Shown: one piece after another, positions 1 to 64,000 of the stretch
Position numbering within the stretch: position 1 is the first letter of the stretch
How the letters are laid out: every line of letters starts with the position of its first letter
Source of the DNA: Candidatus Eiseniibacteriota bacterium
GTDB taxonomy: Bacteria; Eisenbacteria; RBG-16-71-46; CAZAMP01
Direction: 5' to 3'
Assembly (NCBI GenBank): GCA_965224245.1
Contig: OZ245046.1
Location: 3,360,001 to 3,424,000, forward strand
DNA: 64,000 nt
Translations under genes and position numbers: made by a program
The notes under the pieces: generated by a model
Told to the model about the DNA's origin: nothing
Databases searched by the model: none
What the model saw: only the letters and a program-made list of their open reading frames with translations

Positions 1-1902
1 GACTCGGACCACGCGTACACGTGGTCCGGAGGATCGACGGACTGGAGCGCCGCGCGCGGCGCCTCGTACGGGTACGACGTCACGCACTACGACCTCGACC
101 TCGCGGTCGACTTCGGCGTCCCCGAGATCATTGCGACCGGCACGATGACGGTCACCATCACCGAGGCCGACCTCACGTCGCTCACCGTCGACCTGAACGA
201 CATGATGACGGTCACCGGCGTCACGGTGGACGGTCTGTCGCGTTTCTACACCACGGCCGAGGAGACGATCTCGATCACGCTCCCCTCGGCACCCGCGATC
301 GGCGCCGAGCTGGTGGTCGCGGTCTCGTATCGAGGCCGCCCGTCCGAGGTCGGGACCAAGTCGATGCGATTCCGGACACACGGCGGGATCCCGGTGGTCT
401 ACACCCTCAGCACGCCGTTCTCCAACGCGAGCGTGACCGTGATCCCGATCAGCCACTACTGGCGTCCCTGCAAGGACGACCCCACCGACAAGAGCACGTA
501 CTCGGCCTCGCTCACGGTGCCCGACACGATGACCGGCGTCACGAACGGCGTCATGATCAGCGAGACCGACAACCTCGACGGCACCAAGACCTTCGTCTGG
601 GAGCACGGCTATCCGATCGCGCCCTATCTGATCACGATCGGGATCACGAACTACGTCGAGATCACCGACACGTACGTCGGCGACACCCACACGCTCCCGA
701 TCTCGCACTACGCGTATCCGGAACTCGTGACCCAGGCCACGTCCGACTGGGCGCCCGTCACGTCGCATCTGGCCGCGTTCGAGGATCGGTTCGGGACGTT
801 TCCGTTCACCGGTGAGCGCTACGGCATGTACATGATCGAGCCGGGTCCGGCGGTGGAGCACCAGACCATGGTGTCGTACCCGCGCAACATCGTGGACGGC
901 TCGGGCGACTTCGAGTACATCGTCGCGCACGAGCTGGTGCACATGTGGTTCGGCGACGAGATCACGGTCGCCGACTGGAAGGACGTCTGGCTCTCCGAGG
1001 GCTTTGCGTCGTACGGGGAGGCGATCTACGAGGAGTCGGTGGGCGGTGCGACCGCGCTCCGCGACTACATGATGGCCATGGACGCGGGACCCTACGCGGG
1101 CACGATGTACGACCCGCCCTACGTGTGGCACGCCATCGTGTACGACAAGGGCGCATGGGTCCTGCACATGCTCCGGCACGTCCTCGGCGACGCCGGGTTC
1201 GACCAGCTCATCGCCGACTATCGCGCCGCGCACGCCGGCGGCAACGTGGTCACGACCGACTTCATCGCCGTGGCCGAGGGCGTCCACGGCAGCAGCCTCT
1301 CCTGGTTCTTCGATCCCTGGGTGTACGAGGAAGGCCGTCCGTCGTACGCGTACAGCTGGATCCCCGAGACGACCGCCGGGCTCGCGGTGTCGCTGACGCT
1401 GGATCAGGTCCAGTCGCTGGATCAGCCCACGTACACGATGCCGATCGACGTCGAGATCCAGACCGCGTCGGGCACCGAGCAGCACGTGATCATGAACGAC
1501 ATGCGATCGCAGTCGTTCTCGATCCCGGTCGGGGATACGCCGATCGCGGTGACGCTCGACCCGGGCCGCTGGATCCTGGGCTCGTTCGTCGAGGAGCCGG
1601 TCGGCGTCGCCACCGGACCGGCCGCGCCCTGGGGCGTGGATGCACCGGTCCCGAACCCCGCGTTCGGTGCGACGACGATCTCGTTCCTGACCGCGACGCC
1701 GGGGCGCGTGGCGGTCCGCGTCTTCGACGTCGCGGGACGCCACGTCCGGACGCTCACCAGCGAGGTGCTGTCGGCAGGACCGCACACGGTGACCTGGGAC
1801 GGTCGCGACCGTCACGGCGAGCCGGTGGCCGCGGGCTCGTATCGCGTTCGCCTCGTCGGACCCGACGGCGTTGACCACGCATCCGTGCTCGTGGTTCGCT
1901 GA
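1..1902 (+). CDS. M1 family zinc aminopeptidase with C-terminal FlgD-Ig/T9SS-CTD-like domain (5' partial)
   Basis: Frame is open from base 1 (…YGYDVTHYDLDLAVDF…, a typical M1 N-terminus). Motifs: HELVHMWFG…WLSEGFA (HEXXH-x18-E) and YDKGAWVLHMLR. Tail PNP…VRVFDVAGRHVRTL…VTWDGRD…GSYRVRL. Confidence 0.9.
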   Translation, partial: DSDHAYTWSGGSTDWSAARGASYGYDVTHYDLDLAVDFGVPEIIATGTMTVTITEADLTSLTVDLNDMMTVTGVTVDGLSRFYTTAEETISITLPSAPAIGAELVVAVSYRGRPSEVGTKSMRFRTHGGIPVVYTLSTPFSNASVTVIPISHYWRPCKDDPTDKSTYSASLTVPDTMTGVTNGVMISETDNLDGTKTFVWEHGYPIAPYLITIGITNYVEITDTYVGDTHTLPISHYAYPELVTQATSDWAPVTSHLAAFEDRFGTFPFTGERYGMYMIEPGPAVEHQTMVSYPRNIVDGSGDFEYIVAHELVHMWFGDEITVADWKDVWLSEGFASYGEAIYEESVGGATALRDYMMAMDAGPYAGTMYDPPYVWHAIVYDKGAWVLHMLRHVLGDAGFDQLIADYRAAHAGGNVVTTDFIAVAEGVHGSSLSWFFDPWVYEEGRPSYAYSWIPETTAGLAVSLTLDQVQSLDQPTYTMPIDVEIQTASGTEQHVIMNDMRSQSFSIPVGDTPIAVTLDPGRWILGSFVEEPVGVATGPAAPWGVDAPVPNPAFGATTISFLTATPGRVAVRVFDVAGRHVRTLTSEVLSAGPHTVTWDGRDRHGEPVAAGSYRVRLVGPDGVDHASVLVVR

Positions 1903-1913
1903 TCGTCCATCGG

Positions 1914-1938
1914 CCCGGCCGGCCCTCGGCCGGCCGGG
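1914..1938. terminator. Perfect 11-bp hairpin between convergent genes; possible bidirectional terminator
   Basis: CCCGGCCGGCC-CTC-GGCCGGCCGGG; no U tract. Confidence 0.45.
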
Positions 1939-3264
1939 TCAGCGACGTTCGCGTAGCGCGTCCTCGAGGTGGCGATAGGGCTCGGTCAGCTCACCCCGGT
2001 GCACGATCATCGCGCCGGCGATCTCGGGCGGCAGCGTGGAGACACCACCGGGCCCGGCGAAGGCGGGATCCTCCAGAGCGCGCGCCAGGTCGGGCATGAA
2101 CGGCGCCAGGGCGTCTCCGAAGGCGCGCGACGCGTCCACGGGAAGCTCGGCGGGCAGGAAGTCCACGGCCAGGATCACCGGACCGTTCCCGTCGATCCCC
2201 TCCTCGATCATCTCGGTGTCCACGTCGTACACGTAGACTGGGGCATCGGGCTCGGTCGCCTTCACCGTGAACTCGATCGCCCCCTCGATGTCGAGCGAGA
2301 CGTCTCCGATGACGCGGAGGCGGGGCGTGTCTCCCGAGTACAGCCGCGCCGCGGATTCGCGCGTCATGAGCCTCGGACAACCGGGCTCCCAGTACAGCGC
2401 GGTGATGAGAACCGTCAGCCAGGGAAGGTAGCGCTCGAACGTGGACTCGTGGCCGGCGGGATCGGCCAGGTAGCGCTCCCACGTGAACGGACCGCCGTCG
2501 CCGGGCGCGAGCCAGTCTCCGCCGTCGAACACGACCTGATAGACGCGACGGTCGATCGGCACCGAGCCCGGTCCCGCGAGGAGCTGGGCCGGCGTCAGGG
2601 TGCGCGCACCCAGCGCATTCAGGATCTCCTGCGCGCCGCCGGACACGCCGCCGGCGCCGGCGATGCCGATGACGAGCGGGCACAGCTCGGGCGGCAGTCC
2701 ATCCCGGGCGATGCGTTCGCCCGCGTCGCGGATCGCGTGCAGCGCATCGGCGAGGTCGTCGTACTGATGGGCCTGCCGGATTCGCTCGAACGGGTTCGGC
2801 GTTCCCTCCGACGCGAGTCGCCGCCCGAGCGCCCACAGCGAGTCGATCGTGCCCGCGAGGCCGGCGAAACGACTGAACCCGATCAGCCGCCGATCGGCCG
2901 CGTCCACGATGCGCTCGTAGTCGATCAGGGACGCGCCGCGATCGAGCAACGCGCGCAGCATCGGCATGCTCGTGGGCTGCCCCTTGATGGTGTGGGAGAA
3001 GAACGCGTACGTGGTGTCGGATCGGAACGCGTCGGGCGGGATCTCCTTCACCCCCAGCACGAGTGCGCAGCCGTCGAGTCGCTCGGAGAGCGTCGCGCCG
3101 GCGCGGACGTATGCCTCGTCGTCGAACGCGCGCTTGACGGACGGCTCGATCGCGATCGAGAGCCCGTGGTCCTGTACGAGCGCCTTGACGTGGCGAGGGG
3201 TCAGCGGCGCTCGGCGCTCCCAGTCACTCTTGGTCTCGCGTCGGATGCCGATCCGTAGGGTCAT
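1939..3264 (-). CDS. Lysine-ketoglutarate reductase/saccharopine dehydrogenase-like protein (AlaDh/PNT fold)
   Basis: MTLRIGIRRETKSDWERRAPLTP, LGVKEIP, FFSHTIKGQ, LIDYERI, GAGGVSGGA, AVDFLPAELP. The start overlaps the upstream stop (ATGA at 3261-3264). Confidence 0.85.
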   Translation of the reverse strand: MTLRIGIRRETKSDWERRAPLTPRHVKALVQDHGLSIAIEPSVKRAFDDEAYVRAGATLSERLDGCALVLGVKEIPPDAFRSDTTYAFFSHTIKGQPTSMPMLRALLDRGASLIDYERIVDAADRRLIGFSRFAGLAGTIDSLWALGRRLASEGTPNPFERIRQAHQYDDLADALHAIRDAGERIARDGLPPELCPLVIGIAGAGGVSGGAQEILNALGARTLTPAQLLAGPGSVPIDRRVYQVVFDGGDWLAPGDGGPFTWERYLADPAGHESTFERYLPWLTVLITALYWEPGCPRLMTRESAARLYSGDTPRLRVIGDVSLDIEGAIEFTVKATEPDAPVYVYDVDTEMIEEGIDGNGPVILAVDFLPAELPVDASRAFGDALAPFMPDLARALEDPAFAGPGGVSTLPPEIAGAMIVHRGELTEPYRHLEDALRERR

Positions 3265-5216
3265 CGGTTGTGGATCTCCAGGGGTTCGAAGCCGTCGGCC
3301 GGCTCGAAGCCCAGCACGCGTCCGAAGAACGTCAGCTGGGCCGCGAGGGCGCGGCGGATGTTGGGTCCTCGTTCGAATCCGTGGCCCTCGTCGTCGAAGG
3401 TCACGTACGCGTGCGGCAGGCCGCTCTCGGCCAGCGCGGCCACGATCGTCTCGGACTGCTCGGGAGGCACCACCCGATCCTCGAGACCCTGCAACAGGAT
3501 CACCGGACAGCGGATCTCGCCGGCCCGGTGCACGGGCGATCGCGCCACGTATCGGTCTCGCGTCTCGGGGTACGGCCCGACGAGCGACTCCAGGTAGCGC
3601 GACTCGAACTTGTGCGTGTCGCGGGCGAGTCGCTCGAGGTCGGCCACGCCGTACGCGCTCGCGCCGGCCGCGAACACGTCGCTCGAGACCAGTGCCGACA
3701 GCGTGGTGAACCCTCCGGCGCTGCCGCCCTTGATGACGAGGCGCGCGCCGTCCACGAGTCCGCGCCGCACCATGTCGAGCGCGGCGTTCACGCAGTCGGC
3801 GGTGTCGACGGTTCCCCACCGTCCGGTGAGCCGTTCCCGGTAGGCGCGCCCGTACCCGACGCTTCCCCCGTAGTTGACGTCGATCACGGCGAAGCCGCGG
3901 CTGGTCCAGAACTGAACCCCGAGATCGAACCCCGAGCTCGCCCGCGCAGTGGGACCGCCGTGACTGAGCACGATGAGCGGTGGCTTCTCGTCGGCGGGAC
4001 CGATCGCGTCGCGATTAGTGGGCCGGTAGAACCAGGCGTACGCGCTCTGGCCGCCGTCGGTGGGGAACTCCACCGCCTCGGGAACCGACACGTAGCCGGC
4101 ATCGATCGAGACCGAGAGACCCCGGCGCACCTCGATGATCTCCCGCTCTCGCAGGTCGAGGAGCACGACGGTCGGCGGACGATCGGGCGCCGCCCCGACG
4201 AACGCGAGTCGACCGCCCCCGTCACTGGTGAGGGTCGGGCCGTAGCCGAAGTTCGTGTACGGCAGGTCCAGGTCCTCGGTGGCGCCGTCGGGATCGATCA
4301 CCACGATGCGCTCCCGGTCGACGTCGTAGCGCACGGCCGCGATGCGCCCCTCGCCCACGAAGGCGAGCTGCGACAGACCGAAGACCCAAGGCGGATACCC
4401 GTGGTCGGCCGCCCGGGGCGCGATCGGCTCGATCTCACCGCGGTCCAGGGTCAGACGATGGAGGTTCCAGTACCCGGTTCGGTCCGAGACGAAGACGAGC
4501 GTGTCGTCGGTGATCCACGACGGCTGGAGGATCGACTCGCCGGTGCCTCCGGCCACGCGGCGGGCGCCGCGCAGCGTCCCTCGGCCGGTCCGCTCGGCGA
4601 CCCACAGCTCGCTCGCGTCCCACGGCATGTACGGATGATCCCAGACGATCCACGCGATCGCCCCGCCCGACGGGCTGACCGCCGGGGCCGCCACGAAGTC
4701 GTTCTCCGCCCACAGCACCCGGGGCGGCTCACCGCCGTCGGCCGGCACCTCCACGAGGGCATTCCGTACGTCGGGAGCGCCGTCGCGCGTGCGATGCGTC
4801 TCGCACACCGCGACCAGCGAGGCGCCATCGACCGGGACCAGATCCGCGAACCGATCGGCACGTGGTGACGGCGGGGCCGGCGTGATCGGGACCGCGGCGC
4901 CCGCGTCGAGCCGGTAGACCCGCTGATCGGTGTCCTCGACCACGAACGGAACGCCGTCGATCACGCAGTAGTCGCCACCGCCGTACTCGTGGCAGCGCGA
5001 CTTCACGCGGACGCCGTCGGGGGTCACCGACTCCACGGTGCCATCGGGGGTCCGGCGCCAGACCACGCCCCGCCCGGACTCCGCCGCCCGCGTCTCGCGC
5101 CAGTAGAGCGAGCCGCCGACCAGCCGGGGCAGGGACAGCCTCACCTCGTGCGTGGCGATCAGATCGGGCATGATCGGAGACGGCCAGCTCCCGTACGGGC
5201 GTTCGGTCGGCGTCAC
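3261..5216 (-). CDS. S9 family peptidase (dipeptidyl aminopeptidase/acylaminoacyl peptidase)
   Basis: PYGSWPSPI N-terminus, HGGPT, GGSAGG nucleophile, QGLEDRVVP, EGHGF. GTG start follows a GGAGG RBS. Confidence 0.92.
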   Translation of the reverse strand: MTPTERPYGSWPSPIMPDLIATHEVRLSLPRLVGGSLYWRETRAAESGRGVVWRRTPDGTVESVTPDGVRVKSRCHEYGGGDYCVIDGVPFVVEDTDQRVYRLDAGAAVPITPAPPSPRADRFADLVPVDGASLVAVCETHRTRDGAPDVRNALVEVPADGGEPPRVLWAENDFVAAPAVSPSGGAIAWIVWDHPYMPWDASELWVAERTGRGTLRGARRVAGGTGESILQPSWITDDTLVFVSDRTGYWNLHRLTLDRGEIEPIAPRAADHGYPPWVFGLSQLAFVGEGRIAAVRYDVDRERIVVIDPDGATEDLDLPYTNFGYGPTLTSDGGGRLAFVGAAPDRPPTVVLLDLREREIIEVRRGLSVSIDAGYVSVPEAVEFPTDGGQSAYAWFYRPTNRDAIGPADEKPPLIVLSHGGPTARASSGFDLGVQFWTSRGFAVIDVNYGGSVGYGRAYRERLTGRWGTVDTADCVNAALDMVRRGLVDGARLVIKGGSAGGFTTLSALVSSDVFAAGASAYGVADLERLARDTHKFESRYLESLVGPYPETRDRYVARSPVHRAGEIRCPVILLQGLEDRVVPPEQSETIVAALAESGLPHAYVTFDDEGHGFERGPNIRRALAAQLTFFGRVLGFEPADGFEPLEIHNR

Positions 5217-5303
5217 GACGTTCCTCCGGTTGAAGGCGACTGGGGATGGTACTTGCCCACTGGTGACTTCCGAAAGGCCCGTCGACGACCGACCGAGAGA
5301 GTC

Positions 5304-7004
5304 ATGCACCTCCTCCCCGGACCCCGGACCCGAACGCCGATCGGATTCCTGCTCGTCCTCGCCCTGGCCGGGGGGGCGCCGGCCCAGGCCGGCGGTCCCA
5401 TCCGCGTGCTCGCCCCACCGCCAGCCGTCCCGGCGCCCGGGATCCCCGTCTCGAGCGGCACCGGCTACGTGGGGCTCGCGGACCTCCCGCTCTCGGATCC
5501 CCGGCTGCGACAGCTCGAGGCGGCAATCGACTGCGGCTTCCTCCCCGAGGCCGTTCCGTCGATCTCGGGCACCACCGCGCGCGAGTGGGCCGAGCTGGAG
5601 TCTCTCGCGGCGGGCTTCCTCATCGGGTGCCCCGATGCCGACGGGCTCGTTCCCACCGTTCGCGGATCGGGCCACACGACCGCCCCGACCACGTCCGGCG
5701 CGGTCACGGCCGGGACCGCCGGGCGGACACCGCACGCGGCCCACGCGGGCGCCGGCACTCGCGCGGCCCCGCCGGACCCGGTGCGTCTCGCGCGTCTCGG
5801 ACCCACGGAGGTCGAGCTACGGGGTGCGCATCTCTTCGCCGGGGAAACCGGGACGCGCCGGTTCGCCGACGGCGACGAGATCGAGGAGGGTCTTCACGCG
5901 CGCACGCGAGGAAGCGTCGTGCTGGAGCCGACATCGTGGTCTCACGCGAGCGCGGAGCTCGTCGGGGGAGCGGGTCGGAGCGCCACGCGGCTTCTCGTCA
6001 CGCGCGCGGCCCTGACGCTGCGCGGCCGGGGGCTCCGCGTGACGCTGGGGCGCCAGCCGCGCTGGTGGGGACCGGGACGACTCAACGAGGTGCTCCTCAC
6101 CACCAATGCGCGCGCCGGCGACGGCATCGAGCTGGCCACCGACGGCGCGCTCTCGATCGGGGCCGCGGGCGCGATCCGGTCGGCGGTGTTTCTCAGCTAC
6201 CTCGACGACGGCGCGCGTCCGACGCCATACCCTCTCCTGTTCGGGCATCGTGTCGCCTGGAGACCGCGAGGCGTGGTCGAGCTCGGAGTCGAGCGCACGA
6301 TCATGCTGGGTGGCGCCGGCCGGTCCGAGCGCTACACGCCGGGTGACGTCCTCGACATCCTGGCCGGACGAGACGAGAACCGGGTCGACTACGAGGGCCA
6401 TCGCGACACCGATCAGAAGCTCGGTCTCGACATCACGCTTCGGCTGCCGATCCTGACGCGACTGGTGCCCGGCCTCCGGGGCTCCCGCGTCTTCTTTCGA
6501 TACGCGGGAGACGACGGGCTCGACGGGTGGCTGCCGACACGCGTGTCGCACCATTACGGTGCGGCGTTTCATCTCGACCGGACCCGGTTTACCGTGGAGT
6601 TTCTCGAGAACGTCGCCGGTGGGACCTGGTACTGGAACGACGAGTACCCGGCCGGCTACACCAACCGCGGCGACTTTCTGGGCACCGATCTGGGCGGGGA
6701 TGCGAAGAGCGGTCGCCTCCGCCTCGTGCGCGCGCTGACCCGGTCGGTGGGGCTTCGGGCCGAGCTGTTCGTCGACTCGCGCGGGCATCGGTACCACCAG
6801 GGAACGAGCGATCGCCCCGAGCCGGGCGCGCGTCGCGCGCTCTACGTCGAGGCCGGCATCGCGCTGGCCATCCGATCCCGCGCCGCCGACCGCGTCGTCG
6901 TGGAGTATCGGTTCCGCAATCCGCGCCACGGCTTCGCGTACGAGCGCGACGAGTCGCTGCCGCGGCATCTCGTCGTCGTCCGTCTGAGCGGCCTCGGAGG
7001 CTGA
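5304..7004 (+). CDS. Capsule assembly Wzi-family outer-membrane protein
   Basis: Signal-like N-terminus; GRQPRWWGPG…LLTTNAR, GHRVAWRP, GYTNRGDFLG; beta-strand-rich C-terminus. Confidence 0.7.
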   Translation: MHLLPGPRTRTPIGFLLVLALAGGAPAQAGGPIRVLAPPPAVPAPGIPVSSGTGYVGLADLPLSDPRLRQLEAAIDCGFLPEAVPSISGTTAREWAELESLAAGFLIGCPDADGLVPTVRGSGHTTAPTTSGAVTAGTAGRTPHAAHAGAGTRAAPPDPVRLARLGPTEVELRGAHLFAGETGTRRFADGDEIEEGLHARTRGSVVLEPTSWSHASAELVGGAGRSATRLLVTRAALTLRGRGLRVTLGRQPRWWGPGRLNEVLLTTNARAGDGIELATDGALSIGAAGAIRSAVFLSYLDDGARPTPYPLLFGHRVAWRPRGVVELGVERTIMLGGAGRSERYTPGDVLDILAGRDENRVDYEGHRDTDQKLGLDITLRLPILTRLVPGLRGSRVFFRYAGDDGLDGWLPTRVSHHYGAAFHLDRTRFTVEFLENVAGGTWYWNDEYPAGYTNRGDFLGTDLGGDAKSGRLRLVRALTRSVGLRAELFVDSRGHRYHQGTSDRPEPGARRALYVEAGIALAIRSRAADRVVVEYRFRNPRHGFAYERDESLPRHLVVVRLSGLGG

Positions 7005-7063
7005 CGGGCGCGCCGCGACCGATCGGACGCCGGTCGCCGTCGGGCGTCACCGTCAGTTTGAAG

Positions 7064-7092
7064 TTGCAAACCGGCCATTTGGGGTCTATGGT
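7064..7092 (+). promoter_or_regulatory. Sigma70-like promoter with no obvious downstream gene
   Basis: TTGCAA-17 nt-TATGGT. Confidence 0.45.
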
Positions 7093-7373
7093 TCGAGCAC
7101 TCCTACTCGAACGACCTACCTCGACCCGCTTGGGGGAATGTCACCGTGTGAACGGTCGGTGACGCCTCGGCGGGGCCCTCCGGATGCAGGACCCAACCGG
7201 ACTGCAAGACCGTTTTGTGTGGCGACTGTCACACGACGTGGAGAAAAGCAAAGTGCTCTGATCCGTGATGCCCAAGCGGTTTCTGCGGACCGGTGCTCGA
7301 TGCGGAACACGGCCCGACACAGAGGTGGCATCCCCCACCTGCCCGTGGTCACGTTCAGGCGCGTTGGGCGGCG

Positions 7374-8927
7374 TCAGGCCCTTCGCGCGTCGGAGCGGAA
7401 GCCCGCGGTGTGGATCCGGCGAACCGTCTCGATCGTGTCGGCCTCGTCGGCGCTCTTGTCGTCCCGGTAGCGACGGACGCGCGCGAACCTCAAGGCCACA
7501 CCGCCGGCGTACTGCGGGCTGGCCTGCACGTCGTTGAACGCGACCTCCACCACGAGCTCGGGCCGAACGTGCACGACGTGCCCCTCGCGTCCGATCTCGC
7601 GCGCGAGCAGCGCCTCGGTCTGCCACCGGAGAACGGCGTCCGTCAAGCCCTTGAACGTCTTCCCCAGCATGACGAAGCCACCGTGATCGGGATCGCGGGC
7701 GCCGAGATGCAGGTTCGAGAGCAGGCCCCTGCGGCGGCCGTGTCCCCACTCGGCCGCGAGCACGACGAGGTCGAGCGTGTGAACCGGCTTGAGCTTTCGC
7801 CACGCACCGCCACGACTGCCCGCCTCGTAGACCGCGGCGAGAGACTTGACCATGATCCCCTCGTGTCCGTCGGCCATTGCCCGCGACAGGAACGCGTCGG
7901 CCTCCGCCGGCGAGCCGGCTCGCACCCGTGGCACCAGACAGGACCCCGCGACGTCGGCAAGCGCCCGCTCGCGCCGCGCGAGCGGCTCGTCCAGGAGGTC
8001 GGTGCCGTCGGCGTGAAGGAGGTCGAAGAAGAACGGCGTCAATGGAAGGGTCCTGGCCATCTCGTCCACATCGAGGCGCCGGCCGAAACGCCGCATCGTC
8101 ACCTGAAACGGCTCGGGCGCGCCCCCCGCGCCCAGCGCGAGCACCTCGCCGTCGAGCAGCGCGCGCCGGAGCGGCAACGCTCGCGCCGCGGTCACGACCT
8201 CCGGGACCGCCGCCGTCACCTCGCGCAGGCGGCGCGAGTACACCCGGACCTCGTCGCCGTCCTTGTGCACCTGGATCCGCGCGCCGTCCAGCTTGTACTC
8301 GAGGAGCGCATCAGCGGCGTCGTCCAGCGCCGTGTCCAGCGCCTCGGCGGGCTGGGCCAGCATCGGCTGGATCGGACGGAAGAGCTCGAGCCCGAACGCA
8401 CCCAGCGCCGCCACGCCACGCGTGAGCGCCGCGTGCGCGACGGTGGCCACGTCGCCGGTGACCGACACCGCCCGGCGAATGCGAGATGCGTCCGTGCCGC
8501 AGGCTCTCGCGACCGCTTCCACCATGATCCCGTCGAGCGCGCCCTGCCTCAGCTCACCGAGGACGAGGCGCGTCACGAACTCCTGCTCGCGGGTCGTGGC
8601 CTGCCGGAACAGGGCGTGGACCAGTCGGACACGTTCAGCCGACGACCCTTTCCCCGAGACCGAGGTGATCGCGTCGAACGCCTGATGGAGCTCGGTGATC
8701 GAGAGCGAGGGCGACTCCGCGGCCGGCACCTCGCGCGCCCCGGCCAGCGTGGCCGGACCCAGCCCGATCCGACCCTGCGGAAGACGTGCGCTCAGGTACG
8801 AGACCACCTGCCCGAGCTCGTGGGGCGCGGCCCGGCGAAGAAGCGAGGCCAGACGGTCGATCTTCTCCAGACGGCCGGACCGGCTCCCCACCGCCTCGTG
8901 GATCTCGACCAGTTCGATGAGCTGCAT
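7374..8927 (-). CDS. ligB: ATP-dependent DNA ligase (LigB/archaeal-like)
   Basis: PMLAQ, EYKLDGARIQVH (KxDG), LDGE, EGIMVK, WRKLK, ALRFARVRRYRDDK. Confidence 0.92.
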   Translation of the reverse strand: MQLIELVEIHEAVGSRSGRLEKIDRLASLLRRAAPHELGQVVSYLSARLPQGRIGLGPATLAGAREVPAAESPSLSITELHQAFDAITSVSGKGSSAERVRLVHALFRQATTREQEFVTRLVLGELRQGALDGIMVEAVARACGTDASRIRRAVSVTGDVATVAHAALTRGVAALGAFGLELFRPIQPMLAQPAEALDTALDDAADALLEYKLDGARIQVHKDGDEVRVYSRRLREVTAAVPEVVTAARALPLRRALLDGEVLALGAGGAPEPFQVTMRRFGRRLDVDEMARTLPLTPFFFDLLHADGTDLLDEPLARRERALADVAGSCLVPRVRAGSPAEADAFLSRAMADGHEGIMVKSLAAVYEAGSRGGAWRKLKPVHTLDLVVLAAEWGHGRRRGLLSNLHLGARDPDHGGFVMLGKTFKGLTDAVLRWQTEALLAREIGREGHVVHVRPELVVEVAFNDVQASPQYAGGVALRFARVRRYRDDKSADEADTIETVRRIHTAGFRSDARRA

Positions 8928-9011
8928 CGTCGGCTTTCCGCAACGAGAACGCCCGCCCCGCGGGACACCGCCGGGCGGGCGACTCCACCGATCCGACCGG
9001 CTCCGAGGAGA

Positions 9012-9617
9012 TTACCGGTACAGGTCCTTGATCGTCGACCACGACGCGTTGCGGACCGGTACCGCGTCGTTCCGGACGACCTCGACGTCCGTGGTGTAGA
9101 CGTAGTCGCCGGGCGTGCCACCGTCGAAGTTGGCCGCGTTGCCGGCGACAAAGAACCGGACCGTCCCCTCCGCCGGCGCCGTCCACTGGAAGCTCCACGA
9201 CACCGGGCCGTCCGACGTGCCCGCGAACGTCCCCTCGGACGTCTGCTTGACGAAGTCACGGTCGCCGAAGTCGGAGAGCTGCGTGTTGGTCGCGTCGGTG
9301 ATCGCGAACGAGCCGATGCGGTTGTCGTCGGGACCGACCGCGGTGATCTCGAAGCCCCAGCGCATCTGCCCCGGATCGTCGAGAACGACGCTCAGGTCGT
9401 AGGTCACACCGGCATCGTACGCCTCCGGCAGTCCCTCGATGGTCAGCGTGCCGTCGCCGGAGTTCAGAGGAAACGAGCTGTGGCACAGCACGCACGTGTC
9501 GTCGAAGGGCGGGTTGCCGGCATAGTCGTCCGGCGGGCCGCTGGAGAACGCGAGCGCGGACGCGGCGCACACGATCGACGCGGTCGACACGAGCGTGAAC
9601 CTGGTAACGATCTGCAT
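9012..9617 (-). CDS. Secreted Reeler-like (choice-of-anchor V type) protein with short C-terminal tail
   Basis: Signal peptide …ALA|FSSGPP; TCVLCH; WGFEIT; WSFQWTAP; GNAAN; ends VPVRNASWSTIKDLYR. Confidence 0.75.
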   Translation of the reverse strand: MQIVTRFTLVSTASIVCAASALAFSSGPPDDYAGNPPFDDTCVLCHSSFPLNSGDGTLTIEGLPEAYDAGVTYDLSVVLDDPGQMRWGFEITAVGPDDNRIGSFAITDATNTQLSDFGDRDFVKQTSEGTFAGTSDGPVSWSFQWTAPAEGTVRFFVAGNAANFDGGTPGDYVYTTDVEVVRNDAVPVRNASWSTIKDLYR

Positions 9618-9886
9618 GGGGATCCTCCGACGACGTGGTGTCCAAGGTTGAGCAAACGAGGAAGGTCGCCTCGACAGCGACGACCGGACGATTATCGCAC
9701 AGGCCGGTGTTTTCGATCACGTGGTCAGCGCTCGAACCCGGTCCGCGAGACGCTACGGGATTCTACCTCGTCGCGATCCCGCGCGTGCCCCGAAACTCTG
9801 GACAGCGAAGGACTTCGGGGCGCGCGGATCTGCGCCCCGGAGGGGAGCCCCGACGCAGGGGGCGGCTCATCTCGATCGGTGTTCGA

Positions 9887-10987
9887 TCACGGGAAGCGAA
9901 CCGGATCGCCGAGCTCGTCGAGTCGGGGCTCGACACCGAGGCCGGGCGCCGACGGCGCTGAGAACCGGCCGTCGACGCGGCGGGGAGCACCGGTGGCGAT
10001 CGACCGCGTGACGTAGCTGTTGAAGTCGGTGCTGGAGAAGCGATGTCGCTCGGGTGTGCTGTGGGCCAGATGCGCGATGGCCGCGGTGACCACGTCCCCG
10101 CCCCAGCTGTCCTCGATCGTCATCGCGATCCCGTGCTCAACGCAGAGATCGCGTGCCCGGCGAGCCTTGGTGAGCCCGCCGAGCTTGCTGATTTTGACGT
10201 TCACGACGTCCATCGCGCGATCGGCGATCGCCCGCGTCAGCATCCCGAGCGAGTCGATCGACTCGTCCAGGATGAACGGCCGCGAGGTGCGCCGACGTAT
10301 CGAGAGACACTCGTCGTACGAGGCGCACGGCTGCTCGATGTACACGTCGAGGTCGGACACCGCACTGACCACGCGTGCGGCCTCGTGGGGCAGCCATCCC
10401 CGATTCGCGTCGGCGACCAGCACGTCGCCGGCGTCGAGCACGTCGCGAACGGCCCGGATGCGCGCCACGTCGTCGGCCGGATCGCCGCCGACCTTCAGCT
10501 GGAATCGGCGATACCCCTCCCGGCGGTAGCGTTCCACGCTGGCCGCCATCGCCGAGGGCGTATCCTGGGAGATCGCGCGATACAAGAGGACGTCCCCGCC
10601 ATCGCGCCCGCCGAGGAGGTCGCACACGGGGAGCCCGGCGACCCTTCCCAGGATGTCCCAGCACGCCACGTCGACGGCGGACTTCACGTAGGCGTGCCCC
10701 TCGAGACACGCGTCCATTCGCCGGACGAGGACGTCGAGCCGTGTGGGATCGGCGCCGATGAGCGAGGGGGCGATCTCGGCGAGACCGGCGCGGACCCCGG
10801 CGGCGTAGGCCGGCAGGTACACCGGTCCCAGGGGACACACCTCGCCGACGCCGGCGATGCCGGCGTCGGTGCTCACGACGACGACCGTGGAGTCGAAGAC
10901 GTCCACGCTCTTCCCCTCCGACCAGGCATATCGCCCCTCGTGGAGCGGCAGATCGACCTGATGAACGTCAATGCGAGTGATGCGCAT
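9887..10987 (-). CDS. Mandelate racemase/enolase-superfamily enzyme (cis-3-hydroxy-L-proline dehydratase or hydroxyproline betaine epimerase-like)
   Basis: [20 protein letters not shown], metal ligands DAN/EQP/DE, KISKLGG, IEDSWGG. Confidence 0.85.
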
Positions 10988-11283
10988 CCTCGGGCTCCTG
11001 GGCTCTCGAGGCCCGGTTGCGGGGGACCGATGCCGGCTCGTTCGAGGGGATCGGGATCCATGCGACCCGCACGACGACGCACGCGTGCGGCCGTGCACCG
11101 GCCGGCGTGGTGCGGTTCGCGGAGGATCTGCTGGAGTCGGGAACGCTCACGACGCCCCGATCCGACGCGGTGACCGCGACACTCCTGGACCCATCCGACG
11201 GCAGCCTGTCAGAGGCGTCGTGAGCCATTCGGCCATCCCCCGGCGAGGCCGGCCTCATCGCGACGAGCCTTGCACGATCGCGG

Positions 11284-11811
11284 CTAGCGCGACCGCGCCT
11301 TGCGCGACCGTCGGGATGACGCCCTTCTCGATCCCGCCTTGCCTCGCCGTTTGCTGCCGGCCTTCTTTCGCCGGGACTTGCCGGAGAGCCGCTCGCGGGC
11401 CGCCGGCGCGTCGAGCTGCAGTGCGTCCTTCAACGCCGCCTCGCTGTTCCCGCGAAACGTGAGGCGCCCGCCCTTGCTCTCCCACAGGAACACCGCCTGT
11501 GCGGACACGCCCAGCAACTCGCCAAACTCCGCCTGCGTGAGGGACAGCTTCTTGCGTAGCGACCGGACGCTGCGAGAGGTCATGCGGAACTCCTCGGCCG
11601 GAGGAGGCTCTCCCGCCGCCTTCGCCAGGCGCGTCAGCGCCGAGGCCATGCGCTTCTGCTCCGCCTTGAGTCCGGACACCTCTTTTCGCAGACTGGCAAC
11701 CGTACCCCGCAACGTCGCATTGCTCTTCTCGAGGCGAGCGGTCGCGTTGCGTGCTTCCTTGCGCGAGAGACGGCTGATCTCTTCCTTCAGGACCTTGGCG
11801 ACGTTCGGCAT
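11284..11811 (-). CDS. Coiled-coil + XRE-type helix-turn-helix protein with basic tail
   Basis: MPNVAKVLKEEISRLSRKE; LRKKLSLTQAEFGELLGVSAQAVFLWE; GGAG RBS. Confidence 0.8.
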   Translation of the reverse strand: MPNVAKVLKEEISRLSRKEARNATARLEKSNATLRGTVASLRKEVSGLKAEQKRMASALTRLAKAAGEPPPAEEFRMTSRSVRSLRKKLSLTQAEFGELLGVSAQAVFLWESKGGRLTFRGNSEAALKDALQLDAPAARERLSGKSRRKKAGSKRRGKAGSRRASSRRSRKARSR

Positions 11812-11932
11812 CTTGACTCCATCTCGACGCGCGCACTCGCGCTCGGGCGACACGCATGCGGCTCGGTGAAACGCTCACCCGTCCGAGAACGACGATGGCG
11901 AGGGTCAGCGACATGATACGGATCGGCGCAGT

Positions 11933-12127
11933 CTAGCAGCCTCGTGTCGTGACGTCGCCCACCGTGCCGACCAGACGCATCGAGAAGGCGACTCTCTCCA
12001 TCTCGACGACGCGCGGGAAGCCCACGCCATGTTCGGAGAAGACGCTCTCATACCGATCCGTCCCACACGAAACCCGACTCCTGGACACGTCGACGGTTTC
12101 ACGCGCCAGAATGAACGGGACTCGCAT
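11933..12127 (-). CDS. Possible small hypothetical protein (64 aa)
   Basis: ATG preceded by AAGAGGA; sits in an otherwise empty gap on the same strand as its neighbours; no recognisable motif. Confidence 0.25.
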   Translation of the reverse strand: MRVPFILARETVDVSRSRVSCGTDRYESVFSEHGVGFPRVVEMERVAFSMRLVGTVGDVTTRGC

Positions 12128-12369
12128 ATCGGAGTCCTCTTTGGCCAAGCGGCATGTGAGTGCGCGCCGTTCACAGTCCGCGTAGACCGCCACGCCGGAT
12201 GCGCGGATCACCGGTGACCCGGAAGGCGCCGAGCCCGTCGCTCAGCGAGATGAAGCCGATCACGGCGGTCTGCCTCCCCACGGACGCCGCACCCGATCGA
12301 CGCGGTTGTCAGTCTGGCCGCGCCGCTTCGATCCTCAATGGGCATCGTCCGGTCCGGGGATCGCGTCGA

Positions 12370-14940
12370 TCAGGGCACCCGTACGAACGACGTCGTCGTC
12401 GACTCCGAGCCCGCCTGGATCCGGACGACGTACACGCCCGCCGGGGTCGGCCGGCCACGAGCGTCCCGTCCGTCCCATCCGAGCGTCCGCGCGCCCGCGA
12501 GGACACGCCCGTCGACGAGCGTGGCCACGGCGCGTCCGGCGACGTCGTAGATGCTCACCGTCACCGGCCGCGGCGGCTCGGGAACGTGGACGCGAATCGC
12601 ATCGGACGGACCGAAGGGATTCGGTACGACACCGACGAGCCGCGCGCCGCCGGGTGCGCTCGTCGACGGCGGGGGATCGATCGGCGTGACGGGCTCCTGG
12701 TAGGCGCGAACCGACACGTCGTCGAGCGCCGCCTCGACGATGTCCTCGCCGCCATCGTCGGACGCCGCGAAACGCAGCCGGACCTGGCTCGTGAGCGAGA
12801 TCATGTCGGAGAGCTCGCGATCCACGCGCTCCCACCAGCGCCGGTTCTCCCCCAGACGCTCGATCTCGATCCACGTCGCGCCGCCGTCCGGAGAGGCGCT
12901 CACGACCCACTCGTCGCTTCCGGACCCCGCGAAGGCGCTGTTCGAAAACCAGCGATGGTAGGTGAGCCGCGCGTTCGGCTGGCCGCTCAGGTCGAGCGGC
13001 GGGCTCTCGAGCGTCGTTCGTCCGCCGTCGACGTCCGCCTCGCCGATCGGCGATCCGGCGGGCGCGTTGCCGGTGACGTAGCACAGAACGGCGTCGTCGC
13101 CCGGCGTGTGATCGAACTCGGGCTGCACCGGTCGCCCGAGCTCCTGCCCGGTGGCGATGGGATCCGCGAGCGTCCAGAGCCCCGACGTCGCACCGTCGCC
13201 GGGAACCCGCGCGCGCCAGCCGTACGTCGACTCGAAGTCGTCCTCGAAGAGCGTCGTGATCGTGCCCACGAAGAACGCGTGCGTCTCCCCGGGTGCGCCC
13301 GGTGGATCGGTCGTCCGGTTGCTCTCGACGTCGACCGCGACGAGGTAGTACTCGACCCAGCGTCCGGCCGGCTTTGCGGGGATGAAGGCCTCGTACACGT
13401 CGCCGGCTCCGGTGGCGGTCAGCGCCGACCGTTCGCTCACTCCGTCGACCGCGTAGTGGACGTGGAGCGAGTCCGCATCCAGCGGCTCCGGGGACCGGAT
13501 GCGTGCCACCACTCGATACGGTGCCGACGTGTCCTCGGTGTCCGGAAGGGGCTCGTGTCCGATCGACAGGCGGAGCAGGTCGGCCAGCGTGGCCAGGAAC
13601 GCCACGCCGAGCCGCACCGTCTGGTGGGCGAGGAGCGGCTGGTTGTAGCTCGGCCCCACCCGGTCCCGGTTCGTGTGGATGAAGGGCGAGGGCCTCTGGC
13701 CGTCCTCGAAGAACATGACCGCGGGATACCCGCCCTGCCAGAACGACGCATGGTCGCTCGTGCCGGCCGGGATGTGCCCGTCCTCGAGAGGAAGGCCCGG
13801 CACGTACGTCGCGCCGACCTCGACCATCAGATCGCGCAGCGCGGGATGGAGCGCGTCGGAGATGATCGTCATGTCGAGATCGGACGTCTCGGAGTAGCCG
13901 ATCATGTCGGCGTTCAGCATGGCCACGACGTCGAGGTCCCGGCCGATCGCGATCTCGTGCACCCACGCCTGGCTTCCGAGAAGACCCAGCTCCTCGGCTC
14001 CGAACGCGATGAAGACGAGCGTGCGCGCGTACTGCTCGCGCGAGAGCACGCGCGCGGCCTCGAGGACGAGCGCGGTTCCCGACGCGTTGTCGTCGGCCCC
14101 GGGGGCGTCGGCGGTCGAGCCCGCCGCGTACGAGTCGTAGTGCGCGCCCACGATCACGATCTCGTCGGGACGGGTGACGCCGGGGATCACGGCAACCACG
14201 TTGGGCGCGTACACGCCGTCCGTCCAGTCGTGGACTCCGACGCTGTCGATGCCGTAGGAGGCCAGCTCCGCGCGGACGTACTCGGCCGCGGCGAAGCCGC
14301 CCTCGGAGGGAGCGTAGCGAGTCCCGAAGTCCTGGAGGCGCGCGACGTGGGAGTCGATCCGTGCACCGGAGACCGAGTCGGTCATCGCCTCGATCGCGGG
14401 AACGAGCGCGACGCGTGCCGGCCAGGACGGCGGCATGTCACGAGGCGGTCGACACGGTGCCAGCGTCAGGCGAGCGACCTCGAAGCCGGCGTCGAGTACG
14501 TCTCGCAGGCGCGATTCCGGAACGTCGACGACTGCTCGTCCACGATCGGCCCACAAGACACGTGAGCGTGAGGCGAGCTCGTCGACCCGCCACGGCGGGA
14601 CGGGAGAGACGACGTAGTACGTGGCCTCCTCCAGGTGTCGATCGATCTCGAGCGATGGATGTCCGGCGGCGCGCAGACGATCGACGTCGTCCTCGCTCGC
14701 GACCGCGAGGAGAAAGTCGCCCGCGTTCCACACGACGACGATGCCACGGTCGACGAGGTCGGCGAGCGTGCTCGGCGTGTCGGCATCGACGACGACCAAT
14801 CGCGAGTCGAGCACTCGGGCGTCGATCGCTGGCGAGTCGATCGGTCGCGAATCGGCGAAGCGGATGTCCTTCGCGTGCGAGGCCGATGGCATCGACACGA
14901 GGAGCGTGAGCAGCACGGCAGTCGGAAGGGGCGCTTGCAT
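12370..14940 (-). CDS. M28 family metallopeptidase with C-terminal FlgD-Ig/CTD-like domain
   Basis: Signal peptide; GAHYDS, GADDNASG, FGAEELGLLGS, NADMIG, SDHASF; tail PNPFG…IYDVAGRAVATL…WDGRD…GVYVVR. Confidence 0.9.
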   Translation of the reverse strand: MQAPLPTAVLLTLLVSMPSASHAKDIRFADSRPIDSPAIDARVLDSRLVVVDADTPSTLADLVDRGIVVVWNAGDFLLAVASEDDVDRLRAAGHPSLEIDRHLEEATYYVVSPVPPWRVDELASRSRVLWADRGRAVVDVPESRLRDVLDAGFEVARLTLAPCRPPRDMPPSWPARVALVPAIEAMTDSVSGARIDSHVARLQDFGTRYAPSEGGFAAAEYVRAELASYGIDSVGVHDWTDGVYAPNVVAVIPGVTRPDEIVIVGAHYDSYAAGSTADAPGADDNASGTALVLEAARVLSREQYARTLVFIAFGAEELGLLGSQAWVHEIAIGRDLDVVAMLNADMIGYSETSDLDMTIISDALHPALRDLMVEVGATYVPGLPLEDGHIPAGTSDHASFWQGGYPAVMFFEDGQRPSPFIHTNRDRVGPSYNQPLLAHQTVRLGVAFLATLADLLRLSIGHEPLPDTEDTSAPYRVVARIRSPEPLDADSLHVHYAVDGVSERSALTATGAGDVYEAFIPAKPAGRWVEYYLVAVDVESNRTTDPPGAPGETHAFFVGTITTLFEDDFESTYGWRARVPGDGATSGLWTLADPIATGQELGRPVQPEFDHTPGDDAVLCYVTGNAPAGSPIGEADVDGGRTTLESPPLDLSGQPNARLTYHRWFSNSAFAGSGSDEWVVSASPDGGATWIEIERLGENRRWWERVDRELSDMISLTSQVRLRFAASDDGGEDIVEAALDDVSVRAYQEPVTPIDPPPSTSAPGGARLVGVVPNPFGPSDAIRVHVPEPPRPVTVSIYDVAGRAVATLVDGRVLAGARTLGWDGRDARGRPTPAGVYVVRIQAGSESTTTSFVRVP

Positions 14941-15127
14941 GGACGGCTCCCACGTGGGTGAACCCGATGATGGCCCCCGGACAAGTCCGTGTTCGAGTGT
15001 ACCCGGAGGAGTCCATCGATCGCCAGCGCGACCGACGTCGCCCACGTCAGGCGAGTGCTGCTAGGATGGAGACAGGCGCGCCGGGGCGATGTGAAGCGTG
15101 TTCGACGGAGCCACCAGGAGGTCGACC

Positions 15128-16210
15128 ATGCGTGGGCGCGCATCGTTGCGTCTGATCGCGATCGGTGTCGGCTGCCTGCCGGTACCCGCGGACTCGAAGG
15201 ATGACCCGCCTGTAGCCCCGCCTCCGGCGACGATGGACGCTACCGGCGTTCCGACGGAGTATCCAGCATACGCAACGACCGAGCGCCGGTACTCGGACCC
15301 CACACCGACGCCCGGCGCGGCGGGGATCCTCGAGGAAGACGACGCGCTGTGCAGCCTCACGAGGCTCTTTCTCGGCTCGACGGCGACCTACGCCGGCACC
15401 GTACTCTCGTCCGAGCTGGTGCACGTGAGCCCGCTCGACGAGATGGCCCGGGAGGCGATCGACTCGCAGATCCGCTGGGGGCGACGCACCCCGATCCACG
15501 GCGCGGGGATACTCGAGGACCTCGTCCAGGTCGTGGAGCTGCGTGTCGACTGGAGCGTGCCGCACGACGACGCGGAGGTGATTCTGCTGGTGAGCCTCGC
15601 GGGCACGTATTACCTCGACGGCCTCGCCCTCATCACCGTGACGAATCCCAAGTCTTTGGCGCCGGGCGACCGGATCCTGGCCTTCGCTCGCCCGATCGAG
15701 GTCGCCGAGTACCCGGATGCCTGGCACGTCTGTAGTACCACCCACCGTCGCCTCGATCGCGTGGCCGACGAGGCGTCCGAGACGCTCGTGCGGGATCGAA
15801 TCGAGGCCCTGGCGGATGCCAGTGCGAACGCCTTCGCACAGCGATCCAGCCGGGAACGGCTGGGGTGGATCGAGGGGTCCGTCACCGGCTTCGTGAAGTC
15901 GTACGAGCCCGAACGAGGTGCGTCGTACACGATGACGCTCGACGACGTGCATGCTCGCGACGGCGCGTTCGACGTCCCGTCCCCGCTGGACGTGCTGTTC
16001 TCTCGACTGACGAGGAACCCGATCGGACTCCTGCCGTGCGGGATCTCACCCGACGTGGAGCGCGGACAGTTCGTTCTGCTGTCGCTGTGCCGGGCGGCGG
16101 ATGGCTCGTACTACGCCTGCGAGGATGCGTGGGGATTGCTGCGTGAAGAAGCCGCCGCTGGAGCCGAGATGGAGAAGACGTTGTGGCGCGGTGCACGATT
16201 CGTGAGGTAG
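15128..16210 (+). CDS. Hypothetical protein, possibly exported
   Basis: AGGAGG RBS; short hydrophobic stretch with GC, then a Pro/Thr-rich linker; coding-like codon use; no family recognised. Confidence 0.55.
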   Translation: MRGRASLRLIAIGVGCLPVPADSKDDPPVAPPPATMDATGVPTEYPAYATTERRYSDPTPTPGAAGILEEDDALCSLTRLFLGSTATYAGTVLSSELVHVSPLDEMAREAIDSQIRWGRRTPIHGAGILEDLVQVVELRVDWSVPHDDAEVILLVSLAGTYYLDGLALITVTNPKSLAPGDRILAFARPIEVAEYPDAWHVCSTTHRRLDRVADEASETLVRDRIEALADASANAFAQRSSRERLGWIEGSVTGFVKSYEPERGASYTMTLDDVHARDGAFDVPSPLDVLFSRLTRNPIGLLPCGISPDVERGQFVLLSLCRAADGSYYACEDAWGLLREEAAAGAEMEKTLWRGARFVR

Positions 16211-16447
16211 CGAGCGCGGTCGTGCTCGCGTCGATCGCGTGCGAGGCCTCACCCGCGTACCCGGCGCAGGCGCCCGTGTCACCAGAGCCTTGACCCCGCG
16301 AGGCGGCTCGTCGAACATCCTCGCCGTCGAGCCCATCGAGAACGTGATCGCCAGCACGTCGTCGTCGATCGCGACTTCGAGCCACTCTCCACGTACGACT
16401 GGCGAGAACGGGTCGTCCGAATCGCCGCGACGAGCGGGGGGAACACC

Positions 16448-17146
16448 GTGAGACAGAAGCCGTGGCAGAAGAAGGTGATTCGCCAGCTACCAACGTACGG
16501 GGGGCGGCTCGTCATCTTCTGCGGTCAGGGCAACGAGCCGATGCTCAGCGTCCTGCGATCGCACGTGCGGAGCTCCTCGGGAATCTGCCTGACGCTGGCG
16601 AAGAAGTGGATGTGCGAGCTGAGCAACGGACGCGACTTCTGGGACTGGATGATGCCCGGAGGTCAGCTGAACGCGGCCGCGGCCGCGAGCATCACGATCC
16701 AGCACGTCGACAAGGGACGGGCCGACGTCCCCGAGACGACCTCGGGTCAGCGGGCGCCGAGCCACTCCGGGACCACCGATGCGCAGTTCCTCGCGTTCTA
16801 CGGTCAGCTCGAGTCGTCCAAGCTGGTCATTCCGGGCGGCGCCAGCGGGTTCGGAAACCCTCCGGCGGGCGAAGTCCCCGCGGCGCTCGGCGCCGTCGTC
16901 CGGGACAAGCGACCTCCGGCCCAGGCCTATGCCCTGTTCAACATGCACGCCGACGGAGCGTCCGGACACTCGGTCGCCGCCGAGGCGATGAACTACGGCA
17001 TGGTCAGGTTCTACGACCCCAACATCGGAGAGATGGTCTTCGAGCGCGCGGACAGCTTCGCGGGCTGGATGGCCGACGTGCTCGGCAGCGAGGTCTACCA
17101 GACGTACACGGCCTTCAACTACCGGTGGTACAGCCGCTCGAGCTGA
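16448..17146 (+). CDS. YopT/AvrPphB-like (peptidase C58-type) cysteine protease domain protein
   Basis: Q…GICLTLAKKW (Cys), GHSVAA (His), FYDPNIGEMVF (Asp); order and spacing match the family. Confidence 0.72.
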   Translation: MRQKPWQKKVIRQLPTYGGRLVIFCGQGNEPMLSVLRSHVRSSSGICLTLAKKWMCELSNGRDFWDWMMPGGQLNAAAAASITIQHVDKGRADVPETTSGQRAPSHSGTTDAQFLAFYGQLESSKLVIPGGASGFGNPPAGEVPAALGAVVRDKRPPAQAYALFNMHADGASGHSVAAEAMNYGMVRFYDPNIGEMVFERADSFAGWMADVLGSEVYQTYTAFNYRWYSRSS

Positions 17147-17627
17147 TCGGGTTCCCGGCTGTACATGCCGGGGTCAGAACGCATTCTCCGGGGGAAGGGC
17201 CGGTCTCTGCATTCTCGGTCCGCTTCCGGCGAGCATCGACGTGGCGTTCTCATCGGCGAACGTGTACCCGGGTACACGTTCGATCAGCATCAAACGCCAC
17301 CAGAATGGTGGGTTGCATCGCAACCGTCAGGAAAGTGAAAGATCGGCCCTCCGGAATCACCCGTTGCCATTTCGGTAGGATCAGAAGGGCCGCCGACGGA
17401 GAGAGCCGCATGGCCGTCGAGGTTCGCTGGCGTCCCAACCGCGAGCCTGGTCATCAAGTGTCGGAGCATGCCGGCACACGTTGCATCGCGCACATCCACT
17501 TCGAGTCCACCCGCAGGGTGAAGCGATGCAGGACGGAACCATCGGGCCGCCTCGCGATGGTAGTAAGAGCAGGTCGGACGAAAGCAAACGGCAGCGGACG
17601 GCTTCGACTGACTGGCAGGCGTTGAGA

Positions 17628-17704
17628 TGGAGGGGACTCCGGGGGTTGAACCCGGGACCTCCAGATCCACAATCTGGCGCTCTAACCAGCTGAGCTAAGT
17701 CCCC
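17628..17704 (-). tRNA. tRNA-His (GUG), CCA encoded
   Basis: Full cloverleaf: acceptor GGGGACT/AGTCCCC, D arm GCTC/GAGC, anticodon arm CCAGA-TTGTGGA-TCTGG, T arm CCGGG-TTCAACC-CCCGG, then T-CCA. Confidence 0.97.
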
Positions 17705-19098
17705 AAGATCGATCTGACCGCGTCGACGACCGCGCCCGGTGCGACCGTCGACTGCGTGCGCGCACGCATGTCCTTCACCTGCACCTGTCCCGCTTCGGCG
17801 TCGTCGGGTCCGATGATCACGACCACCGGGACGCCCTGCCGCGCGGCGTACGAGATCTGTGCCTTGAAGGAGGTGTCTTCGCCCACGTAGATCGACGTGG
17901 CAACACCCGCGCGCCGCAGCTCGCCCGCGAGTCGTTGGTACCCCGGAACGAGCTCCGAGGCGAAGTTGACGATCATCACCTCGGTTACGGTGCGGGCGGA
18001 ATCTAGCATACCGAGGGCTTCCATTCCCGCGAAAAGCCGATCCACCCCGACCGACGTTCCCGTGCACGGCACGGCGGCGTCGGGCATGAACCGGCCGATC
18101 AGCGTGTCGTACCGTCCGCCCGAGTACACCGTCCCGATCTCGCGGCAGTCGTCGAGCACCGCCTCCCAGATGGGACCGGTGTAGTAGTCGAGCCCGCGCG
18201 CGATCGTCGGGTCGATCCGCCAGTCCGAGTCCGGAACGCCCGCGTCCCGTACGTACGCGGCGATGCGCCGCAGCTCGTCGAGCCCCTCACGCCCCAGCGG
18301 AACGTCGCCGAGAAACGTCTCGAGGCCGTCGAGCACGGCACCGATGTCGCCCTCGATCCCGAGGTAGCGCTCGACGAGCCCAATCTGTTCCGGGCTCAGC
18401 CCGAGTCCTCCGCCGTCACCCCCGGGGTCGCCCGAGCTCGCGGGTCGGGCCAGCTCGGCCAGGACGCCCTCGAGACCATCCTTGTCGATCTTGTCGAGCA
18501 CGCGGATCACCGCCGCGACCTCGTCGGGCGAACGGTCGAAGCCGCCCTTGGTGGCGAGCCCGTTCAGGATCTTCCGGTTGTTGACGCGAATCGTGAAGCT
18601 CGTGAAACCGAGCTCGCGGAGCACGGTGCTCATGATCACGATCATCTCGGCGTCGGCGAGCATGTCGCTCGTCCCCACCACGTCCGCGTCGAACTGCAGG
18701 AACTCGCGGAAGCGTCCGAGCTGCGGCTTCTCGCCACGCCACACCGCACCGATCTGGTAACGCTTGAACGGCTTCGGCACGTCCGGGTTCGCGGCCACCA
18801 CGCGGGCCAGCGGCACCGTCAGATCGAACCGGAGCGCGACCTTCTGGTTGGCCTCCTTCGGCTCGCGGCCCAGCCACCCGCCGCCGCGCGAGACGAATGT
18901 CCGGTAGATCAGCTTCTGGGTGTCGGTCTCGCCGCCCATCAGGACGCCCAGTCGCTCGACGGCCGGCGTCTCCAGCGGATCGAACCCGAATCGCTCGTAC
19001 ACGCGCCGGACGCGATCGATGATCGCCATCCGCTGGACCTGTCGGTCCGGCAGGTAGTCGCGGAACCCTCCCGCCAGGAGGGGCTTCACCTTGCTCAC
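17695..19098 (-). CDS. hisS: Histidyl-tRNA synthetase
   Basis: GFRDYLP, LRFDLTVPLAR, WRGEKPQLGRFREFLQFDAD (motif 2), IARGLDYYTG, GGRYD, C-terminal anticodon-binding domain. Confidence 0.97.
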   Translation of the reverse strand: MSKVKPLLAGGFRDYLPDRQVQRMAIIDRVRRVYERFGFDPLETPAVERLGVLMGGETDTQKLIYRTFVSRGGGWLGREPKEANQKVALRFDLTVPLARVVAANPDVPKPFKRYQIGAVWRGEKPQLGRFREFLQFDADVVGTSDMLADAEMIVIMSTVLRELGFTSFTIRVNNRKILNGLATKGGFDRSPDEVAAVIRVLDKIDKDGLEGVLAELARPASSGDPGGDGGGLGLSPEQIGLVERYLGIEGDIGAVLDGLETFLGDVPLGREGLDELRRIAAYVRDAGVPDSDWRIDPTIARGLDYYTGPIWEAVLDDCREIGTVYSGGRYDTLIGRFMPDAAVPCTGTSVGVDRLFAGMEALGMLDSARTVTEVMIVNFASELVPGYQRLAGELRRAGVATSIYVGEDTSFKAQISYAARQGVPVVVIIGPDDAEAGQVQVKDMRARTQSTVAPGAVVDAVRSILGT

Positions 19099-19182
19099 GT
19101 CGGTTCGCTCCGGTTGACCGGCCCCGGGGCCGACCCCGTCCGGTTCGCGGCCCCGTCGATCCGTGGGGTTTTGGAGCGGAGG

Positions 19183-19211
19183 AGAATAGGGCGGCCCCCC
19201 GGGAACGTCAA
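19183..19211 (-). promoter_or_regulatory. Sigma70-like promoter of hisS
   Basis: TTGACG-17 nt-TATTCT on the minus strand, about 85 nt upstream of the GTG start. Confidence 0.6.
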
Positions 19212-19246
19212 CTCCGAGCGGGCCACTTGAGGGACCCGGGTCCGCG

Positions 19247-19759
19247 TCAGGGTATCTCCTCGACGGGACCGTGCGTCTCGAGCCACTCCATCAGCATCGT
19301 GTAGACCTCGAAGTAGGTCGCACGGCGGACGGGGTGGGTGTGGTCGAGGAGCGCCTTCGGATCGATCCACGAGAACTCGTCGAACTCCTCGGAGACGGCG
19401 TCTTCCTCAATCTCACCCTCGAGCCTCAGAACGAACCAGATGTGGGATTGGCCGTCGTAGAGGCCGGTCTCCGACCCGCCGGCCCAGACGTAGCGCGTGC
19501 GCCGGGGAAGCAGGCCGAGGATCTTCACCCGCCGCGTGCCCAGCTCCTCGTACAGCTCGCGGAGCACGGCCTCCTCGGCATTCTCGTTCTCGTCCATCCC
19601 CCCCTGGGGGAACTGCCAGTGCGGGGACTCGGAGTCGTTGCGCCGCCCGACGAGGAGCCGACCCGCGGCGTCGAACACGAGCGCGCCCACGGCCGGACGG
19701 AAGCTGGGGCCGCCCTTGCCGAAGTGTGACTCGTCGCTGTTCGTCAGATCCGCCGCCAT
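19247..19759 (-). CDS. rppH: Nudix hydrolase, RNA pyrophosphohydrolase (RppH)-like
   Basis: FRPAVG, WQFPQGGMDENENAEEAVLRELYEELG (Nudix box), YDGQSHIWF, EFDEFSW. Confidence 0.78.
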   Translation of the reverse strand: MAADLTNSDESHFGKGGPSFRPAVGALVFDAAGRLLVGRRNDSESPHWQFPQGGMDENENAEEAVLRELYEELGTRRVKILGLLPRRTRYVWAGGSETGLYDGQSHIWFVLRLEGEIEEDAVSEEFDEFSWIDPKALLDHTHPVRRATYFEVYTMLMEWLETHGPVEEIP

Positions 19760-20167
19760 CGCGCATCACCGTCGTGGGCCCGGGGAAGTCACGCACGGGT
19801 GTCGCGCGGCGCTGGGCCCGGGCCGCGGACACGGCGGCGGTCGCCTCGACGGGATGTCGCACCGGGACCCCGTTAGCTCGTCGCCTGCGTTGCTGGTCGA
19901 TCCGGTTGGGTCGTTCAACAGTATAGCCACTGTGTCTCGGCAGCGGCAATTCACCCCGGAGGCGGTCCAAGAGCGCCGAGAACGAAACGGGCGTCGCCTC
20001 CCCGGACACGCTCCGGTACCGGCACGGGCGTCGTCGCCTTGACACGCTTTCCCGCGGGCGATTAACTATGGCGGCGTCGGTGGATCCCAGCAGAACCGGC
20101 GAACACGGATGCGAGTGTCGACCGGGAGTCGTGTCCGACCCTTCCCCCACCGGAGGCTTTCGCCGAA

Positions 20168-20620
20168 ATGGAGCTCTTTCTGATCGTCGTCGTGGCGGTG
20201 CTGATCCTGTTCCACCTCCACAGTCTCCGCAAGTCGACGGACACGCTCATCCAGCGTCTGGGTGCCTCGGCCCAGGCCCCGCCCTCCGCCATCCGACCCG
20301 AGGAGTTGAATGCACTCCGCTCACGGCTCAACGACGTGCAGTCGGCGGTCACGTCGATCCAGTCGCATCTGGCCGAGATGCGCAAGGACCACGAGATCCT
20401 CGACGAGCTCGAGGAGAACGTCATGCACGAGTGGGCCAAGGTCATCGAGGACAAGCTCGGCAAGCGCCCGATCTTCGTGGCCTGTCCGAAGTGCGGGCAC
20501 GAGGGCGGGCTCGAGCCGAACCTGCTCACCGAGGACGATTCCGAGTACGGCTGCCCCAACTGCGGCTCGATCCTGTCGGTGGAGCTGTTGCGCGAGACGT
20601 ATCCCGACGCGGTCATCTGA
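20168..20620 (+). CDS. Membrane-anchored coiled-coil protein with C-terminal zinc ribbon
   Basis: N-terminal TM segment, heptad-rich middle, CPKC…CPNC. Confidence 0.7.
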   Translation: MELFLIVVVAVLILFHLHSLRKSTDTLIQRLGASAQAPPSAIRPEELNALRSRLNDVQSAVTSIQSHLAEMRKDHEILDELEENVMHEWAKVIEDKLGKRPIFVACPKCGHEGGLEPNLLTEDDSEYGCPNCGSILSVELLRETYPDAVI

Positions 20621-20649
20621 GCGCCGGATCGCGTGAGCGCCCCCGTACG

Positions 20650-22740
20650 CTAGTCCAGGTGCAGTGCGGTGAGCTCGCCGCCGTATCCCTGGAACACGAC
20701 CGCCACCCCCGACTGCACGTACGCCGGGTCCGCGGGTACCCACGCGCCGAGCCATCCGTCCACACGCGCGCGTGAAGGCGAGAGCCGATAGACCCGGCCG
20801 TCGCGACACGGGATGAAGGCGGCCGCGTCGGTGGTCCACACCGCGTGCGGGCGGCCGCCGAGCCGCACGAGCGCATCGGCCTCCCCGGGACGAACGACCC
20901 GCGCCATCGCATCGGGTCCGGCCAGGACCAGCGCGTCGCCCACGACCCCCCAGTGCGTGCGCGGGGGCAGCGGCCGCCGCTCCAGCACCGCGAGCCGGTC
21001 GTCGAGCACCACGAGCGAGTCGGCGGTGGCGGCGATCCAGCGATCGTGACCGCGAACGCCACGCGATCGCGGCGGGAACGCGCCGCCACGCGCCGCCCCG
21101 ATCTCGCCCGACCGGGGATCGACGGCCACGAGCCGGTCACCGGTGCCGACCAGGATCCAGCTCTCGTCCGGGCGCGTTCGCGTGGTGCCCACGGTGTCGA
21201 GCCGGGTCGCCGAGAGCCGGCCCCCGGTTCCGAGATCGACCCGAACGATCTCGCTCCCGTCGATCCCGAGGACGGCGGACTCGCGGGTCACGGCCAGCGG
21301 CGTCCAGACGCGCCGATCGGGGCGCCAGCCCGGCACGCGATCGGGCAGCAGACGCGACCACAGCCGCTTTCCCTTCACGTCGACGGCGAACACACCGCCC
21401 CCATCGAGCGTCCCCACGACGATGTCCGCCTCGCCGCTTGCGTACGTCGCGGACACCGCCGTGAGCTCGGGGCGCCTCCACGCGATCGAGCCCGACTGCC
21501 AGCTTCGCCCGAGGAGGCCGTCGTCGACGGCGTAGACGATTCGCGACCGCACGCTGGAGAACGGTCGCCGGGCATGCGCGCCCTCCACCGTCCACAGGAT
21601 CCGACCGCGCTCCCTCACGCGCTCCGGGTCGAGCGATTCGACCCGAGACAGTGTCACGTCGTCGTCGCGGCGATCGACGTGGAGCCCGTTGTCGAGCGCG
21701 AGCGCATCCACCAGCGCGCCGGGGGTCTGATGTCGTGACGACACAATCGAGCACGGGGCCTCCCGATCCACGAACGCCGCCTTCACGGCCGCCCCGAGCA
21801 CGTCGGTGAGCCGGTCGGTGACCTCGGACAGCGGCACCGACTCGAACGCGGTCGCCACTCTCCCTTCACCATCGGCGAGAACCGGTGCATCGCCGGCTCG
21901 GCGTGCGAGCGCCCACGTGTCCGATGACGCGGGATCGAGCCCCGCGCGCGACACGCGATCGGCCACCGCCGACGGAATGTGCGCCAGAGGAAACGCATCC
22001 ACGAGAACACGCCGGAGCCACCCCGCGATGCCGGGCTGCCCCAGACGCTCCGCGAGCGCCACGACGAGGGCGCCCTCTCCGGCCGAGAGCGTGCGAAGGG
22101 TGTACCCGCCCGGGTCCCCCGCGGCGACGGCGCCCATGGCGCGAGCGGCCTCGGCGAGCCGTCCGCCGACGTGCGCGGCGATACGTTCGATGCGCGGCCC
22201 ATCCGGCGCCGGAAACGACAGCGTCCAGTCGTCGGGCAACGTGGCCACGACGCGTCCGCCGGTGATGGCCGCGGACAGCACGGCGGGATCGTTCAGAAGG
22301 AAGTGTCCGAGCTTGCGCTCGAGCGTCGCGGCGTCACCGCCGTCGCCCAGCTCGCTCAGCACGAACGCGACCACGCGGAACGCGAGCCCCCGCGCGGCGT
22401 GCGCGCCGGCGGGGCCGCTCACGAAGACCGACCGGCCGTCGAGCGGACCGGATCCGAGCTCGATGCTCTCGGGCGTCGACGCGAAGCCGAACATCGTCAC
22501 CAGCTCGGGGTCCCGGCGAACGACGAACGCGCCCACCGTCACCGACGGCGGATCGACCGTGTAGCGCAGGGTGGCGGGGGCATCGATCCAGCGTCCGTCG
22601 ATCAGGAACGTTCCGGCACCGACCTCCCGGCTGAGCGAGAGCGGGTCGCGGGCGCCGGCCGGCTCCGCGATCCACGGCGCGAGGGCCGCGACCACGAGCA
22701 CGGCCGCCGCCCGGCGAGGCGCGCCGGCGTGATCGAGCAT
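20650..22740 (-). CDS. Exported protein with C-terminal PQQ-like (BamB-type) beta-propeller
   Basis: ATG at 22740 followed by a signal peptide; repeats such as GRILWT, GSIAWRR, VVGTLDGGGVFAVDVKGKRLWS, GELTALHLD. Confidence 0.6.
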   Translation of the reverse strand: MLDHAGAPRRAAAVLVVAALAPWIAEPAGARDPLSLSREVGAGTFLIDGRWIDAPATLRYTVDPPSVTVGAFVVRRDPELVTMFGFASTPESIELGSGPLDGRSVFVSGPAGAHAARGLAFRVVAFVLSELGDGGDAATLERKLGHFLLNDPAVLSAAITGGRVVATLPDDWTLSFPAPDGPRIERIAAHVGGRLAEAARAMGAVAAGDPGGYTLRTLSAGEGALVVALAERLGQPGIAGWLRRVLVDAFPLAHIPSAVADRVSRAGLDPASSDTWALARRAGDAPVLADGEGRVATAFESVPLSEVTDRLTDVLGAAVKAAFVDREAPCSIVSSRHQTPGALVDALALDNGLHVDRRDDDVTLSRVESLDPERVRERGRILWTVEGAHARRPFSSVRSRIVYAVDDGLLGRSWQSGSIAWRRPELTAVSATYASGEADIVVGTLDGGGVFAVDVKGKRLWSRLLPDRVPGWRPDRRVWTPLAVTRESAVLGIDGSEIVRVDLGTGGRLSATRLDTVGTTRTRPDESWILVGTGDRLVAVDPRSGEIGAARGGAFPPRSRGVRGHDRWIAATADSLVVLDDRLAVLERRPLPPRTHWGVVGDALVLAGPDAMARVVRPGEADALVRLGGRPHAVWTTDAAAFIPCRDGRVYRLSPSRARVDGWLGAWVPADPAYVQSGVAVVFQGYGGELTALHLD

Positions 22741-22802
22741 GGCTCTCAGGAAACAGGAGATTCTCACAGCCCTCGGATTGGACGATGTGAGCCGGTCCGC
22801 GA

Positions 22803-25800
22803 TCAGTACCCGAACAGGAACCCGAAGTAGAACTTCCAGTCCTTGGTGGTCAGCTCGCCACCGGCGTCGCCGCTCTCGTCGGTGATCGTATTCGGGATCG
22901 GGACGCGATCCAAGGAATAGGCCCCCTCGACGTACAGGCGCGCCGGGAAGGTGTTGAAGTTGACCATGTCCAGGCGCAGCTCGAAGCCGACGTCCCGCAC
23001 GAGATCGCGGGCCAGCTTCTGGCGCTTGATGTCGTCCCAGATCGGACGCTCCCAGACCAGACCCGCCTCGTAGAACACTCCGGCGTAGAGTCGTTCCAGG
23101 TGAAACTGCAGAAGCCGGCGATCGATCTTCGGGAGCACGGGGAAGCGATACGTCGCGCGACCCAGCCCGTAGGCCCGCCCCTCCAGCGTGTAGTACGTGT
23201 AGCCGCGGAGCCCCGGCCGCGACCCGACACGGAACCAGAAGAAGTCGTCGACGCGCTCGGAGATCCACCCGCCCTGGAGGCGTGCCTCGAACGCGTGCGA
23301 CCCGTAGGGCAGCCCACGCGATTGCTGCATGACGCCCGAGATCTGGTGGAACGTGTTGTCGTCGTACAGCGTGGTCACGATGCCCGCGTCGTCCACCTCG
23401 CGGTTGCCGCTCGGAGACAGGTCGTTGTTCGAGAACACGTACTGGAGCGCGTACGACGATCCGACGGGGTTGATCTCCGCGTCCAGTCGCCGCGCCGCCT
23501 GGCGCCGCGTCCACGACACGACCACGTCCCGTCCCCGGTAGTAGTCCCAGCCGTCCTTGGGCAGGATCAGGAACTGACCGTCGTCGAGGAGATCGTCCAC
23601 CGGTGTGAGCTTGGTGACCGCGAGGTTCAGGTGGCTCTTCGAGTACCGGAAGCGCGCGGAGAGCTCCGAGTAGAAGTACGGCGAGTAGAGGCTGCCGTTC
23701 TCCAGCCGCAGACCCACGTCGACCTCGAGCGCGTCGTAGCGGAGGTCCAGATCCCACCTCCGCTCGAGGCCCTCGAGCTTGGCGTCGATCGCGTCCTCTC
23801 GGTGCTTTCGGATCCAGAAGCCCTCGGCGAAGAGCGTCGGCCAGAACAGCCGGTTCTCGTAGATCGCGAACAGATCGAAGTCGCCGTTGGTACCCGCCGC
23901 GAGCCCCCCGAAGATGGACTGCTTGTCGAGAACGTCGTTCGTGCTGGCGTACAGGCCGAGCTTAACGCGGCCCTCGTCCACGACGACCCGTGGCGAGACG
24001 AGGAAGCGCGAGAACTGTCCGCGGTACGGATGCGGATCCACGTCGATCGTGACCGGGGTGATCCGGGCCACGTCCCGCTCCAGCGGCTCGAAGCGCTCGA
24101 TGGGCTCGTTCAGCGCGTCGTCGATCGGCATCACGTGAATCTTGTAGCCGTCCGACGTGAAGCTCGCGAACGCGAGCAAGCGCCCGTCCGGGCTGAGTGC
24201 CGGGTACAGGGCGCCGCCGACGACGTTGGTGAGCCGGGTCGTCCGCATCGTCTCGAAGTCGAGCCGGTAGACGTCGAACTTGCTGAACCCGCTCGCGGGC
24301 GTGTCGGACGTGAACAGGATCGCCGCGTCGGAGGGATGCACGAAAGGCATCCGGTCGTCGGCGGGACTCGCGAACAGGGGCTCCGGCTCGACCGGCACCG
24401 GCGCGAACGCCTCCAGGCGCACGATGTCGCGCGTCTCGCCCTGACGCACCGACCCTCCCGAGTCGAACGCGTCGACGATCAGCGAGAGGCCGTCGACCGA
24501 CCACTTCGGCGCGTAGTACTGGCGGCCGAACGGCGAGTCGGTGATGACGGTCACGTTCGCGTTCTCCTCCTCGGCCGGAAGATCGACCAGCACGACGTCG
24601 TTGGTGCCGTCGGCGTTGTACACGGCCGCGATCTTCGTCCCGTCCGGAGAGACCGCCGGATCGCGAAGCCGGGCGCCGCGCGTGAGGCGCGTCTCCTCCT
24701 CGCTCTCGAGGTCGTACCGGTAGAGGTCGAAGTAGAGGGAGCCGAAGCGGTCCTTCTCGGCACGCTTCGCGTAGTACACCGACTTCCCGTCGGGCGCCCA
24801 GTCGAAGCCGCCGGCCACGCCGGGCGCCAGCAGCTCGGTCGGGGCATCCTCGCCGTCGGCCGGCGCGACGTCGCGAACGACCAGCGATCCCCGGTGGAAG
24901 GGGCTTCCGCCGTTGCTGATCCAGGCCAGGCGCCTTCCGTCCGGAGAGAACAGCGGGTGGATGTTGTACGTGCCGGCCTGGTCACCCTCGAAGGGGGTGC
25001 CCGAGCGCTCGGTGGGGCGCACCCGCGCCGCCTGCGCCTCCGCCGTGGCCTCGACTTCGGCCCGCCACTCCCGGTACAGCTCCGCCCCGGACTTGCCCGT
25101 GGCCTTCTCGAACGCCCCCTCCGGGGTCAGCCGGAACGGACTCCGGAGTCCCTCGATGATCTCGCGAAGCGAGGCTTCCCCGTACTCTCGCGCGATGTAG
25201 CGCGTCATGCTGAACCCGTGGTCGTACACCATCTCGCTGCAGAGGGTGCCCTTGAACAGCGACATCTCGTCGTACGTCAGGAGCGTTCCGTCGAGAGCCG
25301 CCACCCGGACGATCATGTCGCGGTGCGCGTCCCACTGGTCGAGGTGGGTGTCCGACGTCATGTACTGCGCGCTGCCCTCGGCGAACCACGCCGGCACCTG
25401 TACGCCGCTGTACGGATACGAGGCGATGCGGTTGGGATAGCCCGTCAGGACGTCGGTGCGGCGCTCGTCCTCGTAGTCGAACCACTGGAGGTACACCGCC
25501 GGCACGTTGGTCGGCGTGCGCTGCGATGCCTGGATGTTGACCATGTGCGTGAACTCGTGGGTGATCACGTTCCAGAGCCACTGCGTCGTGCCTCGCAGAT
25601 CGAACTCGAGGTTCGTGGCCCAGATGGCCATCTTGCCGTCGAAGAAGTAGGCCGAGCCGTTGGCGTAGTCCTCGTAGTCCCCCAGGATGAGGTGCGTCTT
25701 CTTGGCGGGCTCCCAGTCGTAGAGCCCCGTGATGCGGGGGTAGATCGTCTCGGCGATGATGGCGGCCTGGCGGGCGGTCTCGTCCACGCCGTCGTGGTAG

Positions 25801-25934
25801 TGCACGATGAAGTGGTCGGTCTCGAACGTGAGCCAGTCGAGCTCGCTGTGGTTCTGCGCGCGCGCCGGGCGCGCGAGATGGCACGCGGCCAGAGCGAGCA
25901 GCGCCACGGCGAGCGCGCGAGCCGCTCCCCTCAC
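22803..25934 (-). CDS. Gluzincin peptidase + TolB/PD40 propeller + Omp85/BamA-like barrel fusion
   Basis: Signal peptide; ITHEFTH…WFAEGSAQY; repeats FSPDGRRLAW, WAPDGK, VSPDGTK, LSPDGR; GLRGY loop motif; ends KFYFGFLFGY. Confidence 0.8.
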   Translation of the reverse strand: MRGAARALAVALLALAACHLARPARAQNHSELDWLTFETDHFIVHYHDGVDETARQAAIIAETIYPRITGLYDWEPAKKTHLILGDYEDYANGSAYFFDGKMAIWATNLEFDLRGTTQWLWNVITHEFTHMVNIQASQRTPTNVPAVYLQWFDYEDERRTDVLTGYPNRIASYPYSGVQVPAWFAEGSAQYMTSDTHLDQWDAHRDMIVRVAALDGTLLTYDEMSLFKGTLCSEMVYDHGFSMTRYIAREYGEASLREIIEGLRSPFRLTPEGAFEKATGKSGAELYREWRAEVEATAEAQAARVRPTERSGTPFEGDQAGTYNIHPLFSPDGRRLAWISNGGSPFHRGSLVVRDVAPADGEDAPTELLAPGVAGGFDWAPDGKSVYYAKRAEKDRFGSLYFDLYRYDLESEEETRLTRGARLRDPAVSPDGTKIAAVYNADGTNDVVLVDLPAEEENANVTVITDSPFGRQYYAPKWSVDGLSLIVDAFDSGGSVRQGETRDIVRLEAFAPVPVEPEPLFASPADDRMPFVHPSDAAILFTSDTPASGFSKFDVYRLDFETMRTTRLTNVVGGALYPALSPDGRLLAFASFTSDGYKIHVMPIDDALNEPIERFEPLERDVARITPVTIDVDPHPYRGQFSRFLVSPRVVVDEGRVKLGLYASTNDVLDKQSIFGGLAAGTNGDFDLFAIYENRLFWPTLFAEGFWIRKHREDAIDAKLEGLERRWDLDLRYDALEVDVGLRLENGSLYSPYFYSELSARFRYSKSHLNLAVTKLTPVDDLLDDGQFLILPKDGWDYYRGRDVVVSWTRRQAARRLDAEINPVGSSYALQYVFSNNDLSPSGNREVDDAGIVTTLYDDNTFHQISGVMQQSRGLPYGSHAFEARLQGGWISERVDDFFWFRVGSRPGLRGYTYYTLEGRAYGLGRATYRFPVLPKIDRRLLQFHLERLYAGVFYEAGLVWERPIWDDIKRQKLARDLVRDVGFELRLDMVNFNTFPARLYVEGAYSLDRVPIPNTITDESGDAGGELTTKDWKFYFGFLFGY

Positions 25935-28900
25935 CGGGCCACCGCCATCTTCGTCTCGTGCACGACGCTCTCGGCGCCGCGGGCCGTCACGCGAACGAGG
26001 TAGAGCCCCGGCGCCACGCGGTCGCCCTCATCGGACCGGAGATCCCAGGACCGTTCGTTCGGAACGCCGCCCAGGCCCGGTGCCGAGAGCTCGGCCACGC
26101 GCAGGCCGGTCACGTCGTACACGGTGATCGTGACCTCGGCGTCGGATCCGAGCACGTAGCGAAACGTCACGTCGTCGTAGGCGGGCGTCGGGTACACGAC
26201 CAGGTCGTCCTCGGCGAAGAACGAGTCGACGTCGACCACGTCCACGAAGCCCGACGCGTCGAGCGCATTGCCGCGCGCGCTGGATCCGCCGGCGGCGCCC
26301 CAGTGGGCATCGGCATGAGCGTCGGGGGCGAAGGCGGCATACGACCATCTTCGGCCCACGTTCGCCGCCACGACCGCGCCTCCGCCGAGTCCGCTCACCA
26401 CCGGCGTGCTGCCGTGCGTCCGCCCCGCCGGACGCGGCCACCCGTCCAGCACCCTGCCCTCGCCGTCGAACGCGCGGAGCAGGCCGTCGGGGCACGCGAC
26501 CAGCACGTCCTGCGTGCCGTTGCGATCCAGGTCCGCGATCAGCGGCTCGGTCGCGACCGGATCCTCCAGGGGATCGAAGGCCGAGAGCGTCACCGGCCAG
26601 CCGTCGAGACGGACCCCGTTGACGCCGAGCGCACGTGCGCGGTTCACGTCGCCCACGACCACGTCGAGACGACCGTCGCGGTTCACGTCCCCCAGCGCGG
26701 GCCGGCTCTCGGCCGACTCCAGCGCGACCGGCCAGCCCGGCAGCATCCGGAGCTCGTTCGCCGATCCCGGCGCGGCCGGCTCGAAGCGATGCATGGCCAG
26801 CGTCCCGTTCGAGGTCAGCGTGACCAGTACGGCCTCGCCGGCGGCGCTCGTGCGTCCGAGACGGGCCGGAACCCCGGACTCCCCGCCGATCGCGGCCACG
26901 AACTCCGCCTCCAGCGCGCGTGTGACCAGCCCGTCGCCGGGCCCGAACACGAACGACTCGATCTCTCCGGATCCGTGCGAGACGATCAGGCGATCGGAAT
27001 CCACCGCGAGTCCCGTCACCGCGGACGTCACGCCGAGCTCGACGCTCTCGGCGACGAAGCGACCGAGCGCCACGCTCCATTGCCAGTGATGAAGCCGTTC
27101 ACCGGTGGCGGCGAAGACGTCGCCGGCGCCGTCATCGTCGATGTCGGCCACCGCGACCCGGAGCGGGGCGGTGCCGGCGCGGCCCGGTCGGGGTGGCAGG
27201 AGCAGCGCGGTGACGCTCCACGCGTCCCCGCCGTCGGCCGCCCGCACGGCCAGCGAGCCGTCCTCGAACGCGGTGAGGATCTCCTGGGCGGCGTCGTCCC
27301 CGGCGATCACGTCGGCGACGAGCACGTCGTTCTCGCCGTTGCGACTCCACTCGGCATCGATCACACGCCCCGACCCGGACTGGTCGACGATGCGGACGGT
27401 CGTCTCGTCCACCAGCACGACCTCGATGGAGCCGTCGCCGTCGACGTCGCCGGAGACCGGCGAGATCGCCGTGTAGACGTCACCGCCGTCGTCGGGCCAT
27501 CCCGGCAGCGAGAGCGCGCTTCTGATCGTGCATGTCATGACGCCGCCCGTGTCACCGATGGCGGTCACGAAGACGCCGGTGTCGGCCCGGCCCTGGTTCG
27601 ATCGGCTCGACGGCGTCGACTCGGGGGTCAGCGCGTCGTTGTTCCCGGCGAAGAATGCGTCCTCGGGCAGGCCGAAGCCTCCCTCGGGGTAAAGCCCGAT
27701 CTCGTCCAGTCCGTCGGCCTCCAGGAGCTTCACGCCCCGCCGACGGAAGTCGGCGTTCACGCGGTTGTCGTCGCGCGTGGCGTCGATGACGTCCTGATCG
27801 ATGTGCCAGATCAACAGTCCCGACCCGGGAATCCCGTAGTCGTACTCGTCGCCCTCGACCGCGATCGGCACCGTCTCGTCCAGGAGGATGGTGAACGTCC
27901 CGTTCCCGTCGAGCTCCTTCTTGCGGGTCTCGATCAGGAAGTACTCGCGATCGTCCACCGGAACGATCACCAGATCGGCGCCGCCGTCGAGCACGCCGCG
28001 GGCGCGCACGCCGACGTCCTCGCCGTTGGTGACCACCACCGCGTCGCCCCAGCCGAGATCGAAACGCGACCAGCCGCACACGAGCGCGGGCGACTTGCCG
28101 AGGAGGTTCCCGCCCCCCTGATCCATCAGCCCGAAGCGACCGATGCCCGGAGCCCCGGAATCCGGATTGAACAGCACGGGCAGCCCGAGCTGGCTCCCCA
28201 TCAGCTGCGCGAACACGCCGGTGAGGGCGAACTCGAAGCCTTCCTGGTTCTCGGTCTCGGGCAGCCACAGGCCCTCGGTCACGTGATGCGCGCCGCCCTG
28301 CACCGCGATGCCCGGCCAGTCCTCGTCCTCCCCGAGATAGTCGCGCAGCTCCTCGAAGGACAGGAACGCGGAGACGATGTCGCTCGGCGTCGAGTCGTCG
28401 ATCAGGAGATCCTGCCCTACCCCGGCGTGGAAGATCGTGTAGTAGTCGTACGCGTCGAAGGCGACCCCGGACTCGTCGGCCACCGTGATCGCGTCGCGAA
28501 AGAACTCGGCGAGGCGGAGGTTCAGCGCGGCATCGGTCGTGTCGGGGTTGTAGTAGCGCATCGGCCGGGGCATCTCGTAGAAGCGCGGCGTTGCGGTGGC
28601 CGTCGGGGAGAGATCCCACGTGATCCGGAGCCGACCGCCCGACGCCGCGTCGAGGTAGTGGTCGAGGGCCTGACACTGGCGATCGAAGTACGGGTGATCA
28701 TGCGGGGGGCGGTTGGTCTCGTAGGTGTCGTCGGGCTCGAGCTGGAAGCGTCCGTCTCCGGTCGTGTTCGGGTCGGTATCCTCGGGAAACTCGACGAGCA
28801 AGACGAGGAGCCGTGCCGTCTCGGCGTCGCCGGCGGGTATGCGCTGCCCCGCTCGAAACGCCGAGGCATGGCGCGCGGGATCCGCCGCCCGTTGCGACGG

Positions 28901-29065
28901 GCGTCCGGGTCGAAGCCGGAGCTCGGGGGAGGCAAGTCGATCGCCCGCGCCGCGAGCATCGGCCACGCTGGCGTCGGGGACGGTGGCCATCCAGCCGAGA
29001 GCGGCCAGGACGGCGACGACGAGGACGCCGCGTACGAGTGCGCGTCCGGATGATCGTGCGTGCAC
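25931..29065 (-). CDS. M6 (immune inhibitor A)-like domain with degenerate zinc motif + FG-GAP repeats + CTD-like domain
   Basis: LVLLVEFP, IFHAGVG, GVFAQLMGSQLGLPVLF, GIGRFGLMDQG, EYFLIETR, SGLLIWHID; GDVDGDG/DLDRNG repeats; tail VYPTP…VYDVTG…WDLR…GLYLVR. Confidence 0.8.
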   Translation of the reverse strand: MHARSSGRALVRGVLVVAVLAALGWMATVPDASVADARGAGDRLASPELRLRPGRPSQRAADPARHASAFRAGQRIPAGDAETARLLVLLVEFPEDTDPNTTGDGRFQLEPDDTYETNRPPHDHPYFDRQCQALDHYLDAASGGRLRITWDLSPTATATPRFYEMPRPMRYYNPDTTDAALNLRLAEFFRDAITVADESGVAFDAYDYYTIFHAGVGQDLLIDDSTPSDIVSAFLSFEELRDYLGEDEDWPGIAVQGGAHHVTEGLWLPETENQEGFEFALTGVFAQLMGSQLGLPVLFNPDSGAPGIGRFGLMDQGGGNLLGKSPALVCGWSRFDLGWGDAVVVTNGEDVGVRARGVLDGGADLVIVPVDDREYFLIETRKKELDGNGTFTILLDETVPIAVEGDEYDYGIPGSGLLIWHIDQDVIDATRDDNRVNADFRRRGVKLLEADGLDEIGLYPEGGFGLPEDAFFAGNNDALTPESTPSSRSNQGRADTGVFVTAIGDTGGVMTCTIRSALSLPGWPDDGGDVYTAISPVSGDVDGDGSIEVVLVDETTVRIVDQSGSGRVIDAEWSRNGENDVLVADVIAGDDAAQEILTAFEDGSLAVRAADGGDAWSVTALLLPPRPGRAGTAPLRVAVADIDDDGAGDVFAATGERLHHWQWSVALGRFVAESVELGVTSAVTGLAVDSDRLIVSHGSGEIESFVFGPGDGLVTRALEAEFVAAIGGESGVPARLGRTSAAGEAVLVTLTSNGTLAMHRFEPAAPGSANELRMLPGWPVALESAESRPALGDVNRDGRLDVVVGDVNRARALGVNGVRLDGWPVTLSAFDPLEDPVATEPLIADLDRNGTQDVLVACPDGLLRAFDGEGRVLDGWPRPAGRTHGSTPVVSGLGGGAVVAANVGRRWSYAAFAPDAHADAHWGAAGGSSARGNALDASGFVDVVDVDSFFAEDDLVVYPTPAYDDVTFRYVLGSDAEVTITVYDVTGLRVAELSAPGLGGVPNERSWDLRSDEGDRVAPGLYLVRVTARGAESVVHETKMAVAR

Positions 29066-29237
29066 GGTTTACTCGCCGAGGTGAAGGCTGACGCAACGGC
29101 ACGAGTGCCGCGCGCGCGAGGATGGCATCGGCTGACGACATCCAGTACAACCGCCCCTCCGGGGAGGGGTTCCAGAAAGATCCGCCGGATGCTAGTGGAT
29201 GGCACGAAACGGGGTCAACCGTAACTTGGGGCGTTAG

Positions 29238-29978
29238 TTGCGTTTAACACACGGGTTGGTGTCCGCGGTCCTGACCGGGGGTGCGGCGGCCGCGTTCGCC
29301 GTGGCGCGCGGCTGGGACATGGCGCCGATCGCGATCGCAGCGATGACGGGCGCGATCGGGGCGCTGGCGTGGTGCGCTCGTAGCGGGCCCGGTGTCGAGC
29401 CGATGGACCGGATCGGTCACGCGGTCACGGTGGTGTGGCTGGTCGCCCTGATGAGCCTCGCGGCCGAGCGATGGATGGTCGAGCCCTTCGGCCGGAGTGG
29501 CGTGGTCCGTCCCGTCGCATGGATCGTCCCGGTGGCGCTCGTCCTCGCCCTGGCCCGGTGGCTCCTCGGATTCGGGGGACGCGAGCTCCGGCTCTCCACG
29601 CGACCGCGCCCGACGTGGACCGTCGTGGTCTCCTCGGTCGCCGCCCTGGGGCTCGCGCTCACGGCCAGGGCACCCGCGGGGGCTCCACCCCCACACCTCC
29701 TCGGCATCGGCGTCGAGGAGATCCTGTTCCGGGGGTTCGTGCTCGCGGCCGTCCGGGAGCGTGCCGGCGGCACCACGGCGATCGTGGTCTCGTCGCTCGC
29801 GTTCGGGCTCTCGGTGCCGCTCGATGGATCGCCGGCGCACCCGGACCTCGTGGACCTCGGCCGCCGAACGGCGATCGGCGCGTGCGCCGGCTACGCCACC
29901 GTGGTCGGTCGTCACGTGGGCTTCGGGGTCCTCTCCCGCATCGCCGGGGTGGCGCTGGCCGCTCGCCTTCCCGGTTGA
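29238..29978 (+). CDS. CPBP (CAAX/Abi) family intramembrane protease-like protein, degenerate
   Basis: Multiple TM segments; VEEILFRG motif 1; SSLAFGLS lacks the expected His. Confidence 0.6.
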   Translation: MRLTHGLVSAVLTGGAAAAFAVARGWDMAPIAIAAMTGAIGALAWCARSGPGVEPMDRIGHAVTVVWLVALMSLAAERWMVEPFGRSGVVRPVAWIVPVALVLALARWLLGFGGRELRLSTRPRPTWTVVVSSVAALGLALTARAPAGAPPPHLLGIGVEEILFRGFVLAAVRERAGGTTAIVVSSLAFGLSVPLDGSPAHPDLVDLGRRTAIGACAGYATVVGRHVGFGVLSRIAGVALAARLPG

Positions 29979-30042
29979 GCCCGAGACGGACCCGGGGCGG
30001 CCCCGAGCACGGCGTTGACGCCGGGACCGAGGGCCCGGGGGC

Positions 30043-30963
30043 TCAGAGCTCGCCGGTGACCCGGCGAAGACCGGTGAGGCTTCCTGTCTCCGAGTAGAAC
30101 TTCAGCGTGTTGAAGATGCGGCACCAGCTCAGGTACGTCCAGAGCCCGTCCCGGCCCGTGTGCCAGGACTCCAGCGCCCCCTCGCCCCACGACGCGAGCT
30201 CGACGCGCGACGACACGCCCTTGGAGACGAGCGCCCATCGCACGTCCACCGACCCGCCGCTTCGCGCCTCCCAGCGCTGGTGGAGCATCTTCCCCGGCGC
30301 CGAGTCGACGATGCGAACGATCCCGAAGGGCTCGGTCCACCCCTCGTCGGCGGAGGGATCGAAGTCGACGCGCTGGGCGGCCCGGCGCGAGCACTCGGAC
30401 GGATCGGTCAGGACGCGCCAGATCCGCTCGGACGCGCATCGCACCTCACCCGTGATCACCTGCCGGCCGCCGGGCACGTTCTCGTAGTCGACGCGGATGC
30501 CCGGGTTGCCGCGCTCGAGGTACATCTTGAGGTTGAGGAGGTAGTTCTCCCACGGGTAGTGGTCTGCGCTCTCGCCACGCGCATCTTCGTGCGGGCGGCC
30601 GGTCAGCTCGTGGACCACGCGGAGCCGGCAGTCACCCCGCTCGTCGCTGAGGGCGTAGCGCACGACCGACGGCTGGCCGTCCACGTCCCAGGCGAAACGG
30701 ACGTTCCGGCCCGTCTCGTACCCCAGGAGCGCCTGCCCTGCGGACTCCAGGCCGTCCAGCCGGTACGAGTATCGGCCGCCGAACGTGTAGTGGCCGCTCG
30801 GCTTGGTATCCACGTCGGCGAACTCGCAGAACCAGTTCCGCATGTCCTCGGGCTCGATCAGCGCCTTCCACACACGGATCGGCGGAACCGCGATGACCAC
30901 CTCGACGCCCAGGCTGAACCGGCCGGCGACGTCGGACTGCGCGCTCTTGGACGTGCGTTCCAT
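30043..30963 (-). CDS. Tandem SRPBCC (AHSA1/START-like) domain protein
   Basis: Two repeats: RVWKALIEPEDMRNWF…WENYLLNLKMYLE and RIWRVLTDP…WCRIFNTLKFYSE. Confidence 0.8.
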   Translation of the reverse strand: MERTSKSAQSDVAGRFSLGVEVVIAVPPIRVWKALIEPEDMRNWFCEFADVDTKPSGHYTFGGRYSYRLDGLESAGQALLGYETGRNVRFAWDVDGQPSVVRYALSDERGDCRLRVVHELTGRPHEDARGESADHYPWENYLLNLKMYLERGNPGIRVDYENVPGGRQVITGEVRCASERIWRVLTDPSECSRRAAQRVDFDPSADEGWTEPFGIVRIVDSAPGKMLHQRWEARSGGSVDVRWALVSKGVSSRVELASWGEGALESWHTGRDGLWTYLSWCRIFNTLKFYSETGSLTGLRRVTGEL

Positions 30964-31123
30964 GCTTCCGAGAGACCTCCATCCCGTTTCGGAGGGACGC
31001 AGTGTAGCACGGCCCGTTGCGACCCTTCGATCGTCACCTGTACAATCCTCGGGCTCCGAAACGAGACGGCGTTCGAGCCCCGATGTACGCTCACGCGCCC
31101 GCTCACCGACAAGGATCACGACC

Positions 31124-32638
31124 ATGACCGACCTTCTGACCGCTCTCGAAATCCAGGACGTGAACTCCGGCGTGTACGACGGCACCTGGGTGCCCTCGCC
31201 GGGCGGCGACACCCTCACGTCTCTCAATCCCACCACGGGCGAGCCGATCGCGCACGTTCAGCAGGCCGCCCCCGACGACTACGAGCGCGTGGTCTCCGCC
31301 TCGGCGGAGACGTTCCGGCGCTGGCGCATGCTGCCCGCACCCGAGCGCGGCGAGTACGTGCGCCGGATTGGCAACGCGCTGCGCGACCACAAGCGCGAGC
31401 TGGGCATGCTCGTCGCGCTGGAGATGGGCAAGATCCGCACCGAGGGCGAGGGTGAGGTCCAGGAGATGATCGACATCGCCGACTTCGCGGTCGGCCTCTC
31501 GCGCCAGCTCTACGGCCTGACGATCCAGAGCGAGCGCCCCCAGCACCGGATGATGGAGCAGTGGCACCCCCTGGGACCGGTCGGCGTCGTGACCGCATTC
31601 AACTTCCCCGTCGCCGTCTGGGCCTGGAACGCGTGCATCGCCGCGGCGTGCGGCGACACCGTCGTCTGGAAGCCGTCCAGTTCGACGCCGCTCACGGCGA
31701 TCGCGGTTCACAAGATCGTGGACCGCGTCATGAAGGGCTCCGGCTTCGAGGCCGTGTTCACCCTCGTCGTGGGCCGCGGCTCGACGATCGGCCAGCGGCT
31801 TCTCGACGACCGGCGGGTTCCCCTGATCAGCGCGACCGGATCGTGCGCGCTCGGCGAGAAGGTCGCCATGGCCGCGGCCAAGCGCTACGGGAAGACCATC
31901 CTCGAGCTGGGCGGCAACAACGCCGTGATCGTCATGGACGACGCCGACCAGGATCTCGCGCTCCGGGCGTGCGTCTTCGGGGCCGTGGGCACCGCGGGTC
32001 AGCGCTGCACGTCGACCCGACGCCTGTTCCTGCAACGATCCATCGCCGCCGGGTTCACCGAGCGCATGCTGAAGGCGTACCGGTCGGTCACGATCGGCGA
32101 TCCGCTCGACCCGGAGACGCTGATGGGTCCGCTCGTGACCCCCGAGGCCGTGACCGACTACACGAACGCGCTGGCCGCGATTCGCGAGCAGGGAGGCGAA
32201 ATCCTCTGCGGGGGGAACGTCCTGGATCGCCCGGGCAACTTCGTCGAGCCCACGGTCGTCAAGGCCCGGCACGACATGCCGATCGTGCACCAGGAGACGT
32301 TCGCGCCGATCCTGTACGTGATCGAGTTCGACACGCTGGACGAGGTACTGGAGTGGCACAACGAGGTCCCGCAGGGCCTGTCGTCGGCCATCTTCACCGA
32401 CAGCGTGCGTGCGGCCGAGACGTTCGTCAGCGCGCGCGGCAGCGACTGCGGAATCGCCAACGTGAATCTCGGCACGTCGGGCGCCGAGATCGGCGGGGCC
32501 TTCGGAGGCGAGAAGGAGACCGGCGGCGGACGGGAGTCGGGCAGCGACGCATGGAAGGCCTACATGCGCCGCCAGACGAACACGGTCAACTGGGGCGCCG
32601 AGCTCCCGCTGGCGCAGGGCGTGAAGTTCGATGTCTGA
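31124..32638 (+). CDS. Aldehyde dehydrogenase, ALDH7/alpha-aminoadipic semialdehyde dehydrogenase type
   Basis: GEGEVQEMIDIADFAVGLSRQLYG, AFNFPVAVW, LELGGNNA, GTAGQRCT, GAEIGGAFGGEKETGGGRESGSDAWK. Confidence 0.92.
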   Translation: MTDLLTALEIQDVNSGVYDGTWVPSPGGDTLTSLNPTTGEPIAHVQQAAPDDYERVVSASAETFRRWRMLPAPERGEYVRRIGNALRDHKRELGMLVALEMGKIRTEGEGEVQEMIDIADFAVGLSRQLYGLTIQSERPQHRMMEQWHPLGPVGVVTAFNFPVAVWAWNACIAAACGDTVVWKPSSSTPLTAIAVHKIVDRVMKGSGFEAVFTLVVGRGSTIGQRLLDDRRVPLISATGSCALGEKVAMAAAKRYGKTILELGGNNAVIVMDDADQDLALRACVFGAVGTAGQRCTSTRRLFLQRSIAAGFTERMLKAYRSVTIGDPLDPETLMGPLVTPEAVTDYTNALAAIREQGGEILCGGNVLDRPGNFVEPTVVKARHDMPIVHQETFAPILYVIEFDTLDEVLEWHNEVPQGLSSAIFTDSVRAAETFVSARGSDCGIANVNLGTSGAEIGGAFGGEKETGGGRESGSDAWKAYMRRQTNTVNWGAELPLAQGVKFDV

Positions 32639-32954
32639 GGCGCCCCCGGAGTTGAACGGCCGTCAGGTACGCCACCTGCGCTCGCTCGGCAACGGCATCG
32701 AGGTCGCGCTGACCATCGGTCGGAGCGGCCTCACCGATGCCGTGCTGGTCGCGGTGCTGGAGTGCTTCAACACGCGGGAGCTCGTGAAGATACGCCTGCG
32801 CGTCGACGACCCGTCGGCGCGCCGCGACCTGGCGCAGGAACTCGCCCAGCGGACCGGCACGGCGCTCGTTCAGGTGCTCGGCAAGACCGCGCTCCTGTAC
32901 CGGCCGGCCGACGCCGACGCCAGGATCGAGAGCAGGATCACGTTACCGGCCTGA
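32631..32954 (+). CDS. yhbY: YhbY/CRM-domain RNA-binding protein
   Basis: QVRHLRSLG, IGRSGLT, RELVKIR, VQVLGKTALLYR. Confidence 0.88.
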   Translation: MSEAPPELNGRQVRHLRSLGNGIEVALTIGRSGLTDAVLVAVLECFNTRELVKIRLRVDDPSARRDLAQELAQRTGTALVQVLGKTALLYRPADADARIESRITLPA

Positions 32955-33102
32955 TCCTTCGGACGCCGCCCACGCGGCGTCGCCCTCCCGCCTGGGCCTT
33001 TGACATACCGCCCCGCGAGGACCTATTTTGACGGGGCATCCTCGTGCCGCATCGTGACTCGAGTTCTCGTGTGATCCTCGTCACTTCCGGGAAGGAGAGA
33101 GC

Positions 33103-33267
33103 ATGAAGAAACGGCGCCCCTCCACTCACGTTCCCCGCGGCAAGACGCCGACGCCGCACGATCCGCACGCCTGGCTGGATGAGATCGACGATCCGCACGA
33201 CTTCGAGGACGATACCCGGGGAGGCCCCGACGAAGGCAGCGCTTCGCCGGAGCGTTCTGACGGTTAG
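33103..33267 (+). CDS. Small hypothetical protein (54 aa), absent from the ORF track
   Basis: GAAGGAG RBS then ATG; MKKRRPSTHVPRGKTPTPHDPHAWLDEIDDPHDFEDDTRGGPDEGSASPERSDG; upstream TTGACA-18-TATTTT (33000-33029). Confidence 0.55.
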   Translation: MKKRRPSTHVPRGKTPTPHDPHAWLDEIDDPHDFEDDTRGGPDEGSASPERSDG

Positions 33268-33278
33268 CGGCCATCCGC

Positions 33279-34073
33279 CTAGGAGCGGCTCCGCTCGGTC
33301 CGCTCTCGCCGGTAGCCGAGCGGGAGGTCGGCGGAGTCGCGCGTCGGCTGGCGATCGTCGTCATCCTGCGACGAGCCGTGCCGAGACTCCTGATCATCCA
33401 TCTTGGCCCGGCTCGGATCGCGGAGGATGTTGTTCTCGGGGTTCTTCAGATCCGACTCGAAGACGGGGGTGACCATGTCCACGAGCACGCGCAGCCCCCA
33501 CGCCTGCCCGCGCAGCTCCGATCGATACCCCGGCTCGATCGTCAGGAGATGCACCTGACGTCCCTGTGACTTCACGTGCCGGATGGCCTCGGCGAAGTCG
33601 TAATCACCGGAGACGAGCACGGCCACGTCGTACGACTCCATCTGCGTGACCAGATCGACGGCCAGTCCGACGTCGACGCCCTTCTCTTCCATGCGCTCCT
33701 GGTTGTACGGGTTCACACGCAGCACACCGCTGTAGCGGTAGTCGACGAAGTCGTTCTCGATCGCGATGCGACTGTGAACCTCGTCGTGCAGCTTCTGAAG
33801 CCGGATGCTCTCGGTCTCGTACCAGTGCCGACATCGGTTCTCGAACGCGTTCTCGTCCACGCCCGGCGGGCAATAGCGACGGGTCAGCGACGGATACCAT
33901 TGGTGCGGCGCCAGGCGGTTCACGTGATACCAGGACGCCCGGATGAGCTCGTACTGCTCGGGCAGCGCGAACTCGAAGAACGCGCGCCAGTGGATGTCTT
34001 TCTCGAGAAGCCCGACGTTCTTCAACTGATTGTGCAGATTGCTGCCATCCACATAGGCCAACGCCCGTTTCAT
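33279..34073 (-). CDS. NYN/LabA/DUF88 (PIN-like) domain protein
   Basis: AYVDGSNL, EKGVDVGLAVD, LVSGDYDF, GRQV. Confidence 0.88.
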   Translation of the reverse strand: MKRALAYVDGSNLHNQLKNVGLLEKDIHWRAFFEFALPEQYELIRASWYHVNRLAPHQWYPSLTRRYCPPGVDENAFENRCRHWYETESIRLQKLHDEVHSRIAIENDFVDYRYSGVLRVNPYNQERMEEKGVDVGLAVDLVTQMESYDVAVLVSGDYDFAEAIRHVKSQGRQVHLLTIEPGYRSELRGQAWGLRVLVDMVTPVFESDLKNPENNILRDPSRAKMDDQESRHGSSQDDDDRQPTRDSADLPLGYRRERTERSRS

Positions 34074-34421
34074 GCCTCGATCTCCTCGGAAGCGGTTCGC
34101 GAAAATGGGGTCGTCTCATTCTCGCATTCCAGATCACATTCACACTACCAGGGCGGCCCCCAAAGATGCCGCGAACGTATCGAGCCGCCCCGGGCTCTCC
34201 GCACAAACGCGTCGAGCCCGGTGCCGGTTCCGACGACCCGTGGAAGTGCGGACGGGCCTCCGCCACCGCACTCGATCACGTCCGTCGTCATCGCCTTCTC
34301 ACGCGTTTAACCTAACCGAATCGCCAGTTGTTCACCAAACCCTCAGTGCCGGCCGCGCGGAGTCCCCCGGGAACGTGGGGCGCCCGGTCCGTGTCCTCGC
34401 GTGGAGGCCCTGTGCGTCCGG

Positions 34422-34964
34422 TTACTTTTGGAGAATCTGCGGCGCCACGGCCGAGACGAACGACTCGAAGTGCTCGTCGCAGGCGGCCGCGACGTCCAGA
34501 GCCGCGATCCGGAGAACGTCCCCCGACACGGCACGGACCGGTACCTCGTACTGCACGTCGAGGTCGCCGTTCTCGAGGTCGAGCGCGAACTTCGCGCCGG
34601 CGCTGGTGGCGTTGTAGGCGAGCGCCCGCCGGAGCAGGGCCGGCGGATAGACGAACCCCGGCTCGCGATCGAGAAGGGTCGTGTAGATCAGCACCCACTC
34701 GCCGCCGGCGACCAGCGAGATCGTGACCGGCCAGTTGGAGCGGGAGATCGCCTCGTTGGCGTCGAACACGACCACGTACGTGTCGGCGTCGGTGCGTGCG
34801 TGAACGAACGGCGTGGCCGTGACCGCACGCCGCAGGCGTTCACGCGCATCGGAGAGGGTGACCGACGCCCCGGCCGAAGGCTGCACGCCGTCGATCAGAA
34901 CGACGATCGAGAGCATGACGAGAAGCGCCAGCGCCGAGACGAGGACGGTGCGAGTTCGTGGCAT
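34422..34964 (-). CDS. YbjN-like (T3SS chaperone fold) protein with N-terminal signal or TM segment
   Basis: LLRRALAYN…GAKFALD…GDLDVQYEVP pattern; AGGAG RBS. Confidence 0.55.
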   Translation of the reverse strand: MPRTRTVLVSALALLVMLSIVVLIDGVQPSAGASVTLSDARERLRRAVTATPFVHARTDADTYVVVFDANEAISRSNWPVTISLVAGGEWVLIYTTLLDREPGFVYPPALLRRALAYNATSAGAKFALDLENGDLDVQYEVPVRAVSGDVLRIAALDVAAACDEHFESFVSAVAPQILQK

Positions 34965-35030
34965 CGTGTTCTCCTGCGAGCGGTCGACTCGGTCACGCAG
35001 CGGTCGACGCATCGTACCTCAGAGCCGGCT

Positions 35031-36509
35031 CTATCCGGAATCGAGAGCGACGTCCGCGTGTCGCGCGACGCGATCGACGAGCGCGGCCGCGACGGCCTCG
35101 TGCTCGGGCTTCATCAGGCAGCTCCGGAGCACGACGGTCTCCGGCGCCTCGGCCACGAAGTGCGTGTATCGCGCCGCCAGGATACGACTCGGAACGCGGA
35201 GCGTGCTCAGATACACCGGATCGTCCGGCGACGCCATCGCCGCGGCGAACACGCGCTCGGAGGCGGCGCTCACCGTCGCGGACGTGAACGGCTCCACGGC
35301 CGGCGCGTAGGCGACGATGTCCAGCTCGGGATCCGCTACCAGGTGGAACCCGCCGGTCCCGGCCCCGGGGTCACCCGCGGCGACGGTATCGCCTCGATCA
35401 CCCCGATCGGGACCGTGGATACGATCGGCGAACGCACGAGCGGCCCGGCGGCACGCGCGCAGCCCCGCGCCGAGCCCGCGATGCGCTTCGAGCGGAAGAC
35501 AGCGCAGCGTCAGCCAGAGGGCCGCCGCCGCCGCTCCGGGACGGGAACACTCCAGGGAGATCTCACCCAGGTGCAGATCGTCGGACGTGAAATAGTTGTA
35601 CGGCGAGTCGTGCCGGTAGTGCCGGTGGACGGCCGGGTTCGAGAAGAGCACCGCGCCGCAGCCGTACGGCTGGAGACCGTGCTTGTGGGGATCCACGACG
35701 AGACTGTCGGCCAGGGAGGCGGCCCGAAACGGTGCGGACGCGACCCCGTCGGGGGCGTCGTCGGCGATCAGCGCGTAGAAGCCCCCGTACGCGGCGTCGA
35801 CGTGAAGCCGGACGTCGCGCTCACGACAGAGAGCGGCGATCTCGTGCACGGGATCCAGCGCGCCCAGTGCGGTCGTGCCCAGCGTCGCGACCACGGTGCC
35901 GATGCGGCCCGCGCTGCCGACGCGGCCGGCCTCGAGCTGGTCACGTAGCGCGTCCACGCGCATGCGCCCGGCATCGTCGGACTCGATCGTCACGAAGGGA
36001 ACGCCCAGCACCTCGCACATGCGCGCATGCGTGTAGTGCGCATCCCGGCTCGCCGCGATCGCCCGGCCCGGACGCTCACGCCGCGCGACCCAGAGCGCCT
36101 CGAGATTCGCGACCGTCCCTCCGCTCGTGAGATGCCCGAGGTGTCGGGACCACCCGGCCACACGTCGCGCGATGTCGGCCACCACCTCTTGCTCCATCCG
36201 CGCCGTCGCGGGGCCGCCGTCCAGTGCGTGGTTGTTCGGGTTGATGTGCATCGCCGCGAGGTAGCCGAGAACCGCCACCGGATGCGGAGGCTTCAGCATC
36301 TGACCGGCATAGCGCGGATGAAAGAACGGGTAGTTGTCCCCGAGCCGCTCCATCAGCTCACCGAGCGCCGCGGCGACGGCGTCGGTGTCGACCGCGAGCG
36401 GATCCGAGGGTACCGACGCATCCGCCGGAAGCGCCGACCACGAGTCCTGCCACGCGTCGAGCGCTTCTCGAATGAAAAGGACGTGCTCGTGGAATGCATT
36501 GCCACTCAC
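35031..36509 (-). CDS. Group II PLP-dependent amino-acid decarboxylase
   Basis: TSGGTVANLEAL, LGTT…DP, LHVDAAYGG, DPHK (PLP Lys); GTGA overlap with the upstream gene. Confidence 0.88.
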   Translation of the reverse strand: MSGNAFHEHVLFIREALDAWQDSWSALPADASVPSDPLAVDTDAVAAALGELMERLGDNYPFFHPRYAGQMLKPPHPVAVLGYLAAMHINPNNHALDGGPATARMEQEVVADIARRVAGWSRHLGHLTSGGTVANLEALWVARRERPGRAIAASRDAHYTHARMCEVLGVPFVTIESDDAGRMRVDALRDQLEAGRVGSAGRIGTVVATLGTTALGALDPVHEIAALCRERDVRLHVDAAYGGFYALIADDAPDGVASAPFRAASLADSLVVDPHKHGLQPYGCGAVLFSNPAVHRHYRHDSPYNYFTSDDLHLGEISLECSRPGAAAAALWLTLRCLPLEAHRGLGAGLRACRRAARAFADRIHGPDRGDRGDTVAAGDPGAGTGGFHLVADPELDIVAYAPAVEPFTSATVSAASERVFAAAMASPDDPVYLSTLRVPSRILAARYTHFVAEAPETVVLRSCLMKPEHEAVAAALVDRVARHADVALDSG

Positions 36510-36838
36510 CACGCACCTCCCCGCGGGCGCCATCGATGGCGCTCCAGGTTCAACCGGCCCTGCTCGTCCACGTCGACACCCTCGGCGATCAGAAGTGCGC
36601 GCTGGAGCGCCCCGGCACCGGCACGCACGTCGAGCGAGATCGTCCCCCGCGCATTCAGCACCCGGTGCCACGGCACGCGCGTGTCGCCCGGCAGTGCGTG
36701 CAGCGCGTAACCCACGAGCCGGGCGTGCGCGGGCAGCCCCGCGAGTGCGGCCACCTGTCCGTAGGTGGCCACGCGCCCCTTCGGGATACGCCGGACGACC
36801 GCGAAGATGCGCTCGTGCTTGGTGTCCGTCGCGCTCAC
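36506..36838 (-). CDS. Alkyltransferase-like protein (ATL, MGMT family)
   Basis: VRRIPKGRVATYGQVA, ARLVGYAL, VPWHRV (Trp in place of the catalytic Cys), QRALLIAEGV. Confidence 0.9.
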   Translation of the reverse strand: MSATDTKHERIFAVVRRIPKGRVATYGQVAALAGLPAHARLVGYALHALPGDTRVPWHRVLNARGTISLDVRAGAGALQRALLIAEGVDVDEQGRLNLERHRWRPRGGAW

Positions 36839-37065
36839 GGCCGGCCGATCTCCCGGGGATCGAACTCGGTTCGGCACTCGCCGCAGACGATCACCTCCCC
36901 GAGGTCCCGCACCGGGAACAGCGGCACCCCGTACAGGTGCACGACCTCGCGGACCCGGCACCGTCGGCCGATCCGAGGGCGGCCGCACGTCGTGCACTGG
37001 AAGTGACACGATCCCAACGACTTGAGCCGCCGCCGGGCACCTGCGATGACGAAGAAGAAGGTGAC
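36835..37065 (-). CDS. Small zinc-ribbon protein (start uncertain)
   Basis: FFFVIAGARRRLKSLGSCHFQCTTCG…HLYGVPLFP…CGECRTEF; stop overlaps the ATL start (GTGA). Confidence 0.7.
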   Translation of the reverse strand, partial: VTFFFVIAGARRRLKSLGSCHFQCTTCGRPRIGRRCRVREVVHLYGVPLFPVRDLGEVIVCGECRTEFDPREIGRP

Positions 37066-37109
37066 ACCCCCTCACCCGGTGCCGGCGCTGGCTAAAAACG
37101 TCTCGGGCC

Positions 37110-37136
37110 TGTAACAATCCCGGCTCGTCGGCCGTC
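37110..37136 (+). promoter_or_regulatory. ECF-type, probably autoregulatory, promoter
   Basis: TGTAAC-17 nt-CGTC directly upstream of the ECF sigma gene. Confidence 0.55.
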
Positions 37137-37163
37137 CCCTCCTCGACGGCGGAATGGAGAACC

Positions 37164-37727
37164 ATGGACCGCACGAGTTTCAACGACGCCATCGTCGAAC
37201 ACAAGGATGCGGTCTTCGGTTACGCGGTGTATCTCCTCGGGTCGCGACACGACGCCGAGGACGTCACCCAGGACGTGTTCCTCTCGTTCTGGCGCGACGG
37301 CGACTCCGTTCCGTCCCACGCGATCCGGGCCTGGCTCATCCGGGTCTGCCGGAACGCGTGCATCGATTTGCATCGACGCAACCAAGTTCGGGTTCGGTCG
37401 ACGGCGGCCACTCGCGTGGCGCATGAAAAGGCTTGGGGGCCCGCTGCCGTGCGAGGGGCCGCCGAAGACCAACCTCCCGAACCGACCGATCAAGGACGAG
37501 AGGTGGCCCGCATCGAGGCCACTCTCGCACTCGACGAGGTGAGCGACGTGATCTCCACCCTTTCGGAACCGGGCCGATCGATCCTGGTGCTCCGCGAGGT
37601 CTACGGGCTGCCGTACGACGAGATCGCTTCGGCCCTCGAGCTTCCGATGAGTTCGGTGAAGGTCACGCTCCATCGGGCGCGCAAGCGCCTCAGGGCGCTG
37701 CTGACCGAGAGAGGGACGGCGTCATGA
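37164..37727 (+). CDS. ECF sigma factor
   Basis: DAEDVTQDVF, AWLIRVCRNACID, YDEIASALE…VKVTLHRARKRLR. Confidence 0.92.
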   Translation: MDRTSFNDAIVEHKDAVFGYAVYLLGSRHDAEDVTQDVFLSFWRDGDSVPSHAIRAWLIRVCRNACIDLHRRNQVRVRSTAATRVAHEKAWGPAAVRGAAEDQPPEPTDQGREVARIEATLALDEVSDVISTLSEPGRSILVLREVYGLPYDEIASALELPMSSVKVTLHRARKRLRALLTERGTAS

Positions 37728-38419
37728 ACGTTCGCCCGATCAAGTGTGACGACGCACTCGACTGGATCGAGTCCGTCGTCCGGGGAGAGCTGGCCGAGTC
37801 GGCGCGAGAGCGATTCGACGCGCACCTGGCCGGCTGCGACGGGTGTCGAGAGGCGCTCGACAACGCCATCTGGGCCCGCGACACGCTCGGTGCCACCGAG
37901 CGACCGACGTGCCCGGACACGGTGGTGGACCGGATCATGGCCGCCGTCGACGCCGAGGAGGCGTCGGCCCGCGCCGCCATGGCACCGCCGCCGCGAGCCG
38001 AGACGGCACACCATCCGGCGCCGTGGTCACCTGCGGCCTGGGGACGCTGGATCTGGCAGCCGCGGTTCGCGCTGGCGGCGGCAGCGGTCGTGGCTGTCGT
38101 GATCGTCGCGATCCGCCCGCCGTGGGGAGGTGACGAGGTCGCCACCGACGCGTCCGAGAAGTCGATCGACGAGATGAGCCCCAGCGAGCTGGCCAGCGCC
38201 ACCGAGGAAGTCAAGTTCGCGCTCGGGATCGTGGCCCGGGCCATGAACCACACCGCGCGTTCGGTTGGGAGCGAGGTGCGCGACCACCTGAGCACGCCGG
38301 TCATGAGAGGCGTCGAGCAGAGCGTGGATCACTTGCCCGCCCCGCTCGACTCGGAAGAGAAGTCACAGGATGGCGCGGCGCTCGACGACGAGTCCGAACA
38401 CGATCCTGGCCGAACCTGA
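37724..38419 (+). CDS. Zinc-binding (HxxxCxxC) anti-sigma factor with TM helix
   Basis: HLAGCDGC; TM segment FALAAAAVVAVVIVAI; ATGA overlap with the sigma gene. Confidence 0.85.
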   Translation: MNVRPIKCDDALDWIESVVRGELAESARERFDAHLAGCDGCREALDNAIWARDTLGATERPTCPDTVVDRIMAAVDAEEASARAAMAPPPRAETAHHPAPWSPAAWGRWIWQPRFALAAAAVVAVVIVAIRPPWGGDEVATDASEKSIDEMSPSELASATEEVKFALGIVARAMNHTARSVGSEVRDHLSTPVMRGVEQSVDHLPAPLDSEEKSQDGAALDDESEHDPGRT

Positions 38420-38465
38420 AAAGACTAATGGCTCCCCAGCCATCTCTCTGCAAAAGGGGTGACAC

Positions 38466-39098
38466 GTGAAACGGCTACTCATCGCGCTCTTGATGCTGGC
38501 GGTGGCCATACCGGCCGACGCGGGCAAGAAGAGCTCACGCAAGGTCGACCCGACCAAGGAGCCCGGCTACGTCGAGTTCGACGATCTCGACCGCTACATG
38601 GAGGGCGAGGCCACGGTCGAGGTGCACCTCACGCAGCCGCTCCTGAAGCTCGCCGAGGAGATCATCCGGCAGCAGATGATCGACGAGGATCCGGAGCTGG
38701 CGGCGCTTCCGATCGCACTCCATCTCGTGCACGTGAACGTCTTCGAGTACGACGTCGACAACGAAGAGGGACTCGAGACGTCCTTCGCGGATCTGTCCAG
38801 GAAGCTGACCAACGACGGCTGGCAGCGCCTGGTCAAGGTGCGCGACGACGAGCAGAGCGTGTACCTGTACATCCTGCCCGAGGTCCGCGAGCGGGACGGC
38901 GAGGAAGTCGACCTGATCTCCGGGGTCGTGGTGCTGGTCCTGGGTGACGGCGGTCGCCGGGCCTCGCGTCAGGCCGTCTTCGTGAACATCGTCGGTGACT
39001 TCGACATCGAGGCGATGGTGTACCTGGTGCAGCACTTCTCCGAGGACGTGCCCGACCTCGACATGATCGAGGGGATGGGTAACGGGTCATATCACTAG
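38466..39098 (+). CDS. DUF4252-like exported protein
   Basis: Signal peptide; PGYVEF, VEVHL, GWQRLVKVR, VFVNIVGDFD; position after sigma/anti-sigma is typical for this family. Confidence 0.75.
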   Translation: MKRLLIALLMLAVAIPADAGKKSSRKVDPTKEPGYVEFDDLDRYMEGEATVEVHLTQPLLKLAEEIIRQQMIDEDPELAALPIALHLVHVNVFEYDVDNEEGLETSFADLSRKLTNDGWQRLVKVRDDEQSVYLYILPEVRERDGEEVDLISGVVVLVLGDGGRRASRQAVFVNIVGDFDIEAMVYLVQHFSEDVPDLDMIEGMGNGSYH

Positions 39099-39233
39099 AC
39101 ACCACCTCGATCCTCGTGACGTTCGGCGCTGGCCTCCCGGGGCCGGCGCCATTTCGTTTGGCGTCACTCCCGGGTCGGGTCTCGCTCGGGGTCGACTCGG
39201 GTGATACGCATCGATCGAAGTCGGAGACGACGA

Positions 39234-40445
39234 TCAGAACCCGTCGAAGATTCCCCAGCTCCGCCGGTTGAAGATCGACTCCAGCACCGATACGTCGGCC
39301 GTCGTCGTCAGGACGCCGAGTCGCCGGGCGGCCCGCACGCCGATGACGCCGCACTCCAGCTGCGTCCAGGTGGCGATGTCGGTCTCGAGTGACTCCTCGG
39401 CGTGATCTCCCGGCTCCACCGCGGCACGACCGTCGCGGACATCCAGCGTCACCGTCACCGGCTCGGCCACGGGATCGGTCACGGTCACCGAGAACCGGGC
39501 CCGACCCGGTCCGTACGGCCGGGCGGCCGCCACCTCCTCGACGTCGAGGATCTTCGCCATCGCGCCCAGCATCCGATCGCCGACCTTGTGGATCCCACCC
39601 GGAAGCATCGGGCCGCCCGCGACGGACGGATGCGAGAGATGATGGAGGAGCGCGTCGTCCTCGTGAGCCACGTGGACCACCTCGACCACCTGGTCGCGAA
39701 GTCGGGACACGAAGCCCCACAGCGCACGCCAGGCGCCGTCGCTCGTCCAGACGAGCTCGCGCACCACCAGCCGCTGATGGAGGAAGTGGTCCGACGCCCC
39801 CTCGATGCGGTAGAGCAGGTAGCCGTCCACGTGACCGCCGGGTCCCTCGGAGACCGCGACGAACGGGGGCTCTTCGGCCAGCCGCGCGGCGTGACTCTCC
39901 ACACGGCGTCGAAGGAACCCGTCGCGCCGGTTGATGAACCGTTCGTACACCGGCATCAGCGTCTCCAGGTCCGCCAGGGTGCCGGTGCGTACGCGGTCGG
40001 CCCCCTCGTCGTCCGGGATCGAGGTCGTCGGGAAGCGGTGGACGTCGCGCACGTCCACGGTGCCGTACCCCAGCCGCCGGTAGAAGTCGGCGCGAAACGG
40101 ATACAGGATCTGCCATGCGCAGCCCCGTTCGCGCAGGACCGATTCGGTGTGCGCGACCAGGCGCCGCCCCCATCCGGCCCGACGCGCATCGGCAGCCACG
40201 GCGACCCCACCCAGACCGCCGACCTTCCAGGTGCGACCCCACGCGACCATCTCGAACGGATACACGATGGCCTGCGCCACGTGCGGCTGCGAGTCGTCGA
40301 TCCACATGTCACCGAGCGAGGCGCGGGGATTCTCGGCCACCCAGCGCCGGACGTCGTCCGGCGCGCGCTGGGGAACCGGATAGGATCGAATGCCGATCTC
40401 CACCATGCGGTCGACGTCGGCGTCGGTCGGGTTTCGAAACGTCAT
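39234..40445 (-). CDS. Eis-like GNAT acetyltransferase with SCP2-like C-terminus
   Basis: GGVAVAADARRAGWG, LYPFRADFYRRLGY, ends IFDGF. Confidence 0.85.
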   Translation of the reverse strand: MTFRNPTDADVDRMVEIGIRSYPVPQRAPDDVRRWVAENPRASLGDMWIDDSQPHVAQAIVYPFEMVAWGRTWKVGGLGGVAVAADARRAGWGRRLVAHTESVLRERGCAWQILYPFRADFYRRLGYGTVDVRDVHRFPTTSIPDDEGADRVRTGTLADLETLMPVYERFINRRDGFLRRRVESHAARLAEEPPFVAVSEGPGGHVDGYLLYRIEGASDHFLHQRLVVRELVWTSDGAWRALWGFVSRLRDQVVEVVHVAHEDDALLHHLSHPSVAGGPMLPGGIHKVGDRMLGAMAKILDVEEVAAARPYGPGRARFSVTVTDPVAEPVTVTLDVRDGRAAVEPGDHAEESLETDIATWTQLECGVIGVRAARRLGVLTTTADVSVLESIFNRRSWGIFDGF

Positions 40446-40484
40446 CGGGTCGGCGTCCTTTCTCGACACGGCCACCGCCGTCCG

Positions 40485-43256
40485 TCAGCGCAAGACGACC
40501 ACGCGCTCGGTCCGGACTCCCGCGCCCGAGCGCAGCATCAGGTAGTAGATCCCGGCGCCGACCGCGATGCCGTCCCGACCGTCGAGCGCCCACTCGACGA
40601 CGGTCGTCCCCGGCGCGAGGACCCCATCCACGAGTGTCCGGACGCGTCGCCCCCGGACGTCCAGCACGTCGAGACGGACCGATCGGCGGAGCGTGGGCAC
40701 CCGGACCCCGACGCGCGCGCGCGGGTGCGCCGGGTTTCGAAGCACGTGCAACGTCGGCGCCGCAAGCGACACCGACGTGCTCACGGTGCCCAGGACGCGC
40801 TGGCCCAGCGTGGAGACCAGCACGAGCACGTACTCGACCCTCCCCGGCGCCGCGACGCCGGTGTCCAGCGCATCACCCATCCGAAGGCCGGGCGTGAGGG
40901 CGTCCCAGGTCGCGATCGGGTCCCCGCCGAGCTCGTCCGTCCGCCGCAGCACGACGCCGACATCGGGTGTCTCGACGTACGCGCGCCAGCCGACGACGAC
41001 CCCGTCGGCACGGGGCTCGGCGCTCGCGTCGAGCAGGCGTACGATCGGGAATGCTCCCATCTGCCGGGCCACCGCCACCTCGCCCGCCGCCACCAGCGCG
41101 ACCACGTCCCTGCGCTCGTCGGCGTCGACGTCGGCGACGAAGGCCGCCAGCGGAGCGGCGCCGAGGTCGAAGCGCAGCGGCGGACCGAAGCCGCCGCCCG
41201 CCCCGGGATGCACGAGCACGGCGCCACCGGCCTCATCGGTCAGGACGAGGTCGCTCCAGCCGTCGCCGTCCAGGTCGCGGAGATCGAACGTGCGCGCCCG
41301 GACCGACAGGTCCGAGGTCACGACCGGGTCGAACGACCCGTCGGATCGACCGGGGAGCACCGACAGCACCGACGTGGCCGACCCGATCGTGACCACGTCC
41401 CCGATCCCGTCGCCGGTCGCGTCGGCGACGGCCAGTGCGATCGGAGATGGTGAGACCGCGTACGACGCCGGAGCTCCGAAGAGCCCGCCGGCCGCGGCGC
41501 TCCGCGAGGTGCGCATCAGCCCCGGATACACGAGGACGGCACCCATCTGGCGTGATGCCACGAGCAGGTCCCGGGTTCCGTCACCGGTCACGTCGTCGAG
41601 GAGCGGCGCGGTCGGGCGCGGCTCGGTTCCGAGCCGGGCGAGGATCTCGAGCGTTCGCGTGCCGTGCGCGCCCACGACGACCAGCGTGTCCACGCTCGTG
41701 CACGCGACGACGACGTCGGCCCGCCCGTCGCCGTCGACGTCCCCCACCGCCACGTCCCGGGGATCGCGGGGCAGATCGATCAGGCTCGCCTCGCGCTCTC
41801 CGTCCGGTGCGCCCCAGTAGACCCCGAGCTGTCGCGCGCGCGTGTGCGTGACGACCAGATCGGTGAGTCCGTCGCCGTCGAGGTCGTCGACGGCGATCGC
41901 CGTGGGACGATCCACGAGCGGGATCGAGCCGTGGGACACGTACGTCCCCGCGCCGGTGCCGAAGATGGGTCGCGCCTCGGGCTCGTCCTGGTCGGCGACG
42001 AGCAGATCCTCGATCCCGTCGGCATTCAGATCCCCGCGCGCGAAGGTCGCCGGGGTCACGCCCACCGGGGAGCGCAGCGGCAGCACGATGGGGTCGATCG
42101 CATCGAGGGAGCGCACGCGCGCCGACCACACCCAGCCGCTCGCGGCCGTCTCGCCCGGCGGCGGGAGGGTCGCGTGGACACGTACGTCGGCCTGGGTGAG
42201 CTCCACCCCCGCGTCGGTCGCCGGGCGCGGAAGCGGGATCCTGATCGGATCGGACGGTTCTCCGTCGGGCCGCCGCCACAGCGTCGCGATCGGCGTGTTC
42301 GCGTCCACCACCAGGAGATCGGACCACCCGTCCTCGTCCACGTCGAACACACGGAGCGCCGACGGCTCGGGACCGGTGGCCGTCAGCGCGGATACGGCGA
42401 AGGTGCGATCGACGGTGACGATCTCGTCGGTGCCGCGACAGACGACGGCCCAGCGGGCGCCCCCGTCGAGGGTCTCGATGTCGAGCGGTCCCGATGGCAC
42501 GACCACTCGCCGGTCCTCGTGGAACCCGCCCGCGCCGTCCCCGATCAGCACGCGCACCGCGTTGCCGAGGTAGTCGGTGACCAGGAGATCCACCTCGTCG
42601 TCCCGGTCGACGAGCGCCGCCTCCACGGACCAGGGGACGGGGACGATGGCAACGGCCTCGGCCGCCGCGAACGTGCCGTCGCCGCCTCCGACACACACCA
42701 CGATCGCGGCTCCGGTCTGATCGGCGGCGATCAGGTCCACCGCCCCGTCACCGTTCACGTCGGCGAGCACGGCGTCGTTGGGTCCTCGTCCGGCGTTCAC
42801 GTGCGTGACGAAGTCGAACGTCCCGTCGCCGCGCCCGGCGAAGACGCTGGCGCGGCCACCCTGACGCTGGAGTGCGATCACGTCGAGCCGTCCATCGCCG
42901 GTGACGTCACCCACGAGCAGTCGCCGGACCGGGTAGAGCCCACGGGCCTCCCACAGCAAGGCGAGCGGCCCGGTATCCGGACCGCCGAGCACCGAGAGCC
43001 CGCTCCGGTCGCCCACGAGGACCTCCGACCGACCCTCGCCGTCGAGGTCGGCAACCGCGATCGTCGTCGGGTCCGGGACCGCCACGAGCCTCGGTGCTTC
43101 GAGCGCCGACAGCGCGACACCTCGCGCGTCCGCGGTCCGGGCGATCGCGAGGAAGGTGACGGTCAGAGCGAACACCCACCCCACCGTGCGCCGGCGCGTC
43201 GGGAGGGATGCGCCCGCAACGGGCGCCGCGCGCACCGGCGTCACGTCGACCGTCAC
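40485..43256 (-). CDS. FG-GAP/VCBS repeat protein with FlgD-Ig/CTD-like C-terminus
   Basis: Many DxxGDGxxD repeats; tail RNP…DVRGRRVRTL…WALDGRDG…GIYYL. Confidence 0.85.
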   Translation of the reverse strand: MTVDVTPVRAAPVAGASLPTRRRTVGWVFALTVTFLAIARTADARGVALSALEAPRLVAVPDPTTIAVADLDGEGRSEVLVGDRSGLSVLGGPDTGPLALLWEARGLYPVRRLLVGDVTGDGRLDVIALQRQGGRASVFAGRGDGTFDFVTHVNAGRGPNDAVLADVNGDGAVDLIAADQTGAAIVVCVGGGDGTFAAAEAVAIVPVPWSVEAALVDRDDEVDLLVTDYLGNAVRVLIGDGAGGFHEDRRVVVPSGPLDIETLDGGARWAVVCRGTDEIVTVDRTFAVSALTATGPEPSALRVFDVDEDGWSDLLVVDANTPIATLWRRPDGEPSDPIRIPLPRPATDAGVELTQADVRVHATLPPPGETAASGWVWSARVRSLDAIDPIVLPLRSPVGVTPATFARGDLNADGIEDLLVADQDEPEARPIFGTGAGTYVSHGSIPLVDRPTAIAVDDLDGDGLTDLVVTHTRARQLGVYWGAPDGEREASLIDLPRDPRDVAVGDVDGDGRADVVVACTSVDTLVVVGAHGTRTLEILARLGTEPRPTAPLLDDVTGDGTRDLLVASRQMGAVLVYPGLMRTSRSAAAGGLFGAPASYAVSPSPIALAVADATGDGIGDVVTIGSATSVLSVLPGRSDGSFDPVVTSDLSVRARTFDLRDLDGDGWSDLVLTDEAGGAVLVHPGAGGGFGPPLRFDLGAAPLAAFVADVDADERRDVVALVAAGEVAVARQMGAFPIVRLLDASAEPRADGVVVGWRAYVETPDVGVVLRRTDELGGDPIATWDALTPGLRMGDALDTGVAAPGRVEYVLVLVSTLGQRVLGTVSTSVSLAAPTLHVLRNPAHPRARVGVRVPTLRRSVRLDVLDVRGRRVRTLVDGVLAPGTTVVEWALDGRDGIAVGAGIYYLMLRSGAGVRTERVVVLR

Positions 43257-44575
43257 GGTATCGGGTGGTCTTCGTGGAAGCGCTGGAGGCGGAACGCCAG
43301 CGTGTCGAACAGCTCCTCGCCGACCAGCGAGACGCACGCACGAAGTCCCTCGCGCCGCGAGCTTCCGCTCATCTCCAGCGAGATCGAGCTGATGCCGTAG
43401 TGGACGAGCTCCCGGATCAGGTCCGCGCCGGAGTCGAACGTCGGGTACGCGATCGTGAAGTAGAACCCGTCGGCCAGCGGCTCGCCGAGGTCGTTGTCGT
43501 AGACGAGCTGAAACCCGTTCGCCGTGAACAGACGCTTCATCGCCTGTGCGCGCTGGGCGTATTGCCGGGCCGCGTCGAAGATCCGCGTCTCTCCTCGGTT
43601 GGCCGCTTTGAGGAGCGCCAGGAGCCCGTACTGCGGGCTCTGAGGAACGCACGACATGATCGCGTACAGGATGCCGTGCACGAACGCGTGGCCCACGTGC
43701 TCGGTCCCGCAGGACGCGATGAGGTTCGGCTCGCGTGAGGCCATCAGCTCGGGATGTCCGACCGCGAGCGCACACCGCTGCCCCGCGTAGCTGAACACCT
43801 TCGAGCTGGAGATGATCGACACCGATCGCGGCGTGTACCGGAGAATCGTGGGCTGATGAGGCGGCTCGCCGGGCCGGTAGTAGTTCTCTCGCGTGTCCAT
43901 CCCGAAGTAGGCGAGATCCTCGATCGCGAGCAGGCGATGATCGTCGCACACCCGCGCGATGCCCTGGAGCTCGCTCTCCTTCAGGCACACCCACGTCGGG
44001 TTGTTGGGGCTCGACCAGAACACCGCGGCCACGTTGCCGCCGGCCGCCAGCTCCTCGAGCGCCGCCACCAGCCGTTCACCGCGATGATCGTACAGGTCGA
44101 CCGAGACCGTGCGGAGACCGAGGAGCCGGGTCTGCATCTTGTTCGACGGGAAGCCGGGCTCCAGGAAGACGATGGTGTCCCGCGAGGGGTCGAGCCGGTT
44201 GGCGAGAATGAACGAGATGAAGCACCCCTGCATCGCGCCCACCGTCGGAAAGCACGACGACGGCGGGACGTCGAGCCCCATGTAGAGCTTCACGAACCGG
44301 GCGGCCTCGGCCTTCAGCTCGGGGATGCCGTCGTAGGGGCCGTACTGGTTCGTGACCCGACGCTCGCGAAGGGCCTGGATCTCGGCGTCGATGGCGATGT
44401 CGTCGGTCTGGAATCCGGGGATGCCGAACTCCATGTGGATGAACCGCACGCCGAGCTTCTGCTCGATCGCGCGGACGACGCGGTTCGTCTCGCGAATCGA
44501 GGCGCGCCCCACGTCGATTCCCTCGCTCTCGAGGATCGCGGCGATGGCGCGCCGGTCGAACGGTACCGGATGCAT
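43253..44575 (-). CDS. Class I/II PLP-dependent aminotransferase
   Basis: SPNNPTW, IEDLAYFGMD, SSSKVFSYAGQR. Confidence 0.88.
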   Translation of the reverse strand: MHPVPFDRRAIAAILESEGIDVGRASIRETNRVVRAIEQKLGVRFIHMEFGIPGFQTDDIAIDAEIQALRERRVTNQYGPYDGIPELKAEAARFVKLYMGLDVPPSSCFPTVGAMQGCFISFILANRLDPSRDTIVFLEPGFPSNKMQTRLLGLRTVSVDLYDHRGERLVAALEELAAGGNVAAVFWSSPNNPTWVCLKESELQGIARVCDDHRLLAIEDLAYFGMDTRENYYRPGEPPHQPTILRYTPRSVSIISSSKVFSYAGQRCALAVGHPELMASREPNLIASCGTEHVGHAFVHGILYAIMSCVPQSPQYGLLALLKAANRGETRIFDAARQYAQRAQAMKRLFTANGFQLVYDNDLGEPLADGFYFTIAYPTFDSGADLIRELVHYGISSISLEMSGSSRREGLRACVSLVGEELFDTLAFRLQRFHEDHPIP

Positions 44576-44665
44576 GACCTGTCACACTCCACGCGTTCTC
44601 GGGAATTGGTTGCGGATCGGACGCATCGACTATACTGCCGCTCGAGCCCCCGAGAAAGGACGCCC

Positions 44666-45307
44666 ATGTTCTTCGAGCAGCTGCGTGTCGGCGGTGATCG
44701 GAACTTCGGCTACGTGATCGGCTGCGACGTCGCGCGCGTGTGCGCGATCGTCGACCCCTCCACCGAGCCCGACGTGAGCCTCGGCGCGGCGCGTGACGCC
44801 GGTCTCGACGTGCGATGGGTGATCGCCACCCACGGCCATGCCGACCACGTCGCGGGGAACGACACCATCGTCTCGGCGACCGGCGCCAGGGTCGTGGCCC
44901 ACCCCGGCTGCCCGATCGGTCCTGACGTCGGGGTGCCCGACGGCGGCACACTCGACGTCGGTGAGCTGACCGTTTCGTTCAGATATACACCTGGTCATTC
45001 ACCGGACAGCCTCGTGGTCCTCGTCGAGGACGTCGTCCTCACCGGCGACACGCTGTTCGTGGGCAAGATCGGCGGGACCCGCACCCGGGACGACGCGCGA
45101 ACGCAATTCGCGAGCCTGCACGGCGTTCTGATGCGCCTGCCCGACGCCACCCGCGTTTTCCCGGGGCACGACGTGGGGGTGAGTCCCCATTCCACGATCG
45201 GCGACGAGCGGCGCACGAATCCGTTTCTGTGCCAGCCCGACTTCGATGCCTTCCTCGACCTGAAGCTCAACTGGGCGGCCTACAAGAAGGCGCACGGCAT
45301 CGCCTGA
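44666..45307 (+). CDS. Metallo-beta-lactamase-fold hydrolase (glyoxalase II-like)
   Basis: THGHADH, TPGHS, TGDTLF, PGHD, ERRTNPF. Confidence 0.9.
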   Translation: MFFEQLRVGGDRNFGYVIGCDVARVCAIVDPSTEPDVSLGAARDAGLDVRWVIATHGHADHVAGNDTIVSATGARVVAHPGCPIGPDVGVPDGGTLDVGELTVSFRYTPGHSPDSLVVLVEDVVLTGDTLFVGKIGGTRTRDDARTQFASLHGVLMRLPDATRVFPGHDVGVSPHSTIGDERRTNPFLCQPDFDAFLDLKLNWAAYKKAHGIA

Positions 45308-45360
45308 GCCCGAGGCCGAACCGGAGCTCCCGGACCGGCCGACAGGGTGCAGGCGAATCA

Positions 45361-45389
45361 TTGGTCGAACGCACGTTCTGGGCTACAAT
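45361..45389 (+). promoter_or_regulatory. Sigma70-like promoter
   Basis: TTGGTC-17 nt-TACAAT upstream of 45508. Confidence 0.5.
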
Positions 45390-45507
45390 CAACCACTGTT
45401 CAACAGGTGTGGTGTCCGACTCTCGCCTCGTCGGGACCTCGCGTCAGGGGTCAACGCGTGCCCGCGGAGCGAAGTCGGGTCGATTCGTCAATCGTCAGGA
45501 GGCATTC

Positions 45508-46599
45508 ATGTTCAAGCGTGCAGGAGCTGCGCTCTGTCTCGCATCCCTCGTGGCCGTCGGCGCGGATGCAGCTGTGCGCAAGCCGATGATCGAGGAATTC
45601 TCGAACGTCCAGTGCCCGCCGTGCGCGACTCACGATCCCTGGTTCCGCGCGTTCTTCGAGAACCATTACGACATCCGAGGCGACATCAGCGTCATCACGT
45701 ATCACATGAGCTGGCCGGGCTACGATCCGTTCTATGCCAACAACCCGAGCGAGAACAACGAGCGCCGCTTCGACTACAACGTGAACGCGGTCCCGCACAT
45801 TCGTTTCGATTCCATCGAGCCCCCGAGCTATCCGTACGATCCAGCCGTGCTCGAGGCCGCATACAACACCGCGATGGTGGTGCCGTGCGAGGTCGGAATC
45901 GAGCTGAGCGGTCTTTGGACGGCCGGCTCGGGCTCGGGCACGATCACGATCGACATCACGCCCGAGGTCGACATCACGGCGGTCGAGCCCGAAGGGCTCC
46001 GTCTGTACGTCGGACTCCTCGAGCGCGACGTGGTCTGGAACGGCGTCGGCGCGTACGACCTGCACGACTTCGTGATGCGCGACATGATCAACCCCGCCGG
46101 TGGCGAGCCGGTGGATCCGCTCACGGGCGGCTCGCCGGCCCAGTTCAACTACTTCTGGGCCGCGGCCGATCCGGACGATCTCGCGGGTCCGGCGTGGGAC
46201 GACAGCAACTTCGTGATCGTGGCCTGGCTCCAGGACGGCGACTCGGGTGAGATCTTCAACTCCGAGAGCATCGCCGTGACCGACCTCGTGACGATCGCGG
46301 TCAACGAGACCGTCGGCGCGAGCACGCCGGGCCTCGGGCAGAACTACCCGAACCCGTTCAACCCGACCACGACGATCCCGCTCGTGATGGACGAGTCCGG
46401 CCAGGCGGTCGTTCGCGTCTACTCCGCCGACGGGTCGTTCGTGCGCACGCTGGCCAACGGCGTCCTTCCCACCGGCGCGACCTCGCTTCGCTGGGACGGC
46501 AACGACTTCGCGGGCAAGGCGGTGGGTAGCGGTGTGTATTACGTCCGTCTCGAGAGCCTCACGCACTCGGAGACGCGCGCGGTCACGCTGCTGAAGTAG
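45508..46599 (+). CDS. Omp28-like thioredoxin-fold protein with FlgD-Ig/CTD-like domain
   Basis: IEEFSNVQCPPC, YHMSWPG, HDFVMRDM, IVAWLQD; tail QNYPNPFNPTT…WDG…SGVYYVRL…LLK. Confidence 0.85.
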   Translation: MFKRAGAALCLASLVAVGADAAVRKPMIEEFSNVQCPPCATHDPWFRAFFENHYDIRGDISVITYHMSWPGYDPFYANNPSENNERRFDYNVNAVPHIRFDSIEPPSYPYDPAVLEAAYNTAMVVPCEVGIELSGLWTAGSGSGTITIDITPEVDITAVEPEGLRLYVGLLERDVVWNGVGAYDLHDFVMRDMINPAGGEPVDPLTGGSPAQFNYFWAAADPDDLAGPAWDDSNFVIVAWLQDGDSGEIFNSESIAVTDLVTIAVNETVGASTPGLGQNYPNPFNPTTTIPLVMDESGQAVVRVYSADGSFVRTLANGVLPTGATSLRWDGNDFAGKAVGSGVYYVRLESLTHSETRAVTLLK

Positions 46600-46749
46600 T
46601 CGAGCCGACATCCAACGGGAGTCACGGTTCAGGCCGTGTCGCCCGGGTCGCATGGGAGCCGCGTCTCACGGTCGCGTGAGGCGCGGCTTTCTCGCGCCCG
46701 GCGCCGCGCGTCGTGCCCTGGCCCCATCCACCACGCATCCGGGTGCCCT

Positions 46750-47373
46750 CTAGGCGGCCCGCCGGATGACGGCGCGGGACGTGGCCCAGTGGTTCGCACG
46801 CGCCCGGGAGCGCTCGGCCAGGAGCGTGATCAGCTCCTCCCGGAAGCCGTCCATCGCCACGCTGCGCACGCGTACCCGCCGCATGCACAGGTCGTGGCAG
46901 ACGGTCGCGATCACGGCGACGAGGATGCCGACCGCGGTGGTCAGGAGCGCCTCGGAGACCCCCGTGGCGATCACGGACGTGCCGCCGGACCCGCTGGCCG
47001 CGACGTCCCGAGACAGCCGGATGATCCCGACGATGGTGCCGAAGAGCCCCATCGCCGGCGCGATGTTGCTCATCGTGCCCAGGATGGTCAGGTGCTTCTC
47101 CATCGACACCTTCTCGCGCTCGATCGTGGCATCGACGGCGCGGTCCATCTCGTTCCGGTTCAGCGAGCACGTGCGAAGGAGCGCCTCGCCGACCCGGCCG
47201 AGATACGAGCCGTCCGTCCGACACGCCTCCAGCGCGGCGGCACCGTCGTCGTTCCGGATGTGTGCGCTCAATGACGTGATCAGCCGGGAGCCGCCGCCGG
47301 TCCGCGCAAGGAACCACGCGCGTTCCAGCGCGAACATCACCGTCACGATGGACATGAGGATCAGGACGTCCAT
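46750..47373 (-). CDS. MotA/TolQ/ExbB proton-channel family protein (start uncertain)
   Basis: LGTMSNIAPAMGLFGTIVGI, GVSEALLTTAVGILVA; no ExbD/TolR gene adjacent. Confidence 0.85.
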   Translation of the reverse strand: MDVLILMSIVTVMFALERAWFLARTGGGSRLITSLSAHIRNDDGAAALEACRTDGSYLGRVGEALLRTCSLNRNEMDRAVDATIEREKVSMEKHLTILGTMSNIAPAMGLFGTIVGIIRLSRDVAASGSGGTSVIATGVSEALLTTAVGILVAVIATVCHDLCMRRVRVRSVAMDGFREELITLLAERSRARANHWATSRAVIRRAA

Positions 47374-47930
47374 GACCGGAGACGTGTTCAACGGCTGGAT
47401 CCCATCGCCGAGCGAGCCTGTGCCATCCCGAGACCTCCGATCGAGTGCGACGAGCGCCGTGCCTTCTCGGCGCCGAGCTGGGGCCAGGGGCCATGCGAGG
47501 GCCACGAACCCGGACACCGGCGCGCGCCGGGAACGATGCATGAGACGGGCCACCCCGGTCGGCGGAGCCCCGCCGTGACATATCGGCAGTGTTTTCAGGG
47601 GATTACGAATGCCGACAGGGGGGCGAGCCTGCGTCGGCCGGGTCCTTCGCCGCTCGCGGGGCAGGCGGACCGGAGTCGATCGAGGACTGCCGCCCCGCCG
47701 CCGAAACGGGCGGCTCGAAGCGCCGCAAATCGCCCGCCGGAGGCTGCTTCAGGCCGATACCGCTTGAGTGCAGCCGCCCGGACGCGGTATCATTCTCCGT
47801 GCGTTCGGATGATGTCCTAAGTAGCAGGGACATCGGCAGCTACGCGTCTCGACACGGTTAGGCAAGGTTTTGGGGCCGCAGGGCCACCCTTCGGCCACAG
47901 AACACGTTCCACAACACGAAGGGGTTCCCA

Positions 47931-48707
47931 ATGAAGAAAGCGCTCCTCGGTGCACTGGCGCTTGGTCTCGTCGTCGTTCCGGCCCATGCTGCGAAGGAAA
48001 TGACGAACCTCGGGGTCGAGCGTGACAACGTCTTCACCGGTCACGTGATCGGCGACGATGGTTACGGCCCCGGTCCCGCCGTTCTCTATGGTCCGTCCGA
48101 AGGTGATGATCCGGCCTATCGCGCCGCCATCGCGGCGGCGGTCGCAGGCACGTGCGACTACTACGATGCGCGGGCCGGCGTCCCGTCGCTCGACCTGCTG
48201 TTGACTTACACGTGCGTCCACGTGTGGGCCAACTTCGCGTTCTTCGACAACGTAGCGTACGGAAACGTCCTCGCGGACTTCGTGGACGCCGGCGGCAACG
48301 TGGTTCTCGGTGCGTTCTGCGCCTACACGTCCGGCAACTTCCTCGATGGTCGCATCATGGATCCTGGCTACAGCCCGGTCACCGGTGGCTCGAACTGGTT
48401 CTTCGATGCGGCGTACGCGGGTGACGGCTCCGGCTGCGAGTTTGACGGCATCAGCGCCTTCAGCGCGACGTTCCGTGACATCCTGTCGCTCCAGGGCGAT
48501 GGCGTGCCCAACGGCACGTTCACCGATGGCGAGATGGCGGGCCCGCACAACCCGTCGTACAGCGTAATCTACGCGAACGGCTCGGGCGGAAGCCCGGTCC
48601 TCGGCACCGGCCAGATCGCGGACTGGGTCGCGAACAGCTGCCGTTGCTCGGGTGGCAGCACGCCGGTCGAGGAGATCAGCTGGGGCACGCTGAAGTCGAC
48701 GTACTAG
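47931..48707 (+). CDS. Secreted hypothetical protein with short C-terminal tail
   Basis: MKKALLGALALGLVVVPAHA signal; LADFVDAGGNVV; ends STPVEEISWGTLKSTY. Confidence 0.8.
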   Translation: MKKALLGALALGLVVVPAHAAKEMTNLGVERDNVFTGHVIGDDGYGPGPAVLYGPSEGDDPAYRAAIAAAVAGTCDYYDARAGVPSLDLLLTYTCVHVWANFAFFDNVAYGNVLADFVDAGGNVVLGAFCAYTSGNFLDGRIMDPGYSPVTGGSNWFFDAAYAGDGSGCEFDGISAFSATFRDILSLQGDGVPNGTFTDGEMAGPHNPSYSVIYANGSGGSPVLGTGQIADWVANSCRCSGGSTPVEEISWGTLKSTY

Positions 48708-48791
48708 GACGGACCGACGGCCGGACTTGATCCGGCCTCACCCCACGGCTCGCTGCGGCGGCCGTGGAGGCCTTGCATCGACCGAACGCAC

Positions 48792-48822
48792 GGCGCTCCC
48801 GCTCCCCGCGGGAGCGCCTTTT
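48792..48822 (+). terminator. Intrinsic terminator
   Basis: GGCGCTCCCGC-TCCCC-GCGGGAGCGCC-TTTT. Confidence 0.75.
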
Positions 48823-48970
48823 CGTGGGCGACGCTCTTTCCCCCTTTTCGCGGTGGCCGCCGGGCGGCCGGCGATGCGACCATCGGGGCCGTCCATCGCG
48901 CCCCCGCCACCGTGACGTGTCTCGACGGGCCCGATGCCGGCGCAATCACGAGACCCCAGGAGAGCCCAGC

Positions 48971-50248
48971 ATGTCCGTCTTGGAAGAGAGACTCGAGCGA
49001 TCCATCCCGGCGATGCGTGATCGAGCGCGCCGCCTGGCCGAGCACGGGGCCACCCCCATCGACGAGGTGACCGTCGCGCAGGTGCTCGGCGGCATGCGCG
49101 GCGTCAGGGCCCTCGTGTGCGACACCTCGCGGGTCGAGCCCGTGGATGGGCTGGTCATCCGCGGGCACCCCATCCGTACACTCGTGGACACGCCTCCGGA
49201 AGCGACGTTCTTCCTGCTCCTGACCGGAGAAGAGCCGACCGACGACGAGCTCGCCGACGTCCGCGGCGCATTCGACGCGCACGCCGGCGTGCCCGACTAC
49301 GTGTGGGACGTGCTCCGGGCGCTACCGGACGACGCGCACCCCATGGCGATGCTCGGGGTGGGCATCCTGGCCATGGAGCGCGAATCGACCTTCCGGGCCG
49401 AGTACGATCGGGGGCTCGGTCGTGACGAGCTGTGGCGTCCGATGCTGGCCGACGCCATGGCGTTCATCCCGCGCGTGGCCGAGCTGGCGGCCGGGGTCTA
49501 CCGGATCCGCTACGACCAGGGCGACCCCATCGGCTGGACCGAAGGGCTGGACCTGGGCGCCAACTTCGCGCGCATGCTCGGCGTCGCCGGCGCTTCCGAG
49601 ACGTTCGCGTCGCTGATGCGCATCTACCTGACCTTCCACTCCGATCACGGGGGCGGGAACGTCTCCAACTTCGCCGCGCTGACCGTCGGGTCGGCGCTCT
49701 CGGACGCGTACTACGCGATCGCCGCGGGGCTCAACGGGCTCGCCGGGCCGCTGCACGGGCTGGCCAACCAGGAGTGCCTGCGCTGGATCCTGGCCGTGAT
49801 GGATCGGTTCGGCGGCACGCCCACGCCCGATCAGATGCGACAGGCCGCCTGGGACACCCTCGAGCGCGGTCGCGTCATTCCCGGCTACGGCCACGGCGTT
49901 CTGCGCGGAACCGATCCACGCTTCGTTGGCCTGTACGAATGGGGAGCGGCACACGTCGGCGACGACCCGGTGTTCCGCACCGTCGCGGTGGCCTACGAGA
50001 CGATCCCCGGCGTGCTGACCGAACACGGCAAGGCCAAGAACCCGTGGCCCAACGTGGACGCCGGCTCCGGGGCGCTTCTGTACCACTTCGGTCTTCGAGA
50101 GTTCGAGTTCTACACGGTGCTCTTCGCCGTGAGCCGGTCGATCGGGATCGTCTCGCAGCTCACGCTGAACCGCGCGCTCCTGGCGCCGATCGTGCGGCCG
50201 AAGGCCGTGGAGTCGGAGTGGATCGAGCGCGCGATCGACGGCGCGTAG
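48971..50248 (+). CDS. gltA: Citrate synthase, eukaryote-like type
   Basis: GGMRGV, HSDHGGGNVS, GLAGPLHGLANQE, PGYGHGVLRGTDPR, KNPWPNVDAGSG, YTVLFAVSR. Confidence 0.92.
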   Translation: MSVLEERLERSIPAMRDRARRLAEHGATPIDEVTVAQVLGGMRGVRALVCDTSRVEPVDGLVIRGHPIRTLVDTPPEATFFLLLTGEEPTDDELADVRGAFDAHAGVPDYVWDVLRALPDDAHPMAMLGVGILAMERESTFRAEYDRGLGRDELWRPMLADAMAFIPRVAELAAGVYRIRYDQGDPIGWTEGLDLGANFARMLGVAGASETFASLMRIYLTFHSDHGGGNVSNFAALTVGSALSDAYYAIAAGLNGLAGPLHGLANQECLRWILAVMDRFGGTPTPDQMRQAAWDTLERGRVIPGYGHGVLRGTDPRFVGLYEWGAAHVGDDPVFRTVAVAYETIPGVLTEHGKAKNPWPNVDAGSGALLYHFGLREFEFYTVLFAVSRSIGIVSQLTLNRALLAPIVRPKAVESEWIERAIDGA

Positions 50249-50305
50249 GGACGGTCGAGCCGCTCTCGGGGGGCTCCGCCTTCGAGCGGCTCGGCGGTGG
50301 GCGGC

Positions 50306-50980
50306 CTACCAGACGAGCTGGGGCACGGCCTGCTGGTTCCCCTGGAACCCGCGCAGGAACAGCTGCGTGATCGTGAACGCGAGATCCTCGCCCTTCACGT
50401 CGGGCACCGCGTGCTGCCAGGTGTAGAACCAGTTCATCATCCCGAACAGCGAGAACACGACGAGTCGCGTGTCGATCCGCGGGGCGCCGGGATCTCTCGG
50501 CACCTCGGTGACCAACGACTCACAGAGCTGGATGTACTCCTGCTTGTAGCGTCGCAGCTCGTCGCGATTGGCCCGCGTCAGCCCCATGTCCTCGTGCAGC
50601 AGCACGCGGATGAGCGAGATGTTCTGAACGAAGAAGTCCATGTGGGTCTGGACGAATCCGTAGAGCCTCTCGATCGGGTCGGACAGCGTGTCGATCCGGC
50701 TTCGTGCCGCGTGGAGCAGCTCGTCGAAGTACTCGCGCTGCAACGCGACGACCAGGTCTTCCTTACCGGGGAAGTAATGGTACAGGGACGCCGCGCTCAT
50801 GTTCAGCGCGGCGGCGATGTCGCGCATCGACGTCTCGTGATAGCCCTTGTCCGCGATGAGCTCGGCCGCCGCGTCCATCACGCGACGACGCTTCTGCCGC
50901 GCGCGCGCCGTCTTCGGTTCGTGGGACGACGTCTCACTCGGGGATCCGTTCGCCGGCGCAACGAAGTCTTGCACGTCCAC
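50306..50980 (-). CDS. TetR/AcrR family regulator (KstR2-like C-terminus)
   Basis: AAELIADKGYHETSMRDIA…SLYHYFPGKEDL; FGMMNWFYTW; AAGGAGG RBS. Confidence 0.9.
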   Translation of the reverse strand: MDVQDFVAPANGSPSETSSHEPKTARARQKRRRVMDAAAELIADKGYHETSMRDIAAALNMSAASLYHYFPGKEDLVVALQREYFDELLHAARSRIDTLSDPIERLYGFVQTHMDFFVQNISLIRVLLHEDMGLTRANRDELRRYKQEYIQLCESLVTEVPRDPGAPRIDTRLVVFSLFGMMNWFYTWQHAVPDVKGEDLAFTITQLFLRGFQGNQQAVPQLVW

Positions 50981-51186
50981 CCTTCGCCTCCTTGTCGACA
51001 CAATCGCAGTCGTGGCGAGCAATCGTATCGGGTCGCTTGGAACCTCGGGATGGTGCGGTCGTCGTTGCGTGGCGGCTGCACCATCGTCTCCGACCCCAGG
51101 TCGCCCCGCGTGAGGTGCGCGCACGATGGCGCTGGGCGATCGAGGGACCGATTTACTTGTCGGGCGCCGTACGATCGATTGTGCGC

Positions 51187-51882
51187 CTAAAGTGACGTCC
51201 GTTCAAGGAAAACCGAACCATCGTTCGGCCTCGGGACGTCCGTGGGAGGTCCGGGTCCCTCCCCCGGACGCGGGGCCACCATCGCGAGAAATGCCCGGTG
51301 GACCCGATCGTCCTCGGTCAGCTCGGGGTGAAACGTGGCGCCGAGCACCCGCTCATCCCCAACCAGCACCGGCTCACCGTCGAGCACCGCGAGCGTCGAG
51401 ACCCCCGGCCCGACGTCCGTGATCCGGGGAGCGCGAATGAACACCATCTCCAGGGAGGAGCCGTCGTGCCAGCTCCCGTGGCCGGTGAACGAGTCGATCT
51501 GGCGGCCATACGCGTTCCGGGACACCGCCACGTCCAGGAAGCCGAGCGAGCGCTGGGGCGGGTTGGTCACCTGTCTCGCGACGAGGATGAGCCCCGCACA
51601 GGTGCCGAGGATGGCGCCACCGCTCGACCGGAACGCCTCGAGCGACGGCCACCACGCCGGCTCGTACGCCATCAGCTTCAGCAGCGTCGAGCTCTCTCCT
51701 CCGGGCACGATCAGCCCGTCGAGCCGTGGGAGCTCGGCGGGTCGGCGTACCTCCGATGCGGCCACCCCGAGTCGTGCGAGCGCCCGGACGTGCGCCGTGA
51801 ACCCGCCCTGCAGCGCCAGGACGCCGACTTCGGGCGTCCGCGGCGCTGCGGGCGCGGCGCCGTTTCCGGACGTCGCGTGCAC
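51187..51882 (-). CDS. pdxT: PLP synthase glutaminase subunit
   Basis: GVLALQG, PGGESS, GTCAG, RNAYGRQIDSF, FIRAP, FHPEL. Confidence 0.95.
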   Translation of the reverse strand: MHATSGNGAAPAAPRTPEVGVLALQGGFTAHVRALARLGVAASEVRRPAELPRLDGLIVPGGESSTLLKLMAYEPAWWPSLEAFRSSGGAILGTCAGLILVARQVTNPPQRSLGFLDVAVSRNAYGRQIDSFTGHGSWHDGSSLEMVFIRAPRITDVGPGVSTLAVLDGEPVLVGDERVLGATFHPELTEDDRVHRAFLAMVAPRPGEGPGPPTDVPRPNDGSVFLERTSL

Positions 51883-51884
51883 GC

Positions 51885-52766
51885 CTACCAGCCCCGCGTC
51901 TGCAGGAGCTCGCCCTCGGGCATCTTGGCCGTGTCGAGCCCACGCATCGGCTCACCGACGGTGGCCGAGACCTCGGCCAGCACGGCCGCGTCGCGGTAGT
52001 GGGTCGCCGCCTGCACGATCGCGCGCGCGTGGGCCGGGGGATCCTCGCTCTTGAAGATGCCGCTACCGACGAAGACAGCCTCGGCGCCCAGCTGCATCAC
52101 CAGCGCCGCGTCGGCCGGGGTCGCGATGCCGCCGGCCGAGAAGTTCGGCACCGGAAGCGATCCCTTGGACGCGACCCAGCGCACGAGCTCGAACGGCGCG
52201 CCGAGCTCCTTGGCCTCGGTCATCAGCTCGTCCTCGCGGAGCTGCGTGAGGCGCCGGATCCCCGAGACGATCGCACGGATGTGCCGCACCGCCTCCACGA
52301 TGTCGCCGGATCCGGCCTCGCCCTTCGTGCGAATCATCGCCGCGCCCTCGCCGATCCGCCGGAGCGCCTCGCCGAGGTTCCGGGCCCCGCACACGAACGG
52401 CACGTCGAACGCGAACTTGTCCACGTGGAAGCGATCGTCGGCCGGCGTGAGCACCTCGCTCTCGTCGATGTAGTCCACGCCGAGGCTCTGAAGGATCTGA
52501 GCCTCCACGAAGTGGCCGATGCGGCACTTGGCCATGACCGGGATCGAGACCGTCTCCATGATCGCGCGGATCATCTTGGGGTTCGACATCCGTGAGACGC
52601 CGCCCTCGGTGCGAATGTCCGACGGCACACGCTCGAGTGCCATGACGGCCACCGCCCCGGCATCCTCGGCGATGCGAGCCTGCTCGGCGTTCGTGACGTC
52701 CATGATGACGCCGCCCTTGAGCATCTCGGCCAGTCCGGTCTTCAGCCGGAGGTTTCCGTTCTCCAT
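51885..52766 (-). CDS. pdxS: PLP synthase lyase subunit
   Basis: [46 protein letters not shown]. Confidence 0.97.
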
Positions 52767-52834
52767 CGTTCGGTCTCCCATCGTACGAGGTGGCGTGGCG
52801 CGCACCGGGCGCTTCCACGCGTCTTCGTGTTCAC

Positions 52835-54379
52835 TCACAGGAACGGCGTCTCGCTCCGACGCCGAGGAGGTCGGTCGGAGGCCGTCGCCAGATGCTCGCG
52901 GACGACCCGCGCGAGAATCTCGATGCCCGACCGGATGCGCTCGGGCGTCTCTCCGACGAACGACAGGCGAAAGCTCCGCTCGCCACCTCCATCGGGGTGA
53001 AACCACTCACCGGGCGCGATCGAGACGCCTCGTTCGAGGGCTCGCTCGGCCACGACGCGCGCGCGGCCCGGCGGCGGCAGCGTGCACCAGATCGTCATCC
53101 CCCCCTCGGGTCGCGTGACGGCCACCGTCGAGGGAAACGAGCGTGAGAGCGCGTCGAGCATGGCGTCGCGACGGGCGGCGTGGTGCTTTCGTACGCGAGC
53201 GATGTGCCGATCCAGCTCGCCGCGCCGGCAGAACTCCGAGACGATCATCTGGGAGGGCAGGCTCGTGCTGAGATCGCCGACTCGTTTCAGGGCGAGCAGG
53301 CGATCCCGAACCGCCGGTGGCGCCAGGATCCAGCCCAGACGAAACCCCGGACACAGCATCTTCGAGAACGTCCCCACCAGGATGACCTGACCGCACGTGT
53401 CGAACGCGCGGAGCGGCGGCAACGCCCGGCCGTCGTACCGCAGCTCGGTGTCGAAGTGGTTCTCGACGATCGCGACGCTGGCGTCCCGGGCCACGTCGAG
53501 CACCTCGCGTCGGCGCGACAGCGACATCGTCAGACCGGTCGGATTCTGGAACGACGGCATCAGATACACGAGCTTGGGCCGTGTGTCGGCCAACGTGCGC
53601 GCGAGCGCGATCGGATCCACGCCGTCCTCGTCGAGCGGCACGCCCACGACGCGCGCCCCGTACAGGCGCCAGATCTCGATCGCGTTCGCGTAGGTCGGTG
53701 ACTCGACGACCACGACGTCGCCGTCGGTGACGAACAGGCGGGCCAGAAGATCCAGCCCCTGTTGCATGCCACCGACGATCATGACGTCGTCCGGGCGGGC
53801 CGGCGCGCCCTCGCGCGTGGCGCGCGCCGCGATGAACTCGCGGAGCGGGCGGTGGCCGTCCGCGGGCCCGTAGCCGAGCGCGTCGGGCCCGGCATCTCGA
53901 AAGACGTCGCGGGCGATCCGCTGGAGCGACTCCGTCGGGTAGCTGGCCGCGTCGGGAACCGCCCCGGCGAAGCGATAGCCGTCCTCGGCTCCGGCCGGGG
54001 CCAGGAGCGCTCCCGAGGCCGAGTCGGTCGCGTGCCGCGCGACCAGCGACGACCAGGCGAACTGGGGCGGACGGAGCGGGCCATCCTCGTGTCGCGCCTC
54101 GGCCCCACGCGGCGTACCGCCCGAGTCGGGAGGGTGATCCGCCACGAAGGTACCTTGCCCCACACCCGAGTCGAGCCATCCCTCGGCCACCAGGCGATCG
54201 TAGGCCGATACCACCGTGTTGCGACCGACACCGGCGTCGTGGGCCAGCGTGCGCGTCGACGGCAGTCGGGTCCCGGGTGGAAGGTGTCCCTCGCGAATGC
54301 GGCGCCGAATCTGCGACGCCAGCTGGGCGTGGAGGGGCTCGGGCCCCGTTCGATCGACGGACAGAACGAGCATGCTCAC
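52835..54379 (-). CDS. MocR/GabR-type regulator (GntR wHTH + PLP aminotransferase domain), PdxR-like by context
   Basis: RLPSTRTLA…[11 protein letters not shown]…G.GTFV; FQNPTG; TFSK…GFRLGW. Confidence 0.9.
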
Positions 54380-54448
54380 CTCTCGCGCACTCGCGCACTC
54401 GCGCTCGTGCGGGTCGGACCGGGAGCCGGTACGTGCGGAGATTATCTA

Positions 54449-54504
54449 GTACCAATATGGACCCAACAAGGTCCAATTTATTCTTAGTGTCGCTATAGAT
54501 TGGA
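54449..54504. promoter_or_regulatory. Candidate MocR/PdxR operator array
   Basis: AT-rich patch with TGGACC-n6-GGTCCA (54458-54475), CCAAT twice (54452, 54473) and inverted ATTGGA (54499-54504). Confidence 0.6.
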
Positions 54505-54591
54505 TCTAAAAAGAGCCCAGGAGAGCCGCTTGGCGGGTTCCGATTGGCGATCGGCCAGCGCGTCGGGCACCATGCAGCCCGGAGGTGCCCG

Positions 54592-55488
54592 ATGACCCGC
54601 CGAGCCGAACGACCCGCCCCACCGCGCTTCCGCGCCCGTCTCCGGATGCTCGTCGGCGTCGCCGGCCTCGTCACGACCGAGCTGCTTCTCGCCCTCGGGC
54701 AGCCGTTCGTCCGCACCTACTGCACGCCGTTGATGTGGACGTTCTACATCCTGCTGGTCGACGGCGCGATCGAGGCCCGGCGTGGGCACTCTCCGATGAC
54801 GCGGCGCCCGCGGGACGTGGTGTGCATGGCCCTCGGGTCCGTCGCCATCTGGACCGTGTTCGAGCTGTACAACCTCCGGATGCACGGCTGGATCTACGTC
54901 GGCCTCCCGGACGACGTGGTCGTGCGACTGATCGGGTACGTGTGGGCCTTCGCGACGATCGGCCCGGGCATCCTGTTCACGCGCGAGCTGATCGACGCGA
55001 TGCTGCCCGGGGAGCCGGCGTCCCGCCAGCGCCCCGCCCCGCTGCCGGCAGGCATCACGGCGTTCAGCGTGGCGCTGGGATCGCTCGCGCTCGCCGCACC
55101 GCTGGTGGCGCCCGATCACGTCGTGCCGCATCTCTGGGCCGCCGTGTGGGGCGGGTTCATCTTCCTCGCCGATCCGTTCAACGCGCACGCCGGTCGGCAG
55201 TCGGTGTGGGTGGACGCGCTGGAGGGCCGGTCGCGACGGCTCTGGACGCTGCTCGCGGCCGGTGTCGTCACCGGCGCGCTGTGGGAGTTCTGGAACTACT
55301 GGGCGAGCGCGAAGTGGATCTACACGTTTCCGCTCCTCGTCGACGTCCGCATCTTCGAGATGCCGATCATCGGGTTCGTCGGCTTCCCGCCGTTCGCGGT
55401 CGAGACCTACGTTCTGACCGAGCTGCTGGCCCCGCTCTGGCGCGGCAACGCCGACAACGAGCCCCCGCACCGGGAAGCCCGCCGGTAA
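54592..55488 (+). CDS. Integral membrane protein with internal duplication
   Basis: About 8 TM segments; repeated motif WTVFELYN…WIY / WEFWNYW…KWIY; FEMPIIGFVGFPPFA. Confidence 0.75.
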   Translation: MTRRAERPAPPRFRARLRMLVGVAGLVTTELLLALGQPFVRTYCTPLMWTFYILLVDGAIEARRGHSPMTRRPRDVVCMALGSVAIWTVFELYNLRMHGWIYVGLPDDVVVRLIGYVWAFATIGPGILFTRELIDAMLPGEPASRQRPAPLPAGITAFSVALGSLALAAPLVAPDHVVPHLWAAVWGGFIFLADPFNAHAGRQSVWVDALEGRSRRLWTLLAAGVVTGALWEFWNYWASAKWIYTFPLLVDVRIFEMPIIGFVGFPPFAVETYVLTELLAPLWRGNADNEPPHREARR

Positions 55489-55767
55489 GAACTCGACCGC
55501 GCGAACGCCGTCCTCGGCAAGCCCTTGGCCGTTCCCCGCGGCAGGCCCCCGCGCCGCCTTCTCGGAGGCGGCCGCCGCCGCGCCTCGTGACGCCACAATC
55601 CACGCCCATGAAAAGGGTTACGCGACCCGGGGGATCGCCGGCGTCGGGCGGCACATGGCTTGCGACTCCGTGGCGTGACTCCACACGTTCACGCGGGCGA
55701 GACGGCGAGCTCGCACCGCCGGTCCCCGGTCGCACCGCGCGCGGCACGGCTCCAAGGAGTGACAGAC

Positions 55768-58700
55768 GTGGCGACAATCGTGAGCTTCCTTCTGATGGAC
55801 CCGAGCCAGGGCGCATTCTCGTATCTGTCGGCCGGTGATCTCCGGCAGGATGCCGGCGGGTGCGAGATCGAGGTCATGCACCTTCCGGCCGGGGCCGTGC
55901 AGTCGGTCCAGACTCCCGCGGGATCGGTGATCGTGCTCCTGGACGTCACGCTCATCCCCGCGGCCGATCTCGCACGCGTCGCGCTCGAGCTGGCCGATGC
56001 CGTCCTCGACGACCACACGGTCGCGATGGGCGAGGTCGTCGCCCCACGAACGGGCGGGTGGGACCTCGCCTCGGAAGCCTGGCTCGCGGCGACGTCACGG
56101 CGCGGAACCGAGATCCCGCTGGGGGGGCTCGACCCGCGCTGTCTCGTACTGACCCGAAACGCGTTCGCGCGCGCGCGCGCCGGCATCGGCGACTACGTGG
56201 CGGATTCGACGCGCTCGCCGCTCTCACTCTCGCTGAAGCTGCGCGACGCGTCGATCGTCCCGTATCGCGAGCCCCGTCTGCGCGCGTATCTCGGCCGACC
56301 GATCTCGATCCGCGAAGCCGTGAACGCGCTTCGCGACGAGAACGAGCGAACGCTCCGCCTCGGCCTCGCGCGATCGGACCTGATCGGCGAGCTGAACCTC
56401 CCGTCGATCGACGCCGTGCATGCCCAGTCCGAGGACCGCGTCGCGCGGCGCGTCCGGCACCTCGCGGTCGCCGCCGACGAGCTGAGCCGCGTCGACGTCC
56501 GGCGCTTCGGTGATGCCGACGAGGTGGACCCGGGCGCACTCGACGTCCTGCGTGACACATCGCGGCGCGTGATCACCGACCTCGTGCACGCGGCCCGCTG
56601 GCACGGCTGGATGAGGGCCTGCGCAGGAGACGGCAGCGTGACTCCCCCGGCCGGTCACGTGTCGCCGGCGCGGGCGGAAGAAGGCATCCCGGCGATTGCG
56701 ACCGAGACCGACCCGGCGGTGCCCGGTGAGCACGACGTGTGCCCCGAGCTCCCGGACACCGCCGGCTCACTCGACGACGGCGATGCGCCCGACCCGGCCG
56801 CGCGCGCGGCCACCACCGACGACTCCGACTCGGGCAGCGCCGTCACGCAGAACGGCGCCGGCGACGACGATCCGGACGCGAGCAACGGGTCTCCGGACCT
56901 CGACCCGTTCGAGGCGATCGTCTCGTCCTACGCCGCCGGCTCGACCCCACTGCGCCACCCATCGACCGTGACCGCGACCCCGCGCGTCGACGACGCGCCG
57001 GCCGCGGCCGCCCCGTCGACCCGGCGCGTGGTGGCCAGCCTCGTCATCGTCACCCGCAACGATGCGGCCGATCTTCCCCGGTGCCTGGATGCGATCTCTC
57101 GCAACACGCCCGAGCCGATCGAGGTGTTCGTCGTCGACAACGCGTCGGACGACGGATGCAACGAGATCGCGAACGCATCCCCGGTCGTGGACACGGTGAT
57201 CCCGCTGTCCGACCCGGTCGGCTACGCCGAGGCCGCGACCCTGGCGTCTCGGCGGGCGCGTGCCTCTCACATCGTGTTCATCACGGCCGACGCGATCGTC
57301 GCCGAGGGCTGGCTCACGCCCCTCTGCGACGCCACGAACGACGCCGTCGCGGTCGCCCTGCCTGCGTCGCTGGGTCTCTGCGGCGATCAGCACGCGATGC
57401 GCTGGATCGACGACCTCCGGAGCCTCGCGGACCCCGAGCGTCTCGCGCGAGAGCTGGCCTCGGTCGAGGCGATCGAGACCACGGGGATCATCCAGCCGCT
57501 GGCCGTGAGCATCCGAGCGGACGTCGTGCGGCAGAACGGCCTTCCCGATCCCGCGTTCCAGCTGGCGTCGACGGTCCATCTGCATCTCGCGTACGCGATC
57601 CGGCAGCTCGGTCTCGAGATCGTCGTCGTGCCGCGCTCCTACGTGGGCCGCGCGGGCGGACTTCGCCAGGTGCCCGCCACCGCGCGCGAGCTCGGGCTCG
57701 CGACACCGTCACCGGGGACCGAGCTCAGCGCCTCGGAGCGCGAGACGATGGAGCTGGTCACGACCGCCGATCGCGAGCTTCTCGTCGACCGCGTGGCCGG
57801 AACGCCGGAGACGCGGAACTCCAACGTGTGGGGCGTCAACTGGTCCACGCTCCTGCCCCGCGGGGAGGCGCTGTCGGTGATCATTCCGGTTCACGATCAG
57901 CTCGACCACACGCGGAGATGTCTCGACACGCTACGCGGGCAGCACGGCGTGTCCGACATCGAGATCATCGTGTTCGACAACGGGTCCGACGCCGCCACGC
58001 GCGAGTTCCTGGAGACGCGCCCCGAGGTGCGCGTGATCGGGAGCGACACCAACGTGGGCTTCGCCGCCGCCGTGAATCGAGGCATGCGGGCCGCGAAGGG
58101 TCGGTGCCTTCTGATCCTGAACAACGACGTCGCACTGCCGTCGCGGTTCCTCGAGCGCCTCTCGGCCGCGGTCGAGTCGAACCCGGCGTATGCCATCGTC
58201 GGCGCGGTCGCCAACGCGTGCGCCCCCCCTCAACGCGTCGCCGTGCCGTACACCGACCTCGCCGGCGTGGAGGACTTCGCTGACGAGCGCTGGGCCGAGC
58301 ACGGCTCGCGAGTGCGTCGCTCCCCGATGGTGACCGGGATGGCGATGCTGATCCGCCGCGAGGTCGTGGACACGATCGGGGAGTTCGACGAGCGCTTCGG
58401 TATCGGCGGCTTCGAGGACACCGACTTCTGCACGCGCGCGGCACTGGCCGGCTTCCGGGCCGGCATCGCCGAGGGCGTGTTCCTGCACCACGTCGGATCG
58501 GCCACGTTCCAGGGCAGCGGTGTGAGCCCCACCGAGATCATGCGTGCCAACCACGCTCGCTTCCTCGCCAAGTGGCGAGACGTGATCGGCGCGCTCGGCG
58601 GCTCCGACGTCCTGGCGGGCGCCTCCGCCACCGGTGTGGCGCAGCCCCCGGAACGGGGATCGTCTCCGGCCTCCGCGGCGTCGAGCCCCGCCGCCTCTTC

Positions 58701-59190
58701 GGACTGGGGCTGGATCCCGATGATCGCGAACGAGAGCGACCCGTCCCTCTGGGATCGCCCGCAGGAGAGGAGCGAGACGTCGTCGAGCGACGAGGCGACC
58801 TGCGCGCCGACCGCCGACGATCTCCATCGGCTCGCGAACACGCGGCTGGAAGAGGGTCGGCTCGAGGAGGCCCGCGAGCTGTTCGAGTGGACGCTGGAGC
58901 TGATGCCCGAGATGGTGCTCGCGCAGATGGGACTGGGCCTGGCGCTCTGCCGTCTCGGTGCCTACGAGGACGCCATCGCGCCGCTCACGCGGGCGATCCA
59001 GCTGGAGCCCGGGTTCTCCGAGGGCTACAACAACCTCGGGGTCGCCTACTACATGGCCGAGCGTCCGGACGAGGCCCGGCATGCGCTGGAGCGTGCGCTG
59101 GAGCTGGATCCCGAGAACGAGGACGCCCGGACCAACCTGGCGTCGGTGCTCGAGGAGATGCGATCGATCTCGGGGCGGACCCTCACGTAG
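55768..59190 (+). CDS. Multi-domain GT2 glycosyltransferase with C-terminal TPRs
   Basis: SLVIVTRN…VVDNASDD; SVIIPVHD…FDNGSD…NVGFAAAVNRG…LNND…FDERFGIGGFEDTDF; TPR YNNLGVAY. Confidence 0.85.
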   Translation: MATIVSFLLMDPSQGAFSYLSAGDLRQDAGGCEIEVMHLPAGAVQSVQTPAGSVIVLLDVTLIPAADLARVALELADAVLDDHTVAMGEVVAPRTGGWDLASEAWLAATSRRGTEIPLGGLDPRCLVLTRNAFARARAGIGDYVADSTRSPLSLSLKLRDASIVPYREPRLRAYLGRPISIREAVNALRDENERTLRLGLARSDLIGELNLPSIDAVHAQSEDRVARRVRHLAVAADELSRVDVRRFGDADEVDPGALDVLRDTSRRVITDLVHAARWHGWMRACAGDGSVTPPAGHVSPARAEEGIPAIATETDPAVPGEHDVCPELPDTAGSLDDGDAPDPAARAATTDDSDSGSAVTQNGAGDDDPDASNGSPDLDPFEAIVSSYAAGSTPLRHPSTVTATPRVDDAPAAAAPSTRRVVASLVIVTRNDAADLPRCLDAISRNTPEPIEVFVVDNASDDGCNEIANASPVVDTVIPLSDPVGYAEAATLASRRARASHIVFITADAIVAEGWLTPLCDATNDAVAVALPASLGLCGDQHAMRWIDDLRSLADPERLARELASVEAIETTGIIQPLAVSIRADVVRQNGLPDPAFQLASTVHLHLAYAIRQLGLEIVVVPRSYVGRAGGLRQVPATARELGLATPSPGTELSASERETMELVTTADRELLVDRVAGTPETRNSNVWGVNWSTLLPRGEALSVIIPVHDQLDHTRRCLDTLRGQHGVSDIEIIVFDNGSDAATREFLETRPEVRVIGSDTNVGFAAAVNRGMRAAKGRCLLILNNDVALPSRFLERLSAAVESNPAYAIVGAVANACAPPQRVAVPYTDLAGVEDFADERWAEHGSRVRRSPMVTGMAMLIRREVVDTIGEFDERFGIGGFEDTDFCTRAALAGFRAGIAEGVFLHHVGSATFQGSGVSPTEIMRANHARFLAKWRDVIGALGGSDVLAGASATGVAQPPERGSSPASAASSPAASSDWGWIPMIANESDPSLWDRPQERSETSSSDEATCAPTADDLHRLANTRLEEGRLEEARELFEWTLELMPEMVLAQMGLGLALCRLGAYEDAIAPLTRAIQLEPGFSEGYNNLGVAYYMAERPDEARHALERALELDPENEDARTNLASVLEEMRSISGRTLT

Positions 59191-59212
59191 TCGGACGCGC
59201 CGATCGCACGTC

Positions 59213-59698
59213 TCAGCGGCTCAGGATCCGGTTGATCTTGGTCAGGATCGCCTCTTCCTCGCGATTCTCGACCACGGCGATCTCCTGCTTCAAGAGATCC
59301 ACGGCGGAGTCGGCGATCTGCTGCTCGTCCTCGTTGAGCCGGTGGCTCTGTGAGCGGCGTCCGAGGTCCCGCACGACCTCGGCGAGGCTCATCGGGTCTC
59401 CGATGACGGCTTTCGCCCGGTAGCGCTCCATCCGGCGACCGGCAGGGCGGGTTCGCGTGTACTGGTCCGGCTCGCGAAGCGTCTTGTACACATGGCGCAA
59501 AACATTACTGCCCATGACGTTACGGAGATGGACCTTCGTGAAGTCCTCCTCATGGAGAAAGACCGTCCGGTTGTCGGAAGCGAAGCGGATCTCGAGGCAC
59601 CGCTGCGTGCGTCCGAACACGGGCCGTTCTTCGGACTTCACGACCCGGCCGACCCCGTATCGGGGGCAGACGACGGTCTCGCCACGCCGGAAACTCAT
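59213..59698 (-). CDS. CarD/CdnL-like transcription factor
   Basis: FRRGETVVCPRYGVGRV; GDPMSLAEVVRDL…L.E.E…A…L.QEIA. Confidence 0.85.
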   Translation of the reverse strand: MSFRRGETVVCPRYGVGRVVKSEERPVFGRTQRCLEIRFASDNRTVFLHEEDFTKVHLRNVMGSNVLRHVYKTLREPDQYTRTRPAGRRMERYRAKAVIGDPMSLAEVVRDLGRRSQSHRLNEDEQQIADSAVDLLKQEIAVVENREEEAILTKINRILSR

Positions 59699-59836
59699 GT
59701 GACCTCCAACGAGTCAGAGTATCGCCATGAGAATCCCCGCCACCTGATGGTCTCGACCCCGGGTCGAGAGGTCCGGTCCCTTCGGAATCCTCGCGGTAGG
59801 GCGGTTGATGTGCGGCTCGATTCACGAGCACACCCC

Positions 59837-59865
59837 ATTCTAGCCACGCGACACGGCCGGAACAA
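59837..59865 (-). promoter_or_regulatory. Sigma70-like promoter of the carD-like gene
   Basis: TTGTTC-17 nt-TAGAAT. Confidence 0.5.
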
Positions 59866-59947
59866 GCCACACGGCGCAGACTCCGGCCGCATACCGCCAA
59901 CACGATCACAACACATTGAAGGGTAGAGACTTACGGGAAACCCTGAC

Positions 59948-59976
59948 TTGACGGCCCCCGGCGCCGGTGATAGCGT
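59948..59976 (+). promoter_or_regulatory. Sigma70-like promoter of the TPR gene
   Basis: TTGACG-17 nt-TAGCGT with extended TG. Confidence 0.5.
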
Positions 59977-60019
59977 TTTCGACGATCCCGTGCAACGACA
60001 TCTTCCAAGGAGGCGGACC

Positions 60020-61498
60020 ATGCGAACTCCCGCAGCTCCCACCGACCGCGGCACGCGACTCGTCGTCGCCGCGCTCGCCGTCTTCGGATCCCTCGCCCTC
60101 GCGGTCGCGAGCAGCGCCCAGAACATGTCCTACACGACCAGCTCCCGGGATGCGCTGGCGCTGTTTCGGGCGGGTATCGAGCTCGACAACAACCTGTACC
60201 AGGAGGCCGCGGCCGAGCAGTTCGAGCGTGCCCTGGCCATCGATCCGCGATTCGCCATGGCCCACCTGTATTACGCCCTGGGGCGGGCCAACGACAGCTA
60301 CGCCGACTACCGGACCCACCTGGATCAGGCGATCGCGATGACGGGCGAGGTGACCGAGGGCGAGCGTCTGCTGATCTCGGCCCATCAGGCCCGGGACGAG
60401 AACCGGCCGGCCGACGCCGAACGCCTGTTCCGGCGGCTGCAGGCGCTCTACCCCGGCGACGTGCAGACGCACCTGCAGATCTCGCTCTCGTCGTTCGGCA
60501 CCGGCGACTACCACGCGGCCGCCGAGCAGCTCGAGGCGGCGATCCTCCTCGACGACGAGTTCCCGCCCGCGTACAACCAGCTCGGCTACTGCTATGCGTT
60601 CATGGGCAACTTCGACGCGGCGATCACGACGCTGAAGGCCTACGCCAGCCTGATCCCCGACGAGCCGAACCCGCACGACTCGCTGGGCGAGGTGTACCTG
60701 ATGGCCGGCCAGTTCGACGAGGCGATCGCGCGATACACGCGTGCGCTCGAGCTGGACCCCGCGTTCTACAGCTCGTATCTGGGCCGCGGGCACGCGTACC
60801 TCCTGATGGATCAGCGCGACCGCGCCCTCGTCGAGTATCGCAAGATGCGCGAGGTCGCCCCGACCGCGGGCGTCGCCCGCGACGCGCTTCGCTGGGAGGG
60901 GATCGCCCAGGCCTACTTCGACGACTTCGATCTCGCGGCCGCGACGCTCGAGGAGGTTCGCGGCGAGGCCCGATCCGCCGGTGAGATCATCTCGGCGGGG
61001 AACCGGGCGATCGACCTGGGCTGGCTGCACCTGGCCGCCGGCGGCCACGACGCGGCGATCGCGGCCATGGAGGACGGCTGGCAGTACGTCATGTCCTCGG
61101 GCGACCTCCCGGAGGTGGCCAAGAAGAACTACGCGCGACGCCACCACGTCGTGCACGGCATCGTTCTGGCCAGGAGCGGCGACACCGAGGGCGCCCACAG
61201 CGTGGCCGACCGACTCCATCGGCTCGTGGATCTGAGCGAGGACATCGCCGAGTGGGAGGACTTCAACTGGCTCATGGGCGAGATTCGCTTCGTCGAGGAG
61301 GACTACAAGAGCGCGCTCGCGCATCTGATCCACGCCCCGGCGGAGAACCCCCGCGTCATCTATCTGACCGGTCAGGCGTGCGACGCGCGCGGTCTTCGCG
61401 ACGAGGCTCAGCGACATCGCGAGCGGGTGGAGCAGTTCAACCGCATGAGCCTCTTGTACGCGATGACGCTCCGGGACATGCGTCACCCGACGAACTGA
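60020..61498 (+). CDS. Exported TPR-repeat protein
   Basis: Signal peptide; TTSSRDAL…ALAIDPRFAMAH; AYNQLGY; NPHDSLGEVY; AAGGAGG RBS. Confidence 0.85.
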   Translation: MRTPAAPTDRGTRLVVAALAVFGSLALAVASSAQNMSYTTSSRDALALFRAGIELDNNLYQEAAAEQFERALAIDPRFAMAHLYYALGRANDSYADYRTHLDQAIAMTGEVTEGERLLISAHQARDENRPADAERLFRRLQALYPGDVQTHLQISLSSFGTGDYHAAAEQLEAAILLDDEFPPAYNQLGYCYAFMGNFDAAITTLKAYASLIPDEPNPHDSLGEVYLMAGQFDEAIARYTRALELDPAFYSSYLGRGHAYLLMDQRDRALVEYRKMREVAPTAGVARDALRWEGIAQAYFDDFDLAAATLEEVRGEARSAGEIISAGNRAIDLGWLHLAAGGHDAAIAAMEDGWQYVMSSGDLPEVAKKNYARRHHVVHGIVLARSGDTEGAHSVADRLHRLVDLSEDIAEWEDFNWLMGEIRFVEEDYKSALAHLIHAPAENPRVIYLTGQACDARGLRDEAQRHRERVEQFNRMSLLYAMTLRDMRHPTN

Positions 61499-61517
61499 CG
61501 GCGAGGCGGGAGACGAG

Positions 61518-62156
61518 TTGACGACCTCCGGTGCGCAGCTGAGCTTCCGGCTCGGCGGTCGAGGGTCGACGCGGCCCGCGTCGTCGCTCGACCGCGAGCC
61601 GGACGAACGACTCGAGCCCGAGCCGTTCGTGCTCACCTCGGCGCTCAGGCGCCACCGCCGGCGGCGCGACGTCGAGGCGAAGATCCGCTACTGCCTGAAC
61701 TTCTTTCCCGAGCTGCGCGAGCGCCGGTTCGGGGTCGGCGTCACGCGGCAGGCGCAGGGTCTGGCGAGCCTCGACGACTTCGCGATCTGGCTCAACCCAC
61801 ACCGCCTCACGTTGCACACGATCGCGCACGAGCTCACGCACTTGCTCCAGGCGGACGGCCGCGTGCCCGGAGGCGAGCGCTCGTGCGATCTCTTCGCGCT
61901 CGCACGACACCCGTCGTTGAACGACTCACGGCCCAACTACCTCGACATCCCGGACGACCTGTTCGACGAGCGCGGCTACTACACCCGGACCGGATGGCCG
62001 ACGGTTCTCTACGAGTCGGCGCGGCGCGCCATCGACGAGCGCGCGTCGGGACGACGCACGTACATCCGCTGGTTCGAGGTGCACGTCACGGCGCTCTCCG
62101 CCGCCGGCACCGTGGCGGGCCGATCACCGACTCCCCGCAGCACGCGGACGCCCTGA
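61518..62156 (+). CDS. Hypothetical HEXXH zincin-like protein
   Basis: TIAHELTHLLQ…GERSCDLFALAR. Confidence 0.65.
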   Translation: MTTSGAQLSFRLGGRGSTRPASSLDREPDERLEPEPFVLTSALRRHRRRRDVEAKIRYCLNFFPELRERRFGVGVTRQAQGLASLDDFAIWLNPHRLTLHTIAHELTHLLQADGRVPGGERSCDLFALARHPSLNDSRPNYLDIPDDLFDERGYYTRTGWPTVLYESARRAIDERASGRRTYIRWFEVHVTALSAAGTVAGRSPTPRSTRTP

Positions 62157-62402
62157 GCCCGGAGGGAGCGACGCGACGTCCCGCGGTCGGAACCTCGTTC
62201 ACCGGCAGCGTGTCGACCGATGGACGGTGATCGCCGAGCGTCGCGAGACGATCGCCACGTCGCCGGGATCCACGACACCCGACCCGTCGAGGTGGCGCAG
62301 AGGTCGCTCGTGCCGAGCGTCGACTCCACGTAGTCGTGATCCTTCAGCTCGCCGTGTGGGGCCTCGGGCAACACCCGCGTGCAGCCGGCGTTGCCCCGGG
62401 AG

Positions 62403-63449
62403 CTACGACACGTAGGTCACGTCGTCACCGAGAACGGCGGCGCAGGTCCTGTCGAACCTCGCGTCTCGCTCGCGTCGCGCCCGAACGCTCACGTGCGCGA
62501 GCACCGGGCGCGCGGCCCGTCGCCGGCGCCAGCCGAGGAGCCACCAGATCGGGATCAGCGAGTTGTGGAGCTCACCCATCGGATCGGGCGCGAGGGTCCG
62601 TACCTCCGCCGCGGGATCGACGAGAAGCCCGTGGCGCTCGGACTCCCGCAGCATCCACTGGAGTGCGATGTCGGAGAGACCGTTCTCCTCGTAGCCGCCC
62701 CCCACGTCCGAGTGGACCCCCGCGAACCATACCTGACGAAACCGGGGCTCGCCGGTCAGGGGACTGATCTCGTCCGCATTTCCGGGGCTCCACACGTTCG
62801 GCGGGAACTTCGTCCGTCGCTCGTGGATCGCGAGCGCGTGGCGTCCGTGCGACACCGCCTCCAGCCGTGCCGTGTACGGGAGGACCAGAGAGCGCCGAAA
62901 CAGCCCCACGGACTTCACCGTGTCCCAGACGCCCAGGAAGTGAATGCGCCCCTCGCCGCGCTCGGTGGGCCACTGTCGCGGAAAGTACTTGCGGAACCGT
63001 GCCGCCTTCTTCCAGGGGGGCTCGCCGTGCTCGCGGCTGCGATGAAGATGAATCGCGTAGTCCACGAGGTTGTCACAGTTGGGATCGAGCAGCCCGCACA
63101 TGAACACGAGCCCGGCCAGCGCGCGAACGGTGTAGGCGCCGCGGCTGAACCCGTAGAGAAAGATGCGATCCCCCTCCGCGTAGTTCCGCATCAGGAACGT
63201 GTAGGCTTCCCGGATGTTCGCGGTGAGTCCGTACGCGAAGGCCAGCCCCAGGAGCCGTGTGATGGCCTTGGCGGTGCGCGTCTGGACGCCCGCGGCGGGC
63301 AGGATGCCGAGCCCCGGGTCGTAGTACACGACCTGCCTCGCCGGGTCGCGCTTGTCCAGTCGCAGGTAGAGCTCGAGGACGTTGCTGATCGCGCCCTTCT
63401 TGACCTCGTTTCCCGTCCCGTCACAGCAGATCACGATGTTCTTGGGCAC
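62403..63449 (-). CDS. DUF2235 (Tle1-like alpha/beta hydrolase)
   Basis: IVICCDGTGN, YDPGLG, GFSRGAYTVR, GVWDTV, HALAIHERR, WFAGVHSDVGGG. Confidence 0.92.
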   Translation of the reverse strand: MPKNIVICCDGTGNEVKKGAISNVLELYLRLDKRDPARQVVYYDPGLGILPAAGVQTRTAKAITRLLGLAFAYGLTANIREAYTFLMRNYAEGDRIFLYGFSRGAYTVRALAGLVFMCGLLDPNCDNLVDYAIHLHRSREHGEPPWKKAARFRKYFPRQWPTERGEGRIHFLGVWDTVKSVGLFRRSLVLPYTARLEAVSHGRHALAIHERRTKFPPNVWSPGNADEISPLTGEPRFRQVWFAGVHSDVGGGYEENGLSDIALQWMLRESERHGLLVDPAAEVRTLAPDPMGELHNSLIPIWWLLGWRRRRAARPVLAHVSVRARRERDARFDRTCAAVLGDDVTYVS

Positions 63450-63704
63450 CGGCTCCTCCCTCCGCTCACGCGCGCCCCGAGGACTCGCCGCGTACGTGGC
63501 TCGTCCTCCTGGGCACGCCGATCGTAGTCGAGCGAGCCCACCGCGTCATCTGCGAGCCGGCCCCCGTCGGCTCCCGCACCCGTACTCTGGACAACACGAC
63601 GTCGACCCCTCTAGAGTAGCCACCCTCGAGGGCCCACGGCGACCGACGCGGCGCTCTCGCTTCACTCTCACGGCGTGCGCGCACGCTCGACAGGAGAACA
63701 CGGC

Positions 63705-64000
63705 GTGTGGACCAACGCCCTACGAGAGCACATCGACGCGATCCTCGCGAAGCCCGACAGCCGTGATGCGATCGTCGCGCGCGTCACCGAGCTGTTCGAT
63801 CGGGAAGGCGACCCGGCGGCGCCGGACGCCGTATCCGGGGTCGTGGACCAGCTGGAACGATACGTGACCGGAACGCCCGAGCTGCTCTTTGCCGCCGCGC
63901 ACGAGGCACGCGACTTCGAGATCCTCGATACGATCGAGCCGCTGCTCGCGCGGTGCGCCTCCTACTTCATCGAGGAGTCCGATCTCATCCCCGATCACCT
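63705..64000 (+). CDS. Hypothetical protein (3' partial), possibly DUF1232/YkvA-like
   Basis: AGGAG RBS + GTG; MWTNALREHIDAIL…ASYFIEESDLIPDH, open to the window end. Confidence 0.55.
   Translation, partial: MWTNALREHIDAILAKPDSRDAIVARVTELFDREGDPAAPDAVSGVVDQLERYVTGTPELLFAAAHEARDFEILDTIEPLLARCASYFIEESDLIPDH

Follow-up and report, generated by a model that had tools for sequence, protein, structure and literature searches.

What becomes of a message whose stop codon lies within the tRNA that follows it, when that tRNA is also the substrate of the enzyme the message encodes? The question is raised by one locus of the window, the whole stretch of 64,000 nucleotides analyzed here. Read directly, the 3′ end of hisS, the gene for histidyl-tRNA synthetase (HisRS), runs 10 nt into a tRNA-His(GUG) gene on the same strand:

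17695 to 19098, minus strand: hisS, histidyl-tRNA synthetase, 467 aa, GTG start, TAG stop, protein ending in ...SILGT
17628 to 17704, minus strand: tRNA-His(GUG), 77 nt, encoded CCA, G1:C72, U73, 9-nt D-loop, T at position -1 (17705)
17695 to 17704, minus strand: the overlap; tRNA positions 1-10 supply the final nucleotide of the Leu465 codon, the codons for Gly466 and Thr467, and the stop
17695 to 17697, minus strand: the hisS stop codon TAG, identical to U8-A9-G10 of tRNA-His

Across the junction the minus strand reads ATC TTG GGG ACT TAG, and the tRNA begins, with G1, at the third position of the Leu codon. An earlier note, made from the letters of this DNA, had claimed the 10-nt overlap, its coordinates and the SILGT end; ARAGORN, Rfam, the ORF translation and the minus-strand sequence all agree with it.

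Could such an arrangement be artefactual, whether through misassembly, a mistaken tRNA call or very recent loss of the stop in a hisS pseudogene? The assembly is of the metagenome type, and Logan contigs break within the tRNA, at 17656-17685, which gives the suspicion some ground. However, a 13.8-kb Logan contig, built by a different assembler from what is probably the same sample, covers 17656-19300 with 0 differences and joins hisS to tRNA positions 1-49. The tRNA is called by ARAGORN as a cloverleaf with a GUG anticodon, scores 70.2 bits against Rfam RF00005 (E 1.7e-14, 17631-17704) and is the sole credible tRNA-His in a genome that is 97% complete. The other ARAGORN His call, 97 nt long, was set aside, since the Rfam tRNA model does not match it at E values of 10 or less. 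hisS is intact, single copy by tblastn and strong in coding signature, with GC of ~0.71, 0.45-0.48 and 0.86-0.88 at the three codon positions. Its product scores 351.2 bits against the whole-protein equivalog model TIGR00442 (cut-off 286.75), far under the cut-offs of the HisZ models, and carries PF13393 (tRNA-synt_His, residues 11-355) and PF03129 (HGTP_anticodon, residues 373-463); its alignment with homologs starts at residue 2, and the closest solved structures are the HisRS entries 3net, 6nhi and human 4g84. As to chance, TAG occupies positions 8-10 in 27 of the genome's 55 ARAGORN tRNA calls, and same-strand tRNAs contain the ends of 23 stop-to-stop frames that are 80 codons or longer; a coding signature, judged by GC at each codon position, is found in a single one of these 23, hisS, and the hisS/tRNA-His pair is the only such CDS/tRNA overlap in 6.9 Mb. 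Together with the C-termini of HisRS homologs described below, these data confirm that the overlap is real, beyond chance or artefact, and the artefact reading is nearly excluded.

Is the overlap a one-off accident? A stop codon lodged in the same triplet of the tRNA would leave its mark on the protein, and four of the nine closest HisRS homologs (59-72% identity) do end in -GT (P0003, P0007, P0009 and P0010). The tails that precede these two residues are unequal, 11, 3, 8 and 5 residues in that order vs 2 in the window protein, and -GT after unequal tails is what a stop within the same tRNA triplet is expected to give, at least as judged from proteins. Two further homologs, P0031 and P0080, end likewise, which brings the count among the matches listed to 6 of 119 other HisRS homologs, vs ~0.5 expected from composition; none of 33 locus-derived HisRS ends in -GT, and four of the nine close homologs have other C-terminal ends. 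These protein ends indicate that the overlap is not a one-off accident, and they argue against recent stop loss or an assembly error. Scans of genome and metagenome contigs found no locus covering the C-terminus of a close HisRS homolog; the best, L067, is 81% identical, and its contig ends short of that point. A weak hint of a relative with the same gene order comes from a second study, one of whose contigs links a sequence resembling tRNA-His (10 differences) with part of hisS near 17752; the shorter of the two matching pieces spans 30 letters.

Only one related genome, G045 (51% identity), has the same gene order, and its hisS ends with TAA 29 nt upstream of the tRNA; because it stops before the tRNA in the same setting, the overlap is not required. 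Comparing junctions across relatives, the check put forward with the original claim, has therefore given a divided answer: a separate upstream stop, listed with that claim as a refuting outcome, does exist in G045, and the -GT ends speak against its recent loss in the window.

The tRNA itself is atypical. An extra 5′ G (G-1) is the mark of almost all histidine tRNAs. The canonical genome-encoded G-1:C73 pair is absent here: T precedes the tRNA at -1, its discriminator is U, and the D-loop, AGCUGGUUA, has 9 nt. A search for Thg1 (PF04446) that did recover it in Methanosarcina found none in this 97% complete genome. Fourteen genomes of the phylum have a recovered tRNA-His, and 11 of these carry g at -1 and C73, with a D-loop of 8 nt in eight and 9 nt in three. 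The other three, namely the window genome (G000), G045 and G014, are non-canonical, G014 having A73 and G1-U72, and hisS adjoins the tRNA in all three. What of the enzyme? In a MAFFT alignment, the window HisRS retains RGGG at the G-1 pocket, followed by a ~10-residue insertion common to its clade; the same alignment places acidic residues at this position in G014 (PDED) and in L061 (DDDGE). The earlier note, borne out on the overlap, had overlooked both this atypical G-1-less tRNA and the acquired look of the cassette.

Where did the pair come from? In a HisRS tree of 92 rows, a quick tree with few taxon labels, the phylum's native HisRS forms two clades (5 and 25 rows), which contain all 6 rows known to pair with a canonical tRNA-His. 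The window HisRS and 9 close homologs (support 100) are nested among metagenomic HisRS in a clade of 60 rows (support 99), in which the labelled members are mostly Patescibacteria and the others unlabelled. G045 HisRS lies elsewhere in the 60-row clade and G014 HisRS just outside it; G045 and G020 belong to one genus, yet differ in their HisRS and tRNA-His types. The best reading is that the HisRS/tRNA-His pair came in by lateral transfer and not by descent within the phylum, the direction being taken from this one quick tree. hisS shows no GC anomaly (~0.685, equal to the genome's), and neither att-like repeats nor a repeat of the tRNA sequence was found within 9000-30000, so any transfer would be old. 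That the G-1-less tRNA-His adjoins hisS in every such genome suggests that matched enzyme-tRNA pairs move together.

If hisS and its tRNA arrived as a pair, are they also transcribed as one? The surroundings are sparse:

19183 to 19211, minus strand: promoter-like TTGACG-17-TATTCT upstream of hisS, a consensus match and the only one in 17000-19800
19247 to 19759, minus strand: upstream neighbor, a NUDIX hydrolase (PF00293, E 4.7e-23; GC3 0.91), given as context
17147 to 17627, no strand assigned: ~480 nt beyond the tRNA that lack coding periodicity and show no significant fold (z-score -0.98)
16448 to 17146, plus strand: convergent downstream gene, 232 aa, GC3 0.89

The single promoter-like site in 17000-19800 compares with 0.1 expected in shuffles, and no promoter- or terminator-like site lies inside hisS, between the genes or after the tRNA in that interval. 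The ~480 nt past the tRNA likewise hold no terminator-like site there and no Rfam match (16500-20500 searched). A longer ORF, 16462-17625, reaches up to the 3′ end of the tRNA but was dismissed as spurious: its GC3 is 0.56 and it has no match in Pfam.

Alternatively, the tRNA might be made mainly from a promoter of its own in the 3′ part of hisS, with read-through from hisS a minority product and the overlap of little consequence. A sole tRNA-His gene must yield far more RNA than a synthetase mRNA usually gives, and the promoter scan, which covers the σ70 consensus, may overlook an internal tRNA promoter in a little-studied phylum. But no promoter-like site was found within hisS, and in G045 only 29 nt separate stop and tRNA. 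Moreover, any full-length hisS mRNA necessarily includes at least tRNA bases 1-10, and no terminator-like site was found beyond them. We regard this explanation as unlikely.

The reading that we prefer, with a probability of roughly 0.6, is that hisS and tRNA-His form an acquired, co-transcribed G-1-less cassette that lost its spacer, that RNase P turns its transcript into a non-stop hisS mRNA, and that the overlap is tolerated. hisS and the sole tRNA-His would make up one transcription unit of this cassette. Loss of the inter-gene spacer would have left hisS without a stop of its own, to terminate at the UAG that every copy of the tRNA carries at positions 8-10. Retention of the reading frame would follow from the fact that translation in either of the other frames continues into the tRNA, in one case without meeting a stop there. 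Ribosomes would reach the ...SILGT end of HisRS in the usual way as long as the transcript is unprocessed. When the tRNA has folded, RNase P would cleave at its 5′ end and free it:

17704 to 17705, minus strand: expected RNase P cut, placed by inference between U-1 (17705) and G1 (17704)

With T at -1 and U73 there is no -1:73 pair, so the cut is expected exactly at 17705/17704. The severed hisS mRNA would end ...AUC UU; stripped of its stop, it would be cleared by tmRNA-SmpB and 3′ exonucleases, and tRNA maturation would thus limit the useful life of the message. The genome encodes what this requires: a bacterial type-A RNase P RNA (245.6 bits), SmpB and a tmRNA with the predicted tag ANSHEMALAA. 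The original proposal that tRNA maturation removes the hisS stop has its premises in place (same strand, no intervening signals, RNase P RNA, SmpB and tmRNA present), and the removal itself is predicted from them. What we infer is that the two genes share a transcript, that RNase P cuts at this site, that the message meets a non-stop fate and that the overlap is neutral; it would be a tolerated by-product of the tight linkage of a matched enzyme-tRNA pair.

Is a merely tolerated overlap too modest a view? The same anatomy could be a selected feedback device, in which HisRS termination and tRNA-His maturation compete on one RNA and so set the enzyme/tRNA ratio, with HisRS possibly also binding the tRNA part of its own mRNA. 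Competition is inherent in the layout, the two genes specify an enzyme and the very tRNA that it charges, RNase P RNA, SmpB and tmRNA are all at hand, and a HisRS independent of G-1 might bind a 5′-extended precursor. The frame of the overlap also appears to be retained in at least 5 of 10 clade members despite indels in the tail; that it has been kept across lineages of 59-72% identity could reflect selection for the overlap, but selection against read-through explains the conserved frame equally well. Other observations weigh against feedback: (i) G045, with the same gene order, has its own stop and a 29-nt spacer; (ii) 4 of the 9 close homologs end otherwise; and (iii) no sensor came to light, given that 16500-20500 contains no T-box or other non-tRNA Rfam family, the hisS leader no His-codon mini-gene and no significant fold (z-score 0.38), and the hisS/tRNA junction no significant fold z-score. 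This makes a selected feedback device decidedly unlikely. A selected synthetase-specific switch can also be pictured: with each hisS transcript doubling as a tRNA-His precursor, ribosomes and RNase P would contend for the same 10 nt, and HisRS, here independent of G-1, would bind the tRNA portion of its message and so tune how much enzyme is made per tRNA released, the surplus going to tmRNA tagging. This reading is slightly less likely still. A dedicated regulatory role for the overlap is therefore not favored over the tolerated, RNase P-processed cassette.

If the processing model is true, the locus is a natural example of tRNA production at the expense of the stop codon in the message for the charging enzyme, and would be a compact system in which to study the competition among termination, RNase P and ribosome rescue. 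The U73, G1-C72 variant joins a very short list of tRNA-His that work without G-1, and G-1-less HisRS/tRNA-His pairs are extended to another phylum (3 of 14 genomes with a recovered tRNA-His); orthogonal HisRS/tRNA-His pairs are of practical interest for genetic-code engineering. In a literature search with most subscription journals outside its reach, no report was found of overlap between a synthetase gene and the gene for its cognate tRNA, nor of a G-1-less tRNA-His in Patescibacteria.

How does the locus compare with known systems? In the tRNA punctuation of animal mitochondria, protein genes abut or overlap tRNA genes, tRNA excision sets the mRNA 3′ end, and incomplete stops are completed by polyadenylation. 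The window shares with these genomes a protein gene that overlaps a tRNA gene; it differs in that mitochondria complete their stops by polyadenylation, a mechanism that is not known from bacteria.

Bacterial precedents for the overlap itself exist. Same-strand CDS/t(m)RNA overlaps expected to give non-stop mRNAs were surveyed in 2014 by Hudson, Lau and Williams (PMC4131195), work that the earlier note did not mention: 250 CDS-upstream overlaps were counted for 115,660 t(m)RNA genes in 2031 genomes, FtsW/RodA with tRNA-Ile in Helicobacter heading the survey's table. By the standard of that survey hisS belongs among them, being a Pfam-positive CDS that lies upstream of a valid tRNA gene in the same orientation and overlaps it; here as there, a functional CDS enters a downstream same-strand gene of the tRNA type, and maturation should remove its stop. 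Unlike the window, the part of the survey available to us names no overlap between a synthetase and its cognate tRNA. The survey includes Carsonella smpB-ssrA, whose protein works together with the very RNA that its gene overlaps, and for which possible feedback was noted (PMC4131195); Carsonella has an extremely reduced genome, whereas the window genome has 6.9 Mb and this sole overlap of its kind.

The E. coli secG-leuU transcript is an experimental precedent for the processing: a single RNase P cut is followed by decay of the secG mRNA with a half-life of <30 s (Mohanty and Kushner, PMC2241853). Both are mRNAs with a tRNA at the 3′ end, its release by RNase P being measured in secG-leuU and predicted here. 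In secG-leuU the stop lies 14 nt before the tRNA and is kept after the cut, whereas the hisS spacer is minus 10 nt; and SecG, unlike HisRS, has no functional link to its tRNA, tRNA-Leu.

The tRNA and enzyme find a counterpart in some α-proteobacteria, such as Caulobacter crescentus, which have a G-1-less HisRS/tRNA-His pair (Yuan et al., 2011, PMC3064791; Tian et al., 2015, PMC4357726). Both lack an encoded G-1 and C73, both have a 9-nt D-loop (with an extra U20a in α-proteobacteria; PMC3064791), and in neither is Thg1 found, a likeness of features; in each case synthetase and tRNA seem to have changed in concert. The solutions differ in detail: the α-proteobacterial tRNA-His has A73 and G1-U72 (PMC3064791) vs U73 and G1-C72 in the window, and Asp-Asp is reported in place of the G-1-pocket Gly-Gly of the α-proteobacterial enzyme (PMC4357726), whereas the window HisRS keeps RGGG. 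Set against these systems, the hisS overlap is of a rare but already catalogued kind, and it is the G-1-less tRNA-His that makes it more unusual here.

The earlier note placed the hisS stop codon within tRNA-His, the gene of its own substrate, across 10 shared nucleotides, and the strand sequence, the ORF and ARAGORN reproduce this arrangement exactly: the minus-strand junction reads ATC TTG GGG ACT TAG, in which tRNA G1 is the third base of a hisS Leu codon, G2 to U7 form Gly-Thr codons, and U8-A9-G10 is the stop.

Features of the hisS/tRNA-His region (window positions)
17628-17704, minus strand: tRNA-His(GUG), called by ARAGORN; the sole tRNA called in the window
17695-17704, minus strand: hisS/tRNA-His overlap, 10 nt, from sequence
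17695-19098, minus strand: hisS, ORF of 467 residues with C-terminus ...AVRSILGT
19211-19183, minus strand: sigma-70-like site TTGACG-17-TATTCT, ~85 nt before the hisS start; the sole one in 17000-19800
19247-19759, minus strand, as hisS: NUDIX gene, upstream of hisS

The Rfam tRNA model scores 70.2 bits on 17631-17704. The hisS product reaches 351 bits with the equivalog TIGR00442, above its cut-off of 286.75, and contains both the HisRS core and anticodon-binding domains; its GC content at the three codon positions (0.71/0.45/0.88) fits a genuine gene in a 69% GC genome. The two genes have only the last three hisS codons in common and, because the Pfam domain stops before these, at residue 463, the tRNA imposes nothing on the folded HisRS.

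The assembly (6.94 Mb, 97% complete) holds one hisS copy by tblastn and 55 ARAGORN tRNA calls, two of them His. The second tRNA-His(GUG) call, at G000:C1:3072399-3072495 (locus L128, outside the window), is 97 nt long, folds into a poor cloverleaf with a long extra arm, draws no tRNA hit from Rfam even at E of 10, and can almost certainly be dismissed as spurious; the hisS-linked gene is thus the sole credible tRNA-His. Stop-to-stop frames spanning 80 codons or more end within a same-strand tRNA 23 times among the 55 calls, and the hisS frame alone has a coding signature. A 13.8-kb Logan contig, from an independent assembly of a run holding 99% of sampled words, covers 17656-19300 with 0 differences and joins hisS to the first 49 nt of the tRNA; since the run is probably the source sample, this contig checks the assembler and not the biology. 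An artefactual junction is nearly excluded.

With the stop codon located within the tRNA, a hisS mRNA must include at least tRNA bases 1-10 to be translatable. A sigma-70-type scan of 17000-19800 found no promoter-like site inside hisS, and a scan of the same interval found no terminator-like site 3' of the tRNA; the hisS mRNA presumably carries the whole tRNA. Should the scan have overlooked a promoter of the tRNA within hisS, the overlap would matter less, a reading that we regard as unlikely. The hisS leader is devoid of a His-codon mini-gene, a T-box and significant structure. Beyond the tRNA 3' end, an ORF at 16462-17625 that seemingly abuts it was rejected as spurious, having a GC3 of 0.56 and no Pfam match; the genuine convergent gene stops at 17146, and the intervening ~480 nt (17147-17627) are slightly GC-poor (0.62), with no coding periodicity, significant fold or terminator-like site and, in a search of 16500-20500, no Rfam match other than the tRNA. 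The hisS 3' end contains a 12-bp GC-rich hairpin (17722-17752, minus strand), 17 nt upstream of the tRNA in the minimum-free-energy fold, whose overall z-score is not significant; a second study supplied a contig whose non-aligning part (17705-17751) takes in this hairpin up to 17751.

What would become of such a transcript? The genome encodes a type-A RNase P RNA (245.6 bits), SmpB, and tmRNA (predicted tag ANSHEMALAA). Judging from the lack of a -1:73 pair, RNase P would cut at 17705/17704, (i) releasing the tRNA and (ii) leaving a stop-less hisS mRNA that ends in ...AUC UU, from which any remaining ribosomes would need rescue by tmRNA-SmpB. We favor, with a probability of about 0.6, the view that the two genes form a co-transcribed cassette, that maturation of the tRNA puts an end to productive use of the hisS message, and that the overlap is a tolerated result of spacer loss. 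The earlier note went further and suggested that the overlap could be a regulatory device that balances synthetase and tRNA; while the machinery it invoked is present and such feedback is mechanically possible, the feedback part lacks specific support and meets a counter-example, making it quite improbable. In G045, another genome of the phylum, hisS likewise precedes tRNA-His but has a TAA stop of its own that leaves a 29-nt gap to the tRNA, so the overlap is not essential; at 51% identity, G045 is the closest genome found.

Do protein sequences nonetheless show the overlap to be conserved? A -GT terminus is shared by four of the nine closest homologs, with tails reaching 3, 5, 8, and 11 residues past the last helix (2 in the window protein), and one further member of this group ends in -ST; counting these four, the -GT end recurs in 6 of the other 119 listed homologs, against ~0.5 expected from composition, and in none of 33 locus-derived HisRS. 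Positions 2-10 of the tRNA spell Gly-Thr-stop in the window genome, and the G045 tRNA would encode the same if in frame. Very probably, then, translation of hisS ends at this same tRNA triplet in several lineages, the frame having been kept through tail indels. Of the alternative frames in the tRNA, one is open throughout and the other is closed only by a stop in the D-arm; such frame-keeping is expected even without a regulatory role, because frame-breaking indels would add long tails. P0008, a metagenomic HisRS of the same clade, ends in -PA, as would a protein read into a tRNA-His beginning G-CCG-GCG-UAG, like that of G014, another genome of the phylum; speculatively, the P0008 gene may overlap a different tRNA-His variant, though GC-rich codons are common at such C-termini.

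The tRNA itself is arguably more surprising than the overlap: it has T at -1, thus no encoded G-1, an acceptor stem of G1-C72 through U7-A66, discriminator U73, encoded CCA, and a 9-nt D-loop. No homolog of the G-1-adding enzyme Thg1 (PF04446) was found in the genome by a search that detected one in Methanosarcina as a control. The phylum comprises a single class with 206 species genomes, and tRNA-His was recovered from 14: 11 are canonical, with g at -1 and C73 (D-loop of 8 nt in eight, 9 nt in three), and three, from the window genome, G014, and G045, are not. The G014 tRNA has t at -1, G1-U72, A73, and a 9-nt D-loop, matching published features of the G-1-less tRNA-His of Caulobacter and relatives, as far as these are set out in PMC3064791. 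The G045 tRNA (locus L075, 1369-1441, minus strand) has g at -1 facing A73 and hence unpaired, G1-C72, an 8-nt D-loop, and no encoded CCA, a third acceptor-end variant in one phylum.

In Thermus HisRS, the G-1 pocket is formed by a Gly-Gly dipeptide, which is reported as Asp-Asp in Caulobacter (in the account of PMC4357726). At this position, G014 has PDED and G045 a deletion; the window clade keeps RGGG or RGGR and adds a clade-specific insertion of ~10 residues, whose significance is conjectural. Two native HisRS of one family, at loci L076 (genome G067) and L092 (G060), carry a ~20-residue insertion at the pocket dipeptide; their linked tRNAs are canonical (g at -1, C73), so an insertion there does not by itself signal independence from G-1.

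HisRS matching the window enzyme at E of at most 1e-60 occur in 36 of the 206 genomes. Among the loci of 33 of these, examined with up to 1.5 kb of flank each, tRNA-His sits beside hisS in six: downstream in the window genome and G045, 45 nt upstream in G014, and, in three genomes that belong to a single family and have canonical tRNAs, 165-790 nt upstream. Two other genomes 94-97% complete, G001 (same family as the window genome) and G027 (genus of G045), yielded neither a complete hisS nor tRNA-His, the G001 hisS being cut after its first ~65 codons at a contig end; this fits linked genes lost together in an assembly gap, with other causes possible. In a tree of 92 HisRS built by a quick maximum-likelihood method (LG+G4, SH-aLRT support), the enzymes native to the phylum fall into two clades (5 and 25 rows) that hold all six rows known to pair with canonical tRNA. 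Together with the nine metagenomic homologs closest to it (59-72% identity), the window HisRS forms one clade (support 100) nested in a 60-row metagenomic clade (support 99), whose labelled rows are mostly Patescibacteria; G045 lies elsewhere within the latter and G014 just outside. G020, of the same genus as G045, combines a native HisRS with a canonical tRNA-His that is not linked to it. Read most simply, these data point to at least two or three acquisitions of matched HisRS/tRNA-His pairs that do not rely on G-1:C73; in the window genome, where a search found neither a GC anomaly nor flanking repeats around the cassette, the acquisition would therefore be old.

How does this junction compare with known systems? 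As described by Hudson, Lau and Williams (PMC4131195), 2031 genomes contain 250 same-orientation CDS/t(m)RNA overlaps with the CDS upstream, ~1 mRNA in 15,000; these authors ask how many mRNAs are made non-stop by such overlaps and discuss smpB-ssrA in Carsonella as possible feedback. hisS/tRNA-His belongs to this class but, relative to the cases presented there, it pairs a synthetase with its cognate tRNA, is the sole such overlap in a large genome, recurs across a clade at the protein level, and involves a tRNA-His without G-1. In the experimentally studied E. coli secG-leuU, as reported in PMC2241853, one RNase P cut parts mRNA from tRNA and the mRNA decays within 30 s; unlike in hisS/tRNA-His, a 14-nt spacer preserves the stop. 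No synthetase gene that overlaps the gene of its cognate tRNA turned up in the literature searched, whose coverage was incomplete. The case combines two known kinds, a CDS/tRNA overlap and a G-1-less HisRS/tRNA-His pair, and the overlap makes it a neat, testable system.

Follow-up and report, generated by a model that had tools for sequence, protein, structure and literature searches.

Does the bacterium that carries this locus make and use a tRNA-His without the extra guanosine at position -1, and if so, how did such a tRNA come to stand in for the canonical one? G-1 is usually described as a near-universal mark of histidine tRNAs, a single small alphaproteobacterial clade being the bacterial exception (PMC9976931; PMC3245924). 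The window, i.e. the whole stretch of 64,000 nucleotides that was analysed, contains a tRNA-His gene which the preliminary description took to lack G-1 and to carry U73 together with a G1:C72 pair. This was borne out: position 17705 is T, position 17631 is T, and ARAGORN and the Rfam model RF00005 agree on the gene. The features of the locus are given in Table 1.

Table 1 Features of the hisS/tRNA-His locus, in coordinates of the window
Feature	Position	Strand	Evidence
tRNA-His(GUG), positions 1-73	17631..17704	(-)	ARAGORN; RF00005; own tRNA-His model R1; sequence
Encoded 3' CCA of tRNA-His	17628..17630	(-)	sequence
Position -1 = T, not G	17705..17705	(-)	sequence; 0-difference contig of run X1
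Discriminator base 73 = U	17631..17631	(-)	sequence; 0-difference contigs of X1 and X3
hisS, 467 aa (P0001)	17695..19098	(-)	TIGR00442; Pfam tRNA-synt_His, HGTP_anticodon
hisS/tRNA-His 10-nt overlap	17695..17704	(-)	sequence
Motif-2 loop WRGEKPQLGRFREF, residues 120-133 of P0001	18700..18741	(-)	alignment
Sigma-70-like promoter match, ~85 nt upstream of hisS start	19183..19211	(-)	consensus match

On the minus strand the sequence runs gatctt GGGGACU UA GCUC AGCUGGUUA GAGC G CCAGA UUGUGGA UCUGG and on through AGGUC CCGGG UUCAACC CCCGG AGUCCCC U CCA, with the anticodon G34-U35-G36 at 17670-17668. ARAGORN called tRNA-His(gtg) at 17628-17704, the RF00005 match (17631-17704) scored 70.2 bits against an Rfam gathering score of 29, and our own tRNA-His model R1 gave 94.5 bits. 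With the register set by U8-A9, pair 1:72 is G:C, and as 7/7 acceptor pairs are Watson-Crick the register is unambiguous. The D-loop (AGCUGGUUA) has 9 nt, including an extra, U20a-like U, and the variable loop has 5 nt. Among the CCA-encoding tRNAs parsed from the source genome, T73 recurs in those for Gly (3 genes), Cys and Thr (3 genes), and C73 in none; U73 cannot, therefore, be a unique mark of the histidine tRNA. The tRNA-Gly genes, likewise with U73, were considered as the source of tRNA-His and dropped as their acceptor stems differ, and the tRNA body, at 72-82% identity to every group, was uninformative as to origin.

The two unusual letters were checked against public Logan contigs (not raw reads); these derive from one study, two of its samples being represented, and the source sample may be among them. 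Position 17631 is spanned by contigs of X1 and X3, and 17705 by a contig of X1, all with 0 differences. A contig of X4 also spans 17631, with one differing letter that is not listed as falling there. At 17648-17704 the runs X1-X5 also gave loose ends and short contigs; these were canonical tRNA-His of other organisms and were set aside, as was a single 47-nt 'joint' in X5 at the tRNA. A search for RNA runs that contain the locus gave none.

The gene that overlaps the tRNA encodes a histidyl-tRNA synthetase (HisRS). P0001 scored 351.2 bits against TIGR00442 (histidine-tRNA ligase; cut-off 286.75) and contains the domains PF13393 (tRNA-synt_His) and PF03129 (HGTP_anticodon). The final codons of hisS (G466, T467 and the stop) are also tRNA positions 2-10, the stop codon TAG being U8-A9-G10, and tRNA position -1 is the middle base of Leu465 (TTG). 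Six of the ten HisRS of the same clade end in (G/S)T, which would fit the same overlap in those members. The promoter scan gave one sigma-70-like match against 0.2 expected, with a consensus that may not be the organism's, and none between hisS and tRNA-His. A search of Rfam over 17000-19700 gave tRNA-His alone, with no leader or riboswitch before hisS, and no His-codon leader was seen in the 146-nt spacer upstream of it. The GC content of hisS (0.66-0.69) is that of its surroundings, indicating that the gene is neither a recent insert nor a binning artefact. The locus sits within a 6.45-Mb contig. The neighbouring ORFs include an aminopeptidase with a T9SS tail; the other neighbours belong to no Pfam or NCBIfam family.

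A second or canonical tRNA-His was looked for elsewhere in the genome. In the assembly (27 contigs, 97.39% complete) that of this locus was the only credible one by ARAGORN and RF00005; a further ARAGORN 'tRNA-His' (97 nt, C1:3072399-3072495) was taken to be a false positive, not being among the 45 RF00005 matches. Only one match to TIGR00442 in the whole genome exceeded the cut-off, the other three scoring at most 26.8 bits. The survey of positions -1 and 73 in the lineage, which the preliminary description had proposed, covered 73 genomes of the same class. In 70 of these tRNA-His has G-1 and C73, the exceptions being the source genome, G014 and G070, and the exceptional pattern is not due to chance.

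The class relatives also show where the canonical genes would have been. In L006, L008, L011, L015 and L020 the tRNAs Lys(ctt)-Pro(tgg)-Arg(tct) are followed by tRNA-His(G-1:C73); in L009 the His tRNA comes before Arg. The source genome has the Lys-Pro-Arg tRNAs (C1:3198117-3199123), but what comes after them is a hairpin and a gene on the other strand; a His tRNA is missing there, so that the ancestral tRNA site is empty. G008 and G039 each have a canonical hisS (466-472 bits), whose neighbour is an aspS-like gene; the homologue of the latter in the source genome lies at C1:3.0249-3.0263 Mb, and no hisS match in the genome-wide list is beside it. One other genome belongs to the same family (G001, 97% complete); both hisS and tRNA-His are absent from its bins, and its Lys-Pro-Arg tRNAs are likewise not accompanied by one for His.

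These observations bear on the suggestion that a canonical tRNA-His and hisS lie in the unassembled 3% of the genome, the present pair being accessory or specialised. tRNA genes are often missed in drafts, and this assembly is neither complete nor in one piece, but the assembly does cover the conserved place of the canonical tRNA-His and no such gene stands there, there are no tRNA genes on the 26 small contigs, the single essential synthetase hisS is the one described here, and the lack of both genes in G001 points the same way. A hidden canonical pair is therefore extremely unlikely.

The origin of P0001 was sought among other HisRS. It shares 26-27% identity with the class's own canonical enzymes (G008, G039), 35-40% with alphaproteobacterial HisRS (Paracoccus, Cereibacter, Sinorhizobium and Methylobacterium) and 40-50% with those of CPR/Patescibacteria. 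The nine closest homologues (P0003-P0011; 59-72% identity) were compared as proteins. A scan of genome contigs gave no relative above 47% identity, and a scan of metagenomes gave one 81% N-terminal fragment (L167), which is without the tRNA end. The best PDB matches were 3net, 6nhi and human cytosolic HisRS, the E. coli and T. thermophilus structures matching in part only. In trees the clade of P0001 (10 rows) had a support of 100. Its grouping with CPR HisRS had 95 in FastTree and 83, with a polytomy, in IQ-TREE quick, and P0001 fell outside a separate clade (96 and 99) of the alphaproteobacterial enzymes (L199-L203) with those of Ignavibacteriota, Bacteroidota and G014. P0001 belongs to a branch of the eukaryote/archaea-like HisRS subfamily, and its place beside CPR HisRS is only moderately supported (83) under the better of the two models. 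Phages and plasmids were considered as carriers and rejected: there were two weak matches to phage records (33-37% identity), and the plasmid matches were chromids of alphaproteobacteria and others.

Many of the related loci have the same gene order, and so does G070, from another family of the class. When they were split by gene arrangement, a sorting of rows that is our own, 33 of the 60 tRNA-His genes lay directly downstream of hisS, with G1:C72. The discriminator of these CPR tRNAs is A73 in 22 loci and C73 in 11. They comprise 23 distinct sequences (16 with A73 and 7 with C73), and G is found at -1 in four of these, twice opposite A73 and twice opposite C73. None of the 60 has U73.

The residues that contact G-1 in the canonical enzyme were then compared, with the roles of the T. 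thermophilus residues as described in PMC4357726. In the alignment Arg7 of T. thermophilus HisRS is replaced by Gly in P0001, Arg115 by Lys124, which takes the place of an Arg in canonical HisRS, and Arg122 is kept as Arg131; the alignment is gappy around Gly72-Gly73, the glycines of the G-1 pocket. By alignment, then, canonical HisRS clamps G-1 with three arginines of which P0001 keeps one, and the Arg7-to-Gly and Arg115-to-Lys changes would fit G-1-independent charging, for which they are indirect support. Leu127, in the motif-2 loop, is specific to the clade of P0001. Membership of the subfamily is by itself no proof of G-1 independence, since G042 and two CPR loci (L067/L123, L116) pair such HisRS with G-1:C73 tRNAs.

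It had been suggested that G-1 might be added after transcription by a Thg1-like protein. More generally, a -1 nucleotide, G or other, could be added by a Thg1/TLP-like or other enzyme to give a canonical mature 5' end. Addition by Thg1 is the standard eukaryotic route and Thg1-like proteins occur in some bacteria (PMC3061083; PMC3245924), and a Thg1 gene could lie in the small missing part of the genome. Against this, PF04446 (Thg1) had no matches at E<=1 in the 97.39% complete genome, and, according to PMC3245924, the Thg1 of bacteria is of the archaeal type, for which the added base is templated and opposite U73 would be A and not G. The loss of the clamping arginines and the fact that the related CPR cassettes are mostly without G-1 also argue against a post-transcriptional G-1. 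This explanation of the gene is very unlikely, and the Thg1 proposal finds no support.

A tRNA-His that works without G-1 is thus the better reading, and the question becomes how it arose. One possibility is divergence of the native tRNA-His and hisS where they stood, or their relocation inside the genome, without any transfer; the likeness to CPR would then reflect common descent of an old type of HisRS within this candidate phylum. Other families of the class (f16, f15 and f14, represented by G042, G070 and G014) do have HisRS of the same subfamily. In G042 the enzyme is 42% identical to P0001 and yet the tRNA has G-1:C73; in G070 hisS (P0116) is followed, after a 33-nt gap, by a tRNA-His with G1:C72 and A73; in G014 a tRNA-His with G1:U72 and A73 lies upstream of hisS. 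The body of the tRNA resembles CPR tRNAs (72-79%) no more than it does those of the class (up to 82%), and the native-like GC of hisS and the polytomy at the key node of the HisRS tree are also compatible with divergence in place. However, the canonical pair is dominant in the class, as seen in the tRNA of 70/73 genomes and in hisS of G008 and G039, and each of the three class exceptions has a HisRS lineage and a tRNA type of its own. The empty ancestral tRNA slot and the aspS-like homologue without a hisS match beside it also argue against this. Divergence in place is, on balance, unlikely.

The fusion of the tRNA to a CPR-like HisRS, together with the empty slot after Lys-Pro-Arg, points instead to replacement of the whole pair and not to mutation of a native tRNA. 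It is therefore quite probable that this is a working tRNA-His, made and used without G-1, and that a linked, G-1-independent pair of hisS and tRNA replaced the canonical pair, probably by transfer. The earlier proposal of an independent loss of G-1 with a new identity set is right in part: the tRNA lacks G-1, lies outside the known clade and has a set that is not the alphaproteobacterial one. A simple loss, on the other hand, does not agree with the CPR-like HisRS fusion and the empty ancestral site.

From the sequences we infer a likely course for the mature 5' end, for the charging by P0001, for the elements of histidine identity, and for when and in which direction the transfer took place. 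A linked hisS/tRNA-His cassette, of a kind common in CPR/Patescibacteria, would have arrived, probably by horizontal transfer long ago, and displaced the ancestral canonical pair. The tRNA is most likely co-transcribed with hisS. Bacterial RNase P, of which the type-A RNA is present in the genome (245.6 bits), would cut between U-1 and G+1, as a U-1 opposite U73 forms no pair that could lengthen the acceptor stem. The adjoining HisRS would then charge a tRNA-His with a 7-bp stem, histidine identity presumably lying in the GUG anticodon and in acceptor features (G1:C72, U73 and the enlarged D-loop).

A bolder version of this is rather doubtful. The pair might be a third natural bacterial histidine set (no G-1, G1:C72 and U73), in which Leu127 and U73 have co-evolved and which is orthogonal to both the canonical and the alphaproteobacterial pairs. 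The overlap might also couple HisRS synthesis to the tRNA: as the stop codon of hisS is tRNA positions 8-10, release of the tRNA by RNase P would leave hisS mRNA without a stop codon. If so, HisRS synthesis would be coupled inversely to tRNA-His maturation on each transcript.

The source genome and the related loci suggest a much wider distribution of G-1-less histidine systems than one alphaproteobacterial clade. These systems seem to move as linked pairs of enzyme and tRNA, which can take the place of the canonical pair in a lineage unrelated to theirs. Three exceptions with three tRNA types in one class of a candidate phylum offer a natural experiment: how does a cell survive the exchange of an identity rule that is essential to it? 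So far, U73 in a tRNA-His that lacks G-1 has been reported in trypanosomes only, and a bacterial case would be easy to express and could be used to ask what takes over from G-1. G-1-less hisS/tRNA-His pairs are also candidate orthogonal translation tools.

Compared with known systems, the source pair shares with the canonical pair of E. coli and T. thermophilus the GUG anticodon, G1:C72 and the encoded CCA, and both enzymes are class IIa HisRS with an HGTP anticodon-binding domain. The canonical tRNA has G-1:C73, whereas the source tRNA is without that pair, and so has no 8-bp stem and gives RNase P no reason to cut at -1. Trypanosoma brucei, whose HisRS is G-1-independent, has a tRNA-His without G-1, no Thg1 and a U73 'not found in other annotated tRNAHis' (PMC4338351), and in the last three respects it resembles the source genome. 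That system, however, is eukaryotic and its U73 alone is insufficient as an identity element. The T. brucei and T. cruzi enzymes (3hri, 3hrk) match P0001 at ~E 1e-34, weaker than human HisRS (~1e-55), so that the shared U73 is convergent.

A literature search, with most subscription journals outside its scope, found no G-1-less bacterial tRNA-His other than the alphaproteobacterial one (Caulobacter crescentus; Rhizobiales, Rhodobacterales and others). This, like the source tRNA, has no encoded G-1, and its D-loop is likewise of 9 nt, one of them an extra U (U20a; PMC3064791). Its HisRS and P0001 are both of the broad eukaryote/archaea-like subfamily, both have Lys for Arg before the Pro of the motif-2 loop, and in both pairs enzyme and tRNA have varied together. 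The identity sets differ: the alphaproteobacterial one is G1:U72 with A73, and U72C costs 91-fold in Caulobacter (PMC3064791), whereas the source tRNA has G1:C72 with U73. The motif-2 loops also differ, GEKPQLG in P0001 against NEKPGPG. In L200, the only annotated locus of the alphaproteobacterial L199, L200, L201 and L203, the annotation has no tRNA beside hisS.

There is also a likeness to the CPR cassette, for which no published account of tRNA identity was found. There too tRNA-His lies directly 3' of hisS on the same strand, with G1:C72 and an acceptor stem starting GGG, and the HisRS has the motif WRGEKPQxGRFREF and a replaced Arg7 equivalent (Gly or Ala). The two differ in that the CPR genes are separated by 19-102 nt and those of the source genome overlap by 10 nt, in that the CPR discriminator is A73 or C73 and not U73, and in the motif-2 residue, which is Ala or Ser in CPR and Leu in the clade of P0001.

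The only tRNA gene called by ARAGORN in the 64-kb window is a tRNA-His(gtg) (see table), which reads on the minus strand t(-1) GGGGACU UA GCUC AGCUGGUUA GAGC G CCAGA UUGUGGA UCUGG AGGUC CCGGG UUCAACC CCCGG AGUCCCC U CCA. The Rfam tRNA model (RF00005) matched 17631-17704 with 70.2 bits. All seven acceptor pairs are Watson-Crick, so the register is fixed, with T at both -1 (17705) and 73 (17631), a G:C pair at 1:72 and an encoded CCA. The observation in the preliminary description of a tRNA-His without G-1 and with U73 is confirmed. Logan contigs of public sequencing runs (two samples, one study) showed no differences at 17631 (runs X1 and X3) or at 17705 (run X1), which is weak support because these are contigs, possibly of the source sample.

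Features in the window
Feature	Position	Strand	Basis
tRNA-His(gtg)	17628-17704	minus	ARAGORN
hisS	17695-19098	minus	TIGR00442, 350.9 bits
hisS/tRNA-His overlap	17695-17704		
891-aa ORF	12370-15045	minus	aminopeptidase (LapA-like) core; T9SS type A sorting tail (TIGR04183, 26.8 bits)

A second tRNA-His was sought throughout the genome, which is 97.39% complete and comprises 6.94 Mb in 27 contigs. ARAGORN made 55 calls, two of them labelled His, and RF00005 gave 45 matches; the other 'tRNA-His' (97 nt, 3072399-3072495 on genome contig C1) is not among these 45 and was taken as a false positive. In this high-GC genome some ten calls by ARAGORN, including C1:3072399-3072495, 4148720-4148816 and 5242977-5243073, are 80-97 nt long without encoded CCA or an RF00005 match, and are probably false positives, one being the spurious second tRNA-His. 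ARAGORN also called a tRNA-SeC(tca) at C1:2266365-2266462, and the organism may use selenocysteine. Genome-wide, the hisS model TIGR00442 found one gene above cut-off and three further matches of 26.8 bits or less. The GC content of hisS (0.66-0.69) equals that of its surroundings and the locus lies inside a 6.45-Mb contig, so it is not a contaminant, nor was it inserted recently. The T9SS-tailed ORF is in keeping with membership of the FCB group.

Addition of G-1 opposite U73 by a Thg1-like protein had also been suggested. This route is not supported: Thg1 (PF04446) had no match at E ≤ 1 in the 97.39%-complete genome. The genome has a type-A RNase P RNA (245.6 bits). Bacterial RNase P favours a leader U at -1. 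The 8-bp stem that makes this enzyme cut tRNA-His at -1 (PMC3245924) cannot form, because U-1 cannot pair with U73; cleavage would then be expected at +1.

The single hisS and single tRNA-His overlap such that the hisS stop codon, TAG, is U8-A9-G10 of the tRNA. The closest homologues of the encoded HisRS (P0001) are nine metagenomic proteins (P0003-P0011, 59-72% identity). Six proteins of this clade of ten end in (G/S)T, which fits a stop codon at U8-A9-G10 and suggests a conserved overlap; L, S or A, the residue before this ending, would then place T or C, and in no case G, at -1. The sole sigma-70-like site lies ~85 nt upstream of hisS, with none within its 3' end, a placement that fits co-transcription of both genes. 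If they are co-transcribed, RNase P cleavage in front of the tRNA would deprive the hisS mRNA of its stop codon; a coupling of HisRS synthesis to tRNA release by this means is speculative.

Ribosomal protein L2 of the genome shows 72-75% identity to proteins with the NCBI labels Candidatus Eisenbacteria, Krumholzibacteria and Latescibacterota, and the HisRS of G070, a genome of the same class, matches at 100% identity one labelled Candidatus Eisenbacteria; the class is accordingly termed Eisenbacteria-like here. Positions -1 and 73 were surveyed in this lineage, as proposed. R1, a tRNA-His covariance model that also matches other tRNAs, had matches in 151 of 151 class genomes searched. The tRNA-His was read in 71 of these (30 loci, 40 loci and G037), making 73 genomes with G014 and the present one. 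G-1 and C73 were found in 70 of the 71 (68 parsed by script, two with an acceptor mismatch by eye), the other being G070, with A73. The exceptions are thus three of 73: G014, G070 and the present genome. Canonical tRNA-His follows Lys(ctt), Pro(tgg) and Arg(tct) in five loci (L006, L008, L011, L015, L020), lies between Pro and Arg in L009 and follows Pro in L010. The Lys-Pro-Arg cluster of the present genome (C1:3198117-3199123) is followed by a hairpin and an opposite-strand gene, with no tRNA-His after it. The gene beside canonical hisS in G008 and G039 is aspS-like; its homologue in the present genome lies at C1:3.0249-3.0263 Mb, with no adjoining hisS among the TIGR00442 matches. In G001, the only same-family genome (97% complete), the cluster (L189) also lacks His, and neither tRNA-His nor hisS (TIGR00442, E ≤ 1e-20) is found in the bins; the two essential genes may lie together on one unbinned contig, which would explain their joint absence.

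In G014 (family f14; L182, G014:C71:268-345 and 391-1686) a tRNA-His with T at -1, G1:U72 and A73 precedes by 46 nt the gene for a HisRS with 41-43% identity to P0001, both of alphaproteobacterial/Ignavibacteriota type; in G039, the other genome of f14, hisS is canonical (466 bits). The G014 pair looks like a second, separate replacement in the class. In G070 (family f15; L244, G070:C10:63000-71000) hisS (5429-4062, minus) and the tRNA-His downstream of it (4029-3957, minus) are 33 nt apart, and the tRNA has g at -1, G1:C72, A73 and no encoded CCA; the HisRS, P0116, is 48% identical to P0001, and G020, of the same genus, has a canonical G-1:C73 tRNA-His. In family f16 (L183, L204-L217) fourteen genomes have canonical G-1:C73 tRNAs, whose D-loop is of 9 nt except in G085 (8 nt); G042 (G042:C55) has a long-branch eukaryote/archaea-like HisRS, 42% identical to P0001, with the motif-2 loop Arg kept. 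Membership of this HisRS subfamily is thus not enough to predict that G-1 is lost.

P0001 has only 26-27% identity to the canonical HisRS of its class relatives. Beyond the nine metagenomic proteins, its next homologues (≤50% identity) are mostly from Patescibacteria (CPR). The best PDB matches were 3net, 6nhi and human cytosolic HisRS, those to the E. coli and T. thermophilus enzymes being partial only, which places P0001 in the eukaryote/archaea-like subfamily. Paracoccus, Cereibacter, Sinorhizobium and Methylobacterium, genera of the known G-1-less alphaproteobacterial orders, have hisS genes with 35-40% identity on their chromids. A FastTree tree (110 rows, from 127 less duplicates and rows under 380 aa, plus 14 database proteins) and a quick IQ-TREE run (49 rows hand-picked from the 110) agree. 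Alphaproteobacterial HisRS cluster with the Ignavibacteriota, Bacteroidota and G014 enzymes (support 96 and 99), and the clade of ten (100) with CPR enzymes and P0116/P0020 (95 in FastTree, 83 in IQ-TREE) in a group with an internal polytomy.

Loci found by scanning with an alignment of the ten close proteins (53 genome, 64 metagenome) made up, with G014 and G042, 119 related loci, and tRNA-His was present in the fetched DNA of 60. In 25 (two truncated), titled Ignavibacteriota, Bacteroidota and one Acidobacteriota and including G014, the tRNA lies 36-1265 nt (mostly 36-265 nt) upstream of hisS and has G1:U72, A73 and a 9-nt D-loop. In 33, mostly CPR, it lies 19-102 nt downstream and has G1:C72, with A73 in 22 and C73 in 11. 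In the remaining two the tRNA-His gene is canonical (G-1:C73) and on the opposite strand. Among 25 distinct G1:C72 sequences, these two included, six have G at -1, facing A73 in two and C73 in four. U73 occurs in none of the 60; an apparent T73 in L103, where the contig end truncates the tRNA, came from misalignment. In L122, a CPR-like metagenome contig, two hisS-like stretches (tblastn pieces within 71-3125) flank the tRNA-His (1611-1688), which may be a tandem hisS, tRNA, hisS arrangement.

An independent loss of G-1 with a new identity set, as first proposed, stands as to outcome. As to route, the evidence speaks rather for a CPR-like, presumably G-1-independent pair of linked hisS and tRNA-His genes having replaced the canonical ones. 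An alphaproteobacterial clade is given as the bacterial exception in PMC9976931, PMC3245924 and PMC7590224, and T. brucei has a tRNA-His without G-1 and with U73, a discriminator not known elsewhere according to PMC4338351. Within an incomplete coverage of the literature, no description was found of a G-1-less tRNA-His in CPR, in Eisenbacteria-like bacteria or, combined with U73, in any bacterium.

In the T. thermophilus HisRS complex G-1 is held by Arg7, Arg115 and Arg122 (PMC4357726). By alignment, Arg7 is replaced in P0001 by Gly (in AGGFRD) and Arg115 by Lys124, while Arg122 is kept as Arg131; Lys118 corresponds to Leu127, a Leu found in all ten clade members where CPR enzymes have Ala or Ser. 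Both G-1-less clades share a change from Arg to Lys ahead of the motif-2 proline, and Arg is kept there in enzymes paired with G-1:C73 tRNAs (canonical, G042 and L123). The correlation is not strict, since the G-1-less CPR loci L122 and L128 also keep Arg. Among the genome's tRNAs with encoded CCA, C73 occurs in none and U73 also in Gly (three genes), Cys and Thr (three genes), so U73 is not the sole identity mark. By analogy, the anticodon is likely to be the main identity element: in Caulobacter tRNA-His, anticodon changes cost 91- to 1000-fold (PMC3064791). U72C costs 91-fold in the Caulobacter tRNA. The U72 and A73 of the alphaproteobacterial tRNA-His are absent here, whereas its 9-nt D-loop is shared.
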